DNA of 59,500 nucleotides, the filler included. It is 2 parts of 2 records of this genome, joined end to end, with 100 filler letters (N's around TTAATTAATTAA, not from the genome) between each part and the next. Parts side by side here need not be neighbours in the genome. Positions count along the whole stretch, not along the records: positions 1 to 27,840 come from SRR20825006_2705; 1 more part is not named here. One strand, 5' to 3'. The position numbers and the translations under genes are program-made. This document shows positions 1-59,500 of this stretch, piece after piece. Positions within the stretch are counted from its first letter, which is position 1. The number at the start of each line of letters is the position of its first letter. The notes under the pieces were generated by a model. That model was not told the origin of the DNA. It worked only from the letters and a program-made list of their open reading frames with translations, and ran no database searches.

Positions 1-1543
1 AGAGCCGCCGGAGCATGTGAAATTCATCTTTGCCACGACCGAAATCCGCAAAGTGCCTATTACTGTGCTGTCGCGTTGCCAGCGCTTTGATCTGCGCCGT
101 ATTCCCGCGGCAGATCTCGTCAGGCTGTTCATGACCATCTGCGCCAAGGAAGGCGTGGAGATCGAGGATGACGCCGTATCGATGATCGCACGTGCCGCAG
201 AAGGCTCGGCGCGTGACGGCCTCTCATTGCTGGATCAGGCCATTTCCCACGGCAGTGGCAAGGTTGAAGCAGACGCCGTGCGTGGGATGCTGGGGCTGGC
301 CGATCGCGCCCGCATTGTCGATCTGTTTGGGCATGTCGTTTCAGGCGATGTCGCCGCAGCCCTTCACGAGTTTCAGTCACAGTATGAAGCCGGCGCCAAC
401 CCGGTCGTCGTGCTGACAGACCTCGCCGACTTCACCCATCTTGTGACCCGACTGAAATTCGTCAATGACGGGACGGAAGATGTCTCCTTGAGCGAAATTG
501 AACGCACACAGGGTGCGGAGTATGCGCAAAGTATCGCCGTTTCAGCGCTCTCACGCATCTGGCAGATGTTGCTGAAAGGCATTCCGGAAGCCGAAAACGC
601 CGCCCGCCCCTATGGCGCGGCAGAGATGGTGCTGATCCGCCTTGCCCATGCCGCAAGTCTGCCATCGCCGGAAGATGCAGCCCGCCGTCTGATGGCCCTG
701 GAAAGCGGTGAGGCCGCAACACCTTCAGCGCCAGCATCCCGATCCGCCCCGGCAGCACCACAGGCGAATGCGCAAACGCGAAGTGCCACACCTGCAAAGC
801 CCGCGACAGACGCCCCGCCGCAAAATCGTACGCAGGCACCCGCAAGCGGACAATCGGAGCGGCGCTCTGCAACCGTAACCATGCTGCGAACGCAATCGGC
901 AGAAGCGCGCGCGCCTCAGGAAGTGGAGCCGGAAGCTCGAACAAAGGTGGAAACTGCTGCGCCGGAGGAAGAGACCGAGCCCGTAGATCAAACGGTCACT
1001 ACGCCGGAACCGATCGATGCCCAACCAGCGAAAGCGACGGAAGACAACAGCGCGCTGTCATCTTCAAAAATCAGATCCTTAAGGGATATCACTGATCTTT
1101 GCAGCCAGCACAGGGCGATCAAGCTGCGTGCAGAGATCCGCAATTTCGTGCATATGGTCCGGCTGAAGCCAGGCACCGACGGCGAGAGCGGTCAGATCGA
1201 GATCCGGCTTGAGCCGGGTGCTCCGCGTTCGCTTTCGCAGGAACTCGGACCGAAGCTGAAAGAGTGGACCGGCGAAAAGTGGGTGATCGTTTTAAGCAGC
1301 GAACCGGGTGAACCGACGCTTCTGGAAGCCGAGGCTGCCGAACGGGCGCAGCTTTTCCGTGATGCCAGCGAAACACCGGAAATCATCGCAATCATGAAGA
1401 TGTTTCCCGGCGCCAGAATCACCGACGTCAGGGTGCGTGCCGACGAAGCGCCCGAAACCGGCGAGACGGAAGATGCACCCGACGCGGCAATCAATGATGA
1501 CGGCGACATATTGCCGGGCGACGATCTCGATGAAGAATTCTAG
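1..1543 (+). CDS. dnaX: DNA polymerase III subunit gamma/tau (5'-truncated by window start)
   Basis: Frame is open from position 2 (EPPEHVKFIFATTE...TVLSRCQRFDLRR, AEGSARDGLSLLDQ clamp-loader motifs); Pro/Ala-rich linker; followed by ybaB and recR. Confidence 0.97.
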   Translation, partial: EPPEHVKFIFATTEIRKVPITVLSRCQRFDLRRIPAADLVRLFMTICAKEGVEIEDDAVSMIARAAEGSARDGLSLLDQAISHGSGKVEADAVRGMLGLADRARIVDLFGHVVSGDVAAALHEFQSQYEAGANPVVVLTDLADFTHLVTRLKFVNDGTEDVSLSEIERTQGAEYAQSIAVSALSRIWQMLLKGIPEAENAARPYGAAEMVLIRLAHAASLPSPEDAARRLMALESGEAATPSAPASRSAPAAPQANAQTRSATPAKPATDAPPQNRTQAPASGQSERRSATVTMLRTQSAEARAPQEVEPEARTKVETAAPEEETEPVDQTVTTPEPIDAQPAKATEDNSALSSSKIRSLRDITDLCSQHRAIKLRAEIRNFVHMVRLKPGTDGESGQIEIRLEPGAPRSLSQELGPKLKEWTGEKWVIVLSSEPGEPTLLEAEAAERAQLFRDASETPEIIAIMKMFPGARITDVRVRADEAPETGETEDAPDAAINDDGDILPGDDLDEEF

Positions 1544-1569
1544 AAAACAGAATATCCAAGGAGAAATGC

Positions 1570-1893
1570 ATGCGTGACCTTATGGGCATGATGGGCAAGA
1601 TGAAGGAAATGCAGTCCAAGATGGAGCAGTTGCAGGAAGATATCGCTGCGACCGAAGTTGAGGGCGTTTCCGGCGGCGGTATGGTTACAATCAAGATGAC
1701 CGGCAAGGGCGAAATGCTTTCGATCAAGATCGACCCGACACTTCTGTCCGAAGATGACAGCGAAATGCTGGAAGACCTGATCGTCGCAGCTCATCGCGAC
1801 GCCAAGGAGCAGGCCGAGCAGAAGGCCGAGGAAATGACCAAGGAACTGACGGCAGGTTTACCGATTCCCCCCGGCATGAAGCTGCCTTTCTAG
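1570..1893 (+). CDS. ybaB: YbaB/EbfC family nucleoid-associated protein
   Basis: EVEGVSGGGMVTI...EMLEDLIVAA...LPIPPGMKLPF signature; AAGGAG RBS; dnaX-ybaB-recR context. Confidence 0.95.
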   Translation: MRDLMGMMGKMKEMQSKMEQLQEDIAATEVEGVSGGGMVTIKMTGKGEMLSIKIDPTLLSEDDSEMLEDLIVAAHRDAKEQAEQKAEEMTKELTAGLPIPPGMKLPF

Positions 1894-1904
1894 AGCTGAC
1901 ACCC

Positions 1905-2516
1905 ATGACCACAAGCGCTCTCGCCCTCTTCGCCATCACGCTGTTTGTTGCCGCTGGTTCGCCCGGACCGAGCGTGGCGGCGCTAGTTGCCCGCGTCCTG
2001 ACGCGCGGCCATCGCGATGTGCTGCCGTTTCTGGCGGCCATGTGGCTGGGCGAGGCGCTGTGGCTGACGCTGGCCGTCTTCGGACTGGTTGCGGTCGCGG
2101 CCAGTTTTCACGGCGTGTTTGTGGTGATTAAGTGGGCCGGCGTTGCCTACCTTATCTATCTGGCCTGGAAGATGTGGTTTTCCGAACCCGCATCCGACAG
2201 TGAGGAACTGCCGCAAGCCGGGTCAGGCTGGAAAATGTTTCTGACCGGCATGAGCGTGACGCTTGGCAATCCGAAAATCATGATGTTTTACGTCGCGCTG
2301 CTTCCGACGATCATCGACCTAAGCCGCGTGACTGTCTTCGGTTGGCTGGAACTGACCGCAACGCTGCTTGCGGTGCTGGCCGTTGTTGATCTTTCATGGG
2401 TCTTTCTGGCCTCGAAGGCACGCAGGCTCCTTAAAAGCCCGCGCGCCATGAAAATTGCCAACCGTGTCAGCGCCGGAATGATCGGCAGCGCGGCAGCGGC
2501 GATTGCTGCACGGTAA
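1905..2516 (+). CDS. LysE/RhtB family amino-acid exporter
   Basis: SPGP motif in TM1, KWAGVAYLIYLAWK, LGNPK motif; hydrophobic 203 aa. Confidence 0.92.
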   Translation: MTTSALALFAITLFVAAGSPGPSVAALVARVLTRGHRDVLPFLAAMWLGEALWLTLAVFGLVAVAASFHGVFVVIKWAGVAYLIYLAWKMWFSEPASDSEELPQAGSGWKMFLTGMSVTLGNPKIMMFYVALLPTIIDLSRVTVFGWLELTATLLAVLAVVDLSWVFLASKARRLLKSPRAMKIANRVSAGMIGSAAAAIAAR

Positions 2517-2554
2517 AGATTCCCAAACACAGCCAAATACGCTAGAGCCTCCTC

Positions 2555-3160
2555 ATGGCAAAACGAGTCACCGGCCCCGAAATCGAAAAACTGATCCAGC
2601 TTCTCGCGAAAGTGCCGGGACTTGGCCCTCGCTCGGCGCGGCGTGCTGCGCTGCACCTTATCAAGAAAAAAGATCTACTGATGGGGCCACTTTCCGGTGC
2701 GCTGCAGGAGGCCTATGACAAGGTGAAGGTCTGCTCGACCTGCGGCAATGTCGACACCGCCGATCCCTGTACCATCTGCACCGATCCGACTCGCGACCAG
2801 AGCGTTGTTATCGTTGTGGAAGATGTTGGCGATCTGTGGGCACTGGAGCGCGCTGCCGCACTCAACGCCGCCTATCATGTGCTCGGCGGCACACTCTCCC
2901 CGCTTGATGGGATCGGCCCCGACGACCTGACCATTACCACGCTGGTGGACCGGGTTAAATCCGGTGAGGTCAAGGAACTGATCATAGCTGTGAACGCAAC
3001 CGTCGAAGGGCAGGCAACCGCGCATTACATCACCGATCAGCTGGAAGATCTCGATATCAAGGTCACCCGGCTTGCCCACGGTGTGCCGGTCGGTGGCGAG
3101 CTCGACTATCTTGACGAAGGCACGCTGATCGCAGCGCTTCGATCAAGAACCAGCCTTTAG
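2555..3160 (+). CDS. recR: Recombination mediator RecR
   Basis: PGLGPRSA HhH motif, C4 zinc finger (CSTC...CTIC), [31 protein letters not shown]. Confidence 0.98.
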
Positions 3161-3210
3161 GAACAACAGGTTTCAAACACGCCAGGAATTCAACTTCTGG
3201 GAGATGCATA

Positions 3211-3585
3211 GTGCAAAAATTGAACGGCGGCTGCCTGTGCGGCGATATCCGGTTTCAGACTACAGGCCAGCCTGATCGCGTCGGGCTTTGTCACTGTCTT
3301 GATTGCCGCAAATTTCACGGTGCCCTTTTTCACGCCTCCGCCGTTTTCAATCAGAGTGCTGTAACGATCAAAGGACAGACCCGTTCCTACGAAGGAAGAC
3401 ATTTCTGCCCCAAATGCGGATCATCGGTTTTTTCCTGCACGAATGACGAGATCGAGGTCAACCTCGGTTCAATGGATAAAACAGACCAGTTGATGCCGAC
3501 CTATGAACTCTGGACCAATCGCCGCGAGTCATGGCTACCGCCGTTTCCACTCAAAAATCACTATGAACGCGACCGGAACGAATAA
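3211..3585 (+). CDS. GFA family (Mss4-like) zinc-binding protein
   Basis: GGCLCG, CHCLDCRK and FCPKCGS cysteine pattern; GTG start with GGGAGA RBS. Confidence 0.9.
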   Translation: MQKLNGGCLCGDIRFQTTGQPDRVGLCHCLDCRKFHGALFHASAVFNQSAVTIKGQTRSYEGRHFCPKCGSSVFSCTNDEIEVNLGSMDKTDQLMPTYELWTNRRESWLPPFPLKNHYERDRNE

Positions 3586-3713
3586 CGGCAAGGCCGACGC
3601 AACGCCACCGGTCGGAATTCAGGTCTGTCCCTCCATCATGTCAATTGGCCTTTCCTTGCCCGTACAGCAAAATGTGGTCCGGCCCGGACTGCACTGAATC
3701 AGTACAAAGCCTC

Positions 3714-3750
3714 TTGATTTCTCACAATATATCCATTAATCTGGATATAT
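3714..3750 (+). promoter_or_regulatory. Putative ars promoter (TTGATT-17-TAATCT) overlapped by an inverted-repeat ArsR operator
   Basis: TTGATT 3714-3719, TAATCT 3737-3742; perfect inverted repeat ATATATCCA-N6-TGGATATAT 3727-3750 overlapping the arsR ATG. Confidence 0.7.
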
Positions 3751-4147
3751 GGATGAAATTGAAACAATCGCGGCATTGTCCGCACTGGCACAAACAACGC
3801 GGCTGCAAACCTTTCGGCTTCTCATTGAAAGCGAACCGGATGGCGTTGCAGCCGGCGAACTGGCAAAGCAGCTTTCCGTTCCGCAAAACACGATGTCCGC
3901 GCATCTCTCGACGCTGACCAATGCGGGCATCGTCAGGAAAGAAAGACAAGGCCGCTCGATTATCTACCGGGCGGATATCAAGGGCTTTCGTGCGGCAATG
4001 CTTTACCTCCTGCGCGACTGCTGCGGCGGCAACCCGGATCTATGCGAACCGCTGATCGAAAAGCTGGCACCATGCTGCACAGCCGTAGAGGACACCTCAA
4101 CCAATTCCAAAGGCGGGAGCCCCCGAAATGACCAGCAAGACCTATAA
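3749..4147 (+). CDS. arsR: ArsR/SmtB family arsenic-responsive repressor (C-terminal Cys type)
   Basis: ALAQTTRLQTFRLL, QNTMSAHLSTL wHTH, C-terminal DCCGGNPDLC...PCC; upstream of arsC-acr3. Confidence 0.92.
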   Translation: MDEIETIAALSALAQTTRLQTFRLLIESEPDGVAAGELAKQLSVPQNTMSAHLSTLTNAGIVRKERQGRSIIYRADIKGFRAAMLYLLRDCCGGNPDLCEPLIEKLAPCCTAVEDTSTNSKGGSPRNDQQDL

Positions 4148-4655
4148 TGTTCTTTTTCTCTGCACCGGCAATTCTGCCCGCTCGATTCTGGCGGAATCCA
4201 TCTTGAACGGAGAAGGCAACGGCCGTTTCAGGGCTTTTTCTGCCGGAAGTCATCCGAAAGGTGAGGTCAATCCGTTGGCGCTGAAAACGCTGAAGGAAAT
4301 GGGATATGCCGCCGAAGGGTTCGCTTCGAAGAGCTGGGATGAGTTCACAGTCCCCGGTGCGCCCGAAATCGATTTCATCATCACCGTCTGCGACAGCGCC
4401 GCCGGAGAAGCCTGCCCGATCATGCGCGGTCCGGGCAAGCGCACTCACTGGGGCGTGGAAGATCCCAGCCATGTGGAGGGAAGCGATGAGGAAAAGCTCC
4501 GCGCCTTCTCCCAGGCGGCGACCTACCTCAAAAGTCGGATCACGGCTTTCATCAACCTGACAAACGAAACCATCGAAGATGAAAGCATCGATTCGAAGCT
4601 GAAAGAAATCGGCGCCATGGATGGCGCAACCGACAAAGCCCGGAAGGCGCATTAA
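4128..4655 (+). CDS. arsC: Arsenate reductase, LMW-PTPase (thioredoxin-coupled) family
   Basis: VLFLCTGNSARS P-loop, VCDSAAGEACP, HWGVEDPS. Confidence 0.93.
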   Translation: MTSKTYNVLFLCTGNSARSILAESILNGEGNGRFRAFSAGSHPKGEVNPLALKTLKEMGYAAEGFASKSWDEFTVPGAPEIDFIITVCDSAAGEACPIMRGPGKRTHWGVEDPSHVEGSDEEKLRAFSQAATYLKSRITAFINLTNETIEDESIDSKLKEIGAMDGATDKARKAH

Positions 4656-4657
4656 GA

Positions 4658-5722
4658 ATGTCAACATTTGAACGTTATCTGACCCTTTGGGTGGCGCTGT
4701 GCATTGTCGCGGGCGTTTCACTCGGTCACTTCTTCCCGGCAGCCTTCCATGCCGTTGGCGCGCTCGAAATCGCCAAGGTCAACCTGCCGGTTGCGGTGCT
4801 GATCTGGCTGATGATCATTCCGATGCTGCTGCGCATCGATTTTTCCGCGCTGACTGAGGTGGGGCGTCACTGGCGTGGCATCAGCGTCACGCTCTTCGTC
4901 AACTGGGCGGTAAAACCTTTTTCCATGGCACTGCTCGGCTGGCTTTTCATCGGCTGGCTTTTCCGTCCGCTCCTGCCTGCCGATCAGATCGATTCCTATA
5001 TTGCCGGTCTGATCATTCTGGCAGCGGCCCCGTGCACCGCGATGGTATTCGTCTGGTCCGGGCTCACCAAGGGAGAGCCTCACTTCACCCTGTCTCAGGT
5101 AGCCCTTAACGATGCGATCATGATCGTTGCCTTCGCGCCTATCGTGGCGCTGCTGCTTGGGCTTTCCGCCATTACCGTGCCATGGAACACGCTGGTGCTT
5201 TCGGTGGCCCTTTACATCATAATCCCGGTGATTATTTCGCAGATTATCCGCAAGGCGCTGCTCGGCAACGGCTCGACGGCACGCCTCGATGCACTGCTGG
5301 CAAAGCTGCAACCCGCCTCGCTCGTTGCCCTGCTGGCGACGCTGGTACTGCTGTTCGGCTTTCAGGGGGAACAGATCCTGGCACAGCCGATGATCATCGC
5401 GCTTCTGGCCGTTCCGATCCTGATCCAGGTGTATTTCAACTCCGGCCTCGCCTATCTCTTGAACCGCGCATCCGGCGAAGAGCATTGTGTCGCCGGACCG
5501 TCAGCCCTGATCGGCGCCTCAAATTTCTTCGAGCTGGCCGTAGCCGCTGCCATCAGCCTGTTCGGTTTCAATTCCGGCGCCGCACTGGCAACGGTCGTTG
5601 GCGTATTGATCGAAGTGCCGGTCATGCTTTCGGTGGTCTATATCGTCAACCGCAGCAAGGGTTGGTATGAAAGCGGCTCCGCCGTTTCACGCAACAATGC
5701 GAAGCCCCGGAAAGCAAGCTGA
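4658..5722 (+). CDS. acr3: ACR3 family arsenite efflux transporter
   Basis: FERYLTLWV start, AAPCTAMVFVW, ASNFFELAVA, VVGVLIEVPVML motifs. Confidence 0.97.
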   Translation: MSTFERYLTLWVALCIVAGVSLGHFFPAAFHAVGALEIAKVNLPVAVLIWLMIIPMLLRIDFSALTEVGRHWRGISVTLFVNWAVKPFSMALLGWLFIGWLFRPLLPADQIDSYIAGLIILAAAPCTAMVFVWSGLTKGEPHFTLSQVALNDAIMIVAFAPIVALLLGLSAITVPWNTLVLSVALYIIIPVIISQIIRKALLGNGSTARLDALLAKLQPASLVALLATLVLLFGFQGEQILAQPMIIALLAVPILIQVYFNSGLAYLLNRASGEEHCVAGPSALIGASNFFELAVAAAISLFGFNSGAALATVVGVLIEVPVMLSVVYIVNRSKGWYESGSAVSRNNAKPRKAS

Positions 5723-5726
5723 ATTG

Positions 5727-5762
5727 AAAAAACCGGGGCACCTTTGCAGCCCCGGTTCTTTA
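5727..5762. terminator. Bidirectional intrinsic terminator between convergent acr3 and dsbB-like genes
   Basis: AACCGGGGC/GCCCCGGTT stem (5731-5757) with A-tract on the left and T-rich tail on the right. Confidence 0.7.
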
Positions 5763-5769
5763 TTCAAGG

Positions 5770-6327
5770 TCAGCGCCCGATCAACGCATCAAGCGCTTCG
5801 TAGCTGACCGGATTATCCGGGCAAAGGCCCAGCCCGCATTCGGCAAGCGTCGAAACACCATTGCCAACGGCCATGACAGCGAAAAACACCACAGCAACGA
5901 GGCCCAGTCCCGTCGCTTTTTTCGTCGTGGACATGTCTCTGGCAAAACCGCCGAGCAGCAGCATGATGCCTGCACCAAGCACAACCAGGACGAACAGCAC
6001 AAACGCCCAGGTGTAAAAATGCATCCCCAGGAAAGGTGCGCCATAACCGCCGGTGCCAGGAACCACATGCAAGGCCACCTGACGAAGGGCTGCAGTGCCA
6101 CCTGCAACGGCCCCCAGGATCATGAGCCCATAATGGCTGGCACGCACGCCCAGCAGCAGGTTCAAAGCCAGTGCCGTTCCCACGAGAACAAAACCGCCAC
6201 GCTGCAAAAGGCACAGCGGACATGGCAACTCGCCATCGGCAAACTGCGCGTAAAATGCGAACAGCAAAACAGTCGAAATGCCCAGAAGGGCCAGAGCATT
6301 AAGTTGATAGACAATACGTTCGGACAT
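5770..6327 (-). CDS. DsbB-family disulfide bond formation protein (DsbI-like, single loop CxxC plus C-terminal Cys pair)
   Basis: ELPCPLCLLQR motif, ALRQVALH, GMHFYTW; start placed at ATG 6327 behind an AAGGAGG RBS. Confidence 0.85.
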   Translation of the reverse strand: MSERIVYQLNALALLGISTVLLFAFYAQFADGELPCPLCLLQRGGFVLVGTALALNLLLGVRASHYGLMILGAVAGGTAALRQVALHVVPGTGGYGAPFLGMHFYTWAFVLFVLVVLGAGIMLLLGGFARDMSTTKKATGLGLVAVVFFAVMAVGNGVSTLAECGLGLCPDNPVSYEALDALIGR

Positions 6328-6337
6328 GACGCCCTCC

Positions 6338-6493
6338 TTAAAAGTCCAGATTGAGCGCATCAGTCGCGTGGAAACGATAAAGAACGAAAACAGTCAAAAC
6401 AGCCAGTAATGTCACACCGACAGCGGCTGTTCCCTTGCCGCGCCACGCCAGATAAACGGCGATAGCGCTGACAAAAAACGGTAATGTCATCAT
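6338..6493 (-). CDS. Small two-helix membrane protein (51 aa, DUF5993-like) upstream of the dsbB-like gene
   Basis: MMTLPFFVSAIAVYLAWRGKG...FHATDALNLDF; GGAAGGGG RBS; stop lies 10 nt before the dsbB-like start. Confidence 0.75.
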   Translation of the reverse strand: MMTLPFFVSAIAVYLAWRGKGTAAVGVTLLAVLTVFVLYRFHATDALNLDF

Positions 6494-6614
6494 TTGGAAT
6501 TCCCCTTCCTGATCCATACCCGGCAAATTGATGACAAGGTTTAGCCTTCGCGGCAAGCCACGCGACCACGAAAACCTTCTCATCATCATTCCCGTATTAC
6601 TCAGGCCAGTCTGT

Positions 6615-8036
6615 TTATTTTGCGTCCGGCCAGGCTGAGGGGTCGGTATTGATATCGGGGAACTTCTTGGGATCAAACACCGGGCGATGATTTCCCTCCG
6701 CAAGTTGATTGCGGAAATCGTTGATCAGCCTGAGAGCAATCGGGAACATCATCATCAGCGCCAACAGGTTGACCACAGCCAGAACACCCATCAGCGGATC
6801 AGAGAAGCTGAAGACAGCCGTCGCACCGGGGGCAACCGCTCCGACAAACACGATTGCAATGATGATGAGCCTGAGAACCTGCACTGCGATCGGCTTGTCT
6901 GTCATGAAAGCCAGCGCATTCTCGCCCAGATAGTAATTGTAGATAATCGAGGAGAACGAAAACAGAAGAATTGCGCCGGTAAGATAATACTGCGCCCAGA
7001 CGCCAACGTGATTGACCATGCTCTGCTGCGTCAGGATAACGCCATCGACGCCCTCCTGACCCGGCTGATAGACGTCGCCCAGCAAAATAACAAAGGCCGT
7101 GCAGGAACAAATCACCATCGTATCGATGAACACCGAGAAGCTCTGAGTTATGCCCTGACTGACCGGATGGCGCACATAAGCCGTTGCCGCCACATTCGGC
7201 GCGGAACCAAGACCGGCTTCGTTGGAAAACAGGCCACGCCGGAGGCCATTGGCCAAGGCCGCTCCAACACCACCGGCAACAGCTTCGCGCAAACCGAAGG
7301 CGTTGGCGAGAATATCCCAGATGACGCCCGGAAGCGCAGTGATGTTAAGAACAATAATCAGCAAGGCCATGCCGATATAGCCAAAAGCCATAATCGGGAT
7401 GATCACATCCGACGCCTTGGCAATGCGGTGAATACCGCCATAGACGATGAAACCAGTGGCGGCTGCCAGCAGAATACCCGTTGCGTAGCGAGGTATACCC
7501 ATACTGTCAGCCGTTGCACCGGCAACCGTGTTGCCCTGAAATGCGTTGAAGCCGATGGCAAATGAGGCGATCAGGCAAATGGCATAGACAATCGCCAGCC
7601 AGCGGTAGTTTTCCCCAAGTCCGTGGATGATCGCCTGCGCCGGACCGCCACGATAATCGCCTTCCGGCGTTGTGCGCTTGAAGGCCTGCGCCAGGGTTGC
7701 CTCAACAAGGCCGGAGCACATGCCGATCAATGCGATGGCCCACATCCAGAACACAGCACCGGGTCCGCCAGCCGTAATCGCCACAGCCACACCGGCGATA
7801 TTGCCGCCGCCGACCCGACCGCCAACGGAAACAAAAAGAGCCTCGCGTGCGCTGATCTTCGATGGATCTCCGTCCTCGTCTCCAACCAGAACGCCGAACA
7901 TGCGCCTGAAAAAGCGAAATTGAACAAAGCCACTTGCGACGGTGAAGAAAACACCAAGAACGACCAGAAAAGGGATCAGTGCCCAACCCCAAGTCAAATC
8001 ATTGATCATGCCAAAAAGAGAATCAAAAAACTGCAC
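6615..8036 (-). CDS. Alanine/glycine:cation symporter (AGCS/AlsT family)
   Basis: GRVGGGNIAGVA, GGPGAVFWMW, RGLFSNEAGLGSAP, VFIDTMVICSCTA. Confidence 0.95.
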   Translation of the reverse strand: MQFFDSLFGMINDLTWGWALIPFLVVLGVFFTVASGFVQFRFFRRMFGVLVGDEDGDPSKISAREALFVSVGGRVGGGNIAGVAVAITAGGPGAVFWMWAIALIGMCSGLVEATLAQAFKRTTPEGDYRGGPAQAIIHGLGENYRWLAIVYAICLIASFAIGFNAFQGNTVAGATADSMGIPRYATGILLAAATGFIVYGGIHRIAKASDVIIPIMAFGYIGMALLIIVLNITALPGVIWDILANAFGLREAVAGGVGAALANGLRRGLFSNEAGLGSAPNVAATAYVRHPVSQGITQSFSVFIDTMVICSCTAFVILLGDVYQPGQEGVDGVILTQQSMVNHVGVWAQYYLTGAILLFSFSSIIYNYYLGENALAFMTDKPIAVQVLRLIIIAIVFVGAVAPGATAVFSFSDPLMGVLAVVNLLALMMMFPIALRLINDFRNQLAEGNHRPVFDPKKFPDINTDPSAWPDAK

Positions 8037-8317
8037 GAAGACGCCCCTCGTCGCCGCATGGCCGTTTCAAACACGCGGCACCATCAAAACAACACAACCT
8101 GCCGGCCGACAGCCCCACCTGACGGATTGGCCAGACTCCATTCAAACTTACTAAATTACCCAAAAACGGTATCTGTCATGGCCGACAGGGGCAAGAATAT
8201 ATTTGCCGAATACCGTCGATATAAAAAGGCTCCTGCACGAAAATTCGTGTAGAAGCCTTCTTCTTCGTGTTCTGTCTTGCAGTGCCGAGGATCGCGGCAA
8301 ACAGAAGGCTCGGCTGA

Positions 8318-9340
8318 TTATCGCCAGCCCATGCCCGGCGCAACATATTTCAGGATCGCTTCGAGGACATGGGCATTATAATCGACCCCGAGCTGATTGG
8401 GCACTGTCAGAAGCAGCGTATCGGCCTCGGCAATAGCCTCATCATCCTTCAGCTGCTCGACTAGCCGATCCGGCTCATCCGCATAGGAACGCCCGAAAAC
8501 CGCACGAGTTTTCTCGTCAAGGTAGCCGATAGAATCCTGCTCCTTGCCACCACGTCCGAAATAGGCCCGATCGGTGTCATTGACCAACGCGAAGATTGAA
8601 CGGGAAATGGATACCCGCGGCGTCCAGTCGTGTCCGGCAGCTTTCCAGGCGGCGCGGTAAGCACGGATTTGATCGGCCTGCTGTTTGTGAAGAGGTTCGC
8701 CGGTCTCGTCGAATTTCAGCGTCGAGCTTTGCAGGTTCATGCCCAGCTTCGCCGCCCATTCGGCAGTTGCATTTGTCGCCGATCCCCACCATATCCGCTT
8801 GCTCAAACCTTCCGAATGCGGCTCAAGGCGCAACAGACCGGGCGGATTTGGAAACATCGGGCGCGGATTGGGTTCGGCGAACCCCTTGCCTTTCAGCCTA
8901 TCCAGAAAGACCTCGGTGTGGCGGCGCGCCATTGCAGCCTCATCTTCACCCTCACCCGGTTGATAGCCAAAATAGCGCCAGCCCTCGACCACCTGTTCGG
9001 GTGACCCGCGCGAGATGCCAAGCTGAAGCCGACCGCCCGAGATCAGGTCGGCGGCTCCGGCATCTTCGACCATGTAAAGCGGGTTTTCGTAGCGCATGTC
9101 GATCACGCCTGTGCCGATCTCGATACGACTCGTTTTTGCCCCAACCGCAGAAAGCAGAGGAAACGGCGAAGCCAGCTGACGGGCAAAGTGATGGACGCGG
9201 AAATAAGCACCGTCTGCACCGAGCTCTTCAGCGGCGACGGCAAGATCGATGGACTGTAACAGAGCATCGGCCGCCGAACGCGTCGCCGATTGCGGCGAGG
9301 GCGTCCAGTGACCAAAGGAAAGAAATCCGATATTTTTCAT
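8318..9340 (-). CDS. LLM-class (luciferase-like) flavin-dependent oxidoreductase
   Basis: IGFLSFGHW, AEELGADGAYFRVHHFA, IGTGVIDMRYENP, GRLQLGISRGSPE; start placed at ATG 9340. Confidence 0.92.
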   Translation of the reverse strand: MKNIGFLSFGHWTPSPQSATRSAADALLQSIDLAVAAEELGADGAYFRVHHFARQLASPFPLLSAVGAKTSRIEIGTGVIDMRYENPLYMVEDAGAADLISGGRLQLGISRGSPEQVVEGWRYFGYQPGEGEDEAAMARRHTEVFLDRLKGKGFAEPNPRPMFPNPPGLLRLEPHSEGLSKRIWWGSATNATAEWAAKLGMNLQSSTLKFDETGEPLHKQQADQIRAYRAAWKAAGHDWTPRVSISRSIFALVNDTDRAYFGRGGKEQDSIGYLDEKTRAVFGRSYADEPDRLVEQLKDDEAIAEADTLLLTVPNQLGVDYNAHVLEAILKYVAPGMGWR

Positions 9341-9450
9341 GGAACGCTTATCCAGACTGTTGTCTTTTAATCTGGATGTTTCATCGCATGACTGTGCGCG
9401 TTTCAGCAACCACGCATGTTATGAACACTGCGTCACCATAGTCTTCGCCA

Positions 9451-9687
9451 TCAGCGGCGTGCGGACTTGCTCCGCGACGGCGGCAGAAGGCCTTCGCGCT
9501 GAAGCTGCTTCTTGCGCTGTTTACGCAGGCGGCGAACGGCCTCGCCAGCTTCGCGATTGCGGCGTTCGGAAGGCTTTTCGTAAGCACGGCGGGCACGCAT
9601 TTCACGGAACATACCCTCGCGCTGCATTTTCTTTTTCAAAGCGCGCAGTGCCTGTTCAACATTATTGTCTCTTACGACGACTTGCAT
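9451..9687 (-). CDS. rpsU: 30S ribosomal protein bS21
   Basis: [25 protein letters not shown]...YEKPSE; AGGAGGT RBS at 9691-9697. Confidence 0.96.
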
Positions 9688-9700
9688 GAAACCTCCTGAT

Positions 9701-9807
9701 CTGGAGCAACCCCGAGAACGCTGGACACCGGTTTTCCGTCCGGAATTGCATCACAAAATAAGTAGACGCGATTTCGCGTTTCCCAAAGAAACGCGCAAAC
9801 GCTCTGG
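9701..9807. repeat. Degenerate RIME/BRU-RS-like intergenic palindromic element of Rhizobiales
   Basis: About 107 bp bounded by CTGGAGC...GCTCTGG; contains CCGGTTTTCCGTCCGGAATTGC core and CGCGTTTC-CCAAA-GAAACGCG hairpin; matches my recollection of the RIME consensus. Confidence 0.65.
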
Positions 9808-9864
9808 TGTCACACCACCAGCATCGAACGGGCCCGGCTAAATGCAGGCCGCTGATGTGGCAGC

Positions 9865-9890
9865 AAAAAAGGCCGGGACTTACCCGGCCT
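9865..9890 (-). terminator. Intrinsic terminator
   Basis: Minus strand AGGCCGGG-TAAGT-CCCGGCCT followed by a T-run. Confidence 0.85.
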
Positions 9891-9902
9891 CATCCTGTGC
9901 CG

Positions 9903-10006
9903 CTGCCAGTACATCCGTGGTCAGCGACAGCGAATCCCTTTGCTTCAGGTCCGACGCGGAAAGCTCCGTCCTGTTCGCCCAAACTGCCAGTACATCCGTG
10001 GTCAGC
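9903..10006. repeat. Perfect 23-nt direct repeat (two copies, 9903-9925 and 9984-10006)
   Basis: CTGCCAGTACATCCGTGGTCAGC occurs twice with 81-nt period. Confidence 0.95.
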
Positions 10007-10351
10007 AGGAACGAACTTCAATCAGACCGTATGCGTGTCACGCAGGGCATTCCGCCAAACGTCAGTTGAAAGACGATTTTCGCTGCAAATCGAGGCTGAA
10101 ACGATTGCCAAAGCAATCGCGTTATCAGAAACGGCCTGAGAGCGAAAACGGTGCAACTATGTCAGGATCGGAAAAACCAACCCACAAAACCGCATGACGC
10201 GGCAAAGGCACCTTATCTTGGCGGACAGCCCTGACGGTTATTCAACGAAGGGCAATTCGCAATGACCGTGATATAGGCGCTCCTTGCCGCAAAGACAACC
10301 CCCTGCTGCAAAAGAGACAGGAAAGCGCGCTGGAACAAGAGCCTGAACCCG

Positions 10352-12304
10352 CTACACCTGCAGGGCTTCAAGCCCTACAAACAAATTCAGTGCTTCCGGA
10401 TTGGAGAGTGCCTCCTTGTTCTTTACCGGCCGGTTGTGAACCACGTCCCGCACTGCCAGTTCAACAATCTTGCCGGACTTGGTGCGCGGAATGTCCGCAA
10501 CCGCGATGATCTTGGCCGGAACATGGCGCGGTGACGCTCCGGTGCGAATACGCGCCCTGATCTCCTTCTCCAGTGCCGCATCCATCAAAACGCCTTCGGC
10601 AAGCCGAAGGAACAGGACCACGCGCACATCATCATCCCATTCCTGCCCGATACAGATGGCCTCGAGCACTTCCGGCATCTGTTCAACCTGATTGTAAATC
10701 TCCGCTGTGCCGATCCGCACCCCACCGGGGTTCAGCGTCGCGTCCGAACGCCCGTGGATGATGATACCGTCATGTTCGGTCCATTCTGCAAAATCCCCAT
10801 GACACCAGACATTCTCAAATTCGGAAAAATAGGCAGCCCGATATTTCTCCCTTTGCGGATCATTCCAGAAGCCGACCGGCATATTGGGAAACGGCTTTGT
10901 GCAGACAAGCTCTCCCTTTACGCCCCGCACCGATTGGCCCGTCTCATCCCAGATATCAACCGCAAGCCCGAGCCCCGCCCCCTGGATCTCCCCCTTCCAG
11001 ACGGGCTTGACCGGAATACCCAGCACGAAGCACGACACGATATCGGTTCCACCGGAAATCGAGGCAAGCTGTACATCAGGCCTGATCCCCTCATAGACGA
11101 AGGAAAAGCCTTCCGGCGAAAGCGGCGATCCGGTTGAAGTGACCAGACGCAGGCTGGAGAGATCGTGATGCTCGACCGGTCTATACCCCGCCTTGCGCAC
11201 GGCATCGATATATTTCGCGGACGTTCCAAACACCGAGAACCGCTCTTCCTCGGCATAACCAAAAAGCACCTCCGGCCCCGGTGCGAAAGGTGAACCATCA
11301 TAAAGACAAAGGGTTGCGCCGCTGGCCAGTCCACTGGCCAGCCAGTTCCACATCATCCAACCGCAGGTGGTGAAGTAAAACAATTTTTCGCCGGGTGTGA
11401 GCGAGCAATGCAGCCGGTGCTCCTTCAAATGCTGTAACAACACCCCCCCGGCAGAGTGAACGATGCACTTTGGAACTCCGGTCGTGCCGGAAGAAAACAA
11501 GATGTAGAGCGGATGGGAAAACGGAAGACGGGTATACTTGATTTTCGCAGGCGAAAACGGCTCCAGAAACGCTTCCAGCATCTCGCCCTGCTCCAGTGAC
11601 TGAGCCAGCGCATTGCCATCGCCGGCAAGCGGCACGATGACGGTCGGCACATTGAGCGCTGCGGATATCTGAATAACCTTTTCGGCAATGTTCTGCGTCT
11701 TGCCGCTGTACCAGTAGCCATCGCAACAGAAAAACAGTTTCGGTTCTATCTGACCGAACCGGTCCAATACGCCATTGACACCGAAATCCGGCGAACAGGA
11801 GGAAAACACAGCACCGACCGAGGAGACCGCCAGCATGATCGCAATCGTTTCCGGCATATTCGGCATCATCGCCGCAACGCGGTCACCGGGTCCAAGCCCT
11901 TTTTTCACAAGCGCCTGCTGCAACCGCGAAACAGTCTCCTTCAAACGATCCCAGCTCCAGCGGCAAGCGAGTTTATCCTCGGCCCGAAAAATGATCGCAT
12001 CGCCGTTGGCGGTCTGCTCCAGAAGATTTTCAGCAAAATTCAGCCGCGCATCCGGGAAGAAACGTGCGTTGAGCATATCGTCGCCATCGACCAGGATGCG
12101 ATCACCTTTCTCACCGCGTACATCACAGAAATCCCAAAGCGCAGACCAGAATTCCCCGCTCTCTTCCACTGACCAGCGGTGAAGATCATCATAGCTGTCA
12201 AACGTGACTTCGCAGCGTTTAGCACAGAAATCCATAAACCGGGTCACCGGTGCCTCCGCGATCGCACCCGCGCACGGTTGCCAAAGGGGTGTATTTTCGC
12301 TCAT
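10352..12304 (-). CDS. Acetoacetate--CoA ligase
   Basis: FSSGTTGVPKCIVH AMP-binding motif, TTCGWMMWNWL, SISGGTDIVSCF, GRSDATLNPGGVRIGTAEIY. Confidence 0.95.
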   Translation of the reverse strand: MSENTPLWQPCAGAIAEAPVTRFMDFCAKRCEVTFDSYDDLHRWSVEESGEFWSALWDFCDVRGEKGDRILVDGDDMLNARFFPDARLNFAENLLEQTANGDAIIFRAEDKLACRWSWDRLKETVSRLQQALVKKGLGPGDRVAAMMPNMPETIAIMLAVSSVGAVFSSCSPDFGVNGVLDRFGQIEPKLFFCCDGYWYSGKTQNIAEKVIQISAALNVPTVIVPLAGDGNALAQSLEQGEMLEAFLEPFSPAKIKYTRLPFSHPLYILFSSGTTGVPKCIVHSAGGVLLQHLKEHRLHCSLTPGEKLFYFTTCGWMMWNWLASGLASGATLCLYDGSPFAPGPEVLFGYAEEERFSVFGTSAKYIDAVRKAGYRPVEHHDLSSLRLVTSTGSPLSPEGFSFVYEGIRPDVQLASISGGTDIVSCFVLGIPVKPVWKGEIQGAGLGLAVDIWDETGQSVRGVKGELVCTKPFPNMPVGFWNDPQREKYRAAYFSEFENVWCHGDFAEWTEHDGIIIHGRSDATLNPGGVRIGTAEIYNQVEQMPEVLEAICIGQEWDDDVRVVLFLRLAEGVLMDAALEKEIRARIRTGASPRHVPAKIIAVADIPRTKSGKIVELAVRDVVHNRPVKNKEALSNPEALNLFVGLEALQV

Positions 12305-12516
12305 GGTCTCCTCCCAGGCACATTTGCAAAAGTAAGTTTTCTATAGAACCTCTTCCTGATAATTGAAATTATTCAAACGTCTTGGAAGCTTTGATGCTCG
12401 GTATCGACCTCGGATTTGCAGCCAGTGCGGCAGGCTGAACAATTGCGCAGCTCCTCATTTTCGTCTATCCGCGCAGCAGGGAGTGGTTTGAAACCAACGG
12501 ATTGAAGCGAACCTTG

Positions 12517-14355
12517 ATGAAGCGCAAGACTGAAAAATCCGGCCAAGGCCGAAGCATCCGCCGTTATTCGCGTCGCGGTCCGTGGCGCTATGTGGTTGCC
12601 GCCGCCATTCTTCTGGCCGTTGCGACCTATCACCTGGTTCCCAGAATTGTATCGGCAGACCGGATCGCAAACCAACTGAGAGATAACCTTTCTGCCGCAA
12701 TCGGCACTCCGGTAACGATCAACGGCGGTACGCGCCTGTCCTATTGGCCGCGGCCGGAAATCACGGTTTCGGGCGTTGCGGCACCACAACCGCCAGGTCG
12801 GGGCCCTCTTGTTTATGGTTCAATCCGGACCCTGACGGCCCAATTCAGCCTCATCAAGGCCTTCACTGGTGACACCGCGTTCAGCAAGATCACACTGGAA
12901 GGTCCGACAATCATTTTGGAAGAAACCGGCGAACCCGGCGGACCGGCGCATACGCGCCTTGCGAAAGCATTGGCAATCAATGCTGCAGCCGGCTCAAACT
13001 TCAAAATGGTCGGCGTCGACTCTCTGAGCATTCTGGACGGCACACTCGGCATTTCAAACGAGGGTGATACGCGGGTGATCAAAGGCCTCAACGGCACGTT
13101 CAGCTGGCCGCGCCTCAACGATACGATGAATTTCAGCGGTACGGCAACAATCAACGAGATCATCACAGACATCACGGCTTCTATTGAGAAACCGCTTCAG
13201 TTTCTCAGTGATACGGCATCGCCTGCAAAGCTGACTTTCAAAAACAGCCTGGCAGACCTGACCTATAACGGCACGGCGACTCGAAGCGCTCCATACCTTC
13301 TGGACGGAAATTTCAGTTTCGCGACCGCGAACACCCAAAAGCTCGGCACTTGGGCGCAAACACCGCTTCTTGTTCTGGAAGACGTCAACCGCGTGGCTAT
13401 CAAAGGCACGATTGCCCGCAGCGGCGGCTCTTTGCGATTTTCGCCGGCCACGCTCACCCTTGGAGGCAGCCAAGGCAAAGGCGTTGTCGATCTGGCGATG
13501 ACCACAGAAAGCCAGCCTTTGAAGATGATGGCAACGCTGGCGTTCGGTGACATCACGCTTTCAAATATCCGATCTTCGCTTCCCGCCTGGATCGATGCTG
13601 TTTCAGCCATGCCGGACGAGACCTCATCGGAAAAGTGGCCGCTTCCTGCACTGGATCTCCGGCTTTCGGCAGCCACGGTGCAGCTTTCCGACATCACGCT
13701 TGAGGATGTCGCAGCAAGCGTGATGCGCTCGCCGCAGCAGACAAGCTTTGATATCGCGGACAGCAGGCTCGGGGAAGGTACGCTGTTTGCCCATATCGGC
13801 ATCCACAGGGACAAGAATGCCGAAGTTCAGATATCAGCCGAAAAGGTAGCCTCGGCACCGTTCTTTAAACAACTGGGCTTCAATATTCCGTTGACCTCAG
13901 GCTCCCTTGATCTTGAGATGACACTGAATGCACCGCTGCCGCTCAGCCAGATAGCAGCGGAAAACGCCGCCGGTGAAATGCGCTTCACCGCCCGTGGCGG
14001 GGATCTTGCCTGGCTCGATTTTGGCACGCTGATCGACAAGGCCAGAACCGACAACATCTTTCTGCTGACCTATGCAGGTGACAACGCATTCAGCTTCACA
14101 CGGGTAAAGGGCCAGGCAGTACTGGACGGCACCGAGCTTGATCTGGAAAACCTCGTCATTGAAACCGAAAGCGATATGATTTCGCTTTCGGGAACACTCG
14201 ACACCCTATCCGGTCAGTTTGACGCAACAGCAACGATTACATCGAAGATCGATGATGGCGCCGGGCCGGTCTCGGTATCAATCCTCGGCAATCCGCTCGC
14301 TGCCATTGCACGGCGAATTGAAACAACTGAAGACAGCGTTGACGAAAACCGTTGA
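12517..14355 (+). CDS. AsmA family protein
   Basis: N-terminal membrane anchor, 'LSAAIGTPVTINGGTRLSYWPRPEI' AsmA-like start, beta-rich body; start placed at ATG 12517. Confidence 0.75.
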   Translation: MKRKTEKSGQGRSIRRYSRRGPWRYVVAAAILLAVATYHLVPRIVSADRIANQLRDNLSAAIGTPVTINGGTRLSYWPRPEITVSGVAAPQPPGRGPLVYGSIRTLTAQFSLIKAFTGDTAFSKITLEGPTIILEETGEPGGPAHTRLAKALAINAAAGSNFKMVGVDSLSILDGTLGISNEGDTRVIKGLNGTFSWPRLNDTMNFSGTATINEIITDITASIEKPLQFLSDTASPAKLTFKNSLADLTYNGTATRSAPYLLDGNFSFATANTQKLGTWAQTPLLVLEDVNRVAIKGTIARSGGSLRFSPATLTLGGSQGKGVVDLAMTTESQPLKMMATLAFGDITLSNIRSSLPAWIDAVSAMPDETSSEKWPLPALDLRLSAATVQLSDITLEDVAASVMRSPQQTSFDIADSRLGEGTLFAHIGIHRDKNAEVQISAEKVASAPFFKQLGFNIPLTSGSLDLEMTLNAPLPLSQIAAENAAGEMRFTARGGDLAWLDFGTLIDKARTDNIFLLTYAGDNAFSFTRVKGQAVLDGTELDLENLVIETESDMISLSGTLDTLSGQFDATATITSKIDDGAGPVSVSILGNPLAAIARRIETTEDSVDENR

Positions 14356-14389
14356 CCGGCACGCCGAGCGGCAGCGTTTGAAAGCCGGT

Positions 14390-15580
14390 CTACGCCGCGT
14401 CACCCGCCGCGATTGCCGAAGCCCACGCCCACTGAAAATTATAGCCACCAAGCCAGCCGGTGACGTCGACGCATTCACCGATAAAATAAAGTCCCGGCAC
14501 CGTCTTGGCTTCCATGGTCTTTGAAGACAGCGCTTTTGTATTGACACCGCCAAGCGTTACTTCGGCGGTGCGATAACCTTCTGTACCCGCCGGTCGGATG
14601 TGCCAGTTCTGAATACTGTCAGCCAGACCAAGCAAGGCCTTGTCTGAGGTATCGGCCAGCGCGCTGTTCATCCCCGCCTGCTCCGCGAAAAACTGGGCCA
14701 GCCGTTTGGGCATGTGCCGGGAGAGAACCGTGGATGCTGTCTGGAGGCCACTCTCCCGCTTCGCCGTTTTCAAGGCCTTGGAAAGATCGACCTCCGGCAA
14801 CAGACGGGTAACAACATCATTGCCCGGTTTCCAATAGGAGGAAATCTGCAACACAGACGGCCCGGAAATGCCGCGATGGGTAAACAGCAATGCCTCGCGG
14901 AAGGTGGTCTCGTTGCAGGAAAGCTCAGCCGGAATGCCGATACCCGCAAGCGGTTTCAGTGTTTCCAGCAACGCCGGATCGAGCGTAAACGGCACCAGTC
15001 CGGCGCGCGGCTCGACGACCGGAAGAGAAAACTGTTGCGCAACGTCATAGGCGAAACCGGTTGCCCCCATTTTCGGGATCGATTTACCGCCTGTGGCCAC
15101 CACCAGTGCAGCGGCAAGAACGGGCTCGCCATCCAGATCAATGCGAAAGCCGGTTTCGCTTTTTTCCAGACCGGAAACCGATGCTTGCAGCCGGATTTCA
15201 ACACCGCCCACCTCGCATTCGTCCAGAAGCATGTTAACGATCTGCTTTGATGATCCATCGCAAAAGAGTTGCCCCAGCGTTTTTTCATGCCAGGCAATGC
15301 CGTATTTTTCGACAAGATCGAGAAAATGACGCGGCGTATAGCGCGCCAGTGCCGATTTGGCGAAATGACGGTTTGATGAGATGTAGTTTTCCGGCCCGGC
15401 ATGAATATTTGTGAAATTGCACCGCCCGCCCCCGGAAATACGGATTTTCTCTCCGGCTGCGCGGGCATGATCGACGAGCAGGACACGACGCCCGCGCTGC
15501 CCGGCACGCGCAGAACACATCAGCCCGGCGGCCCCTGCTCCGAGCACAATGACATCAAACTGTTGCATGGTTGCGATCAT
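14390..15580 (-). CDS. HI0933/BaiN/YhiN family NAD(P)/FAD-dependent oxidoreductase
   Basis: GAGAAG, KIRISGGGRCNFTN, ATGGKSIPKMG, LFTHRGISGP, AEVTLGGV, DVTGWLGGYNFQWAW. Confidence 0.95.
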   Translation of the reverse strand: MIATMQQFDVIVLGAGAAGLMCSARAGQRGRRVLLVDHARAAGEKIRISGGGRCNFTNIHAGPENYISSNRHFAKSALARYTPRHFLDLVEKYGIAWHEKTLGQLFCDGSSKQIVNMLLDECEVGGVEIRLQASVSGLEKSETGFRIDLDGEPVLAAALVVATGGKSIPKMGATGFAYDVAQQFSLPVVEPRAGLVPFTLDPALLETLKPLAGIGIPAELSCNETTFREALLFTHRGISGPSVLQISSYWKPGNDVVTRLLPEVDLSKALKTAKRESGLQTASTVLSRHMPKRLAQFFAEQAGMNSALADTSDKALLGLADSIQNWHIRPAGTEGYRTAEVTLGGVNTKALSSKTMEAKTVPGLYFIGECVDVTGWLGGYNFQWAWASAIAAGDAA

Positions 15581-15697
15581 CTCTCATTTGCCGCGCCTTG
15601 TTCCGGTTTACCGAAAGAAAGTCAACGTTCCCTCTCGCCAATCCGCATACTGCCGTTATGATGAAGGTTATCTTGTAATGACCATTGGCCAGAACAC

Positions 15698-17155
15698 ATG
15701 TCAGTAAAGAAACCGGCGAAAGCCGCCAGCAAGGCAACACACAGAACCACAGCAAAACCCGCCAAAAGACCCGCCATTCCGGCAGCTCTCGCCCAGGCCA
15801 GAGGCGTGAAGGACTGGAACGAGGCAGCACGATGGCTGAAAACACGCGGGATCGAGGATATCGAGTGCATTACTCCCGATCTGGCGGGCGTGCCGCGTGG
15901 CAAGATGATGCCGACTTCCAAGTTCACGTCAAACACCTCGCTGGCGCTACCCTCAGCATTATATCGCCACACGATTTCCGGCGGCTACCCGGATGAGAGT
16001 GGCAATTTTCGCTATGAACCGCGCGACAGCGACCTCAAACTTGTTCCCGACCTTTCGACCCTTTCGAATGTGCCCTGGGAAAGCGATCCGACCGCTCAGG
16101 TGATCTGCAATGTCGTTGGCAGCAACGGCGAGGAAGTTGCCTATACACCGCGCAACGTTTTGAAACGGGTGATCGGGCTATACGAAGCAAAGGGCTGGAA
16201 GCCGGTGGTTGCTCCGGAGATCGAGTTTTATCTCGTGGCGCAAAATGATGATCCGGATCTGCCGCTGGTTCCGCCGGTCGGCCGCTCGGGCCGCCCCATC
16301 GTCGCCGGGCAGGCATATTCGATCGCAGGTATTAACGAGTTCGACGAACTGATCGATGATATCTACCACTTCAGCGAAGGTCAGGGGCTGGAGATCGATA
16401 CGCTGATCCACGAAGAAGGCCCTGCCCAGCTGGAAATCAATCTGCGCCACGGCGACCCGCTGGAACTTGCCGATCAGGTCTTCTTCTTCAAGCGCACCAT
16501 CCGTGAGGCCGCGATCAAGCACGGTACATTCGCAACCTTCATGGCCAAGCCAATGCAGAACCAGCCGGGTTCGGCCATGCATATCCACCAATCAGTGATC
16601 GACATCGAAACCGGTCGCAATGTGTTCTCGCTGGAAAACGGCGACCCATCACCTGAATTTTTCCACTTCATCGGCGGCATGCAGAAGTATGTGCCCTCGA
16701 CGCTTGTGATGATGGCACCCTATGTGAACTCCTATCGGCGCCTGACCCCTGATATGGCTTGCCCGGTCAACACCGCATGGGGCTATGACAATCGCACGAC
16801 CGCATTCCGGATTCCGGTTTCGGATGCGCAGTCACGGCGGGTGGAAAACCGTCTGCCAAGCTCGGATGCCAACCCGTATCTGGCGCTTGCGGCCTCGCTG
16901 GCCTGCGGCTACCTCGGCATCGAGAATATGGTCGATCCGTCAGCGCCAACCGGAGAGACCGCCAATGAGGGCGGTATCGATCTGCCGCGCGGACTGCTGG
17001 AGGCTCTGGCATTGCTTGAAGGAGAAACAGCGCTTCAGCCGGTTCTGTCTTCGGAGTTCATCGATCTTTATGCCGGGGTCAAACGCGGTGAATTTGAGAC
17101 CTTCATGGAAGTTATCAGCCCATGGGAGCGTGAATTTCTTCTACTTAACGTGTAA
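15698..17155 (+). CDS. Glutamine synthetase-like protein (PuuA-like gamma-glutamyl-amine ligase)
   Basis: PDLAGVPRGK, APEIEFYL, HEEGPAQLEIN, FMAKP...GSAMHIHQS, RVENRLPSSDANPYLA; adjacent PuuB-like oxidase. Confidence 0.9.
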   Translation: MSVKKPAKAASKATHRTTAKPAKRPAIPAALAQARGVKDWNEAARWLKTRGIEDIECITPDLAGVPRGKMMPTSKFTSNTSLALPSALYRHTISGGYPDESGNFRYEPRDSDLKLVPDLSTLSNVPWESDPTAQVICNVVGSNGEEVAYTPRNVLKRVIGLYEAKGWKPVVAPEIEFYLVAQNDDPDLPLVPPVGRSGRPIVAGQAYSIAGINEFDELIDDIYHFSEGQGLEIDTLIHEEGPAQLEINLRHGDPLELADQVFFFKRTIREAAIKHGTFATFMAKPMQNQPGSAMHIHQSVIDIETGRNVFSLENGDPSPEFFHFIGGMQKYVPSTLVMMAPYVNSYRRLTPDMACPVNTAWGYDNRTTAFRIPVSDAQSRRVENRLPSSDANPYLALAASLACGYLGIENMVDPSAPTGETANEGGIDLPRGLLEALALLEGETALQPVLSSEFIDLYAGVKRGEFETFMEVISPWEREFLLLNV

Positions 17156-17191
17156 TATTGAGAATATATCAATTTGGAGCAACAGAGTGTC

Positions 17192-18481
17192 ATGGCGTGG
17201 CAAAGCCCGATTGCACCCGGCATATCCTGGTATCAGGCGACGCTTGAAGAGCGGCCAACCTATCCGCGTCTTGAAGAATCCATCTCCGCCAATGTAGCGA
17301 TTATCGGCGGCGGTTTCACCGGACTTCAGGCGGCCTATCATCTGGCTGCCAACGGCACGGATGTGGTTCTGATTGATGCCGCCCGTCTTGGAGACGGCGC
17401 CTCTGGCCGCAATGGGGGGCAGTTGGGCACCGGCCAGCATTGGTGGCCGGAAGACATGGAAGCAAAACTGGGGCTGGAACGCTCAAAAGCGTTTTTCCGG
17501 ATCGCAGAGGATGCAAAGTCCCACCTTCTCGATTTCGCCAAAACGCATAACATCAATATTGATTTTCATCCGGGTCAGATTTCCGCTGCTCACAAGCGCA
17601 ATATGGAGTTCACCTACAAAAATCATGTCGAAGCCCTCGCGGAGCGCTACGACTATCCGCATCTTTCGTTCATGAGCAAGCAGGAAACGGCCGAACGGCT
17701 GGGATCCAATCGTTATTTCTGCGGCATTCGCGATATCGGCACCGGTCACATTCATCCGCTCAAATTTCTGATCGGCACAGCCAAAGCGGCAGCGGCAGCG
17801 GGTGCCCGGATTTTCGAAATGACCAAGGCCGACAATATCGAGAAAAAGAACGGGCGCATTACAATCTCAAGCGAGCGCGGCACAATCACCGCCGAACGGG
17901 TTCTGATCGCCTGCAATGGCTATATAGAAGAGCATTTCGAACCGGGCACTGCAGCCAAGGTCATGCCGATCCGCTCATTCATCGCTGCAACAAAGCCAAT
18001 TTCGAAGTCAGAAAATATCCTGCCCGGCGGTGAATCCGTCGATGATAGCCGGTTTGTCGTCCGCTATTTTCGCAAAACCAAAACGGGTGAGCTGCTTTTT
18101 GGCGGGCGCGAGGCCTATACCGCCGACCAGCCGAAGGATATTTCAAAACACCTCCGTCGCCAGATTGCGGAAATCTTCCCGGCTCTGAAGAAGGTCGAGA
18201 TCACCCATGCCTGGGGCGGCAATGTCGGCATCACCATGCCGCGTCGCCCGCTGGTGCATGATATCATGCCCGGCGTGACCTCCATTGGCGGTTTTTCCGG
18301 CCATGGCGTCTTGTTGTCAAATTACTGTGGTAAGCTTTTCGCAGAAGAGTTGCTGGGACGTTCCAATGACCTGGACCTCTATCGCGACCTGGATATCCCC
18401 GCCTTTCCCGGTGGAGGTGCCCTCAGAAAGCCACTTCTGTTCCTCGCACTGACCTGGTTTTCCCTCCGGGATCGGTTTTGA
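17192..18481 (+). CDS. FAD-dependent oxidoreductase, DAO/PuuB-like
   Basis: IIGGGFTGL, GASGRNGGQ, GHIHPLK, GFSGHGV; start placed at ATG 17192. Confidence 0.9.
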   Translation: MAWQSPIAPGISWYQATLEERPTYPRLEESISANVAIIGGGFTGLQAAYHLAANGTDVVLIDAARLGDGASGRNGGQLGTGQHWWPEDMEAKLGLERSKAFFRIAEDAKSHLLDFAKTHNINIDFHPGQISAAHKRNMEFTYKNHVEALAERYDYPHLSFMSKQETAERLGSNRYFCGIRDIGTGHIHPLKFLIGTAKAAAAAGARIFEMTKADNIEKKNGRITISSERGTITAERVLIACNGYIEEHFEPGTAAKVMPIRSFIAATKPISKSENILPGGESVDDSRFVVRYFRKTKTGELLFGGREAYTADQPKDISKHLRRQIAEIFPALKKVEITHAWGGNVGITMPRRPLVHDIMPGVTSIGGFSGHGVLLSNYCGKLFAEELLGRSNDLDLYRDLDIPAFPGGGALRKPLLFLALTWFSLRDRF

Positions 18482-18510
18482 GCCATTTTTTTGGAATGGG
18501 ACTGGCTTTT

Positions 18511-18524
18511 TTAAATCGATTTGA
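18511..18524. promoter_or_regulatory. LacI-type palindromic operator upstream of zwf (PckR-like candidate)
   Basis: TTAAATCGATTTGA with perfect AAATCGATTT core, 36 nt before the zwf ATG. Confidence 0.5.
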
Positions 18525-18560
18525 TAAAACAATGCCAACCGTTGACGATTGAGAGAAAAC

Positions 18561-20039
18561 ATGGCGACTAGCAGTCAGATTATTCCCGTTGAGCCTTTTG
18601 ACTATGTGGTCTTTGGCGCCACAGGCGATCTCACCGAACGCAAGCTGCTTCCGGCACTTTATCATCGCCAGCTTGCCGGCCAGTTTACCGAACCGACTCG
18701 AATCATCGGTGCATCACGCTCCGAACTGACATCCGAGGAGTTTCGAAAGCACGCTCAACAGGCGCTGAAAGAGCACCTGAAAAAGGGCGAGTATGACGAC
18801 GCACAGATCGCCAAATTCCTCGCTCGAATCGAGTATGTTTCCGTCGATGCCACGAACAATCGTGGCTGGGAAGACCTGAAAAAACTGCTGGAAGAAGGCA
18901 AGGATCGCGTCCGGGCCTTCTACCTCGCTGTTGCGCCGAGTATTTTCGGCCCGATCTGTGATGGCGTTCGCGATCACAAACTGATCACCAAGCAGAGCCG
19001 CATCGTTGTTGAAAAACCACTCGGTCGCGACCTCGATTCCGCCCTTGAGCTGAACAACACTGTCGGCAAGGTTTTCAAGGAAGAGCAGATCTTCCGTATC
19101 GACCATTATCTCGGCAAGGAAACCGTTCAGAACCTGATGGCACTTCGTTTTGCCAATGCGCTTTACGAGCCGCTGTGGAACGCCAACCACATCGACCACG
19201 TGCAAATCACGGTGGCTGAAGAAGTTGGCCTTGAGGGCCGGGCCGGCTACTACGACAAGTCAGGCGCACTGCGCGACATGGTGCAGAACCACATATTGAA
19301 TGTACTCTGCATGGTCGCCATGGAGCCCCCCTATTCTATGGACGCAGAAGCCGTTCGCGACGAAAAGCTGAAGGTTCTGCGCTCGCTGAAACCAATCAAT
19401 GCAGACAATGCCGGCTACCTGACCGTTCGCGGCCAATATCGTGCAGGCGCATCGCGCGGCGGCCCGGTCAAAGGCTATCTGGAAGAGCTGGATGGCGAAT
19501 CCAACACCGAGACCTTTGTCGCCATCAAGGCCGAGATCGACAACTGGCGTTGGGCCGGAGTTCCATTCTACATCCGCACCGGCAAACGGCTTGCATCGCG
19601 CGTTTCGGAAATCGTTGTGACCTTCAAGCCGATCCCCCACTCCATTTTCGAGCCGAGTGCGGGCCGCGTTGTTGCCAATCAGCTGGTGCTGCGCGTTCAG
19701 CCGGATGAAGGTGTAAAGCAATGGCTGATGATTAAGTCGCCGGGTCAGGGCGGTATGCGCCTGCGTCACGTTCCCCTCGACATGACCTTTGCCCAGGCCT
19801 TCGATTCACGGAATCCGGATGCCTATGAGCGCCTTCTGCTTGACGTCATCCGGGCCAACCAGACGCTGTTCATGCGCCGTGACGAGGTGGAAATGGCCTG
19901 GAACTGGGTAGACCCCATCCTCAAGGCATGGGACGAAACCAGCCAGCCGGTTCAAACCTACACAGCCGGAACGTGGGGGCCGAGCAAATCGATCGCACTG
20001 ATCGAACGTGATGGCCGCACCTGGCACGAACCGGAATAA
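18561..20039 (+). CDS. zwf: Glucose-6-phosphate 1-dehydrogenase
   Basis: FGATGDL, EKPLG, RIDHYLGKE, RDMVQNH, RWAGVPFY; start placed at ATG 18561. Confidence 0.98.
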   Translation: MATSSQIIPVEPFDYVVFGATGDLTERKLLPALYHRQLAGQFTEPTRIIGASRSELTSEEFRKHAQQALKEHLKKGEYDDAQIAKFLARIEYVSVDATNNRGWEDLKKLLEEGKDRVRAFYLAVAPSIFGPICDGVRDHKLITKQSRIVVEKPLGRDLDSALELNNTVGKVFKEEQIFRIDHYLGKETVQNLMALRFANALYEPLWNANHIDHVQITVAEEVGLEGRAGYYDKSGALRDMVQNHILNVLCMVAMEPPYSMDAEAVRDEKLKVLRSLKPINADNAGYLTVRGQYRAGASRGGPVKGYLEELDGESNTETFVAIKAEIDNWRWAGVPFYIRTGKRLASRVSEIVVTFKPIPHSIFEPSAGRVVANQLVLRVQPDEGVKQWLMIKSPGQGGMRLRHVPLDMTFAQAFDSRNPDAYERLLLDVIRANQTLFMRRDEVEMAWNWVDPILKAWDETSQPVQTYTAGTWGPSKSIALIERDGRTWHEPE

Positions 20040-20056
20040 ACCAGCCGGGAGAGATC

Positions 20057-20755
20057 ATGACCAATAACATGCACAACTTTGAAAACGGTCCTGCTCTGGC
20101 TGATGCTCTGGCAGCAGCCGTTTCGGAAAAGCTTGCCGCCGCTATTGCTGACAAGGGAACGGCCTCACTGGCCGTTTCCGGTGGCTCTACGCCGAAGGCT
20201 TTTTTCAAAGCGCTTTCGACCGCACCGATTGACTGGGAAAACGTTCATGTGACGCTGGTTGACGAACGGTTTGTACCGGAAGACAACCCGCGCTCGAACC
20301 ATCTCCTGGTCAATGAAAACCTCTTGAATGGTCCGGCTGCCCGCGCACGTTTCATTCCGCTCTATCAGGCGGTTGAGACGGTCGAAGAAGCCGCCGAGAT
20401 CGTCACCAACAAGGTTTCAGCAGCCAGTCTTCCTTTCGATGTCGTGATCCTGGGTATGGGAACCGACGGCCACACCGCGTCGTTCTTTCCCGGTGGCGAC
20501 ACACTGGAAAAAGCACTCGACAGGAAAACACCTGCCGGTGTGATGGCGATGCATGCCGAAGGTGCCGGTGAAGCACGGATGACTTTTACATTTTCCAGCC
20601 TTGAGAATGCCGGTCTTCTGGTTCTTCATATCGAAGGCCAGAAGAAAATGGATGTTCTGAACAAGGCTCTGGGCGGTGATGATGAGGCGGAAATGCCCAT
20701 TCGCGCCGTTTTGAACAGAGCCTCTTCCCCTGTGGAGATCTACTGGGCGCCCTGA
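20057..20755 (+). CDS. pgl: 6-phosphogluconolactonase
   Basis: SGGSTP, VDERFVP, LGMGTDGHTASFFP; zwf-pgl-edd operon. Confidence 0.97.
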   Translation: MTNNMHNFENGPALADALAAAVSEKLAAAIADKGTASLAVSGGSTPKAFFKALSTAPIDWENVHVTLVDERFVPEDNPRSNHLLVNENLLNGPAARARFIPLYQAVETVEEAAEIVTNKVSAASLPFDVVILGMGTDGHTASFFPGGDTLEKALDRKTPAGVMAMHAEGAGEARMTFTFSSLENAGLLVLHIEGQKKMDVLNKALGGDDEAEMPIRAVLNRASSPVEIYWAP

Positions 20756-20806
20756 CAGTTCTGCCGGGCGCCTTCCTAACTTCAGTCTTGATGACAGGAA
20801 AAGCCC

Positions 20807-22627
20807 ATGACCGCCGATCCCCGTATAGCCCAGATTACAGCCCGCATTGTCGAGCGATCCAAACCAGCGCGCGAGGCCTATCTCGAGCGCGTCAATCAGG
20901 CGATTTCCAAGGGTGTTCACCGCTCGGTTCTCTCCTGCGGCAACCTCGCCCACGGCTTCGCCGTCTGTTCCCCCGCCGAGAAGCAGGAACTGGCTGGCGA
21001 CAGCGTTCCCAATCTCGGCATCATTACCGCATACAATGACATGCTTTCCGCGCATCAGCCGTTCGAGACGTTTCCGGCGATGATCCGGGAAGCCGCACGT
21101 GAGGCAGGCGGCGTTGCTCAGGTCGCCGGAGGTGTTCCTGCCATGTGCGATGGCGTGACACAGGGGCAGCCAGGCATGGAGCTGTCGCTGTTTTCGCGCG
21201 ATCTGATTGCCATGTCGGCCGCCGTCGGCCTGTCACACAACATGTTCGATGCGGCGGTTTATCTCGGCGTCTGCGACAAGATCGTTCCCGGCCTGACCAT
21301 GGCGGCCCTGACTTTCGGGCATCTGCCGACGGTCTTTATCCCGGCCGGACCAATGACCACAGGCCAGGGCAATGATGAGAAGTCACATATTCGTCAGCTT
21401 TATGCCGAAGGCAAGGTAGGCCGCAAGGAACTTCTGGAATCAGAATCGAAGTCATATCACGGTCCCGGCACCTGCACATTTTACGGTACAGCGAACTCCA
21501 ACCAGATGCTGATGGAGATGATGGGGCTTCACATGCCCGGTGCCTCCTTCATCAACCCGAATACGCCGCTGCGTGACGCACTGACGAAGGAAGCCACGAA
21601 GCGCGCCCTTGCCATCACAGCCAGCGGCAATGAGTTTACGCCTGTCGGCCAGATGATTGATGAGCGTTCGATCGTCAACGCCGTTGTCGGCCTTCACGCG
21701 ACCGGCGGATCGACCAACCACACCATGCATCTGGTCGCCATGGCTCGCGCTGGCGGCATCAAACTGACATGGCAGGATATCTCGGAGCTTTCCGATATCG
21801 TGCCGCTGATGGCACGCGTTTATCCCAACGGACAGGCAGATGTGAACCACTTCCACGCCGCTGGCGGCATGGGTTATCTGATCAAGCAGCTGTTGAAACT
21901 CGGTCTGCTGCATGACGATGTCCGTACCGTCTACGGCGAAGGTATGGAAGCTTATGCCATCGATGTGAAGCTCAATGACGACGGGACCATTCGCCGTGAA
22001 CCGATTGAAGACGGCAACAGTGCAGATCCGAAGGTTCTGGCGCGTTTCGACAAACCGTTCCAGCAGACCGGTGGCCTGAAAATGCTCACCGGCAACCTTG
22101 GCAAGGGCGTGATCAAGGTTTCCGCAGTCAAGCCGGAGCGCCGCCTCATTGAGGCACCGGCGCTGATTTTCCATGATCAACAGGAGCTGCAGGACGCCTT
22201 CAAAGCAGGTAAGCTGGATCGCGATTTCATCGCTATAGTGCGCTTTCAGGGACCGAAATCAAATGGCATGCCGGAGCTTCATCGCCTCACGCCGCCACTC
22301 GGCGTATTGCAGGACCGTGGTTACCAGGTTGCGCTGGTAACCGACGGACGCATGTCCGGCGCCTCCGGCAAGGTGCCTGCCGCCATTCACGTAACGCCGG
22401 AAGCCAAGGATGGCGGCCCGATCGCCAAAGTGCGTGAAGGCGATATGGTCCGTCTTGACGCTGAAAACGGAACGCTGGAGGTCCTGATGGACAGCGCCGA
22501 GTTCGAAGCACGCGAACCGGTCACGGCCGACCTTTCTCATAACAGCTATGGTATGGGCCGTGAGTTGTTTGCCCCGTTCCGCTATTATGTTGGCACGGCC
22601 GATGAGGGTGCCAGCGTTTTCGGGTAA
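20807..22627 (+). CDS. edd: Phosphogluconate dehydratase
   Basis: [59 protein letters not shown]. Confidence 0.98.
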
Positions 22628-22653
22628 CCAGCAAGGCCAGTGAAGAGCTCTAT

Positions 22654-22684
22654 AGCGGCGTGAACCTTGTTCGCGCCGCTTTTC
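22654..22684 (+). terminator. Intrinsic terminator after edd
   Basis: AGCGGCGTGAAC-CTT-GTTCGCGCCGCT stem followed by TTT. Confidence 0.65.
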
Positions 22685-22768
22685 CTTATGCTACTGTCAT
22701 GATCACATCATCAGAGGCACCTATAGGCACCGCTGACGTCAGACGCATTTCAGGGAGTACTTTTCCAG

Positions 22769-24130
22769 ATGACCGGACTATCCATTCGCCGCCGCACCAT
22801 GCTGACATTACTGGCTTCAGCTTCCGCCCTGTCAGTTTTGGGGCTACCTCCCGTTAAGGCTGAAGACGCTGCGGGCATCAATTTCATTATTATGGCGGAT
22901 CTTCACTCAGCCTATGATCGCACAGGCCAGTTGCTGGCGGCAGTCGAAAACCAGATCGCCGAAAGCCACCTGCCCTCAATCATCATTATCAATGGAGACC
23001 TGTTCGAGAAAGGCAACGTCGTTGCCGATCGCTCAAATGGCGAGATCGATTGGACTTTTCTCAAGGCGCTGACCGAAGAAGCGCCGGTCGTTTTCAATAT
23101 CGGCAATCATGAGCCGGATTTTGATACCGATCTCGCCAACTTCGTGACCCGCGCACAAAAACTCGGTGTGACTGTGCTGACCAACATCACGGATAGTCGC
23201 ACCGGCAAACTTTACGCACCCGCATCGGCCACACTCGATATCAATGGCCAGCCAGTCACCTTTGCCGCCATTGGCGTCGACAATCTCTTCACTTACCCTG
23301 AGGCAACGCGCGAGCAGATATCGGTACCCTTACCGGTAAAATGGGCGCGCGAAAATCTCGGCCAGCTCTTGCAGGCAGGTCATGTCAATATTGTGCTGAG
23401 CCATGCCGGCGTCGTGCCGGACAAAGCGATTTTACCGTTGCTGCCCGATGGAACGCTCATGGTCGGTGGTCATGACCACCTCAACATCGAGCATAAGGAA
23501 GGGAACAGCCGTTACCTCCACACCGGTTGCTGGTCGACAGCCTGCACTCTTGCCAATATTGCCGAACCGGGAAAAGCTGCTGTGTTTACGCGGATCGATA
23601 TCGACGCGGACGCCGCCCCCTCTGAGAAACTGGCGGACCTGATACCTGCCGTCATGGCCATCCACCTTACCGATGAAGATACTGAAATCGTCGGGTACAC
23701 CAATGAAGCCATGACAAATGACGAGACGGGCCTGTTCGTCGCGGCGGCATTGGCCAGGGCCGCCGGTGGCGATATCGGTTTTATCGGTCACACGACATTT
23801 GGTGCAGGTCTGCCGAAAGGCCCCGTCAGCCGTTATGTTTTTGATTCATCCCTGCGCTTTGACGGTGGCCTGAAGAAAGCAGAAGTTGACACAGAGACGC
23901 TGAAGGCGATCCTGCAACGCTGCAACCAGTTCGGCGCCTTTCCGTTTGTCGACAGGACGGGGGACTATCTCTATGCGGCGCCTGACGTGAAGAACCGGAA
24001 AATCTTCACAATCGTGTGTAATGGCTGGTCTGCGATGAACGCAGAAAGCTACTTTGGCCGGAATGATATGGCGTTTTCGGATGTACCTGACCTGCAGGTC
24101 GGGGAGGTCGCGCTTGCTGCCTTAAAATGA
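22769..24130 (+). CDS. Metallophosphoesterase / 5'-nucleotidase family, Tat-type signal
   Basis: DLH, NGD, GNHE, SHAG, GGHDH calcineurin-like motifs; N-terminal SIRRRTML plus hydrophobic stretch ending VKA. Confidence 0.85.
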   Translation: MTGLSIRRRTMLTLLASASALSVLGLPPVKAEDAAGINFIIMADLHSAYDRTGQLLAAVENQIAESHLPSIIIINGDLFEKGNVVADRSNGEIDWTFLKALTEEAPVVFNIGNHEPDFDTDLANFVTRAQKLGVTVLTNITDSRTGKLYAPASATLDINGQPVTFAAIGVDNLFTYPEATREQISVPLPVKWARENLGQLLQAGHVNIVLSHAGVVPDKAILPLLPDGTLMVGGHDHLNIEHKEGNSRYLHTGCWSTACTLANIAEPGKAAVFTRIDIDADAAPSEKLADLIPAVMAIHLTDEDTEIVGYTNEAMTNDETGLFVAAALARAAGGDIGFIGHTTFGAGLPKGPVSRYVFDSSLRFDGGLKKAEVDTETLKAILQRCNQFGAFPFVDRTGDYLYAAPDVKNRKIFTIVCNGWSAMNAESYFGRNDMAFSDVPDLQVGEVALAALK

Positions 24131-24174
24131 ACACATCCCATGCATTAAAAAAACATATCACATGAATAATTGGC

Positions 24175-24203
24175 AAGGATCGGGAACTTTCCCGATCTTT
24201 TTT
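24175..24203 (+). terminator. Intrinsic terminator after the metallophosphoesterase
   Basis: GATCGGGA/TCCCGATC stem followed by T6. Confidence 0.65.
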
Positions 24204-24358
24204 CGTTGAGGGGTAGAGGGTAATTCAAGCGAATTCTAAACTGTGCCATTTGCGCCACGGCGCTCACGAAATAAAACGCTCGTGACACACAGTTTAATTG
24301 ATCGTTTGAACTTAAGCGCCTATGTACTTTCCATCGATACAACTCAAGGAGTGAAGTT

Positions 24359-25021
24359 ATGAAAAATATTCTTCTCGCTTCCGCCGCTGTCGTTGCTATG
24401 TCTGGATCAGCTTTTGCTGCCGACGTTGTTATGCAGCCACAGCCGAGCGAACCCTATATCGCACCTGTAGCTACCCCGCAGAGCTTTAACTGGTCTGGCT
24501 GGTATCTCGGTGCCACCGGTGGTTATGACTGGGCACACACCAAGCTCCAGAACAGCATGGGTATGAGCAGCGGCGACTATGGTGGCGTCAAGCTTGGTGG
24601 CTTTGGCGGCTACAATTACGATTTTGGCAATAATGTCGTTGTCGGTGTCGAAGGTGAATTTGACTACAACATCGACAACCAAAAGAGTCTCGGCATTGCT
24701 GAATTCGGCTATGACTGGGAAGGCTCGGTACGGGGCCGCCTCGGTTACGCATTCGACAACGCCCTGCTTTACGGTACTGCCGGTTGGGCCATTGCCAATG
24801 GCTATGCTGAAGGATCCGGCGTAAGCACCGAGAACCAGTCATTTAATGGCTACACGGTTGGCGCTGGTCTCGACTATGCCTTCACAAACAACGTCTTTGG
24901 CCGTGTTGAGTACCGCTACACGGACTTTGGCAGCCATGACCTCGGTGGTGCTTTCGAGGGTACCAAGGCAAAGGACTTCACCTCCAACCGCATCATGACC
25001 GGTGTTGGTGTGAAGTTCTAA
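24359..25021 (+). CDS. Omp25/RopB family outer-membrane beta-barrel protein
   Basis: Signal ending SAFAAD, FNWSGWYLGATGGY, GSVRGRLGYAFDNALLYGTAG, RVEYRYTDFG, C-terminal VKF. Confidence 0.93.
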   Translation: MKNILLASAAVVAMSGSAFAADVVMQPQPSEPYIAPVATPQSFNWSGWYLGATGGYDWAHTKLQNSMGMSSGDYGGVKLGGFGGYNYDFGNNVVVGVEGEFDYNIDNQKSLGIAEFGYDWEGSVRGRLGYAFDNALLYGTAGWAIANGYAEGSGVSTENQSFNGYTVGAGLDYAFTNNVFGRVEYRYTDFGSHDLGGAFEGTKAKDFTSNRIMTGVGVKF

Positions 25022-25039
25022 TCTGCCACAGAACATGGA

Positions 25040-25107
25040 TGGCCGGCTCCTCCCTAGAATCCGTCGGCCAACCTCCCAAAGCCCGCCTGCCCCCAGGCGG
25101 GCTTTTT
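25040..25107 (+). ncRNA. Candidate 3'UTR-derived sRNA with anti-SD motifs, ending in the porin terminator
   Basis: TGGCCGGC/GTCGGCCA hairpin with TCCTCCCT loop, ACCTCCC linker, then terminator. Confidence 0.45.
25078..25107 (+). terminator. Intrinsic terminator after the porin gene
   Basis: AAAGCCCGCCTG-CCCC-CAGGCGGGCTTT followed by TT. Confidence 0.85.
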
Positions 25108-25183
25108 ATGGTTGCTTCCCGGTAATAAGATGCCACGCGGCAAAAGCCGCAAGCGAACCAGCACTACGCGAACGACCGGATGC

Positions 25184-25218
25184 AAAAAGGCCCTGCCTTT
25201 CTGAAAAGCCAGGGCCTT
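25184..25218 (-). terminator. Intrinsic terminator after aglK
   Basis: AAGGCCCTG/CAGGGCCTT stem with A5 on the + strand (T-tail on the minus strand). Confidence 0.65.
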
Positions 25219-25245
25219 ACTTGTTTCTGGGATTTGCTGAGCGTC

Positions 25246-26343
25246 TCAGCGATACAAGTAGCTTCGCCCCTTTTCATCGAAGAGGTGGAGCTTCGGACCA
25301 TCCGCCGTAAAACGCATCGAATCTCCGGTTTTCACCTCGTGAATACCCGGAAGCTTAACGATGATCGGGTCATCCTCGACAAGCTCACCCTCGATATAGA
25401 TCAACGTGACCTCGCCGAGCGCTTCACTGATGGCAACCTTGCCTTCAAACAGGAAGTCCTCACCCTCGGCGGCCTGCCGCACATCCTCTGGCCGAACTCC
25501 AAAGCTTGCTGTTGCACCCTTGTCAGACTCTGCGGTTTTAACCGGAATCTCAAAGCGCGTTCCATCACGCAACTCGACTTCCGTTGTCTCTCCCGTGCGG
25601 GTAATCGTCACCGGCATGACGTTCATCGCCGGAGAGCCAATGAACTGCGCGACAAACAGGTTCGAGGGGCGCTCATAGAGCTCAAGCGGGGCACCGACCT
25701 GCTCGATATATCCACCCGAGAGAACAACAATCCTGTCAGCAAGCGTCATGGCCTCGACCTGATCGTGCGTCACGTAGATCATCGTCGTGTCTGGCATTGA
25801 CTCATTCAGCCTGGCGATCTCGATGCGGGTTGCAACGCGCAATGCTGCGTCAAGGTTCGAAAGCGGTTCGTCAAAGAGGAAGACCTTCGGATCGCGACAA
25901 ATCGCACGGCCAATGGCCACGCGTTGACGCTGACCACCGGAAAGCGCCTTCGGGAGACGATCGAGGTAAGGCGTGATCTGCAGCATGTCTGCCGCTGCAC
26001 GCACGCGCCTGTCGATCTCCTCCTTGCTTTCCTTGGCGATGCGCATACCGAACGCCATGTTATCATAAACCGACATGTGCGGATAAAGCGCATAGGTTTG
26101 GAAAACCATGGCGATACCGCGCTTGGATGGCGGGATCTGGTTCACCACTTGCCCGTCAATCGAGATCTTGCCGCCGGAAATATCTTCAAGCCCTGCGATC
26201 ATCCGCAAAAGCGTGGATTTCCCGCAGCCCGAAGGCCCGACAAAGACGACGAACTCGCCGGGCTCGATCTCAAGATCAATCCCGTGCAGCACTTCGACAT
26301 TGCCGTATTTTTTCTTGACCTGTTCAAGAGTAACGCCTGTCAT
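25246..26343 (-). CDS. aglK: Sugar ABC transporter ATP-binding protein (MalK/AglK type)
   Basis: GPSGCGKS Walker A, LSGGQRQRVAIGRA, FLFDEPLSNLDAALR, YVTHDQVEAM; directly downstream of an alpha-glucosidase. Confidence 0.88.
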   Translation of the reverse strand: MTGVTLEQVKKKYGNVEVLHGIDLEIEPGEFVVFVGPSGCGKSTLLRMIAGLEDISGGKISIDGQVVNQIPPSKRGIAMVFQTYALYPHMSVYDNMAFGMRIAKESKEEIDRRVRAAADMLQITPYLDRLPKALSGGQRQRVAIGRAICRDPKVFLFDEPLSNLDAALRVATRIEIARLNESMPDTTMIYVTHDQVEAMTLADRIVVLSGGYIEQVGAPLELYERPSNLFVAQFIGSPAMNVMPVTITRTGETTEVELRDGTRFEIPVKTAESDKGATASFGVRPEDVRQAAEGEDFLFEGKVAISEALGEVTLIYIEGELVEDDPIIVKLPGIHEVKTGDSMRFTADGPKLHLFDEKGRSYLYR

Positions 26344-26360
26344 TTTTCGCCCCTTTCCCT

Positions 26361-27840
26361 TTATTCTCCGTGGCGGGCGAAATAACCGCCCCAGGCAGGA
26401 AGTGTGATGGAATTGCCCGCAGCTTCGAAAGCGAAACCGTGGTCATCGCGTGTAAAGGCGGCCCAGTTGCCCTCGGGCAATGTGGCCGTCATTGGCGCCT
26501 CCGACATATTGAAAACGCACAGCAGTCTCTCTCCGGCATCCTCCCGGGAAAAAATCAGCAGATCTTCATTGGCGGACGGATAAAACCGAATGCTGCCCTT
26601 GGCAAAAGCCGGATGTGCCTTTCTGAAGGCAAGAAACCGGCGATATTGCTCAAGCACGGAGTCAGGGTTTCCTTCCTGAACATCCACCGCTTTCATGACG
26701 TGATCGCGGGAAACCGGAAGCCAGGTCTTTTCTGCGGTTGAAAAGCCGGCATTTACTGCACCGGCCTGCCAGGCCATCGGCGTGCGGCAACCATCGCGCC
26801 CTTTGAACTCCGGCCAGAACTCAATACCATAAGGATCCTGAAGGTCCTCAAACGCAACGTCTGCTTCATTCAGCCCAAGCTCTTCACCCTCGTAAAGGCA
26901 GATCGAACCTTTAAGGGTCATCAACAGGGCGCCCAGCATTTTCGCATAGGAGAGCGTGTCGGAAATACCGCCGCCCCAGCGGGTAATGTGACGGACGACA
27001 TCGTGGTTTGAAAAGGCCCAACAGGCCCAGCCTTCCGGTGCGGCAGCATCAAAAGCGTTGATGGAGTCGACCACACGCTTCGGCGTCACACGTTGCGGTG
27101 CGAGGAATTCAAACGCGTAGCACATCTGCATCTTGTCATCGCCGGATGTATACTCACCAACGATTTCAAGACCGCGCTGGGCGTCTCCCACTTCGCCAAC
27201 GGCAGCAATTGCCGGATATTCATCCATCACCGCACGCAAGCGCTTCAGGAATGCCAGATTCTCGGGCTGGCTCTTGTCGTAGCGATGTTCCTGATAATTA
27301 TAAGGGTTCACCGCAGGCGCGGTGCTGTCATTTCGAAGCTCAACAGGCAGAGCCGGATTGCTCCTGAGCTGCTTGTCGCAGAAATAGAAATTGATCGTGT
27401 CAAGACGGAAACCATCAACGCCGCGTTCCAACCAGAAGCGGGCAACATCAAGAAGCGCGTCCTGCACATCGCTGTTGTGGAAATTCAGGTCAGGCTGCGA
27501 CACCAGAAAATTGTGCATATAGTACTGAAGGCGCCGAGAATCCCACTGCCATGCCGAGCCGCCGAAAATCGACAGCCAGTTGTTCGGTGGCGAGCCATCG
27601 GGATTGGCATCGGCCCAGACATACCAGTCCGCTTTTTGGTTATCGCGCCCGGACCGGCTTTCGACAAACCAGGGATGCTGATCGGAGGTGTGTGACAACA
27701 CCAGGTCGATCATAATCTTGAGGCCCAGTTTATGGGCTTTCGAAATCATCGCGTCGAAATCGGCAAGCGTACCGAACATCGGATCGATATCGGTGTAGTT
27801 CGATACATCGTAGCCGAAATCCTTCATCGGCGAGGTGAAG
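26361..27840 (-). CDS. aglA: GH13 alpha-glucosidase (N-terminus cut by the gap)
   Basis: SPMKDFGYDVSNY, DLVLSHTSDQHPWF, GVDGFRLDT, VGEV, SNHD, GRDGCRTPM; frame runs into the N-gap. Confidence 0.9.
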
Positions 27841-27940
27841 NNNNNNNNNNNNNNNNNNNNNNNNNNNNNNNNNNNNNNNNNNNNTTAATTAATTAANNNN
27901 NNNNNNNNNNNNNNNNNNNNNNNNNNNNNNNNNNNNNNNN
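27841..27940. other. Artificial contig spacer (44 N + TTAATTAATTAA + 44 N)
   Basis: Symmetric N-runs around a self-complementary 12-mer that gives stops in all six frames; abrupt change in GC and taxonomy on either side. Confidence 0.98.
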
Positions 27941-29906
27941 CCGGAAGTAGATCCTCTGCGCTCCAAGCTTCACCTGATTTTTTCCAAAGCATAAGCGTTG
28001 CGTAGATTTTGTTTTTAGCCTCTGGCGAAAATTCAGCAGACACATTGATCACCGCGCTGTCATCTGCCACCGGATGCAAATCGGTTTTCTCTATTACATC
28101 AACATCTTCCCACCCAGAAAGCGGCACCATAGCAAGTTGATATTGCCCATTATCAATGATGGTCGCAGTGTAATCTCCAACTTTTTGAGTGCTTTGCTCA
28201 ATTGTTTTTCCATCTATCTCAGGAAGTGAATAATGGCCAAGGTGCATCGCTACAGGAACCTCACTGGTCTGCTTATCTACTCGTAAAATGCCGTTTGCTA
28301 AAGGAATGTCAACCAACTGCATATGCACCTGATCATTGGTCTCCAAAACCGCATCGCGGTAATATTTTCCGTCTTCATATTTTTTGAAAGTATATAGACG
28401 CCACGGCTCCCATTCTTCTTTTGCATTTTTAAAAACGTAATTCATCGAGATGGTACCGTCCGCGTCATCAGCTTGCCAAGGAAATGCCGAGTTATACGAC
28501 AACTTATTATAGTTCTCACTACTGCGGAAGCCTTGCCAATCATGTGCTTTTCGCTCGTGACACCAGGCTCTGATTTCTGAAGCTCCAATCCCGGGATAAT
28601 TGGTTAGCAAAACGTTTGAAGCTGCTTGAAATTTGTTATACACCGCATCATCTTTAAAGCGTGATGCCCAGGGTCCTTCATTTTCGGTCGCGGTCCAGAA
28701 CGCATTATCATCCGGAAGTAATAATCCTAAAAAGGCTTTCCCCATCCAGAAGACGCTACCGCGCGTGCTGTAATTCTGTACTGCAGGCTCAAAATGATCA
28801 TAGAAGCCTAAAGTTGGAATTCGATCTTTTAAAAACTCAGGATTCTTTAAGAATTGAAGCAACACCCCAGAAGAAATACGACGCAACCAGCCCAAATTAA
28901 TCGTGTCGTCATCAAGCGTTCCTGCAAAAGGAAACGGACTCATAGACGCGATGCGATAACTTATACTTCGCCCGAACATGATCATTTGGCCGTCTTCAGA
29001 AAACATATATGGATAGTGATACACCAAATCTTGAAAATTGGTCTTAAAAGCCTTAGCGATCTCAGGGTAATGCGTGTTTCCGTATACCGATGCCCACATA
29101 GGTCCGTAGACCTGAAATGCCCACATACTGTAATAATCGTACGCAGGATGATCGTTATACCAGCCTTGGCCACGATAATCAGCCAGTGATTTGTTCAGAT
29201 ATTCTTCAAGTAAAGGTTTGTTTACTTCATATCCTTGCGCATCAAAAAAACTCAGCACAAAAATGTTGAAGAATTTCCAGTTCGAATCTACCGTAGGCCC
29301 ATCTCCATAACTCAGCATGGAAGCTGCTAAAGCATCTTTATCCTTCTGACTTAAAGGTTCCCAAAGGGTTTCCGGAGAAATAAATAAGGAAATTGCCAGC
29401 GCGCCATATTCAACAAGATTCTGACTTGGGCCGCCATTGCCTCGTGGTTTGATAAACGCCTCACTTTCGGGATTTGCCAACTTCGGAATTTGATGCTGGT
29501 AATATTCGGCTACTTTGATTCCGTTTAAGGTAAGGCCCGGTTCCTTTTTAAGTAAGGGTGCAGCGACAAATAACGTACGTACGAGACCTTCTAATTTCTC
29601 CGTAGGAACCCTGCTTATATCGTGCGGATAACTCTTTCCGGGAAGTTTAGGAAACTTCATCGGGTCATCTAGATCATCAATATAACTAAAGGCTCCTTCG
29701 AGCAAATAGCGCGCTGCATCTTCCCAATGTTTACGCGTCATTCCCGTCATTGGGCTCAATTCATAATCCGGAGCTTCTACCTTAAAAAGCGGCATTTCAC
29801 CATCAACTTGCTTAGCAGGTTTTATTTTTTGAGCTTCAATAGAAGCCATAGTGAATAGCACCACACAAAAACCGGTGATGTTCTTTATTTTTTTTACTAA
29901 AATCAT
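27941..29906 (-). CDS. DUF2264 (GH154-like) protein with C-terminal extension, 3' end cut by the gap
   Basis: LEGLVRTLF, QNLVEYGALA, SNWKFF, GWYND, YDYYSMWAF, FGRSISYR, YSTRGSVFW; signal peptide. Confidence 0.8.
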
Positions 29907-29915
29907 AATTGTTAT

Positions 29916-31103
29916 TTATTCTGAATCGACAAAGCGTGCCATTTCTGAAGCTGCAAGCAAATACGCTCCAACTCCAAAATCTGCAGTAGAATTGACATCT
30001 ACCACTTGTCCGGGAATTGCTTTTTCACCAATGGGTTGCACATAGCCTACGCTTCCATCATCTTGTAATGCAACTTCCGTGAGATATTCCCAGCTTTTTT
30101 CTACTACAGGTAAATAGGTTTCTTCCTCTAAAATATCATTGTTTATTCCCCATAGATATCCATAAGTAAAGAATGCTGTACCGCTGGTTTCTGGTCCGGG
30201 AGCATGCTCAGAATCTAGAATACTGCGCGTCCAATAGCCTTCAGGTTGCTGCGCTTCCTTGAGTGTTTTTGCCATTTTTTTGAAGCGATCAATATAAGCT
30301 TGTCGGTTTTGAGCATCTTGTGGCAAATCCTGAAGCACTTTAGCTAAACCAGCAAACACCCAACCGTCTCCCCGCGCCCAGAAGTCTTTCTTTCCGTTAA
30401 GACTTTTATGCTTAGGGTAAACATATTTCGCGTCGCGAAAGTATAATCCCGTTTCCTCATCAAGCATAATGCTGTCTGCATACGCTAAGTATTCGTTGAG
30501 TTTTTCTAGATACTGTTCGTTTCCAGTCACTTTATACAATTTGGTCATCACCGGCATCACCATATATAAACCATCTGCCCACCACCAATAATCATTATTA
30601 GGAGTGCTCATTTCATACTCCATCACCTCCTTTGCTCTGGCAATCTTTGTAGGATCTTTTGAACCTTCAAGCGTGTAGAGGTCAATATAGGTTTGAAATG
30701 CAATTTGCCAATCTCCAAACAGTACGTGCTCGTCGGTTTCTCCGTAGTTGTATTTCCATTTGGATTTATCCTGTGACTTGGCTCCCATCCACTGGTTATG
30801 CTCTGCCCAGGCTTTGGAGTAGTCTAAAAAGTCGTCATTGCCGGTCACTTTATAGGCTTCTATATTTCCTGTATGATAGGCTGCCGGATGCCAAAACGCA
30901 AAACCTGGTTCTGGGTGGGTTTCCTGCCAGTGTTTATTTACTTTTTCAATGATGGCTAAAACCGAATCCTTCTCCTGTGGTATCGCGGTAACCTCAACAT
31001 CAGCATCTTGCGCCTGAGATGTACTGTCGCCATTGCTTTTACAATTACTGAGCACAACGGCGAATACTGCCGAAAAAAGAAGTGTTTTAAAGTGGTTATT
31101 CAT
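29916..31103 (-). CDS. GH105/GH88 unsaturated uronyl hydrolase, lipoprotein
   Basis: WWWADGLYMVMP, FWARGDGWV, QPEGYW, ETSGTAFF, DFGVGAYLLAA; lipobox LSNC. Confidence 0.9.
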   Translation of the reverse strand: MNNHFKTLLFSAVFAVVLSNCKSNGDSTSQAQDADVEVTAIPQEKDSVLAIIEKVNKHWQETHPEPGFAFWHPAAYHTGNIEAYKVTGNDDFLDYSKAWAEHNQWMGAKSQDKSKWKYNYGETDEHVLFGDWQIAFQTYIDLYTLEGSKDPTKIARAKEVMEYEMSTPNNDYWWWADGLYMVMPVMTKLYKVTGNEQYLEKLNEYLAYADSIMLDEETGLYFRDAKYVYPKHKSLNGKKDFWARGDGWVFAGLAKVLQDLPQDAQNRQAYIDRFKKMAKTLKEAQQPEGYWTRSILDSEHAPGPETSGTAFFTYGYLWGINNDILEEETYLPVVEKSWEYLTEVALQDDGSVGYVQPIGEKAIPGQVVDVNSTADFGVGAYLLAASEMARFVDSE

Positions 31104-31136
31104 TGTTAATCTATTAGTTAGTGTTTTATTTAATCT

Positions 31137-32351
31137 CTAATGTGCGTGGTCAATTGATATATTTTCACCACTCCAGATCTTTTTTTGTGTCCAGGAGGCA
31201 TAGGGGTCAGACCATAAAGGTGCTGTTTCAGGTAACCCTAATATTAAGAAAGATTCAGAGCATAGGTAAAGACTTCCGGTGGAGATATAACCTTCTCCTA
31301 TATTATTTTGAGCTCCAAATAAACCTACTTTAAGCCATCCGTTGTCATCGAAAGTTCCAGGTGCCTCAATTTGTCTTTTTATCATCACGTATAAAGCTTC
31401 GCGCACTTGAGCAGGCTCTACTTCTTCTGGTAATTCTTGCCTAAGCGCGATATGAGACAATAACTGAAAAGCGCCAAAACGATATGCCAAAGACCGGCCA
31501 ATAGGAGGATAAGTACCTTCCGGACCTATGAGACGTTCTTGTATTGAAGCATAACGTTGTGCTCTATATTTTACGTTGTCAAAATCCTTCTTACGACCAT
31601 TATCTGTTTCTTGAAGAGTTTGATAGATATCAAGTAAAAAAGGCTGAATTACAAAACTGTTATAATAATCCCAGTGAAACTCTGGTCCATCGCCATACAT
31701 ACCATCACCTAGATACCATTCTCTATGTTTATTTAAACCATACTCTATTCGTAGTAGATCTCCGCTATTATCAAATTTCTCTAGTGCAGCTTCAACCATT
31801 CCCGAAAATAAAAGCCAATTGCTGTAATATGGCTTTATTACCCGGGTAGACTTTAAAGCTTCAATTATACGCTCCTGAACCTCTCTATCTAATTTTTCCC
31901 AAATCTGGGTAGGAGATCGTAATAGTCCTTGTGCTAAAAATGCGGCATCAACAAGTGGTTGAGCATCTTTATTAAAGTTCATGAAATCATCTGATTCCGG
32001 GTTGGTTGCATTATCTAAACAGCGAATTACTAAATCGATATATTTTTTACGCAATTTTCCCTCCGAAGTATCATCTGGGCCTAATTCTAACCAAGGAGCC
32101 ATCCCTGAGTATAATCTGCCAAAAGCCTCCAAATACGTCACGTGAGTACGATCATCCCAAGCACCAGGAGAACGCTCTACCGGCATATTCTTTTTTAGCT
32201 TTTCTTCAGCAAGATTAGTTAAAACAGGGTCGGCTATTTTAAGCAGCGTCTCAACCATATACTCTCTTTCCTCCTTTTGAGCAAGAATTTTAAAGCTGAA
32301 TAGATTAACTGCTATAAAACTAAAGATAAATAAGCCTTTAAATTTTACCAT
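31137..32351 (-). CDS. DUF2264 / GH154-like beta-glucuronidase
   Basis: YLEAFGR, QPLVDAAFLA, SNWLLF, WYLGDGMYGDG, DYYNSFVI, GRSLAYRFGAF, YISTGSLYLC. Confidence 0.85.
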   Translation of the reverse strand: MVKFKGLFIFSFIAVNLFSFKILAQKEEREYMVETLLKIADPVLTNLAEEKLKKNMPVERSPGAWDDRTHVTYLEAFGRLYSGMAPWLELGPDDTSEGKLRKKYIDLVIRCLDNATNPESDDFMNFNKDAQPLVDAAFLAQGLLRSPTQIWEKLDREVQERIIEALKSTRVIKPYYSNWLLFSGMVEAALEKFDNSGDLLRIEYGLNKHREWYLGDGMYGDGPEFHWDYYNSFVIQPFLLDIYQTLQETDNGRKKDFDNVKYRAQRYASIQERLIGPEGTYPPIGRSLAYRFGAFQLLSHIALRQELPEEVEPAQVREALYVMIKRQIEAPGTFDDNGWLKVGLFGAQNNIGEGYISTGSLYLCSESFLILGLPETAPLWSDPYASWTQKKIWSGENISIDHAH

Positions 32352-32363
32352 TTTAGATGTTGA

Positions 32364-33269
32364 TTATTGGTTTTGATCTGTTTTCTGATAAACCCTAACA
32401 TAATCTACCAGGTATTCTTTTGGGAATTCGGTTTTTGAAGGATCTCCGCCGTTAGAACCAATCGCGAGATTGAGCAAAATATAATGAGGCTGCTGAAAAC
32501 CGTTAGATCCATCAGGATTAATAGCATCTGCTAAATCAATTTCGTTTAGTAATTCATCATCGAGATAGAGTTTGATAAACTCAGATGTCCAATCCATTTT
32601 CCAGATATGGAATTTTTCAGCCCATTGCGGGTCTTTCGCTATAAATTCAGAAAAGGGAATTTTAGCACTATCCCACGATACATTTCTCCAATCAGGCCCC
32701 CAAGCGGCATTTGCTAAAATATGAGGTTTACCGCCTATTTGGTAGAACTCCATCACGTCAATCTCTCCATTAGAAGGCCAGCCTTTTTCGACACCTAAAG
32801 TCCAGATCGCGGGCCACATTCCGCTTGCCGTATCAATTTTTGCACGCACTTCTAGAATTCCATATTTAAACTTAAATTTCCCACGGGTATTAATGCTTGA
32901 CGAGGTATACTCGGCATGCTGGCGGTTCTTTTTCCAGTTAGTAGCATCCGCCTCAAAATTTGGATTAGGGATTTTTTCCTTTCTTCCAGTAATGACCAAA
33001 TTACCCTGCGCTACCGAAGCATTATCCTTCTGATACCATTGTAATTCTTCATTGCGCACAAATCCTTCTTCATAACTCCAATAAGCCGCATTTGGCTTAT
33101 CACCAGAATCAAATTCATCGTGCCAGATCAACTCATACCCACTGGGAGCCTGAATAGAATCTTCTGTTGACTTTTCTGACGAAGATTTACAGCTGCTGAC
33201 TAAAACAATTAACACTAAAGTAAACAGTACTCTTGTTAATCCAGCGGTATGTAGGATGTGTAGCTTCAT
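32364..33269 (-). CDS. GH16 glycoside hydrolase, lipoprotein
   Basis: LIWHDEFD, WPAIWTLG, GEIDVME catalytic ExDxxE motif, LLNLAIG, VDYVRVYQ; lipobox VSSC. Confidence 0.93.
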   Translation of the reverse strand: MKLHILHTAGLTRVLFTLVLIVLVSSCKSSSEKSTEDSIQAPSGYELIWHDEFDSGDKPNAAYWSYEEGFVRNEELQWYQKDNASVAQGNLVITGRKEKIPNPNFEADATNWKKNRQHAEYTSSSINTRGKFKFKYGILEVRAKIDTASGMWPAIWTLGVEKGWPSNGEIDVMEFYQIGGKPHILANAAWGPDWRNVSWDSAKIPFSEFIAKDPQWAEKFHIWKMDWTSEFIKLYLDDELLNEIDLADAINPDGSNGFQQPHYILLNLAIGSNGGDPSKTEFPKEYLVDYVRVYQKTDQNQ

Positions 33270-33270
33270 T

Positions 33271-35229
33271 TTATTTTGAGATCAATAATGCGCCGCCTTC
33301 ACCAAGGACATCAATTTTCAATTTTCCGCTTGATTTGACCTTCACTGTTTTTTGAGCTGCGGTTTTATCTTTTGCATCATAGATCAAAGTTGCTTCAGCA
33401 TTTTTAAACATCGGTAAGTCTAGTTCAAGTGTCTTCTTCTCTTGCTCACCATTAGTAACTGCCAAATACCAAGTATCTCCTTTTCTTCGGGCAATTGCAG
33501 CATAATCACCGGGTTCGCCGCCAACATAAACCGTCTCGTCCCATACGGTGGGGACCGCTCTTAAAAAGTCTAAAACAAATTCTGGCTGCTCGTCAAGATT
33601 GTTTGGCGTTAAACCAAAGTGCTGAATAGGTGAAAAATAAAGTACGGCTGTAGCCAGTTCAAAAGCATCCGTAGTTTTACGCACAGTTCCTCCTTTTTGA
33701 TCTTTGCTTAAGCGCTTATTTAAAAACACCGGTGCAAAGTCCATCGCTCCCACAGGGTTACGTGTAAAGGGTAAAATCGTGCTGTAATACGCGTGTTTGT
33801 CTAGAGCATACTGCGTAAAAATCAAATTTTCTGAAGCTCTAACTGCTTCTGAAGTAACATAGTTGGGATACATTTTTTCCCAGCCTCGGGGAAGCGTACA
33901 CCCGTGAAATGTGATTGCTAAACCATAATCGTTAGCATCATTTAAAATATCTTCATACAGCTGCATTGTCATCTGTTTGTCTCCGCCAAAAAAATCGATC
34001 TTCAGTCCTTTTACGCCTATTTCTTGTAACCACGCCATCTCTTGCTGACGCTTGTAGGCCGTGTTCATAAAGTCTTGCGGCGTTTGTGGAGCATTGTTCC
34101 AAAAACCATTAGAGTTGTACCAAAGCACCACATCCACATTTTTTGAATTGGCGTAGGCTACTAATTCTTCCATCTTCTCGCGGCCAATATTAGCATCCCA
34201 CCAATTGTCAATAAGCACATATTCAAAATTTAAAGCTTCCGCCAGGTCAATGAATTTTACCTGATCTTCATAATTGATGCTGTTATCTTGCCATACGATC
34301 CAACTCCACGTAGCTCTTCCCATTGTATAATCTTGCGAAGCCTCATAGCGTTGTTCTACCAGATCAAACGAAGCTGTGGTCTCTACAATAGGTTTTAAGG
34401 TTTTTCCCAGAGTAATCGTTCGCCAAGGTGTTTGTGCCGGCATCGCCATAGCGGCAAAAGCATTTCCTAATCCATTATTTTCTCCATCTTGAGGAAACGC
34501 TATCGGAAACAATCCGTTTTTATCAGATTCTCCTAAGCGTGCGCCGGGATAGCTTCCATCTACATTGGTTTCTGAAATTAGAATCCATCCCTTTTCAGCA
34601 TTTTTAAATAAAGCCGGAAAGGTATAGCCTACACCATACTGAGATTGAGTTCCCAAAGCTTCATCAAAGGTGTATTCTTCCTCATAAGAAGGTTTGGTTT
34701 GCTCCCAGCCTGTCATCGGTAAAGCTTGAGGAGTGATAAATGAAGTAGCATCATCAGGTAAATTGAAACCGGTTGCTTCTTCTAAGATTTTGACTTTAGT
34801 ATTGCGCTCCTGTGCGGTGAGTTTGTAAGCAAAAGCCACATCACTATTGCTCACTCTAAATTCAACCGCCAAGGTATCTTCGTTTGCATTTACGAACTTT
34901 ACAATCAGCTCATTCGCTTGATATTCTACGTGACTTACTTTAGCCTTTTTAAGATCGTACGTTTCCTTTATTGCTGAAGTACCCTGTGCCGCATACGACA
35001 AGCCTTCAGAAAAATCACCTATCGAAGTTTTCAAACCAAGAGGTGAGTCTTCCATAAAGAGTATATCATTTAAATGAATGGAATATACCGGCTTTTGATC
35101 TTGCAGCCCTATCTCAACTGCAATATGTTTGTCAGGGCTACTAACTTTTACCGGAAGCTGGCACCACGCAGTTTGACCCGTGAGTATAACAAAAAGACTT
35201 ACTAAACTTGTTATTCTAAATTTCTGCAT
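33271..35229 (-). CDS. GH97 glycoside hydrolase (retaining type)
   Basis: SYEEEY, TPWRTI, YVLIDNWW, GLKIDFF, FHGCTLPRGW, EAVRASE, GAMDF, VPTVWDET. Confidence 0.92.
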   Translation of the reverse strand: MQKFRITSLVSLFVILTGQTAWCQLPVKVSSPDKHIAVEIGLQDQKPVYSIHLNDILFMEDSPLGLKTSIGDFSEGLSYAAQGTSAIKETYDLKKAKVSHVEYQANELIVKFVNANEDTLAVEFRVSNSDVAFAYKLTAQERNTKVKILEEATGFNLPDDATSFITPQALPMTGWEQTKPSYEEEYTFDEALGTQSQYGVGYTFPALFKNAEKGWILISETNVDGSYPGARLGESDKNGLFPIAFPQDGENNGLGNAFAAMAMPAQTPWRTITLGKTLKPIVETTASFDLVEQRYEASQDYTMGRATWSWIVWQDNSINYEDQVKFIDLAEALNFEYVLIDNWWDANIGREKMEELVAYANSKNVDVVLWYNSNGFWNNAPQTPQDFMNTAYKRQQEMAWLQEIGVKGLKIDFFGGDKQMTMQLYEDILNDANDYGLAITFHGCTLPRGWEKMYPNYVTSEAVRASENLIFTQYALDKHAYYSTILPFTRNPVGAMDFAPVFLNKRLSKDQKGGTVRKTTDAFELATAVLYFSPIQHFGLTPNNLDEQPEFVLDFLRAVPTVWDETVYVGGEPGDYAAIARRKGDTWYLAVTNGEQEKKTLELDLPMFKNAEATLIYDAKDKTAAQKTVKVKSSGKLKIDVLGEGGALLISK

Positions 35230-35233
35230 GCTT

Positions 35234-39705
<4,472 letters not shown>

Positions 39706-39868
39706 ATATTGGCTTATAAATGTATCAAAAACATTTATAAATTTTGACTATACTTGTTTCCCCAAGATAGTTTCTTTAAGAAAACGTGAATTATAGTATA
39801 TTATCTAAATACTGATTTTGATTACTCAAAACTATTTTTTACGAAATCGAAATAGTTTTAAAGTCATT

Positions 39869-39930
39869 GTACAATTTTCTTAAATCCTTTTGGCTATTAA
39901 AGGGTAGGAAATGATTTTTTATAGGGGGTT
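39869..39930 (-). promoter_or_regulatory. Candidate HTCS-activated promoter of the enzyme operon
   Basis: AACCCCCTAT...AGAAAATTGTAC on the minus strand with the same spacing as the susC upstream element. Confidence 0.55.
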
Positions 39931-40014
39931 AACTGTTCAAACCGCTATAAACACTGGAACACAAAGCAAGACTAGCCGGTGGCTGATCTCAAGTATAACG
40001 TAATCTCAAGTTTT

Positions 40015-43000
40015 ATGTTTAAGAAAATAAGCCTCTTTATACTACTCCTTACACAGGTATGTATTGGCCAAAATGATAATCACGACAGACAACTTACCTT
40101 TTACAAGCTCGATACCGAAGATGGGCTTTCTAACAACCTCGTGCGTGTAATAGAACAAGATACACTTGGCTTTATTTGGATTGGCACCGCCGATGGTATC
40201 AACAGATATGACGGTAATGATTTTACGGTTTTTAGAAAAGAAAATTCGGCGCTTGCAAACAATTATCTTCAGAATATTGTACATCACACCAATACAGGAA
40301 ATCTTCTTATAGGTAGTGATGGTGGTTTTGATCTTTTTAACTTAAAAACCAATTCATTTGAGCATTATAACGCTGCAAACACCATTCTTTCTAATAGTGT
40401 GAATTCATTTGCATTCACAAAATCGGGAACGATTTATGCCGGAGATTTTGGAATTGGCATCCGTGTTTTTAAAGATCAAAGTCAACAAAAAGTATTTAAA
40501 CACGAAGCTCAAAATTCACGCTCCTTGTCCTCAAATGAAATCATTTCACTTCACGTGCAAAATGATTCGATCCTGTGGGTAGGTACGCGTCACGACGGCT
40601 TGAACAAAATAAACCTAAAAACTCAAGAGGTTGCTCGAATACCAATACATGGTCGGACGAACTTCAGGGTAAATGCACTTTTTATAGATCGCGATGATCA
40701 CTTGTGGCTGGGCACGAATGAAGGAATCAAAATACTAACCCAAACCACTGCTCTTAACCCAACAATTATAGAAGGTTTAGCAGGAAGCGACATTACAAGT
40801 TTTGAAGAGGATGCCTACGGAAGAATCTGGGTAGGTACTTATGACGAAGGACTTAAGATCATAAGTAAATCTAAACCACTAAGAGGATTCAATGATCTTA
40901 GTATAACCAATTATTTACCGAAAGATGATGGTACCAGTGTGTTTAACGCAACCGTTTTTTCGATTAAAAAAGACCGAAGTGGAAATATGTGGCTGGGCAC
41001 GTATGCCGGTATAAACTATGTGAATCCCCGGGGCGAGCCGGTGAAATTGATCACAAACAGTTTAAATGGAACCGAACGTATAACGCACAACCGCATTAAT
41101 GCTATTGCAGAAGATGCTTCCGGAAAATTGTTTATAGGTACAGACGGCGGCGGTGTGGATCAATACGATCCTAAAACTAATACTTATGCGTATGCTGTTT
41201 TTAACGAAGCTAACGCCCTAAAAAGTAACCACGTTTTAAGTTTACTTCAGGACACTAACAATCAATTATGGATTGGCACCTACCTGGGTGGTTTAAGCAA
41301 GTTTAACAAGACCACTAAACAATGGCAGCATTATCTACAAGGAGAACAAAAAGATGGGAATGATGTTCGCGTATTATACCAGGCTAAAAATGAACATATT
41401 TGGGTAGGCACAAACAGAGGTGGCCTATTTGTATATGACAACGCGCGGGACGCCTTCAAATACATCGCTGCACTGGGAAGGGTTGATGTACGCGATATCG
41501 CTGAAGATAGTCAAGGCAATCTGTGGCTGGCAACCTATGGAAATGGGATCATTCATTATAATTTAGAAAATGAACATAGCACACATTATAATTCAGAAAA
41601 TCTTGAGGGGCTAACAACCAATGTGGTATTTAGTATAGTGGTCACAGAAGATGATGCGATTATCGCCGGTACTAAGCACGGAGGCCTTGTCCATTTTAAT
41701 CCGGAATCAAAAAAAGCGCTCAATCTTAGAGAAGATGATGGGTTGAGCAATAATACCATCAACAGCATCATTGCGCACGACAGCAACTCTATTTGGCTGG
41801 GAACATTTAAGGGAATAAGTAAGTACGATCCCATTAGTCATAAAATAGAAAATCTAACCCGTTTTAATAATATTCATAAAAGTGAGTATAATCCTGGTGC
41901 TGCGCTCAAGGCTGAAAACGGAGCGCTCTATTTTGGGAGTAATAAAGGTCTGAATCAATTTCGCCCTGAAAATTTAAAAAACTACACCACTTCTGAAGCC
42001 TTAGTTATTAAAGACTTACTTGTTTTTAATGAATCGGTTGCAATAGAACCCACGAATAAAAAGGCCATACTCAATCAGGCAATGCCTTTTCAAGAATCGA
42101 TACAATTAAACGCAGAAAATACCGTCTTCTCTATAGATTTCACAAGTTTAGATTTTCCGATCGCTAACAATACCCAATACTCATATATTTTAGAGGGTTA
42201 CAACGACCACTGGATCGATCTCAAAAACAGCAACCGCATCAACTTCAGCAATATCTCTCCGGGTTATTATACGCTAAAAATTAAAGCTGAAACACTCGCT
42301 TCAACACCTTTGTATAAAGAATTAGCTTTAACCATTTTACCTCCGTTTTGGCAAACCTGGCCTGCTTATCTCTTCTATATCGTCACGTTAATCATTTTAA
42401 TTTACAGCGGATTAAGATATTATTCCGAACGCGTTTACCTCAAAAACTCGTTACACTTTGAGCAGAAGCAACGCAAACTAGAACACGAGTTGAATGAAGA
42501 ACGGGTACGGTTTTACACGGGTTTTAGTCACGAATTAAAAACTCCCCTGACCCTTATTCTTGCTCCTTTAGAAAATCTACTTGATGAAATTGTTCACAAA
42601 CAACATCGTAAAAGTCTCAAACTGATCAAGCGTAATGCGCATAATCTTCATCAATTCATCAACAAACTTCTAGAATTCAGAAAAAGTGAAGAAGGACTCA
42701 GTCAATTGACCTTAAACAATTATAACCTAACTAAAAATTTGTCGAATTGGCTTGGGGTCTATGAACCGCTACTAAAAAAGAAAAATTTAGATCTGGTGAT
42801 TCAAATGTCACAAACACCTATTTATATCTACTGTGATCTGGAGAAAATTCAGGTGATTGTGAACAATCTGATCAGTAATGCTATCAATTATAGTCCCGAA
42901 AACAGCACGATCAATATTGAACTTTCTCAAGATGAAGAAGCGGTGTTTTTAAAAGTTATTGATCACGGAAGCGGTATTAATAGGCAAGATCTCGAGCACA

Positions 43001-44067
43001 TCTTTGAATGGTACTATCAAGCCAATACCACTTTGAAAAAAGACGGAAGCGGAATTGGGCTGGCCCTCAGCCGAAGGTTTGCTTTACTGCATAACGGCAC
43101 CTTAGCCGTAGAAAGTAAATTAGGCGCAGGAAGTACATTTACCCTCAAACTACCTAAAGATGATAGCTTAGTTGATGCCTATCTCGAAGAAAATATACAC
43201 GCTACTGAAAACAAAAAATTCATTGAAGCTTCTATTCAAAGTGCCACCGAGAATGGTATTGAAACGCAGACCACACAAGCTATGCGCATTAAACCAGAAA
43301 GTCAGCGCGCACTCATTTTAGTGATTGATGACAATCCAGATATATTAGACTTTCTTGACACTTCGCTTTCTCAAGATTATGATCTGATTCAAGCTGAAAA
43401 TGGTGAAGAAGGTATTGCGCAAGCTTGCAAACACGTTCCTGATTTAATTATTAGCGACGTTATGATGCCCATAAAAAATGGAATAGATCTGTGTAATTAT
43501 ATCAAGAACAGAAAAGAAACTTCGCATATTCCTATCATTTTACTTTCGGCTAAAAGCAATACTGAGATGATCGCAACAGGATATACTGAAGGTGCTGACG
43601 ATTATATTTTAAAACCTTTTAACTTACAGCTATTGAAAGCCAGAATAGAAAATCTAATAGATTCACGCAAGCGGCTTTTAAAAGCATATTCTGAAAATGA
43701 AAATACGCTAGAAACCATAGATGATGATCAAAAACGACTGCTTGATGTTGAGAAGAAATTTTTAGTAGAATTCCACCAGATAGTTGAGGGGCAAATGCAA
43801 CAAGGTATTAAAACCGTTGAAGTTGTAGCGCAAGAAATAGGGATGAGCCGCTCCTCCCTCTACCGGAAAATCAAAGCGATCACCGGCAAAAACATCAACG
43901 AATATATAAGGAATATCAAACTGGACAAAGCTGCGCAACTCATCGAAAAAGAACAGTTTACCATTTCACAGGCAGCGTACGAAGTAGGTTTTGGCGATGC
44001 CAAGTATTTTAGAAAAATCTTTAAGGAACGCTTTGGAAAAACTCCTTCTGCCTTCAAACCGAACTAA
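40015..44067 (+). CDS. Hybrid two-component system sensor/regulator (HTCS)
   Basis: Periplasmic propeller repeats (FIWIGT, LWIGT), TM PPFWQTW, SHELKTPL H-box, GSGIGL, ISDVMMP receiver, AraC tail AYEVGFGDAKYF; start placed at ATG 40015. Confidence 0.97.
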   Translation: MFKKISLFILLLTQVCIGQNDNHDRQLTFYKLDTEDGLSNNLVRVIEQDTLGFIWIGTADGINRYDGNDFTVFRKENSALANNYLQNIVHHTNTGNLLIGSDGGFDLFNLKTNSFEHYNAANTILSNSVNSFAFTKSGTIYAGDFGIGIRVFKDQSQQKVFKHEAQNSRSLSSNEIISLHVQNDSILWVGTRHDGLNKINLKTQEVARIPIHGRTNFRVNALFIDRDDHLWLGTNEGIKILTQTTALNPTIIEGLAGSDITSFEEDAYGRIWVGTYDEGLKIISKSKPLRGFNDLSITNYLPKDDGTSVFNATVFSIKKDRSGNMWLGTYAGINYVNPRGEPVKLITNSLNGTERITHNRINAIAEDASGKLFIGTDGGGVDQYDPKTNTYAYAVFNEANALKSNHVLSLLQDTNNQLWIGTYLGGLSKFNKTTKQWQHYLQGEQKDGNDVRVLYQAKNEHIWVGTNRGGLFVYDNARDAFKYIAALGRVDVRDIAEDSQGNLWLATYGNGIIHYNLENEHSTHYNSENLEGLTTNVVFSIVVTEDDAIIAGTKHGGLVHFNPESKKALNLREDDGLSNNTINSIIAHDSNSIWLGTFKGISKYDPISHKIENLTRFNNIHKSEYNPGAALKAENGALYFGSNKGLNQFRPENLKNYTTSEALVIKDLLVFNESVAIEPTNKKAILNQAMPFQESIQLNAENTVFSIDFTSLDFPIANNTQYSYILEGYNDHWIDLKNSNRINFSNISPGYYTLKIKAETLASTPLYKELALTILPPFWQTWPAYLFYIVTLIILIYSGLRYYSERVYLKNSLHFEQKQRKLEHELNEERVRFYTGFSHELKTPLTLILAPLENLLDEIVHKQHRKSLKLIKRNAHNLHQFINKLLEFRKSEEGLSQLTLNNYNLTKNLSNWLGVYEPLLKKKNLDLVIQMSQTPIYIYCDLEKIQVIVNNLISNAINYSPENSTINIELSQDEEAVFLKVIDHGSGINRQDLEHIFEWYYQANTTLKKDGSGIGLALSRRFALLHNGTLAVESKLGAGSTFTLKLPKDDSLVDAYLEENIHATENKKFIEASIQSATENGIETQTTQAMRIKPESQRALILVIDDNPDILDFLDTSLSQDYDLIQAENGEEGIAQACKHVPDLIISDVMMPIKNGIDLCNYIKNRKETSHIPIILLSAKSNTEMIATGYTEGADDYILKPFNLQLLKARIENLIDSRKRLLKAYSENENTLETIDDDQKRLLDVEKKFLVEFHQIVEGQMQQGIKTVEVVAQEIGMSRSSLYRKIKAITGKNINEYIRNIKLDKAAQLIEKEQFTISQAAYEVGFGDAKYFRKIFKERFGKTPSAFKPN

Positions 44068-44080
44068 GGCATAACACTAT

Positions 44081-44113
44081 AAAAAAGCGCTCTGTATTGA
44101 ACAGAGCGCTTTT
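44081..44113. terminator. Bidirectional terminator between convergent HTCS and GH43 genes
   Basis: AAAAGCGCTCTGT-ATTGA-ACAGAGCGCTTTT. Confidence 0.85.
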
Positions 44114-44135
44114 ACATTTTAAACTTTTAAAGTTT

Positions 44136-46307
44136 TTACTGTGCAGGGATCGTAACGGGATTAATTCCTTCAACGGTTGGCGTTACTTCGAGAATCGAGC
44201 CATCTTCAGCAAAAGTCAGCTTATCTATACAGACTTCTCTGTGAAAGCCAGCGGGACCACCCATCGTGATTCCGCGTGGACGTGTAAAGCGATGGTACAC
44301 AATATACCAGTCATCTGTACCCGGAACATTGATCACCGAATTATGACCGGTTCCATAAATTTCATTTTCCTCATCTTTTTTGATCACTAAATTCTCCTCC
44401 GGAATATTTAGAGGTCCTAACGGAGTATCTCCCGTCGCATAACGCACACGATAATTGGGGCTTCGGGTATCGTCTTCAGACCACAGGAAGTAGTATTTAC
44501 CTTTTCTAAAAAACACTTCGGTCCCCTCTCTAAAAGTGCCGTCAGGAGTCATTTCCTTCAGTGTTTCTTCTTTGTAAGACATCATATCGTCATTGAGTTC
44601 TGCACCAGCCATATAGCCGTTACCCCAATAAAAATAAGCTTTTCCATCATTCGGATCTACAAAAACATCAGGATCAATAATTTGACCGCCACCGCGTTTT
44701 ATCGCCTCGGGCTTCTCCCCTACAAAAGCTTTTCCAGAATCAGTAAATGGACCGGCCGGGTCATCTGCTGTAGCAAGACCTATGTTCTGTGCAGCAGAAA
44801 AATAGTAGAAGTATTTCAACTCCCCATCAATCTCTTTTTCAGCAATGCAAGGCGCCCAAGCGTTACGGTTAGCCCAAGAAACATCCTCAAGTAAATCTAC
44901 AATGACACCTTCGTCTTCCCAATGCACCAGATCTTTTGAAGAAAAGGTCTTAAAATATGTTCCGCTCCATCCATCAAAACCATCGCTGGTAGGATATAAA
45001 TAAAACTTTTGATCTTTAGATGAATAAATGATTTCGGGATCAGCATAGTACCCTTCAAGAACCGGATTATTCGCTACTGCTGCTTCTACCGAGTAGTTTT
45101 TTTGAGTTCCGTCAGGTAATTCAAGCGTATACGACTGTGCCGCACTTGAGAAATCTTTAGCTCCTGAATCTATCAATTTAACTCCCGGAAAAGTGATCAA
45201 TTGCGGATCAAGAGCTGCTACGCTGCTATCTGTATAAACCGGTAAATATACCGAAGCATTCTCTGCGTTGGTTACCATATTCTGAGTGCGTACAGCACCC
45301 GACTTTGAGCCCACTACCAGCGGTAAATTTTCTGATGGAAAAGCTTTTAATAACTGCGTTGCTTCGGCTTCTGTCACCGGAATGATCGTACCGTGACGCG
45401 GATGAAAATTCATAGAAACCTTATCTGCGCCCAAAGCTTTAAAGTTTAATAAATCGGTTGACTCTGCGAATTGATATTTCCCATCAACATACATATCATA
45501 CATCAAAATATACTTATCACTATCAATCATTTTAAATACTGAAGAACCTTCTACTGCGCGATCAGTTTGATCTTTATAGCCCTCTTCAGGCACATAACCA
45601 GAAGTTAAACTGTCTGAAACAGCCACACGAATTCCTTTGGTAGCAGTTCCTTCTGTTTTATAAAACATATAGTATTTATCGTCCTTTTTGATTATGTCTG
45701 CATCGATACAAGATTTCTCATCCGGACTGTAAAAAAGTTGTTTGGGAGTGCTCTCTAACGCTGTAAAATCTTCATTGGCGTACGCGTAATAAATGATATC
45801 ATATCCGTCCGGTTGTAACATAGAGAAATACACCATATACTTACCTGCTTCTGCGTCGTAAATGGTCTGCGGAGCCCAAGCTCTGCTAATATCACCAAAC
45901 TCAGAAAATTCTTCAGCAAGATTGATTTGCGACGTTTCCCAGTCTAATAGATCTGTAGACTTTGCCAAAATTATTTCGGTATTGCTCCAGCCGTTATCGG
46001 TTTTTAAATCGGTTAAAACCATATAGAAATTTCCATCCTCTCCTCTTAAAATATGCGGATCGCGAACACCACCGGTAGTACTTATACTGTCTGTACTCAC
46101 AATAGGTTTGTCATCATTTAAGGCGTAATAATCAAAGCCATTTCTACTTAAAGCATAATGCACGGCTTCTTCCCCAGCCCTATTACCGGTAAAATAAACA
46201 AAAAGATACGCTGTGTAATCGTCGGCAGTCTTTGTAGTATCGCAAGAATAAAAGACTTGAGATGAAACAAGCAGCGCGAGGATAAAGACCAATCGAAATT
46301 TAAACAT
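44136..46307 (-). CDS. Tandem GH43-GH43 glycoside hydrolase (probable arabinofuranosidase), lipoprotein
   Basis: Domain 1: GVRDPHI, RAWAPQ, CIDAD, VEG; domain 2: YYADPEI, AWAPC, IDPDVF, FREG, GTGHNSV; lipobox FYSC. Confidence 0.9.
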   Translation of the reverse strand: MFKFRLVFILALLVSSQVFYSCDTTKTADDYTAYLFVYFTGNRAGEEAVHYALSRNGFDYYALNDDKPIVSTDSISTTGGVRDPHILRGEDGNFYMVLTDLKTDNGWSNTEIILAKSTDLLDWETSQINLAEEFSEFGDISRAWAPQTIYDAEAGKYMVYFSMLQPDGYDIIYYAYANEDFTALESTPKQLFYSPDEKSCIDADIIKKDDKYYMFYKTEGTATKGIRVAVSDSLTSGYVPEEGYKDQTDRAVEGSSVFKMIDSDKYILMYDMYVDGKYQFAESTDLLNFKALGADKVSMNFHPRHGTIIPVTEAEATQLLKAFPSENLPLVVGSKSGAVRTQNMVTNAENASVYLPVYTDSSVAALDPQLITFPGVKLIDSGAKDFSSAAQSYTLELPDGTQKNYSVEAAVANNPVLEGYYADPEIIYSSKDQKFYLYPTSDGFDGWSGTYFKTFSSKDLVHWEDEGVIVDLLEDVSWANRNAWAPCIAEKEIDGELKYFYYFSAAQNIGLATADDPAGPFTDSGKAFVGEKPEAIKRGGGQIIDPDVFVDPNDGKAYFYWGNGYMAGAELNDDMMSYKEETLKEMTPDGTFREGTEVFFRKGKYYFLWSEDDTRSPNYRVRYATGDTPLGPLNIPEENLVIKKDEENEIYGTGHNSVINVPGTDDWYIVYHRFTRPRGITMGGPAGFHREVCIDKLTFAEDGSILEVTPTVEGINPVTIPAQ

Positions 46308-46612
46308 GTTATAAAATTTAGAGTGTTTGTATACGTCTCAGAAAGTTCTGAAACCAAATTCAAGCCAATTTTCAAAAATTCTAAAAATCGGCTTTACAAA
46401 TAAAATAAAAATAAATGTGTTTTATACATTTATAATACAAAAATTTAAATTTCCCGTTTTTTATTCCTCATCAAAACGACTCTAAAAGTTTATTTATAAC
46501 AAATAATTTAGGCTTAAAATAACAAATTCTTAAAGCTCATTTTGATGAATTATGCATTTCAAATGCATAGAATTAGGGCCAAAAGTCCCCATTATACCTA
46601 TCCTGCACCATC

Positions 46613-46674
46613 AACCCCCTATTATTAATTGATAAGCCCCCGATACACAAAACGCATTTTATAGAACATTGAAC
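46613..46674 (+). promoter_or_regulatory. Candidate HTCS-activated promoter of susC-susD
   Basis: AACCCCCTAT and AGCCCCCG at 22-bp period, AGAACATTGAAC 50 nt downstream. Confidence 0.55.
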
Positions 46675-46737
46675 TCTGATTAAACGCTTATAAACAATTA
46701 AACACATTAAGCTAGATGTTCAACTAATACTTATTCT

Positions 46738-49722
46738 ATGAAACAAAACATGTTACAATTAAAATCAATTGCGATTTGCAGTCTTGTAATGTTGTTGTTA
46801 GGCTTTTCTTTTGAGGTTAAAGCTACAACGATATCGCAACCACAACAGACTGTTTCCGGTACAGTTACAACAGCGGCAGATGATATGCCACTTCCCGGAG
46901 TTACGGTTGTTGTAAAAGGTACTTCTAACGGTACCACAACTGATTTTGACGGAAACTACGAACTTGAAGTTGCTGCAGACGCTGTGCTCTCTTTTTCTTA
47001 TGTAGGAATGAAAACGATTGATATTCCTGTAAACGGTCAATCTACGATTAATGCCCAGCTAGAAGAAGATCTTGGCGTTTTAGACGAAATCGTTGTCGTT
47101 GGGTATGGTAGTCAAAAGAAGTCTGATGTCACGGGCTCTGTGGCCTCGGTTCCTGAAGAACGTTTAGAAAACTTACCGGTGACTAACGTAACCCAAGCTA
47201 TTCAAGGTACTACTGCCGGACTAAATATCAGTCAGGGTTCTTCGGTGCCAGGTTCTACCGGATCTATTCAAGTGCGCGGTATCAATTCAATCACAGGAAG
47301 TACGAGTCCATTTATTGTTTTAGATGGTGTTCCGTTTACAGGTACTTTAAACGATATCAACACTAGAGATATTCAGTCTATTCAAATTCTAAAAGATGCT
47401 TCTGCCGTTGCAATTTATGGTACACGTGGTTCTAACGGAGTTATCCTTATTCAAACTAAAAGAGGAACCAGCGGTGATCCTGTGATCAATTACAGCACGT
47501 ATGGCGCGATTGAAGAATTTGCAAATGTGCTTGAACCTTTAGGTCCTGATGCTTATGTGCAGAAATACGCAGATTTTTTCAGCCAAAATAATCCTGGAGC
47601 AGAACAAGATCGTATTCTTGAAAATCAGTCTGAAATCGACAATTACAATGCCGGGATCACTACAGATTGGTTTGATATTGCGACCCGCAGCGGTGTTATT
47701 CAGGAGCATAACTTAAGTATTCGCGGTGGAAGCGAGAAAACCAAATATTTTGTTTCCGGAAGTTATTTGGATCAAAAAGGGGTTATTGAAGGTTATGATT
47801 ATCAAAAATTCACCCTGCGTTCTAATATAGACGTTCAACTCACCGATTATTTAAAGGTTGGCCTTAATGCATTTTTTGCAAATAACAATTTTGATGGTGG
47901 TCGCGCAAATTTACTTCTGGCAACCGCTATGAGCCCCTACTCTGTTCCTTATGATGAGAACGGCGAACTCATTATCAACCCAATGTTGCCAGAGTTGCTT
48001 TATGAAAATCCATTGTTGGGCTTAACTACAGACCGTGTACAGCGCGAGCGTACTTTATCAGGTAATGTTTTTGCTGAAGTTACTCCGGCATTTGCCGAAG
48101 GTTTGAGCTATAGAATTAACGCTTCGTACACGTTTAATCCGTATTTATATCGCAACTATACCGGTCGTGCTGCAAATAATAACAGAGGTACAGCAAATGT
48201 AGGCGGTGATGAAGAAAAAGTATGGATTATTGAAAATATCCTAAAATACTCTAAGAGCTTCGGGAAACATAATTTTGATTTAACCGCTTTATATAGTGCG
48301 CAAGCCAATGAGTTTTTCCAAGAGTCTCTTACAGGTACCGGTTTTGTAAACGACCAGTTGTCGTACAATAATATTTCGGCAGCAGAAAATATCACCGGTG
48401 ATACCTATAGCAGTAGATCTACGCTATTATCACAAATGGGACGGCTAAATTATAATTATGACAGTCGTTATCTGCTTACGTTTACGGTACGTCGCGATGG
48501 GTATTCAGCCTTTGGTTCAAATACCAGTAAATATGGTGTATTTCCATCTGCAGCATTAGGGTGGAATATTCACAAGGAAGCATTTATGGAAAATGCTGAC
48601 GGCATCAACAACTTGAAGCTAAGATTTTCTATTGGTGAAACGGGTAACCGTGGGGTAGGAATTAACCAAACTCAAACCCGTGCAGGTACATTGCTTTATC
48701 CATTTGGCGGGCAGTCCTATACGGGGACTTACATCGCCGGTTTAGGTAACCCGAACTTAAAATGGGAAACTACGGTTTCTGGGAACCTTGGTGTTGACTT
48801 TGGCTTACTAAATAACCGCATTAACGGATCGTTTGAAGTCTATAAATCAAAAACCGAAGATCTTCTTCTTAACCGAAGCATCCCGGCTCTGACAGGTACT
48901 ACCAGTATTATTGAAAACATAGGTGCGGTAGAAAATAGAGGTTTTGAATTTACTATAAACAGCACCAATATTGACACCGGTGATTTTAGATGGGAGAGCA
49001 ACATCAACTTTTCTACCTATAAAAATGAGATTCTTGACCTTTATGGTGATGGTGAAGATGACATCCCAAGTAGATGGTTTATTGGTAAATCACTAGGTGC
49101 TATTTATGATTACAAAATGGTTGGTGTATGGCAAGAAGGTGAAGACACAGGTAGCTTTAATGCCAATCCAGGAGATTTAAAATTTGAAGACATTAATGGT
49201 GATGGAGTGATTGAGCCAGAAAACGATCGCGTATATTTAGGTTCAAGCCTTCCTAAATGGACCGGCGGTTTGACAAATACCTTCTCTTACAAAAACTTTG
49301 ATTTATCGTTCTTTATTCAGACCGTTCAGGGAGTCTTAAAAGGTAACCCTGATATCAATTATGGGGATGAATTATCAAGACGTAACACTCCTTCTAACGT
49401 AGGGTACTGGACACCTGAAAACCAAAGCAATGAATTTCCTTCTCTTGTTTATCGCAATACTTTGGGCTACGGCTATCCTAGAGATGCAAGCTACGTAAGA
49501 TTAAAAGATGCGCGCCTTAGCTACAGATTTCCTATTGAAAAAATTGAGCGTTTTGGCCTAGATAATTTAATGATCTACGTAGCCGGAAGAAATTTATATA
49601 CCTGGACAGATTGGATAGGCTGGGATCCAGAAAGTAGCCAATCCTATAGAGGGTCTGGAGATTGGACTAACAACTACCCTGTTGTGAGAACATACTCTAT
49701 AGGACTTAATGTTTCGCTTTAA
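46738..49722 (+). CDS. susC: SusC/RagA family TonB-dependent transporter
   Basis: LPGVTVVVKGT, LDEIVVVGYG, ILKDASAVAIYGTRGSNGVILIQTKRG, RRDGYSAFG, NPNLKWET, C-terminal GLNVSL. Confidence 0.97.
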   Translation: MKQNMLQLKSIAICSLVMLLLGFSFEVKATTISQPQQTVSGTVTTAADDMPLPGVTVVVKGTSNGTTTDFDGNYELEVAADAVLSFSYVGMKTIDIPVNGQSTINAQLEEDLGVLDEIVVVGYGSQKKSDVTGSVASVPEERLENLPVTNVTQAIQGTTAGLNISQGSSVPGSTGSIQVRGINSITGSTSPFIVLDGVPFTGTLNDINTRDIQSIQILKDASAVAIYGTRGSNGVILIQTKRGTSGDPVINYSTYGAIEEFANVLEPLGPDAYVQKYADFFSQNNPGAEQDRILENQSEIDNYNAGITTDWFDIATRSGVIQEHNLSIRGGSEKTKYFVSGSYLDQKGVIEGYDYQKFTLRSNIDVQLTDYLKVGLNAFFANNNFDGGRANLLLATAMSPYSVPYDENGELIINPMLPELLYENPLLGLTTDRVQRERTLSGNVFAEVTPAFAEGLSYRINASYTFNPYLYRNYTGRAANNNRGTANVGGDEEKVWIIENILKYSKSFGKHNFDLTALYSAQANEFFQESLTGTGFVNDQLSYNNISAAENITGDTYSSRSTLLSQMGRLNYNYDSRYLLTFTVRRDGYSAFGSNTSKYGVFPSAALGWNIHKEAFMENADGINNLKLRFSIGETGNRGVGINQTQTRAGTLLYPFGGQSYTGTYIAGLGNPNLKWETTVSGNLGVDFGLLNNRINGSFEVYKSKTEDLLLNRSIPALTGTTSIIENIGAVENRGFEFTINSTNIDTGDFRWESNINFSTYKNEILDLYGDGEDDIPSRWFIGKSLGAIYDYKMVGVWQEGEDTGSFNANPGDLKFEDINGDGVIEPENDRVYLGSSLPKWTGGLTNTFSYKNFDLSFFIQTVQGVLKGNPDINYGDELSRRNTPSNVGYWTPENQSNEFPSLVYRNTLGYGYPRDASYVRLKDARLSYRFPIEKIERFGLDNLMIYVAGRNLYTWTDWIGWDPESSQSYRGSGDWTNNYPVVRTYSIGLNVSL

Positions 49723-49750
49723 AATGGCTAATCGAAAAAAGATACACTTT

Positions 49751-51388
49751 ATGAAAAATATATCTAAACTTACACTTATACTGCTTAGCCTAAATATCTT
49801 CATATTTAGTTCTTGCGGTGATGACTTTCTAGAAGAAGAAATTCGTTCTGACTTTACTCCAGAAACACTTAACGATGAATTGGGGTATCAAGCCCAGCTC
49901 GTGGGACTTTATCAAATGCTGAGTACCTTTTATACCCGAAGCGGGCAACAAGGTTGGTTATCTGTATGGCAAGCCGGTACAGATATCGTATGGCCTACAG
50001 CACCGCAAGGAGTTGAAGTACCGTATTACAAGTACAATCAATTAACTACAGATGACAGTGCAGCATATCAAAGCTGGGAGCTTTGGTACAATATGGTTGA
50101 AAATACTAACAGTATTATCGCCAGCATTGAGGCCAATACTTCAGAAGAACTTTCTCAAGAAGAAAAAGATGCTATTAATGCCGAAGCTCGCTTTTTTAGA
50201 GCTTATGCGTATAATAATTTAGCAACCCTTTTTGGTGGAGTTCCTCTTATTACAGAGCCGGTTACTGAAGCTCGTTTTGATTACACCCGCAATTCTCTGG
50301 AAGAGATAAATGCGCAGATTGAAACAGATTTGCAATACGCTACCGCAAATCTTGCAGATCCCACAAACGCTCCTCAATTTGAAGCACGCGTGCATAAATA
50401 TGTGGCGCATCAATTATTTGCAGAATTCTACCTAAGATCTGGACAACCTGATCTGGCTGAAGATCAAGCCGATATTATTATAAATAGCAACGCCTTTCAA
50501 TTAGTTACAGAACGTTATGGTGTGAATGCAGGTGAAGAAGGAGATCCTTTTTCTGATATGTTCTTTAAAGGAAATCAGCGCCGTTCACAAGGAAATACTG
50601 AAGCTATTTGGGTCTTAGAAAATGAGAACCCTGCAGATGTGCGTGGTGGTTCAAGTGGTTCTCCTCAACAACGTCGTATTTGGGGTGCTGGCTACCATAA
50701 CGTAAATGGTATGATCCCGGCAGATTCGTTAGGTGGTAGAGGAATTGCACGTATTCGTCTTAACAACTGGGTCATCTATGATCTATATGATGAAGGAGAC
50801 ATGCGTAACTCTAAACATAACATCCACAAGCGATTTAGATACAATAATCCTGATCCTAATTTTTCTGATATTTATGGCGAACTCGTGCCTTATGAAGGGA
50901 TTGATACGCTTGCCAGAATTCAACCTTATTCGTTAAAATGGGGGCATTTTGATCCTGCAGATGTATTTGGTTTTGGGATGTGGAAAGATTTCATGATTAT
51001 GCGTTTAGGTGAAACCTATTTACTAAAGGCAGAAGCGCAAGTGGCTCAGAATAATCCGGGTGGTGCTGCAACTACTATTAATATTTTAAGAACACGCGCA
51101 AATGCTCCTCAGGTAACTGCAGGAGAAATGAGCCTTGATTTTATACTCGATGAGCGCGTACGTGAATTGCTCGCTGAGGAAAACCGAAGAATGACCTTAA
51201 TGCGAACCAAAATGCTCGTAGAGCGTGCTACGCGACTTAACATTCAAGATGAGAGTATTCCGTTACCTCAAACAATGCGCATTGAAGGACTGCAAGAATT
51301 TCACGAGTTGTTCCCCATACCTCTTCGCGAGATTCAACTTAATAAAGAAGCAGAGTTAACTCAGAATCCTGGTTATACTGGGAGTTAA
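49751..51388 (+). CDS. susD: SusD/RagB family glycan-binding lipoprotein
   Basis: Lipobox FSSC, AEARFFRAYAY, FGGVPL, MRLGETYLLKAEA, ILDERVRELLAE, LTQNPGY; start placed at ATG 49751. Confidence 0.96.
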   Translation: MKNISKLTLILLSLNIFIFSSCGDDFLEEEIRSDFTPETLNDELGYQAQLVGLYQMLSTFYTRSGQQGWLSVWQAGTDIVWPTAPQGVEVPYYKYNQLTTDDSAAYQSWELWYNMVENTNSIIASIEANTSEELSQEEKDAINAEARFFRAYAYNNLATLFGGVPLITEPVTEARFDYTRNSLEEINAQIETDLQYATANLADPTNAPQFEARVHKYVAHQLFAEFYLRSGQPDLAEDQADIIINSNAFQLVTERYGVNAGEEGDPFSDMFFKGNQRRSQGNTEAIWVLENENPADVRGGSSGSPQQRRIWGAGYHNVNGMIPADSLGGRGIARIRLNNWVIYDLYDEGDMRNSKHNIHKRFRYNNPDPNFSDIYGELVPYEGIDTLARIQPYSLKWGHFDPADVFGFGMWKDFMIMRLGETYLLKAEAQVAQNNPGGAATTINILRTRANAPQVTAGEMSLDFILDERVRELLAEENRRMTLMRTKMLVERATRLNIQDESIPLPQTMRIEGLQEFHELFPIPLREIQLNKEAELTQNPGYTGS

Positions 51389-51414
51389 TCATTGGGTTAA
51401 AATTTGTTTGTGTG

Positions 51415-51443
51415 AAGCGCTGTGTAAAAACAGCGCTTTTTTT
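51415..51443 (+). terminator. Intrinsic terminator after susD
   Basis: AAGCGCTGT-GTAAAA-ACAGCGCTT followed by a T-run. Confidence 0.85.
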
Positions 51444-51582
51444 GTTGATGCTCGTTGAACATAGCAGTTCTTTAATTTACTATCGTTATAGTAGCTTGAT
51501 CTCAAAAGTTTTAAATATCCTTAACGGAAATATGTCCTGCTTCCGCTTAACTTCAAAGTAAATTCTACAAAACGCTGGGCTT

Positions 51583-52689
51583 ATGTTAGACTATTTTGAC
51601 TCACAAACCTCAAAATTTTTGCTCATTACCATTCTTGCAGGAATGGTCTTTTTCGGCTTGATTTTTTATTTTCTAAAGAAATTAGGCAAAAGCCCTAAGA
51701 ATATTCTACCGGTCAATTTCGCCGGAAAAATGAGGCTTCCGCTTGCGCTATTTATGTTGGCGCTTGTGCTTAAAATCATCAAAACTAACGATCGTATTTT
51801 AGAATTTATAGAGGAGAACTTTTTGAGTCATGTAAGTACGTTGCTCTTTATTTTAAGCATCACTTGGATTTTAATCGTCATTCTCAAAGCATTTAAAAGA
51901 AATATTCTTTTAAAATATGATATGAGTGCTTCAGACAATGTTCACGCGCGTAAAGTCTATACGCAATTTACCGTACTCGAGCGTGTTCTTATGTTTCTGA
52001 TCATTCTTTTTGCGGTAAGTATCGCCTTGATGAGTTTTGATAGCATTCGCTCTATAGGAGTGAGTATGTTGACTTCTGCCGGAATCGCAGGGATCATCAT
52101 TGGTTTTGCTGCACAAAAAGCTCTAGGTACTTTGATGGCGGGGATTCAAATTGCGTTTACGCAGCCTATTCGTTTAGATGATGTCGTGGTCGTTGAAGGA
52201 GAATGGGGACGTATTGAAGAAATTTATCTTACCTATGTGGTTGTAAAAATCTGGGACAAACGCCGTCTGGTACTGCCTACCACCTATTTTATCGAACAAC
52301 CTTTTCAAAACTGGACGCGCAATTCTTCTGATATTTTAGGTACTGTTTTTATCTATACAGATTACAACGTGCCCTTTGATGCACTTCGCGAAGAACTCAC
52401 CAGAATTCTTAAAAACACTGACTTATGGGATGGTGAAGTTAACGTGCTTCAAGTAACCGATACCAACAACGAAATGGTAGAAACCCGAGCCCTTATGAGC
52501 GCCATTGATTCCCCTACTGCCTGGGATCTACGCGTACACGTAAGAGAAAAATTGGTCATTTTTATCCAAGAAAATTATCCGCATAGTTTACCGCGTACTC
52601 GTGTAGAAATGCAATCGCGTAAGGATAGTGATAAGGTTGAAAAAGCAACTAAAGAACCAGACAAATCAGATTTACTCAGAGATAAATAA
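51583..52689 (+). CDS. MscS family mechanosensitive channel
   Basis: SAGIAGIIIGFAAQ, QPIRLDDVVVVEGEWGRIEEI, FQNWTR. Confidence 0.92.
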   Translation: MLDYFDSQTSKFLLITILAGMVFFGLIFYFLKKLGKSPKNILPVNFAGKMRLPLALFMLALVLKIIKTNDRILEFIEENFLSHVSTLLFILSITWILIVILKAFKRNILLKYDMSASDNVHARKVYTQFTVLERVLMFLIILFAVSIALMSFDSIRSIGVSMLTSAGIAGIIIGFAAQKALGTLMAGIQIAFTQPIRLDDVVVVEGEWGRIEEIYLTYVVVKIWDKRRLVLPTTYFIEQPFQNWTRNSSDILGTVFIYTDYNVPFDALREELTRILKNTDLWDGEVNVLQVTDTNNEMVETRALMSAIDSPTAWDLRVHVREKLVIFIQENYPHSLPRTRVEMQSRKDSDKVEKATKEPDKSDLLRDK

Positions 52690-52753
52690 TTGAGATCTTA
52701 GCAGGATAGGCAATTTAAATAACAGAACTTTGCACTCCCCTTAGATTTAAATT

Positions 52754-53641
52754 ATGAGTAAAACAGAATCTGCAGTAAGCGCTACGTACTTCAGTATCAT
52801 TGGCAATACGGTGCTGGCGATCGCTAAAGCCTTGGCCGGGATCTTAGGTAATTCTTATGCTTTGATCGCTGATGCCATTGAGTCTACCGCAGATATTTTT
52901 GCTTCACTTCTGGTACTATTTGGTTTAAAATATGCTGAAAGACCTGCAGACGACAATCACCCGTACGGTCATGGTAAAATTGAACCGCTCATTACCTTTA
53001 TGGTCGTTGCCTTCTTGGTGACATCTGCAACGGTGATCGCTTACGAGAGCGTTCAAAATATTTTATTGGTAACGCCTCAAAAACCACCAAAACTCTGGAC
53101 ACTTATCGTGCTGGCAGTAATCATAATTTGGAAAGAAATCTCCTTTAGAATTGTACTAAAACGCAGCAAGGAAACCAATAGTTCGTCACTTAAAGCTGAC
53201 GCCTGGCATCACCGTAGCGATGCGATCACTTCGGTAATGGCTTTTGTAGGAATTTCTGTTGCTTTGATATTTGGGGAAGGCTTTGAAACTGCAGACGATT
53301 GGGCAGCCCTCTTTGCTTCCGGGATTATTCTGTATAACGCCTATCTCATTTTCAGGCCTGCTTTAGGCGAAATTATGGACGAAAATCGCTATGATGATAT
53401 TATCGAATTGGTACGCATAAAAGCATTAGAAGTTCCGGGAGTTTTAGATACCGAAAAAGCATTTATTCGAAAAGCCGGAATGAGTTATCACTTAGATTTG
53501 CACGCCATTGTAGACGGAAGCATTTCGGTGGCTAAAGGGCACGAGATCGCCCATCGATTACAAGACTATTTAAAAGAAGAAATTCCCAACCTCAACTTTA
53601 TTTTGATACACGTTGAGCCTGGGAATCCCTCAGAAATTTAA
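52754..53641 (+). CDS. Cation diffusion facilitator family transporter
   Basis: SYALIADAIESTAD, PADDNHPYGHGKIE, ADAWHHRSDA, IHVEP. Confidence 0.95.
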   Translation: MSKTESAVSATYFSIIGNTVLAIAKALAGILGNSYALIADAIESTADIFASLLVLFGLKYAERPADDNHPYGHGKIEPLITFMVVAFLVTSATVIAYESVQNILLVTPQKPPKLWTLIVLAVIIIWKEISFRIVLKRSKETNSSSLKADAWHHRSDAITSVMAFVGISVALIFGEGFETADDWAALFASGIILYNAYLIFRPALGEIMDENRYDDIIELVRIKALEVPGVLDTEKAFIRKAGMSYHLDLHAIVDGSISVAKGHEIAHRLQDYLKEEIPNLNFILIHVEPGNPSEI

Positions 53642-53661
53642 GCTATAGCATTAGCTAAATA

Positions 53662-54372
53662 TTATAAACCTGCAGCAGCGTCTTGATCTAAAAACCAATG
53701 CAATTCGCCCTGTTTAGGCGCTACTAAACTCGCAGGAAATTCTTTATAACCATCGTGCTTTTTATGAATCGCAGTTACCTTTTCTTCTTTTCCTGCTCCG
53801 GTAACTAAAAACGCAATGGTTTTAGCATTGTTCACGATCTTACCGGTAAAGGTCACGCGCTTTTGCCCAGAATCAGGATGTTTAGCCACACGACAATTCT
53901 CTGGCATATCCCATAATTCAATATTGTAAGGAAAAATAGAAACGGTGTGCCCATCATCTCCCATTCCTAGCATCACGATATCAAAATAAGGAATACCGTT
54001 AGCCTTTGGCAATTGCTCATCAAGCACTTTTGAATAGCGCTTTGCTTCTTCTTCAGGATCATCTTCTCCTTTGATTCTAAAGATATTTTCTTCAGGAATA
54101 TCAATTTTAGAAATCAGGTGTTCTACCGTCATTTTGTAGTTGCTCTCATCATCAGAAGGCGGAACGCAACGCTCGTCTCCCCAATATAAAAACACTTTAG
54201 ACCAATCGATATCTGCACCGTATTCTTTGGCTAAATGATCAAAAACAATCTTTGGAGTGCTTCCGCCGGAAAGTGCGATATGCACATCTTCTCCGGTGGT
54301 ACATTTTTCTTTAAAAAATTCAGAAAATTCTTCAGCAACAAGCTGCTTCGTTTCTTTAATATGTAAATCCAT
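53662..54372 (-). CDS. pgl: 6-phosphogluconolactonase
   Basis: ALSGGSTP, WGDERCVPP, LGMGDDGHT, QKRVTFTG. Confidence 0.96.
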   Translation of the reverse strand: MDLHIKETKQLVAEEFSEFFKEKCTTGEDVHIALSGGSTPKIVFDHLAKEYGADIDWSKVFLYWGDERCVPPSDDESNYKMTVEHLISKIDIPEENIFRIKGEDDPEEEAKRYSKVLDEQLPKANGIPYFDIVMLGMGDDGHTVSIFPYNIELWDMPENCRVAKHPDSGQKRVTFTGKIVNNAKTIAFLVTGAGKEEKVTAIHKKHDGYKEFPASLVAPKQGELHWFLDQDAAAGL

Positions 54373-54402
54373 TTCTGGAATAATTTTAATTAAAATTTCA
54401 GT

Positions 54403-55941
54403 TTAAATAATACAGAATCCGGTTTCATCAGTAAGCAACTCTCCCGGATTTCTCCAGCCATTGCTATCTTCGATCAAATCATCAGAATTCTTAGGGCCCC
54501 AAGTTCCGGCAGGATAACCGTAAGTTGGTACATCTTTATCATTTGCCCAATATTCTAGAATAGGATCAACAAATGCCCAAGCCGCCTCAACCTCATCGGC
54601 ACGTGCATAAAGGGTTGTATCTCCTTGCATCGCATCCAGCAATAGACGCTCGTAAGCATCCATAATATTTTTGTCGGCAAGACTGCTGTAGTAAAAGTCC
54701 ATATTCGCGCGCTCTACTTTGAAGCCTTGACCCGGAACTTTTACACCAAATTTGATTAAAATACCTTCATCTGGCTGAATACGAATCACCAGTTTATTGT
54801 CTTTATTATTGATGTCCTGTTCTTTAAATACTTGGTGATGCGGCGTTTTAAAATGAATTACCACTTCGGTAACCTTAGTTGGCATACGCTTAGCGGTACG
54901 CACATAAAATGGAACATCTTTCCAACGCCAGTTATCTACAAAGAATTTGATCGCTGCATAGGTTTCGGTTTTAGAATCAGGGTCTACTCCTTCTTCTTCA
55001 CGATAGCCTTTTACGCGTTTGCCATCAATGCTAGAAGCAACATATTGTCCTTTCATCGTGTGATCAAAAAGCGTTTGTGTATCGGTCATTCTACGTATAG
55101 ACTTCAGCGCTTTTACCTTTTCGTTATGGATCTCGTCAGCGTCAGCGCTTATGGGTGGTTCCATTACTATTAACGAAACAATCTGCAGCAAGTGACTCTG
55201 AAACATATCACGTAAAGCTCCAGACTTGTCGTAGTAGCCTCCGCGCTTTTCTACACCTACAGTTTCAGCATTGGTGATCTCTACGTGGTGAATGTAATTA
55301 CGGTTCCAAAGCGGTTCAAAAATAGAGTTTGAAAAACGGGTAACCATTAAGTTTTGTACGGTTTCTTTACCTAAGTAATGGTCTATTCTGTAAATCTGCT
55401 TTTCTTTAAAATATTTCTGCAACCCGGCATTAAGCTCTTTAGCAGTCTCTAGACTGTAACCAAAAGGTTTCTCAACAATGATACGTCTAAATCCTTTATC
55501 AGTCCCTGAACCTTTTGTTAACCCTTGGTCAGAAAGGTTCTTTGAGATGGGCTCAAATAAGCTAGGTGGCGTAGAAAGGTAAAAAGAATAATTACCATCA
55601 AGACCGTGGTCCTCGTTTAGTGAGGTAATACGTTTGTTGAGTTTGCTGTATTCAGAATCATAATCATCGCCTAGATCTGAATAAAACATCATGTCTGCAA
55701 ATTTCTTGATGAACTCGTCATCTTTCTTTTTGAGTTTATCTTTTAAAAACGGACTCTCGTAAACAACGCGTTTTCTAAATTCTTCATCACTCATATCACT
55801 CCTACTCGCTCCTAGCACTGCAAAATTTTCGGGAAAATGTCCTCCCTCATATAAGTTGTACAAAGCAGGAATAAGTTTACGGGCAGTTAGATCTCCAGAA
55901 GCTCCAAAAATGACCAGGAGCTGATTAGATGTTTTATTCAT
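54403..55941 (-). CDS. zwf: Glucose-6-phosphate 1-dehydrogenase
   Basis: FGASGDL, VEKPFG, RIDHYLGKE, RDMFQSH, WRWKDVPFY. Confidence 0.98.
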   Translation of the reverse strand: MNKTSNQLLVIFGASGDLTARKLIPALYNLYEGGHFPENFAVLGASRSDMSDEEFRKRVVYESPFLKDKLKKKDDEFIKKFADMMFYSDLGDDYDSEYSKLNKRITSLNEDHGLDGNYSFYLSTPPSLFEPISKNLSDQGLTKGSGTDKGFRRIIVEKPFGYSLETAKELNAGLQKYFKEKQIYRIDHYLGKETVQNLMVTRFSNSIFEPLWNRNYIHHVEITNAETVGVEKRGGYYDKSGALRDMFQSHLLQIVSLIVMEPPISADADEIHNEKVKALKSIRRMTDTQTLFDHTMKGQYVASSIDGKRVKGYREEEGVDPDSKTETYAAIKFFVDNWRWKDVPFYVRTAKRMPTKVTEVVIHFKTPHHQVFKEQDINNKDNKLVIRIQPDEGILIKFGVKVPGQGFKVERANMDFYYSSLADKNIMDAYERLLLDAMQGDTTLYARADEVEAAWAFVDPILEYWANDKDVPTYGYPAGTWGPKNSDDLIEDSNGWRNPGELLTDETGFCII

Positions 55942-56145
55942 AAGAATAATTATTTTTCTATTTTTTGATTCGTTAGGTGGTTATTTACAATTATAACATG
56001 AGTTTATAGAATAAAGGGGTAAAAAGTCAATGTTATCATTTAATTTTGACCATAACCAATACAAAAATAAGGCATCTTGACGGCACACAGGGGTCTTTAT
56101 AAAAACATTATGGTGTCAAATTAAAAAGAACAATAACTAATTATT

Positions 56146-57558
56146 ATGGAGCATAAAAATTATGATTTTGGACTGGTAGGTCTGGGCGTAATGGGGCGTA
56201 ACTTTATTTTAAACGTCGCAGACAACGATTTTAAGGCCTTTGGTTACGATTTAGATCAGGAAAAAGTAGATGCCCTAAAAAAAGAAGGTGGAGACCTAAA
56301 CAAGGTTGATGCTTCTACCGAAATCGAAACTTTTGTAGAGGCGCTTGCCGCTCCCCGCAAAATCATGTTGCTTGTACCTGCCGGTAAAATCGTTGATCAA
56401 GTGATTGAAACGCTTTTACCTCACCTAGACCAGGGTGATATTATCATAGATGGTGGAAACTCATTCTTTACCGATACAGACCGTCGTGAAGCTTATTTAA
56501 AAGAAAAAGGAATTAATTTCTTTGGAGCCGGAGTTAGCGGTGGTGCCGAAGGTGCTCGTAAAGGCCCAAGTATTATGCCCGGGGGAAACGCAGAAGCATA
56601 TACCCATATCAAACCTATATTTGAAGCGGTTTCGGCTAAATTTAATGGTGAACCCTGTGTGGCGCATTTAGGTCCTAAATCTGCCGGAAACTATGTAAAA
56701 ATGGTTCATAATGGTATCGAGTATGGTCTGATGCAGTTGACCTCTGAGATTTATGATCTTTTGAAAAAATCTGTTGGTCTTGATAATGACGAATTGCATC
56801 AAGTTTATGACCTATGGAATAAAGGACGCTTGCAATCTTTTTTAGTTGAAATTACCGCGGAAATTTTCAAGCAAGAAGATGATCTAGGTGACGGAAGATT
56901 AGTAGATATGATCCTCGACAAAGCCAAGCAAAAAGGTACCGGTAAATGGACCTCACAAAATGCAATGGACTTAGGAATTCCTGTTCCTACGATAGATGTT
57001 GCGGTGAGTATGCGTGAGATCTCAGCATTAAAAGAAGAGCGCATCGTTGCTGATAAATTATACAGCCGTCCAGAGCCAAAACCTATTGATAAAGACAAGA
57101 TCATAGCAATGGCTGAAGAGTCGCTGTATTTCTCTTTTATCATCGCCTATGCTCAAGGTTTACATCAATTGGCAGACGCTTCTAAAGAATACGAGTACGA
57201 TCTTGATATGTCTGTTATCGCTAAGATTTGGAGAGCAGGATGTATCATTCGCGCCGGATTGTTAGAAGATATTTCTCAAGCATATACTGCAGATAAAGAA
57301 TTGCCTAACCTATTATTAGCGCCATCTTTTGTAGAAAAAGTACAAGGCACTCTAGAATCAGTTCGTGAGACGGTAGCTTATGCAGCGCAAAGCGGAATTC
57401 CGGTTCCCGGTTTATCAAGTGCTTTAAATTATTTTGAAGCCTATACTTCAAGCCGACTTCCATTGAATGTGATTCAGGCGCAACGCGATAACTTTGGTTC
57501 ACATACCTATGAGCGTATCGACCGTTCAGGTATTTTCCATACAGAATGGGGAAAATAA
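56146..57558 (+). CDS. gnd: NADP-dependent 6-phosphogluconate dehydrogenase (decarboxylating)
   Basis: GLGVMG, IDGGNS, GVSGGAEGA, VKMVHNGIEYG, QKGTGKWT, WRAGCIIR, QAQRDNFGSHTYER. Confidence 0.98.
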   Translation: MEHKNYDFGLVGLGVMGRNFILNVADNDFKAFGYDLDQEKVDALKKEGGDLNKVDASTEIETFVEALAAPRKIMLLVPAGKIVDQVIETLLPHLDQGDIIIDGGNSFFTDTDRREAYLKEKGINFFGAGVSGGAEGARKGPSIMPGGNAEAYTHIKPIFEAVSAKFNGEPCVAHLGPKSAGNYVKMVHNGIEYGLMQLTSEIYDLLKKSVGLDNDELHQVYDLWNKGRLQSFLVEITAEIFKQEDDLGDGRLVDMILDKAKQKGTGKWTSQNAMDLGIPVPTIDVAVSMREISALKEERIVADKLYSRPEPKPIDKDKIIAMAEESLYFSFIIAYAQGLHQLADASKEYEYDLDMSVIAKIWRAGCIIRAGLLEDISQAYTADKELPNLLLAPSFVEKVQGTLESVRETVAYAAQSGIPVPGLSSALNYFEAYTSSRLPLNVIQAQRDNFGSHTYERIDRSGIFHTEWGK

Positions 57559-57577
57559 AACTTCTCTCCAATAGTAG

Positions 57578-57606
57578 AAAAGAGCCTTTAACTAGGCTCT
57601 TTTTTT
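57578..57606 (+). terminator. Intrinsic terminator after gnd
   Basis: AAAAGAGCCT-TTAACT-AGGCTCTTTT followed by further Ts. Confidence 0.85.
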
Positions 57607-57640
57607 ATTCCTATTTTTAAAGCATCACAACACCCTATTT

Positions 57641-59050
57641 ATGAAAAGAGCTTTACTTCCTCTACTTATTTTAATGTTACTTCTTAATTCCTGCGGAAAT
57701 CCTCCTCCACAATTTGATATTGCCATTCATAATGTGAACATTATCAACCTGCAAAATGGAAAAGTTGCACAAGATCAATCAGTTTTTATTGCGGGTGATA
57801 CGATTCACTCTATTGTAAACAGTCGAGATTTGATGACCAGTGCAGCCAAGCAGCAAATTGACGGAAGCGGTAAATACCTGATGACTGGTCTTTGGGATAA
57901 TCACGTGCATTTTAGAGGTGGTGCTGATCTAATTGAAGAAAATAAAGATTTACTGAAACTTTTTATCGCAAACGGAATCACCACCGTACGTGATGCCGGC
58001 GGCGATTTAACTACCGCGGTTCAAAAGTGGCAAAAGGAAATTGCAGAAAATACGCTTGTGGGACCAACCATCTACACCAGCGGACCAAAAATTGATGGCC
58101 CCGGCGCAACTTGGGCAGGTTCGCTTGAGGTGGAAAATGATGAAGACATCGAGCAGGCGCTAGATAGTCTACAGGAATTGAACGTGGATTTTGTCAAAAT
58201 CTATGACAGTAAGATTTCCGGAGCGAATTATTTAAATGTAATTGCCGCAGCCGAAAAACGCCAGATGATCACAAGTGGTCATATGCCGTATTCAGTTACG
58301 GTTGATGAAACAACAAGTGCAGGAATCGATGCGATTGAACATTTGTATTATGTTTTAAAAGGTTGTTCTTCTGATGAACATGCCATCACCGAAGCGGTAA
58401 AGAATGAGGAAGCCGGCTTTTGGACCTCCCTAGATCGTGTGAAGCAAACCTATTCAGATTCGGTTGCGACGCAAACTTTTAATAAACTTAAAGAACGCAA
58501 TGTTTTTGTGGTTCCTACCCTTCATATTGGTCACACGCTTAGCTATCTAGACGAAATAGATCATATGCAAGATGACTATTTAAAATACATAGGCAACGGA
58601 ATTCAAAAAACCTATGCAGGTCGCATTAACAGCGCAAAAAATGCTTCACCGGAGTTTGTGGTTATGCGTAAAAATCTAGATTCGGCATTTGTAAAACTTG
58701 CGGGTACTTTAGCAGATAACAGAGTGGGATTACTTGCCGGTTCAGACAGTGGTGCGTTCAACTCCTACACGTATCCCGGGATTTCACTACATAAAGAATT
58801 ACAAGCTTTGGTAGATGCAGGCTTATCTCCGCTTGAAGCTTTACAAACCTCATCGCAAAATGGAGCCATTTTTCTCAAAAAGCAACTGCCACAAATCAAT
58901 GCAGGTGCGCGGGCTGATTTGCTGTTGCTTAATGCTAATCCGTTGAAAAATATTGAAAATACCCAAGATATCTTTATGGTAGTTAAGAATGGAAAAACCT
59001 TTGACAGTAACCAATTATCAGAGCTGCTAAATTCAACCGTCAAAAATTGA
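57641..59050 (+). CDS. Amidohydrolase superfamily lipoprotein
   Basis: GLWDNHVH metal motif, GITTVRDAGG, VDFVKIY, IEH, LAGSD, ADLLLLNANPL; lipobox LNSC. Confidence 0.9.
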   Translation: MKRALLPLLILMLLLNSCGNPPPQFDIAIHNVNIINLQNGKVAQDQSVFIAGDTIHSIVNSRDLMTSAAKQQIDGSGKYLMTGLWDNHVHFRGGADLIEENKDLLKLFIANGITTVRDAGGDLTTAVQKWQKEIAENTLVGPTIYTSGPKIDGPGATWAGSLEVENDEDIEQALDSLQELNVDFVKIYDSKISGANYLNVIAAAEKRQMITSGHMPYSVTVDETTSAGIDAIEHLYYVLKGCSSDEHAITEAVKNEEAGFWTSLDRVKQTYSDSVATQTFNKLKERNVFVVPTLHIGHTLSYLDEIDHMQDDYLKYIGNGIQKTYAGRINSAKNASPEFVVMRKNLDSAFVKLAGTLADNRVGLLAGSDSGAFNSYTYPGISLHKELQALVDAGLSPLEALQTSSQNGAIFLKKQLPQINAGARADLLLLNANPLKNIENTQDIFMVVKNGKTFDSNQLSELLNSTVKN

Positions 59051-59182
59051 TAATTCTTTAAAATTTAGATCAAAAATTTCTAAGCACTAAATTTTAATTG
59101 CAGTAAAAGGATTTATCGTTGCATTTTATTAAAAAACTAAACCATATCCGTATTTTTAAGAATTACGAATAATTAATCTTCT

Positions 59183-59500
59183 ATGAATCTAAAAACTACT
59201 CTTGGCACACTTGCCCTTCTCGTGTGTTTCGCTTCCGCCCTGCGCGCTCAACAAGTAAAAGTCCCTGTTGATACTACAATTACTTCAACTCACAGTGTGA
59301 CCATAAAAGGTCAGAATATCCCCTATAAGGCAGAGCTTGGTTTTCAACCGGTTTGGGACAATTCCGGGAATCCTGTGGCTACTCTAAATTATACCTATTA
59401 CACCAGAACCGATGTAAAAGACAATCAAACGCGCCCGTTGCTGATCAGTTTTAATGGTGGTCCGGGTTCTGCTTCGGTTTGGATGCACATTGCATATACC
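59183..59500 (+). CDS. S10 family serine carboxypeptidase (3'-truncated by window end)
   Basis: My translation: MNLKTTLGTLALLVCFASALRAQQ...RPLLISFNGGPGSASVWMHIAYT; FNGGPG is the S10 signature; absent from the ORF track because no stop is in the window. Confidence 0.88.
   Translation, partial: MNLKTTLGTLALLVCFASALRAQQVKVPVDTTITSTHSVTIKGQNIPYKAELGFQPVWDNSGNPVATLNYTYYTRTDVKDNQTRPLLISFNGGPGSASVWMHIAYT

Follow-up and report, generated by a model that had tools for sequence, protein, structure and literature searches.

The structured element on the minus strand of the window (the whole 59.5-kb stretch of DNA that was analysed, along which all coordinates are counted) is most likely a tandem duplication of the alpha-r35b module and therefore a variant of an RNA family that is already known. 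The module consists of a hairpin whose 9-nt loop, CGGAUGUAC, is invariant and of a Rho-independent terminator ~10-20 nt further on; in Hyphomicrobiales it ends many cold-shock mRNAs as well as the ar35 (Smr35B) sRNAs. This hairpin-plus-terminator unit was known by 2011-2012; what is added here is a tandem variant which lacks a cold-shock (csp) gene and lies upstream of rpsU. Taken as a whole, the element is considered, with slightly better than even confidence, to be a csp-less cold-shock 3'-end module that would serve as a decoy and/or as an attenuator ahead of rpsU. The features of the locus are collected in Table 1.

Table 1. Features of the rpsU locus in the window, in the order of transcription.
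Feature	Position	Strand	Description
AMP-binding acyl-CoA synthetase	10352-12304		650 aa; co-oriented, upstream of the element
Promoter-like site	10271..10299	-	GTTGTC-N17-CTATAT; candidate transcript start, TSS inferred near 10264
Non-coding spacer	10017..10270	-	position of the csp 5'UTR and coding sequence in Martelella radicis
Hairpin copy 1	9973..10016	-	extended stem (GUUCGUUC/GGGCGAAC) capped by the invariant 20-mer UGACCACGGAUGUACUGGCA; repeat 9984-10006; loop CGGAUGUAC
Linker	9930..9972	-	four GGA that are not conserved, and a predicted small hairpin (CGGAGCUUUCCG)
Hairpin copy 2	9898..9929	-	stem GUCGCUG/CAGCGGC; repeat 9903-9925; flank CGCTGTCGC; inside the 34.4-bit ar35 match
Rho-independent terminator	9862..9891	-	GAGGCCGGG-UAAGU-CCCGGCCUU and U-run; third element of the alpha-r35b module
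rpsU (ribosomal protein S21)	9451..9687	-	Pfam PF01165 Ribosomal_S21, 70.2 bits; co-oriented, downstream

An earlier note on this DNA had described a perfect 23-nt repeat on the minus strand, a longer stem beneath each copy and a strong terminator after them, and all three were recovered. There are exactly two copies of the 23-mer, GCTGACCACGGATGTACTGGCAG, in the window, with their loops 81 nt apart; no third copy is found even with three mismatches, and none is expected from 100 dinucleotide-preserving shuffles. The minimum free energy (MFE) of 9860-10045(-) is -80.2 kcal/mol (z = -3.81), a stability reached by 0 of 200 shuffles, and the MFE fold contains both extended stems. The terminator stem, 9891-9869(-), has nine pairs, seven of which are G-C, and is followed by a T-run. 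A weak second terminator-like hairpin (ACGCGAAATCGCGT with a T-rich tail) is located at 9766-9779(-), between the main terminator and rpsU. The note had also counted seven GGA in this RNA; the count stands for 9865-10030(-), compared with a window-wide mean of 2.2 per 166 nt on the same strand, and lies in the top 1% of the window (at least seven are reached in 0.76% of 1187 sampled 166-nt windows). However, five of the seven are not conserved and three (at 9967, 9952 and 9895) are predicted to be paired, with P(unpaired) ≤0.39 at every base and ≤0.09 at most bases; the only clearly exposed GGA of the predicted ensemble are those of the two repeat loops. Because the repeat is absent from the shuffles, the fold is stable and GGA is in excess, the observation is considered real rather than a product of chance, and a structured RNA with two identical, sequence-constrained GGA loops and a terminator is borne out by both fold and conservation.

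At the Rfam gathering thresholds no RNA family is found in the whole window. Under permissive settings the sole meaningful match is ar35 (RF02346) at 9862-9955(-), with 34.4 bits (E = 1.5e-4) against a gathering threshold of 45; the upstream repeat gives a separate ar35 match of 18.8 bits. Scores of the same model in 20 scanned loci range from 36 to 137 bits, and one csp 3'UTR exceeds the cut-off (L018, 47.3 bits). Over all 20 positions, both repeats are identical to the ar35 hairpin 2 consensus uGACCaCGGAUGUACuGGCa (model positions 67-86); the window shares with ar35 a second hairpin with the loop GGAUGUA and a Rho-independent terminator as the last hairpin. The variable 5' hairpin of ar35 is not present, 30 model positions being answered by six residues, and a second copy of hairpin 2 stands in its place. 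Hairpin and terminator without the ar35 5' domain is the arrangement of the alpha-r35b / RFMSmelB053 3'UTR module; the attachment of this module to a csp gene is absent from the window and present in the syntenic locus of Martelella radicis (L064). On these matches the element is very likely of the alpha-r35b type. It therefore belongs to a described family (ar35 / alpha-r35b / RFMSmelB053), an outcome of the Rfam search that the earlier note had itself counted against its proposal.

The likeness to the stand-alone ar35 RNAs (Smr35B, SmelB053) thus extends to the second hairpin, the type of terminator and the bacterial order, whereas the window differs in having a conserved hairpin where ar35 has a variable one, in the absence of a sigma-70-like site within 200 nt upstream and in a likely longer transcript: the ar35 sRNAs are given as 139-144 nt in the texts available, and the RNA predicted for the window is ~400 nt, although a nearer, unrecognised start or processing of the transcript is possible. 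The alpha-r35b 3'UTRs of cold-shock genes, such as SmelC521, also share hairpin and terminator with the window, and in M. radicis the module sits directly behind csp; the window differs from them in the missing csp and in the tandem arrangement of the hairpin.

The module itself has been described from two sides. In the available text of del Val et al. 2012 (PMC3346310), ar35 consists of three hairpins, the hairpin-plus-terminator module alpha-r35b is found both in stand-alone sRNAs and in 3'UTRs, and targeting is assigned to the variable 5' hairpin. The corresponding text of Reinkensmeier et al. 2011 (PMC3927594) defines RFMSmelB053 as SmelB050, SmelB053 and SmelC691 with the conserved loop GGAUGUA, and lists 33 related 3'UTRs, 29 of which (29/33) are on cold-shock genes; a role in the control of mRNA decay is suggested and sequestration is floated, and the stem-loops in the 3'UTR of E. 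coli cspA mRNA, with control by Hfq, PAP I and RNase E, are cited. Those stem-loops are likewise a structured 3' end of a cold-shock mRNA that is thought to govern decay; no sequence relationship to the present hairpin is shown, and the analogy comes from outside the Alphaproteobacteria. In Valverde et al. 2008 (PMC2573895, as far as its available text goes), smrB35 and its paralogue smB5 gave array signals in several stress conditions, and the table of a 2020 review (PMC7143759) gives SmelB053 with three copies, RpoD/RpoH-type promoters and no functional name. A literature search by family names and motif letters returned no paper whose available text gives the module a partner or a function. 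The motif CACGGAUGUAC and its variants occur in no relevant paper found by the search, the literature retrieved on cold shock, UTR-derived RNAs and cspA holds nothing on the hairpin, and the accessible part of the GspR/CspA5 paper has no relation to it. Tandem copies or contexts such as rpsU may be listed in Table S2 or the figures of PMC3927594.

A scan for the exact 20-mer, with one genome per species, finds at least 120 loci. Among the matches listed, carriers include Rhizobium, Mesorhizobium, Brucella, Phyllobacterium, Aureimonas, Martelella, Bradyrhizobium and Xanthobacteraceae, and further Reyranella, Parvibaculum and a Rhodospirillum-labelled MAG. Among the same 120 loci, 62 have the end of a csp gene within 100 nt upstream on the same strand and four have csp 101-600 nt upstream; 51 have no csp, and a further three with a short upstream flank end in a csp-like C-terminus. 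By comparison, rpsU follows the hairpin in four of the 120 (40 of which have only short flanks), such that the hairpin tracks csp and not rpsU among the loci listed. A sigma-70-like site lies within 200 nt upstream in 37 of the 55 listed loci without adjacent csp and with enough flank, versus 7 of the 62 csp loci; the 55 accordingly behave like stand-alone genes. Within 140 nt after the hairpin, 93 of 121 loci (the matches listed and the window) have a strict terminator, at a median distance of 21 nt; in the window the distance is 12 nt. The number of GGA per module is seven in the window, four in L064 and two in the MAG locus L031, and one to five, mostly one to three, in the single modules among the matches listed.

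As the listed loci were chosen by an exact 20-mer, variation within the core was followed in 121 genomes of the order by a scan that tolerates mismatches, with the reversed pattern as control. With up to three mismatches the hairpin is found in 36 of the 121 genomes; the control gives 21 matches, which places the three-mismatch matches near noise. With up to two mismatches there are 35 matches in 20 of the 121 genomes scanned. The two-mismatch matches are compensatory at one stem pair in 14 of 16 cases: CGACC..GGCG nine times (U-A to C-G), TCACC..GGGA three times (G-C to C-G) and CCG..CGG twice (A-U to G-C). All 35 matches (35/35) retain GGA in the loop. Covariation extends to the two pairs that flank the 20-mer, where 47 double-change cells are counted and shuffles give 23.2 ± 3.2; in about half of the sequences an internal loop takes the place of these pairs. 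Conservation of the loops in homologues, with covariation of the stem, had been proposed as a check in the earlier note, and both are seen; from the comparison of homologues the element is judged to be a real hairpin, the stem being kept by structure and the 9-nt loop by sequence.

Several observations made in the same survey concern individual carriers. The sequence TTAA-N7-TTAA, often as TTAACC-N5-TTAA, is found upstream in 15 of the 55 stand-alone loci (L009, L013, L021, L027, L030, L048, L052, L053, L071, L078, L080, L083, L090, L091 and L094), at 55-144 nt from the hairpin, and in 0 of the 62 csp-linked loci among the matches listed; since it equals the CtrA-box consensus, it suggests a cell-cycle-controlled subclass of ar35-like sRNAs. 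One genome of the order (G053) carries, on several contigs, eight hairpin copies with at most one mismatch, three of which have single changes in the loop (GAUGAAC in two, GGAGGUAC in one). A contig labelled as a Terriglobia MAG (L029, an Acidobacteriota bin) features an alphaproteobacterial-type csp end with the exact hairpin, which probably reflects misbinning or a transfer. The Brucella sRNA BASRCI27 (cut-off 59.8) is matched below threshold at L037:1587-1721(-), with 40.3 bits, and at L024:308-474(-), with 38.8 bits; the former match directly adjoins an ar35 gene that lies on the other strand.

Of the relatives found, M. radicis (L064/G001; Hyphomicrobiales) is the nearest: its rpsU is 79% identical, and its second hairpin and terminator are 86% identical (query positions 468-535 against G001:C7:30566-30634). 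The tally of 98 of 101 genomes in the comparison of relatives includes the unpublished genome G083, and nothing else makes use of this tally. In M. radicis a promoter and a long 5'UTR precede csp, which is followed by a hairpin, a second hairpin at a repeat spacing of 86 nt, the terminator and, after ~60 nt, rpsU. Three other loci (L018, L019 and L058) have the order csp, hairpin, terminator, 95-aa ORF and rpsU, and L031 has csp, two hairpins, a terminator and an ORF of the same ~95-aa kind. Tandem hairpins are rare, being present in two of the 120 loci listed (L031 and L064) and in the window; all three have the same two-hairpin-plus-terminator fold. Copy 2 of the window and copy 2 of L064 have the flank CGCTGTCGC in common and, by this flank, are considered orthologous. 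The linker between the hairpins is conserved neither in sequence nor in GGA content in L064 and L031, and the upstream spacer of the window cannot be aligned to the nearest relative. The linker of L031 resembles the last csp codons, which points to a csp 3' end plus hairpin as the unit that was presumably duplicated.

Two small ORFs accompany these loci. The ~95-aa ORF (..YRPGD.VVLK...RYRVR...ENFER.I) is conserved, lies in L058-type loci between the csp terminator and rpsU (L058:1586-1870(+); also L017, L018 and L031) and matches no Pfam family. A conserved ~74-aa ORF (MT..SKSRQ...KTLRLREARLAKE), also with no Pfam family, follows the csp-hairpin-terminator unit in many Rhizobiaceae (L035:1607-1828(+); similar in L008, L014, L034, L036, L039, L040, L046, L069 and L079). 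The rpsU-linked csp genes (L017, L018, L019, L031, L058 and L064) feature a long and very strongly conserved 5'UTR, ~170 nt upstream of csp. The Rfam model of the enterobacterial cspA thermoregulator gives sub-threshold scores of 26-45 bits against a cut-off of 78 (L010, L018, L024 and L064), with matches that also span coding sequence.

Within the window, the co-oriented rpsU that the earlier note had placed downstream is confirmed by Pfam, and the link of the element to it is real; the gene starts 182 nt beyond the end of the terminator stem (9869 to 9687), and a luciferase-like monooxygenase is next after it. Two ORFs that cross the element, of 43 aa and 44 aa (the latter at 10022-10156(-)), gave no family in a Pfam search. 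No sequence in 9690-10420(-) comes closer than the promoter-like site, with its two mismatches, to the alphaproteobacterial promoter consensus CTTGAC-N16-18-CTATAT. Together with the following 20 nt it aligns locally to the csp promoter and TSS of L064 with a score of 32 (shuffles 18.4 ± 2.4; 0 of 300 reach it), and the top window match of an nhmmer profile built from 42 csp upstream regions falls at 10308-10262(-), with E = 0.023; an HMM of six csp 5'UTRs of the subfamily had no match at the promoter or locus in the window. The site at 10299-10271 is a likely start of the hairpin transcript, although this assignment is weak. Between 9866 and 9690 no promoter-like site is found with up to four mismatches.

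The csp gene itself was not recovered: a csp protein used as tblastn query has no match in the locus (best match anywhere in the window, E = 0.49), the nhmmer model of the csp coding sequence has no match in 10030-10352, and in the searches for csp remnants only the promoter/TSS stretch aligns. Because no csp was found, the promoter-like site aligns to the csp promoter of L064 and the synteny with rpsU is kept, the locus is probably a csp-rpsU cold-shock operon which has lost its csp gene. In the available text of PMC4424878, O'Connell and Thomashow 2000 are cited for cspA-rpsU of S. meliloti, a polycistronic cold-shock operon; the window resembles this operon in the order promoter, (csp), intergenic terminator region and rpsU, and differs in the absence of the csp coding sequence.

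Under the csp-less cold-shock reading, transcription from ~10264 would yield a non-coding RNA of ~400 nt ending at the terminator, which would limit transcription into rpsU while some read-through occurs. The two identical loops may be recognition sites for a conserved putative partner, which would be neither CsrA nor ProQ and probably not Hfq; a binding protein other than CsrA is conceivable. In csp mRNAs the same hairpin probably sets the stability or processing of the 3' end; in the csp-less RNA it may act as a two-site decoy for the putative partner and/or as part of an attenuating leader of rpsU. The decoy or stability mechanism is a tentative step in this scheme, somewhat less likely than not. 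For the family the decoy idea is a published speculation (Reinkensmeier 2011, PMC3927594, in its available text); it is attractive here because the hairpins are perfectly kept although csp is gone. An extension of it, that the csp-less operon has turned into a dedicated two-site decoy whose CGGAUGUAC loops titrate the factor that reads the csp 3' hairpins and thereby couple csp mRNA stability to rpsU read-through, is unlikely; if true, it would represent CsrB-like sponge logic in which the titrated partner is not CsrA, in a lineage that lacks both CsrA and ProQ.

Two further candidates were considered and rejected. ProQ/FinO (PF04352), considered as a general 3'UTR binder, turns up in just 2 of the 121 genomes and is missing from that of M. 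radicis (G001). For a kissing partner in cis, the 237 kb of flanks hold 21 loop-complementary seven-mers on the same strand, where ~43 are expected, and 31 on the other strand.

Among the alternatives, the one that survives best, though it is still rather unlikely, is that the element is a cis attenuator or leader of rpsU, in which a csp-type promoter drives transcription, the hairpins and terminator stop most transcripts and read-through rises in the cold, for example by Csp-type antitermination. Csp proteins of E. coli function in antitermination. The short gap in L064, the recurrence of the csp-rpsU linkage in L018, L019 and L058, the S. meliloti operon (PMC4424878, as cited in its available text) and the absence of a consensus-like promoter between the window terminator and rpsU are all consistent with it; however, the 182-nt gap could hide a non-consensus promoter, and stand-alone sRNAs carry the same module. 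As most carriers have no rpsU downstream, rpsU cannot explain the conservation of the hairpin. A match to a ribosomal-protein (S21) leader was also looked for, and no Rfam leader is found in the window. The attenuator reading is nevertheless compatible with the csp-less cold-shock module favoured here.

It is quite improbable that the element is a functionless relic, the leftover 3'UTR of the lost csp gene which remains intact by chance or through recent loss. The missing csp and the lack of conservation of the linker and the upstream spacer would suit such a relic; against it, both 20-mers equal the family consensus and both stems are intact in a locus where rpsU is only 79% identical to that of the nearest relative and the spacer is unalignable, and the terminator and promoter-like site are kept as well.

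A trans-acting sRNA, with the exposed loop CGGAUGUAC as the seed for base-pairing with mRNAs, is a still poorer candidate. A single-stranded 9-mer that does not vary is what is typically seen in seed regions, and the members of ar35 are catalogued as trans-encoded sRNAs in the available texts of PMC3346310 and PMC3927594; however, the same loop is found in more than 60 csp 3'UTRs among the matches listed, no complementary motif is enriched in the flanking transcripts, and the 5' hairpin to which del Val 2012 (PMC3346310) assigns targeting is absent from the window. In addition, Smr35B is absent from the Hfq-co-precipitating sRNAs listed in the accessible text of PMC3346310, and no target is reported in the available portions of PMC3346310, PMC3927594 and PMC7143759.

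The proposal of the earlier note, a Csr/Rsm-type sponge that would titrate CsrA/RsmE through multiple GGA loops, is dismissed as extremely improbable: no Csr/Rsm model matches, CsrA is not found in the sampled lineage, and the five further GGA are not conserved. The CsrA SELEX consensus is RUACARGGAUGU, which the loop ACGGAUGU resembles; the ACGGAU of the loops fits AYGGAY, and GGA in hairpin loops, the GGA excess, a terminator at the RNA end and a possible decoy logic are shared with CsrB, RsmX/Y/Z and TwoAYGGAY. The window differs from these in having only two conserved GGA sites, in repeat loops 81 nt apart, and in its covariance-model results: among the Csr/Rsm models only PrrB_RsmZ matches, its 12 bits (E = 5) falling short of the cut-off of 44 and its position being that of the terminator (9866-9896), and TwoAYGGAY, CsrB, RsmX and RsmY are not among the eight Rfam matches at E ≤10 in 9400-10450. 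CsrA (PF02599) is found in 0 of 5 hairpin-bearing genomes and in 0 of 301 genomes of the order at the Pfam cut-off (one match falls below it, at 23.7 bits), with positive controls in E. coli, B. subtilis and T. maritima, figures which speak for the lineage rather than for the source organism. Moreover, versions with a single hairpin in csp 3'UTRs predominate in the family.

The main value of the csp-less tandem module is corrective, as it belongs to a known family and gives no evidence that Alphaproteobacteria have a Csr system. Few short RNA elements of the Hyphomicrobiales are as strictly conserved as this hairpin. That a doubled module has outlived its csp gene argues that the module works on its own and not only as an appendage of csp mRNA; the doubled, csp-less form would thus be a convenient natural bait for the factor that binds it.
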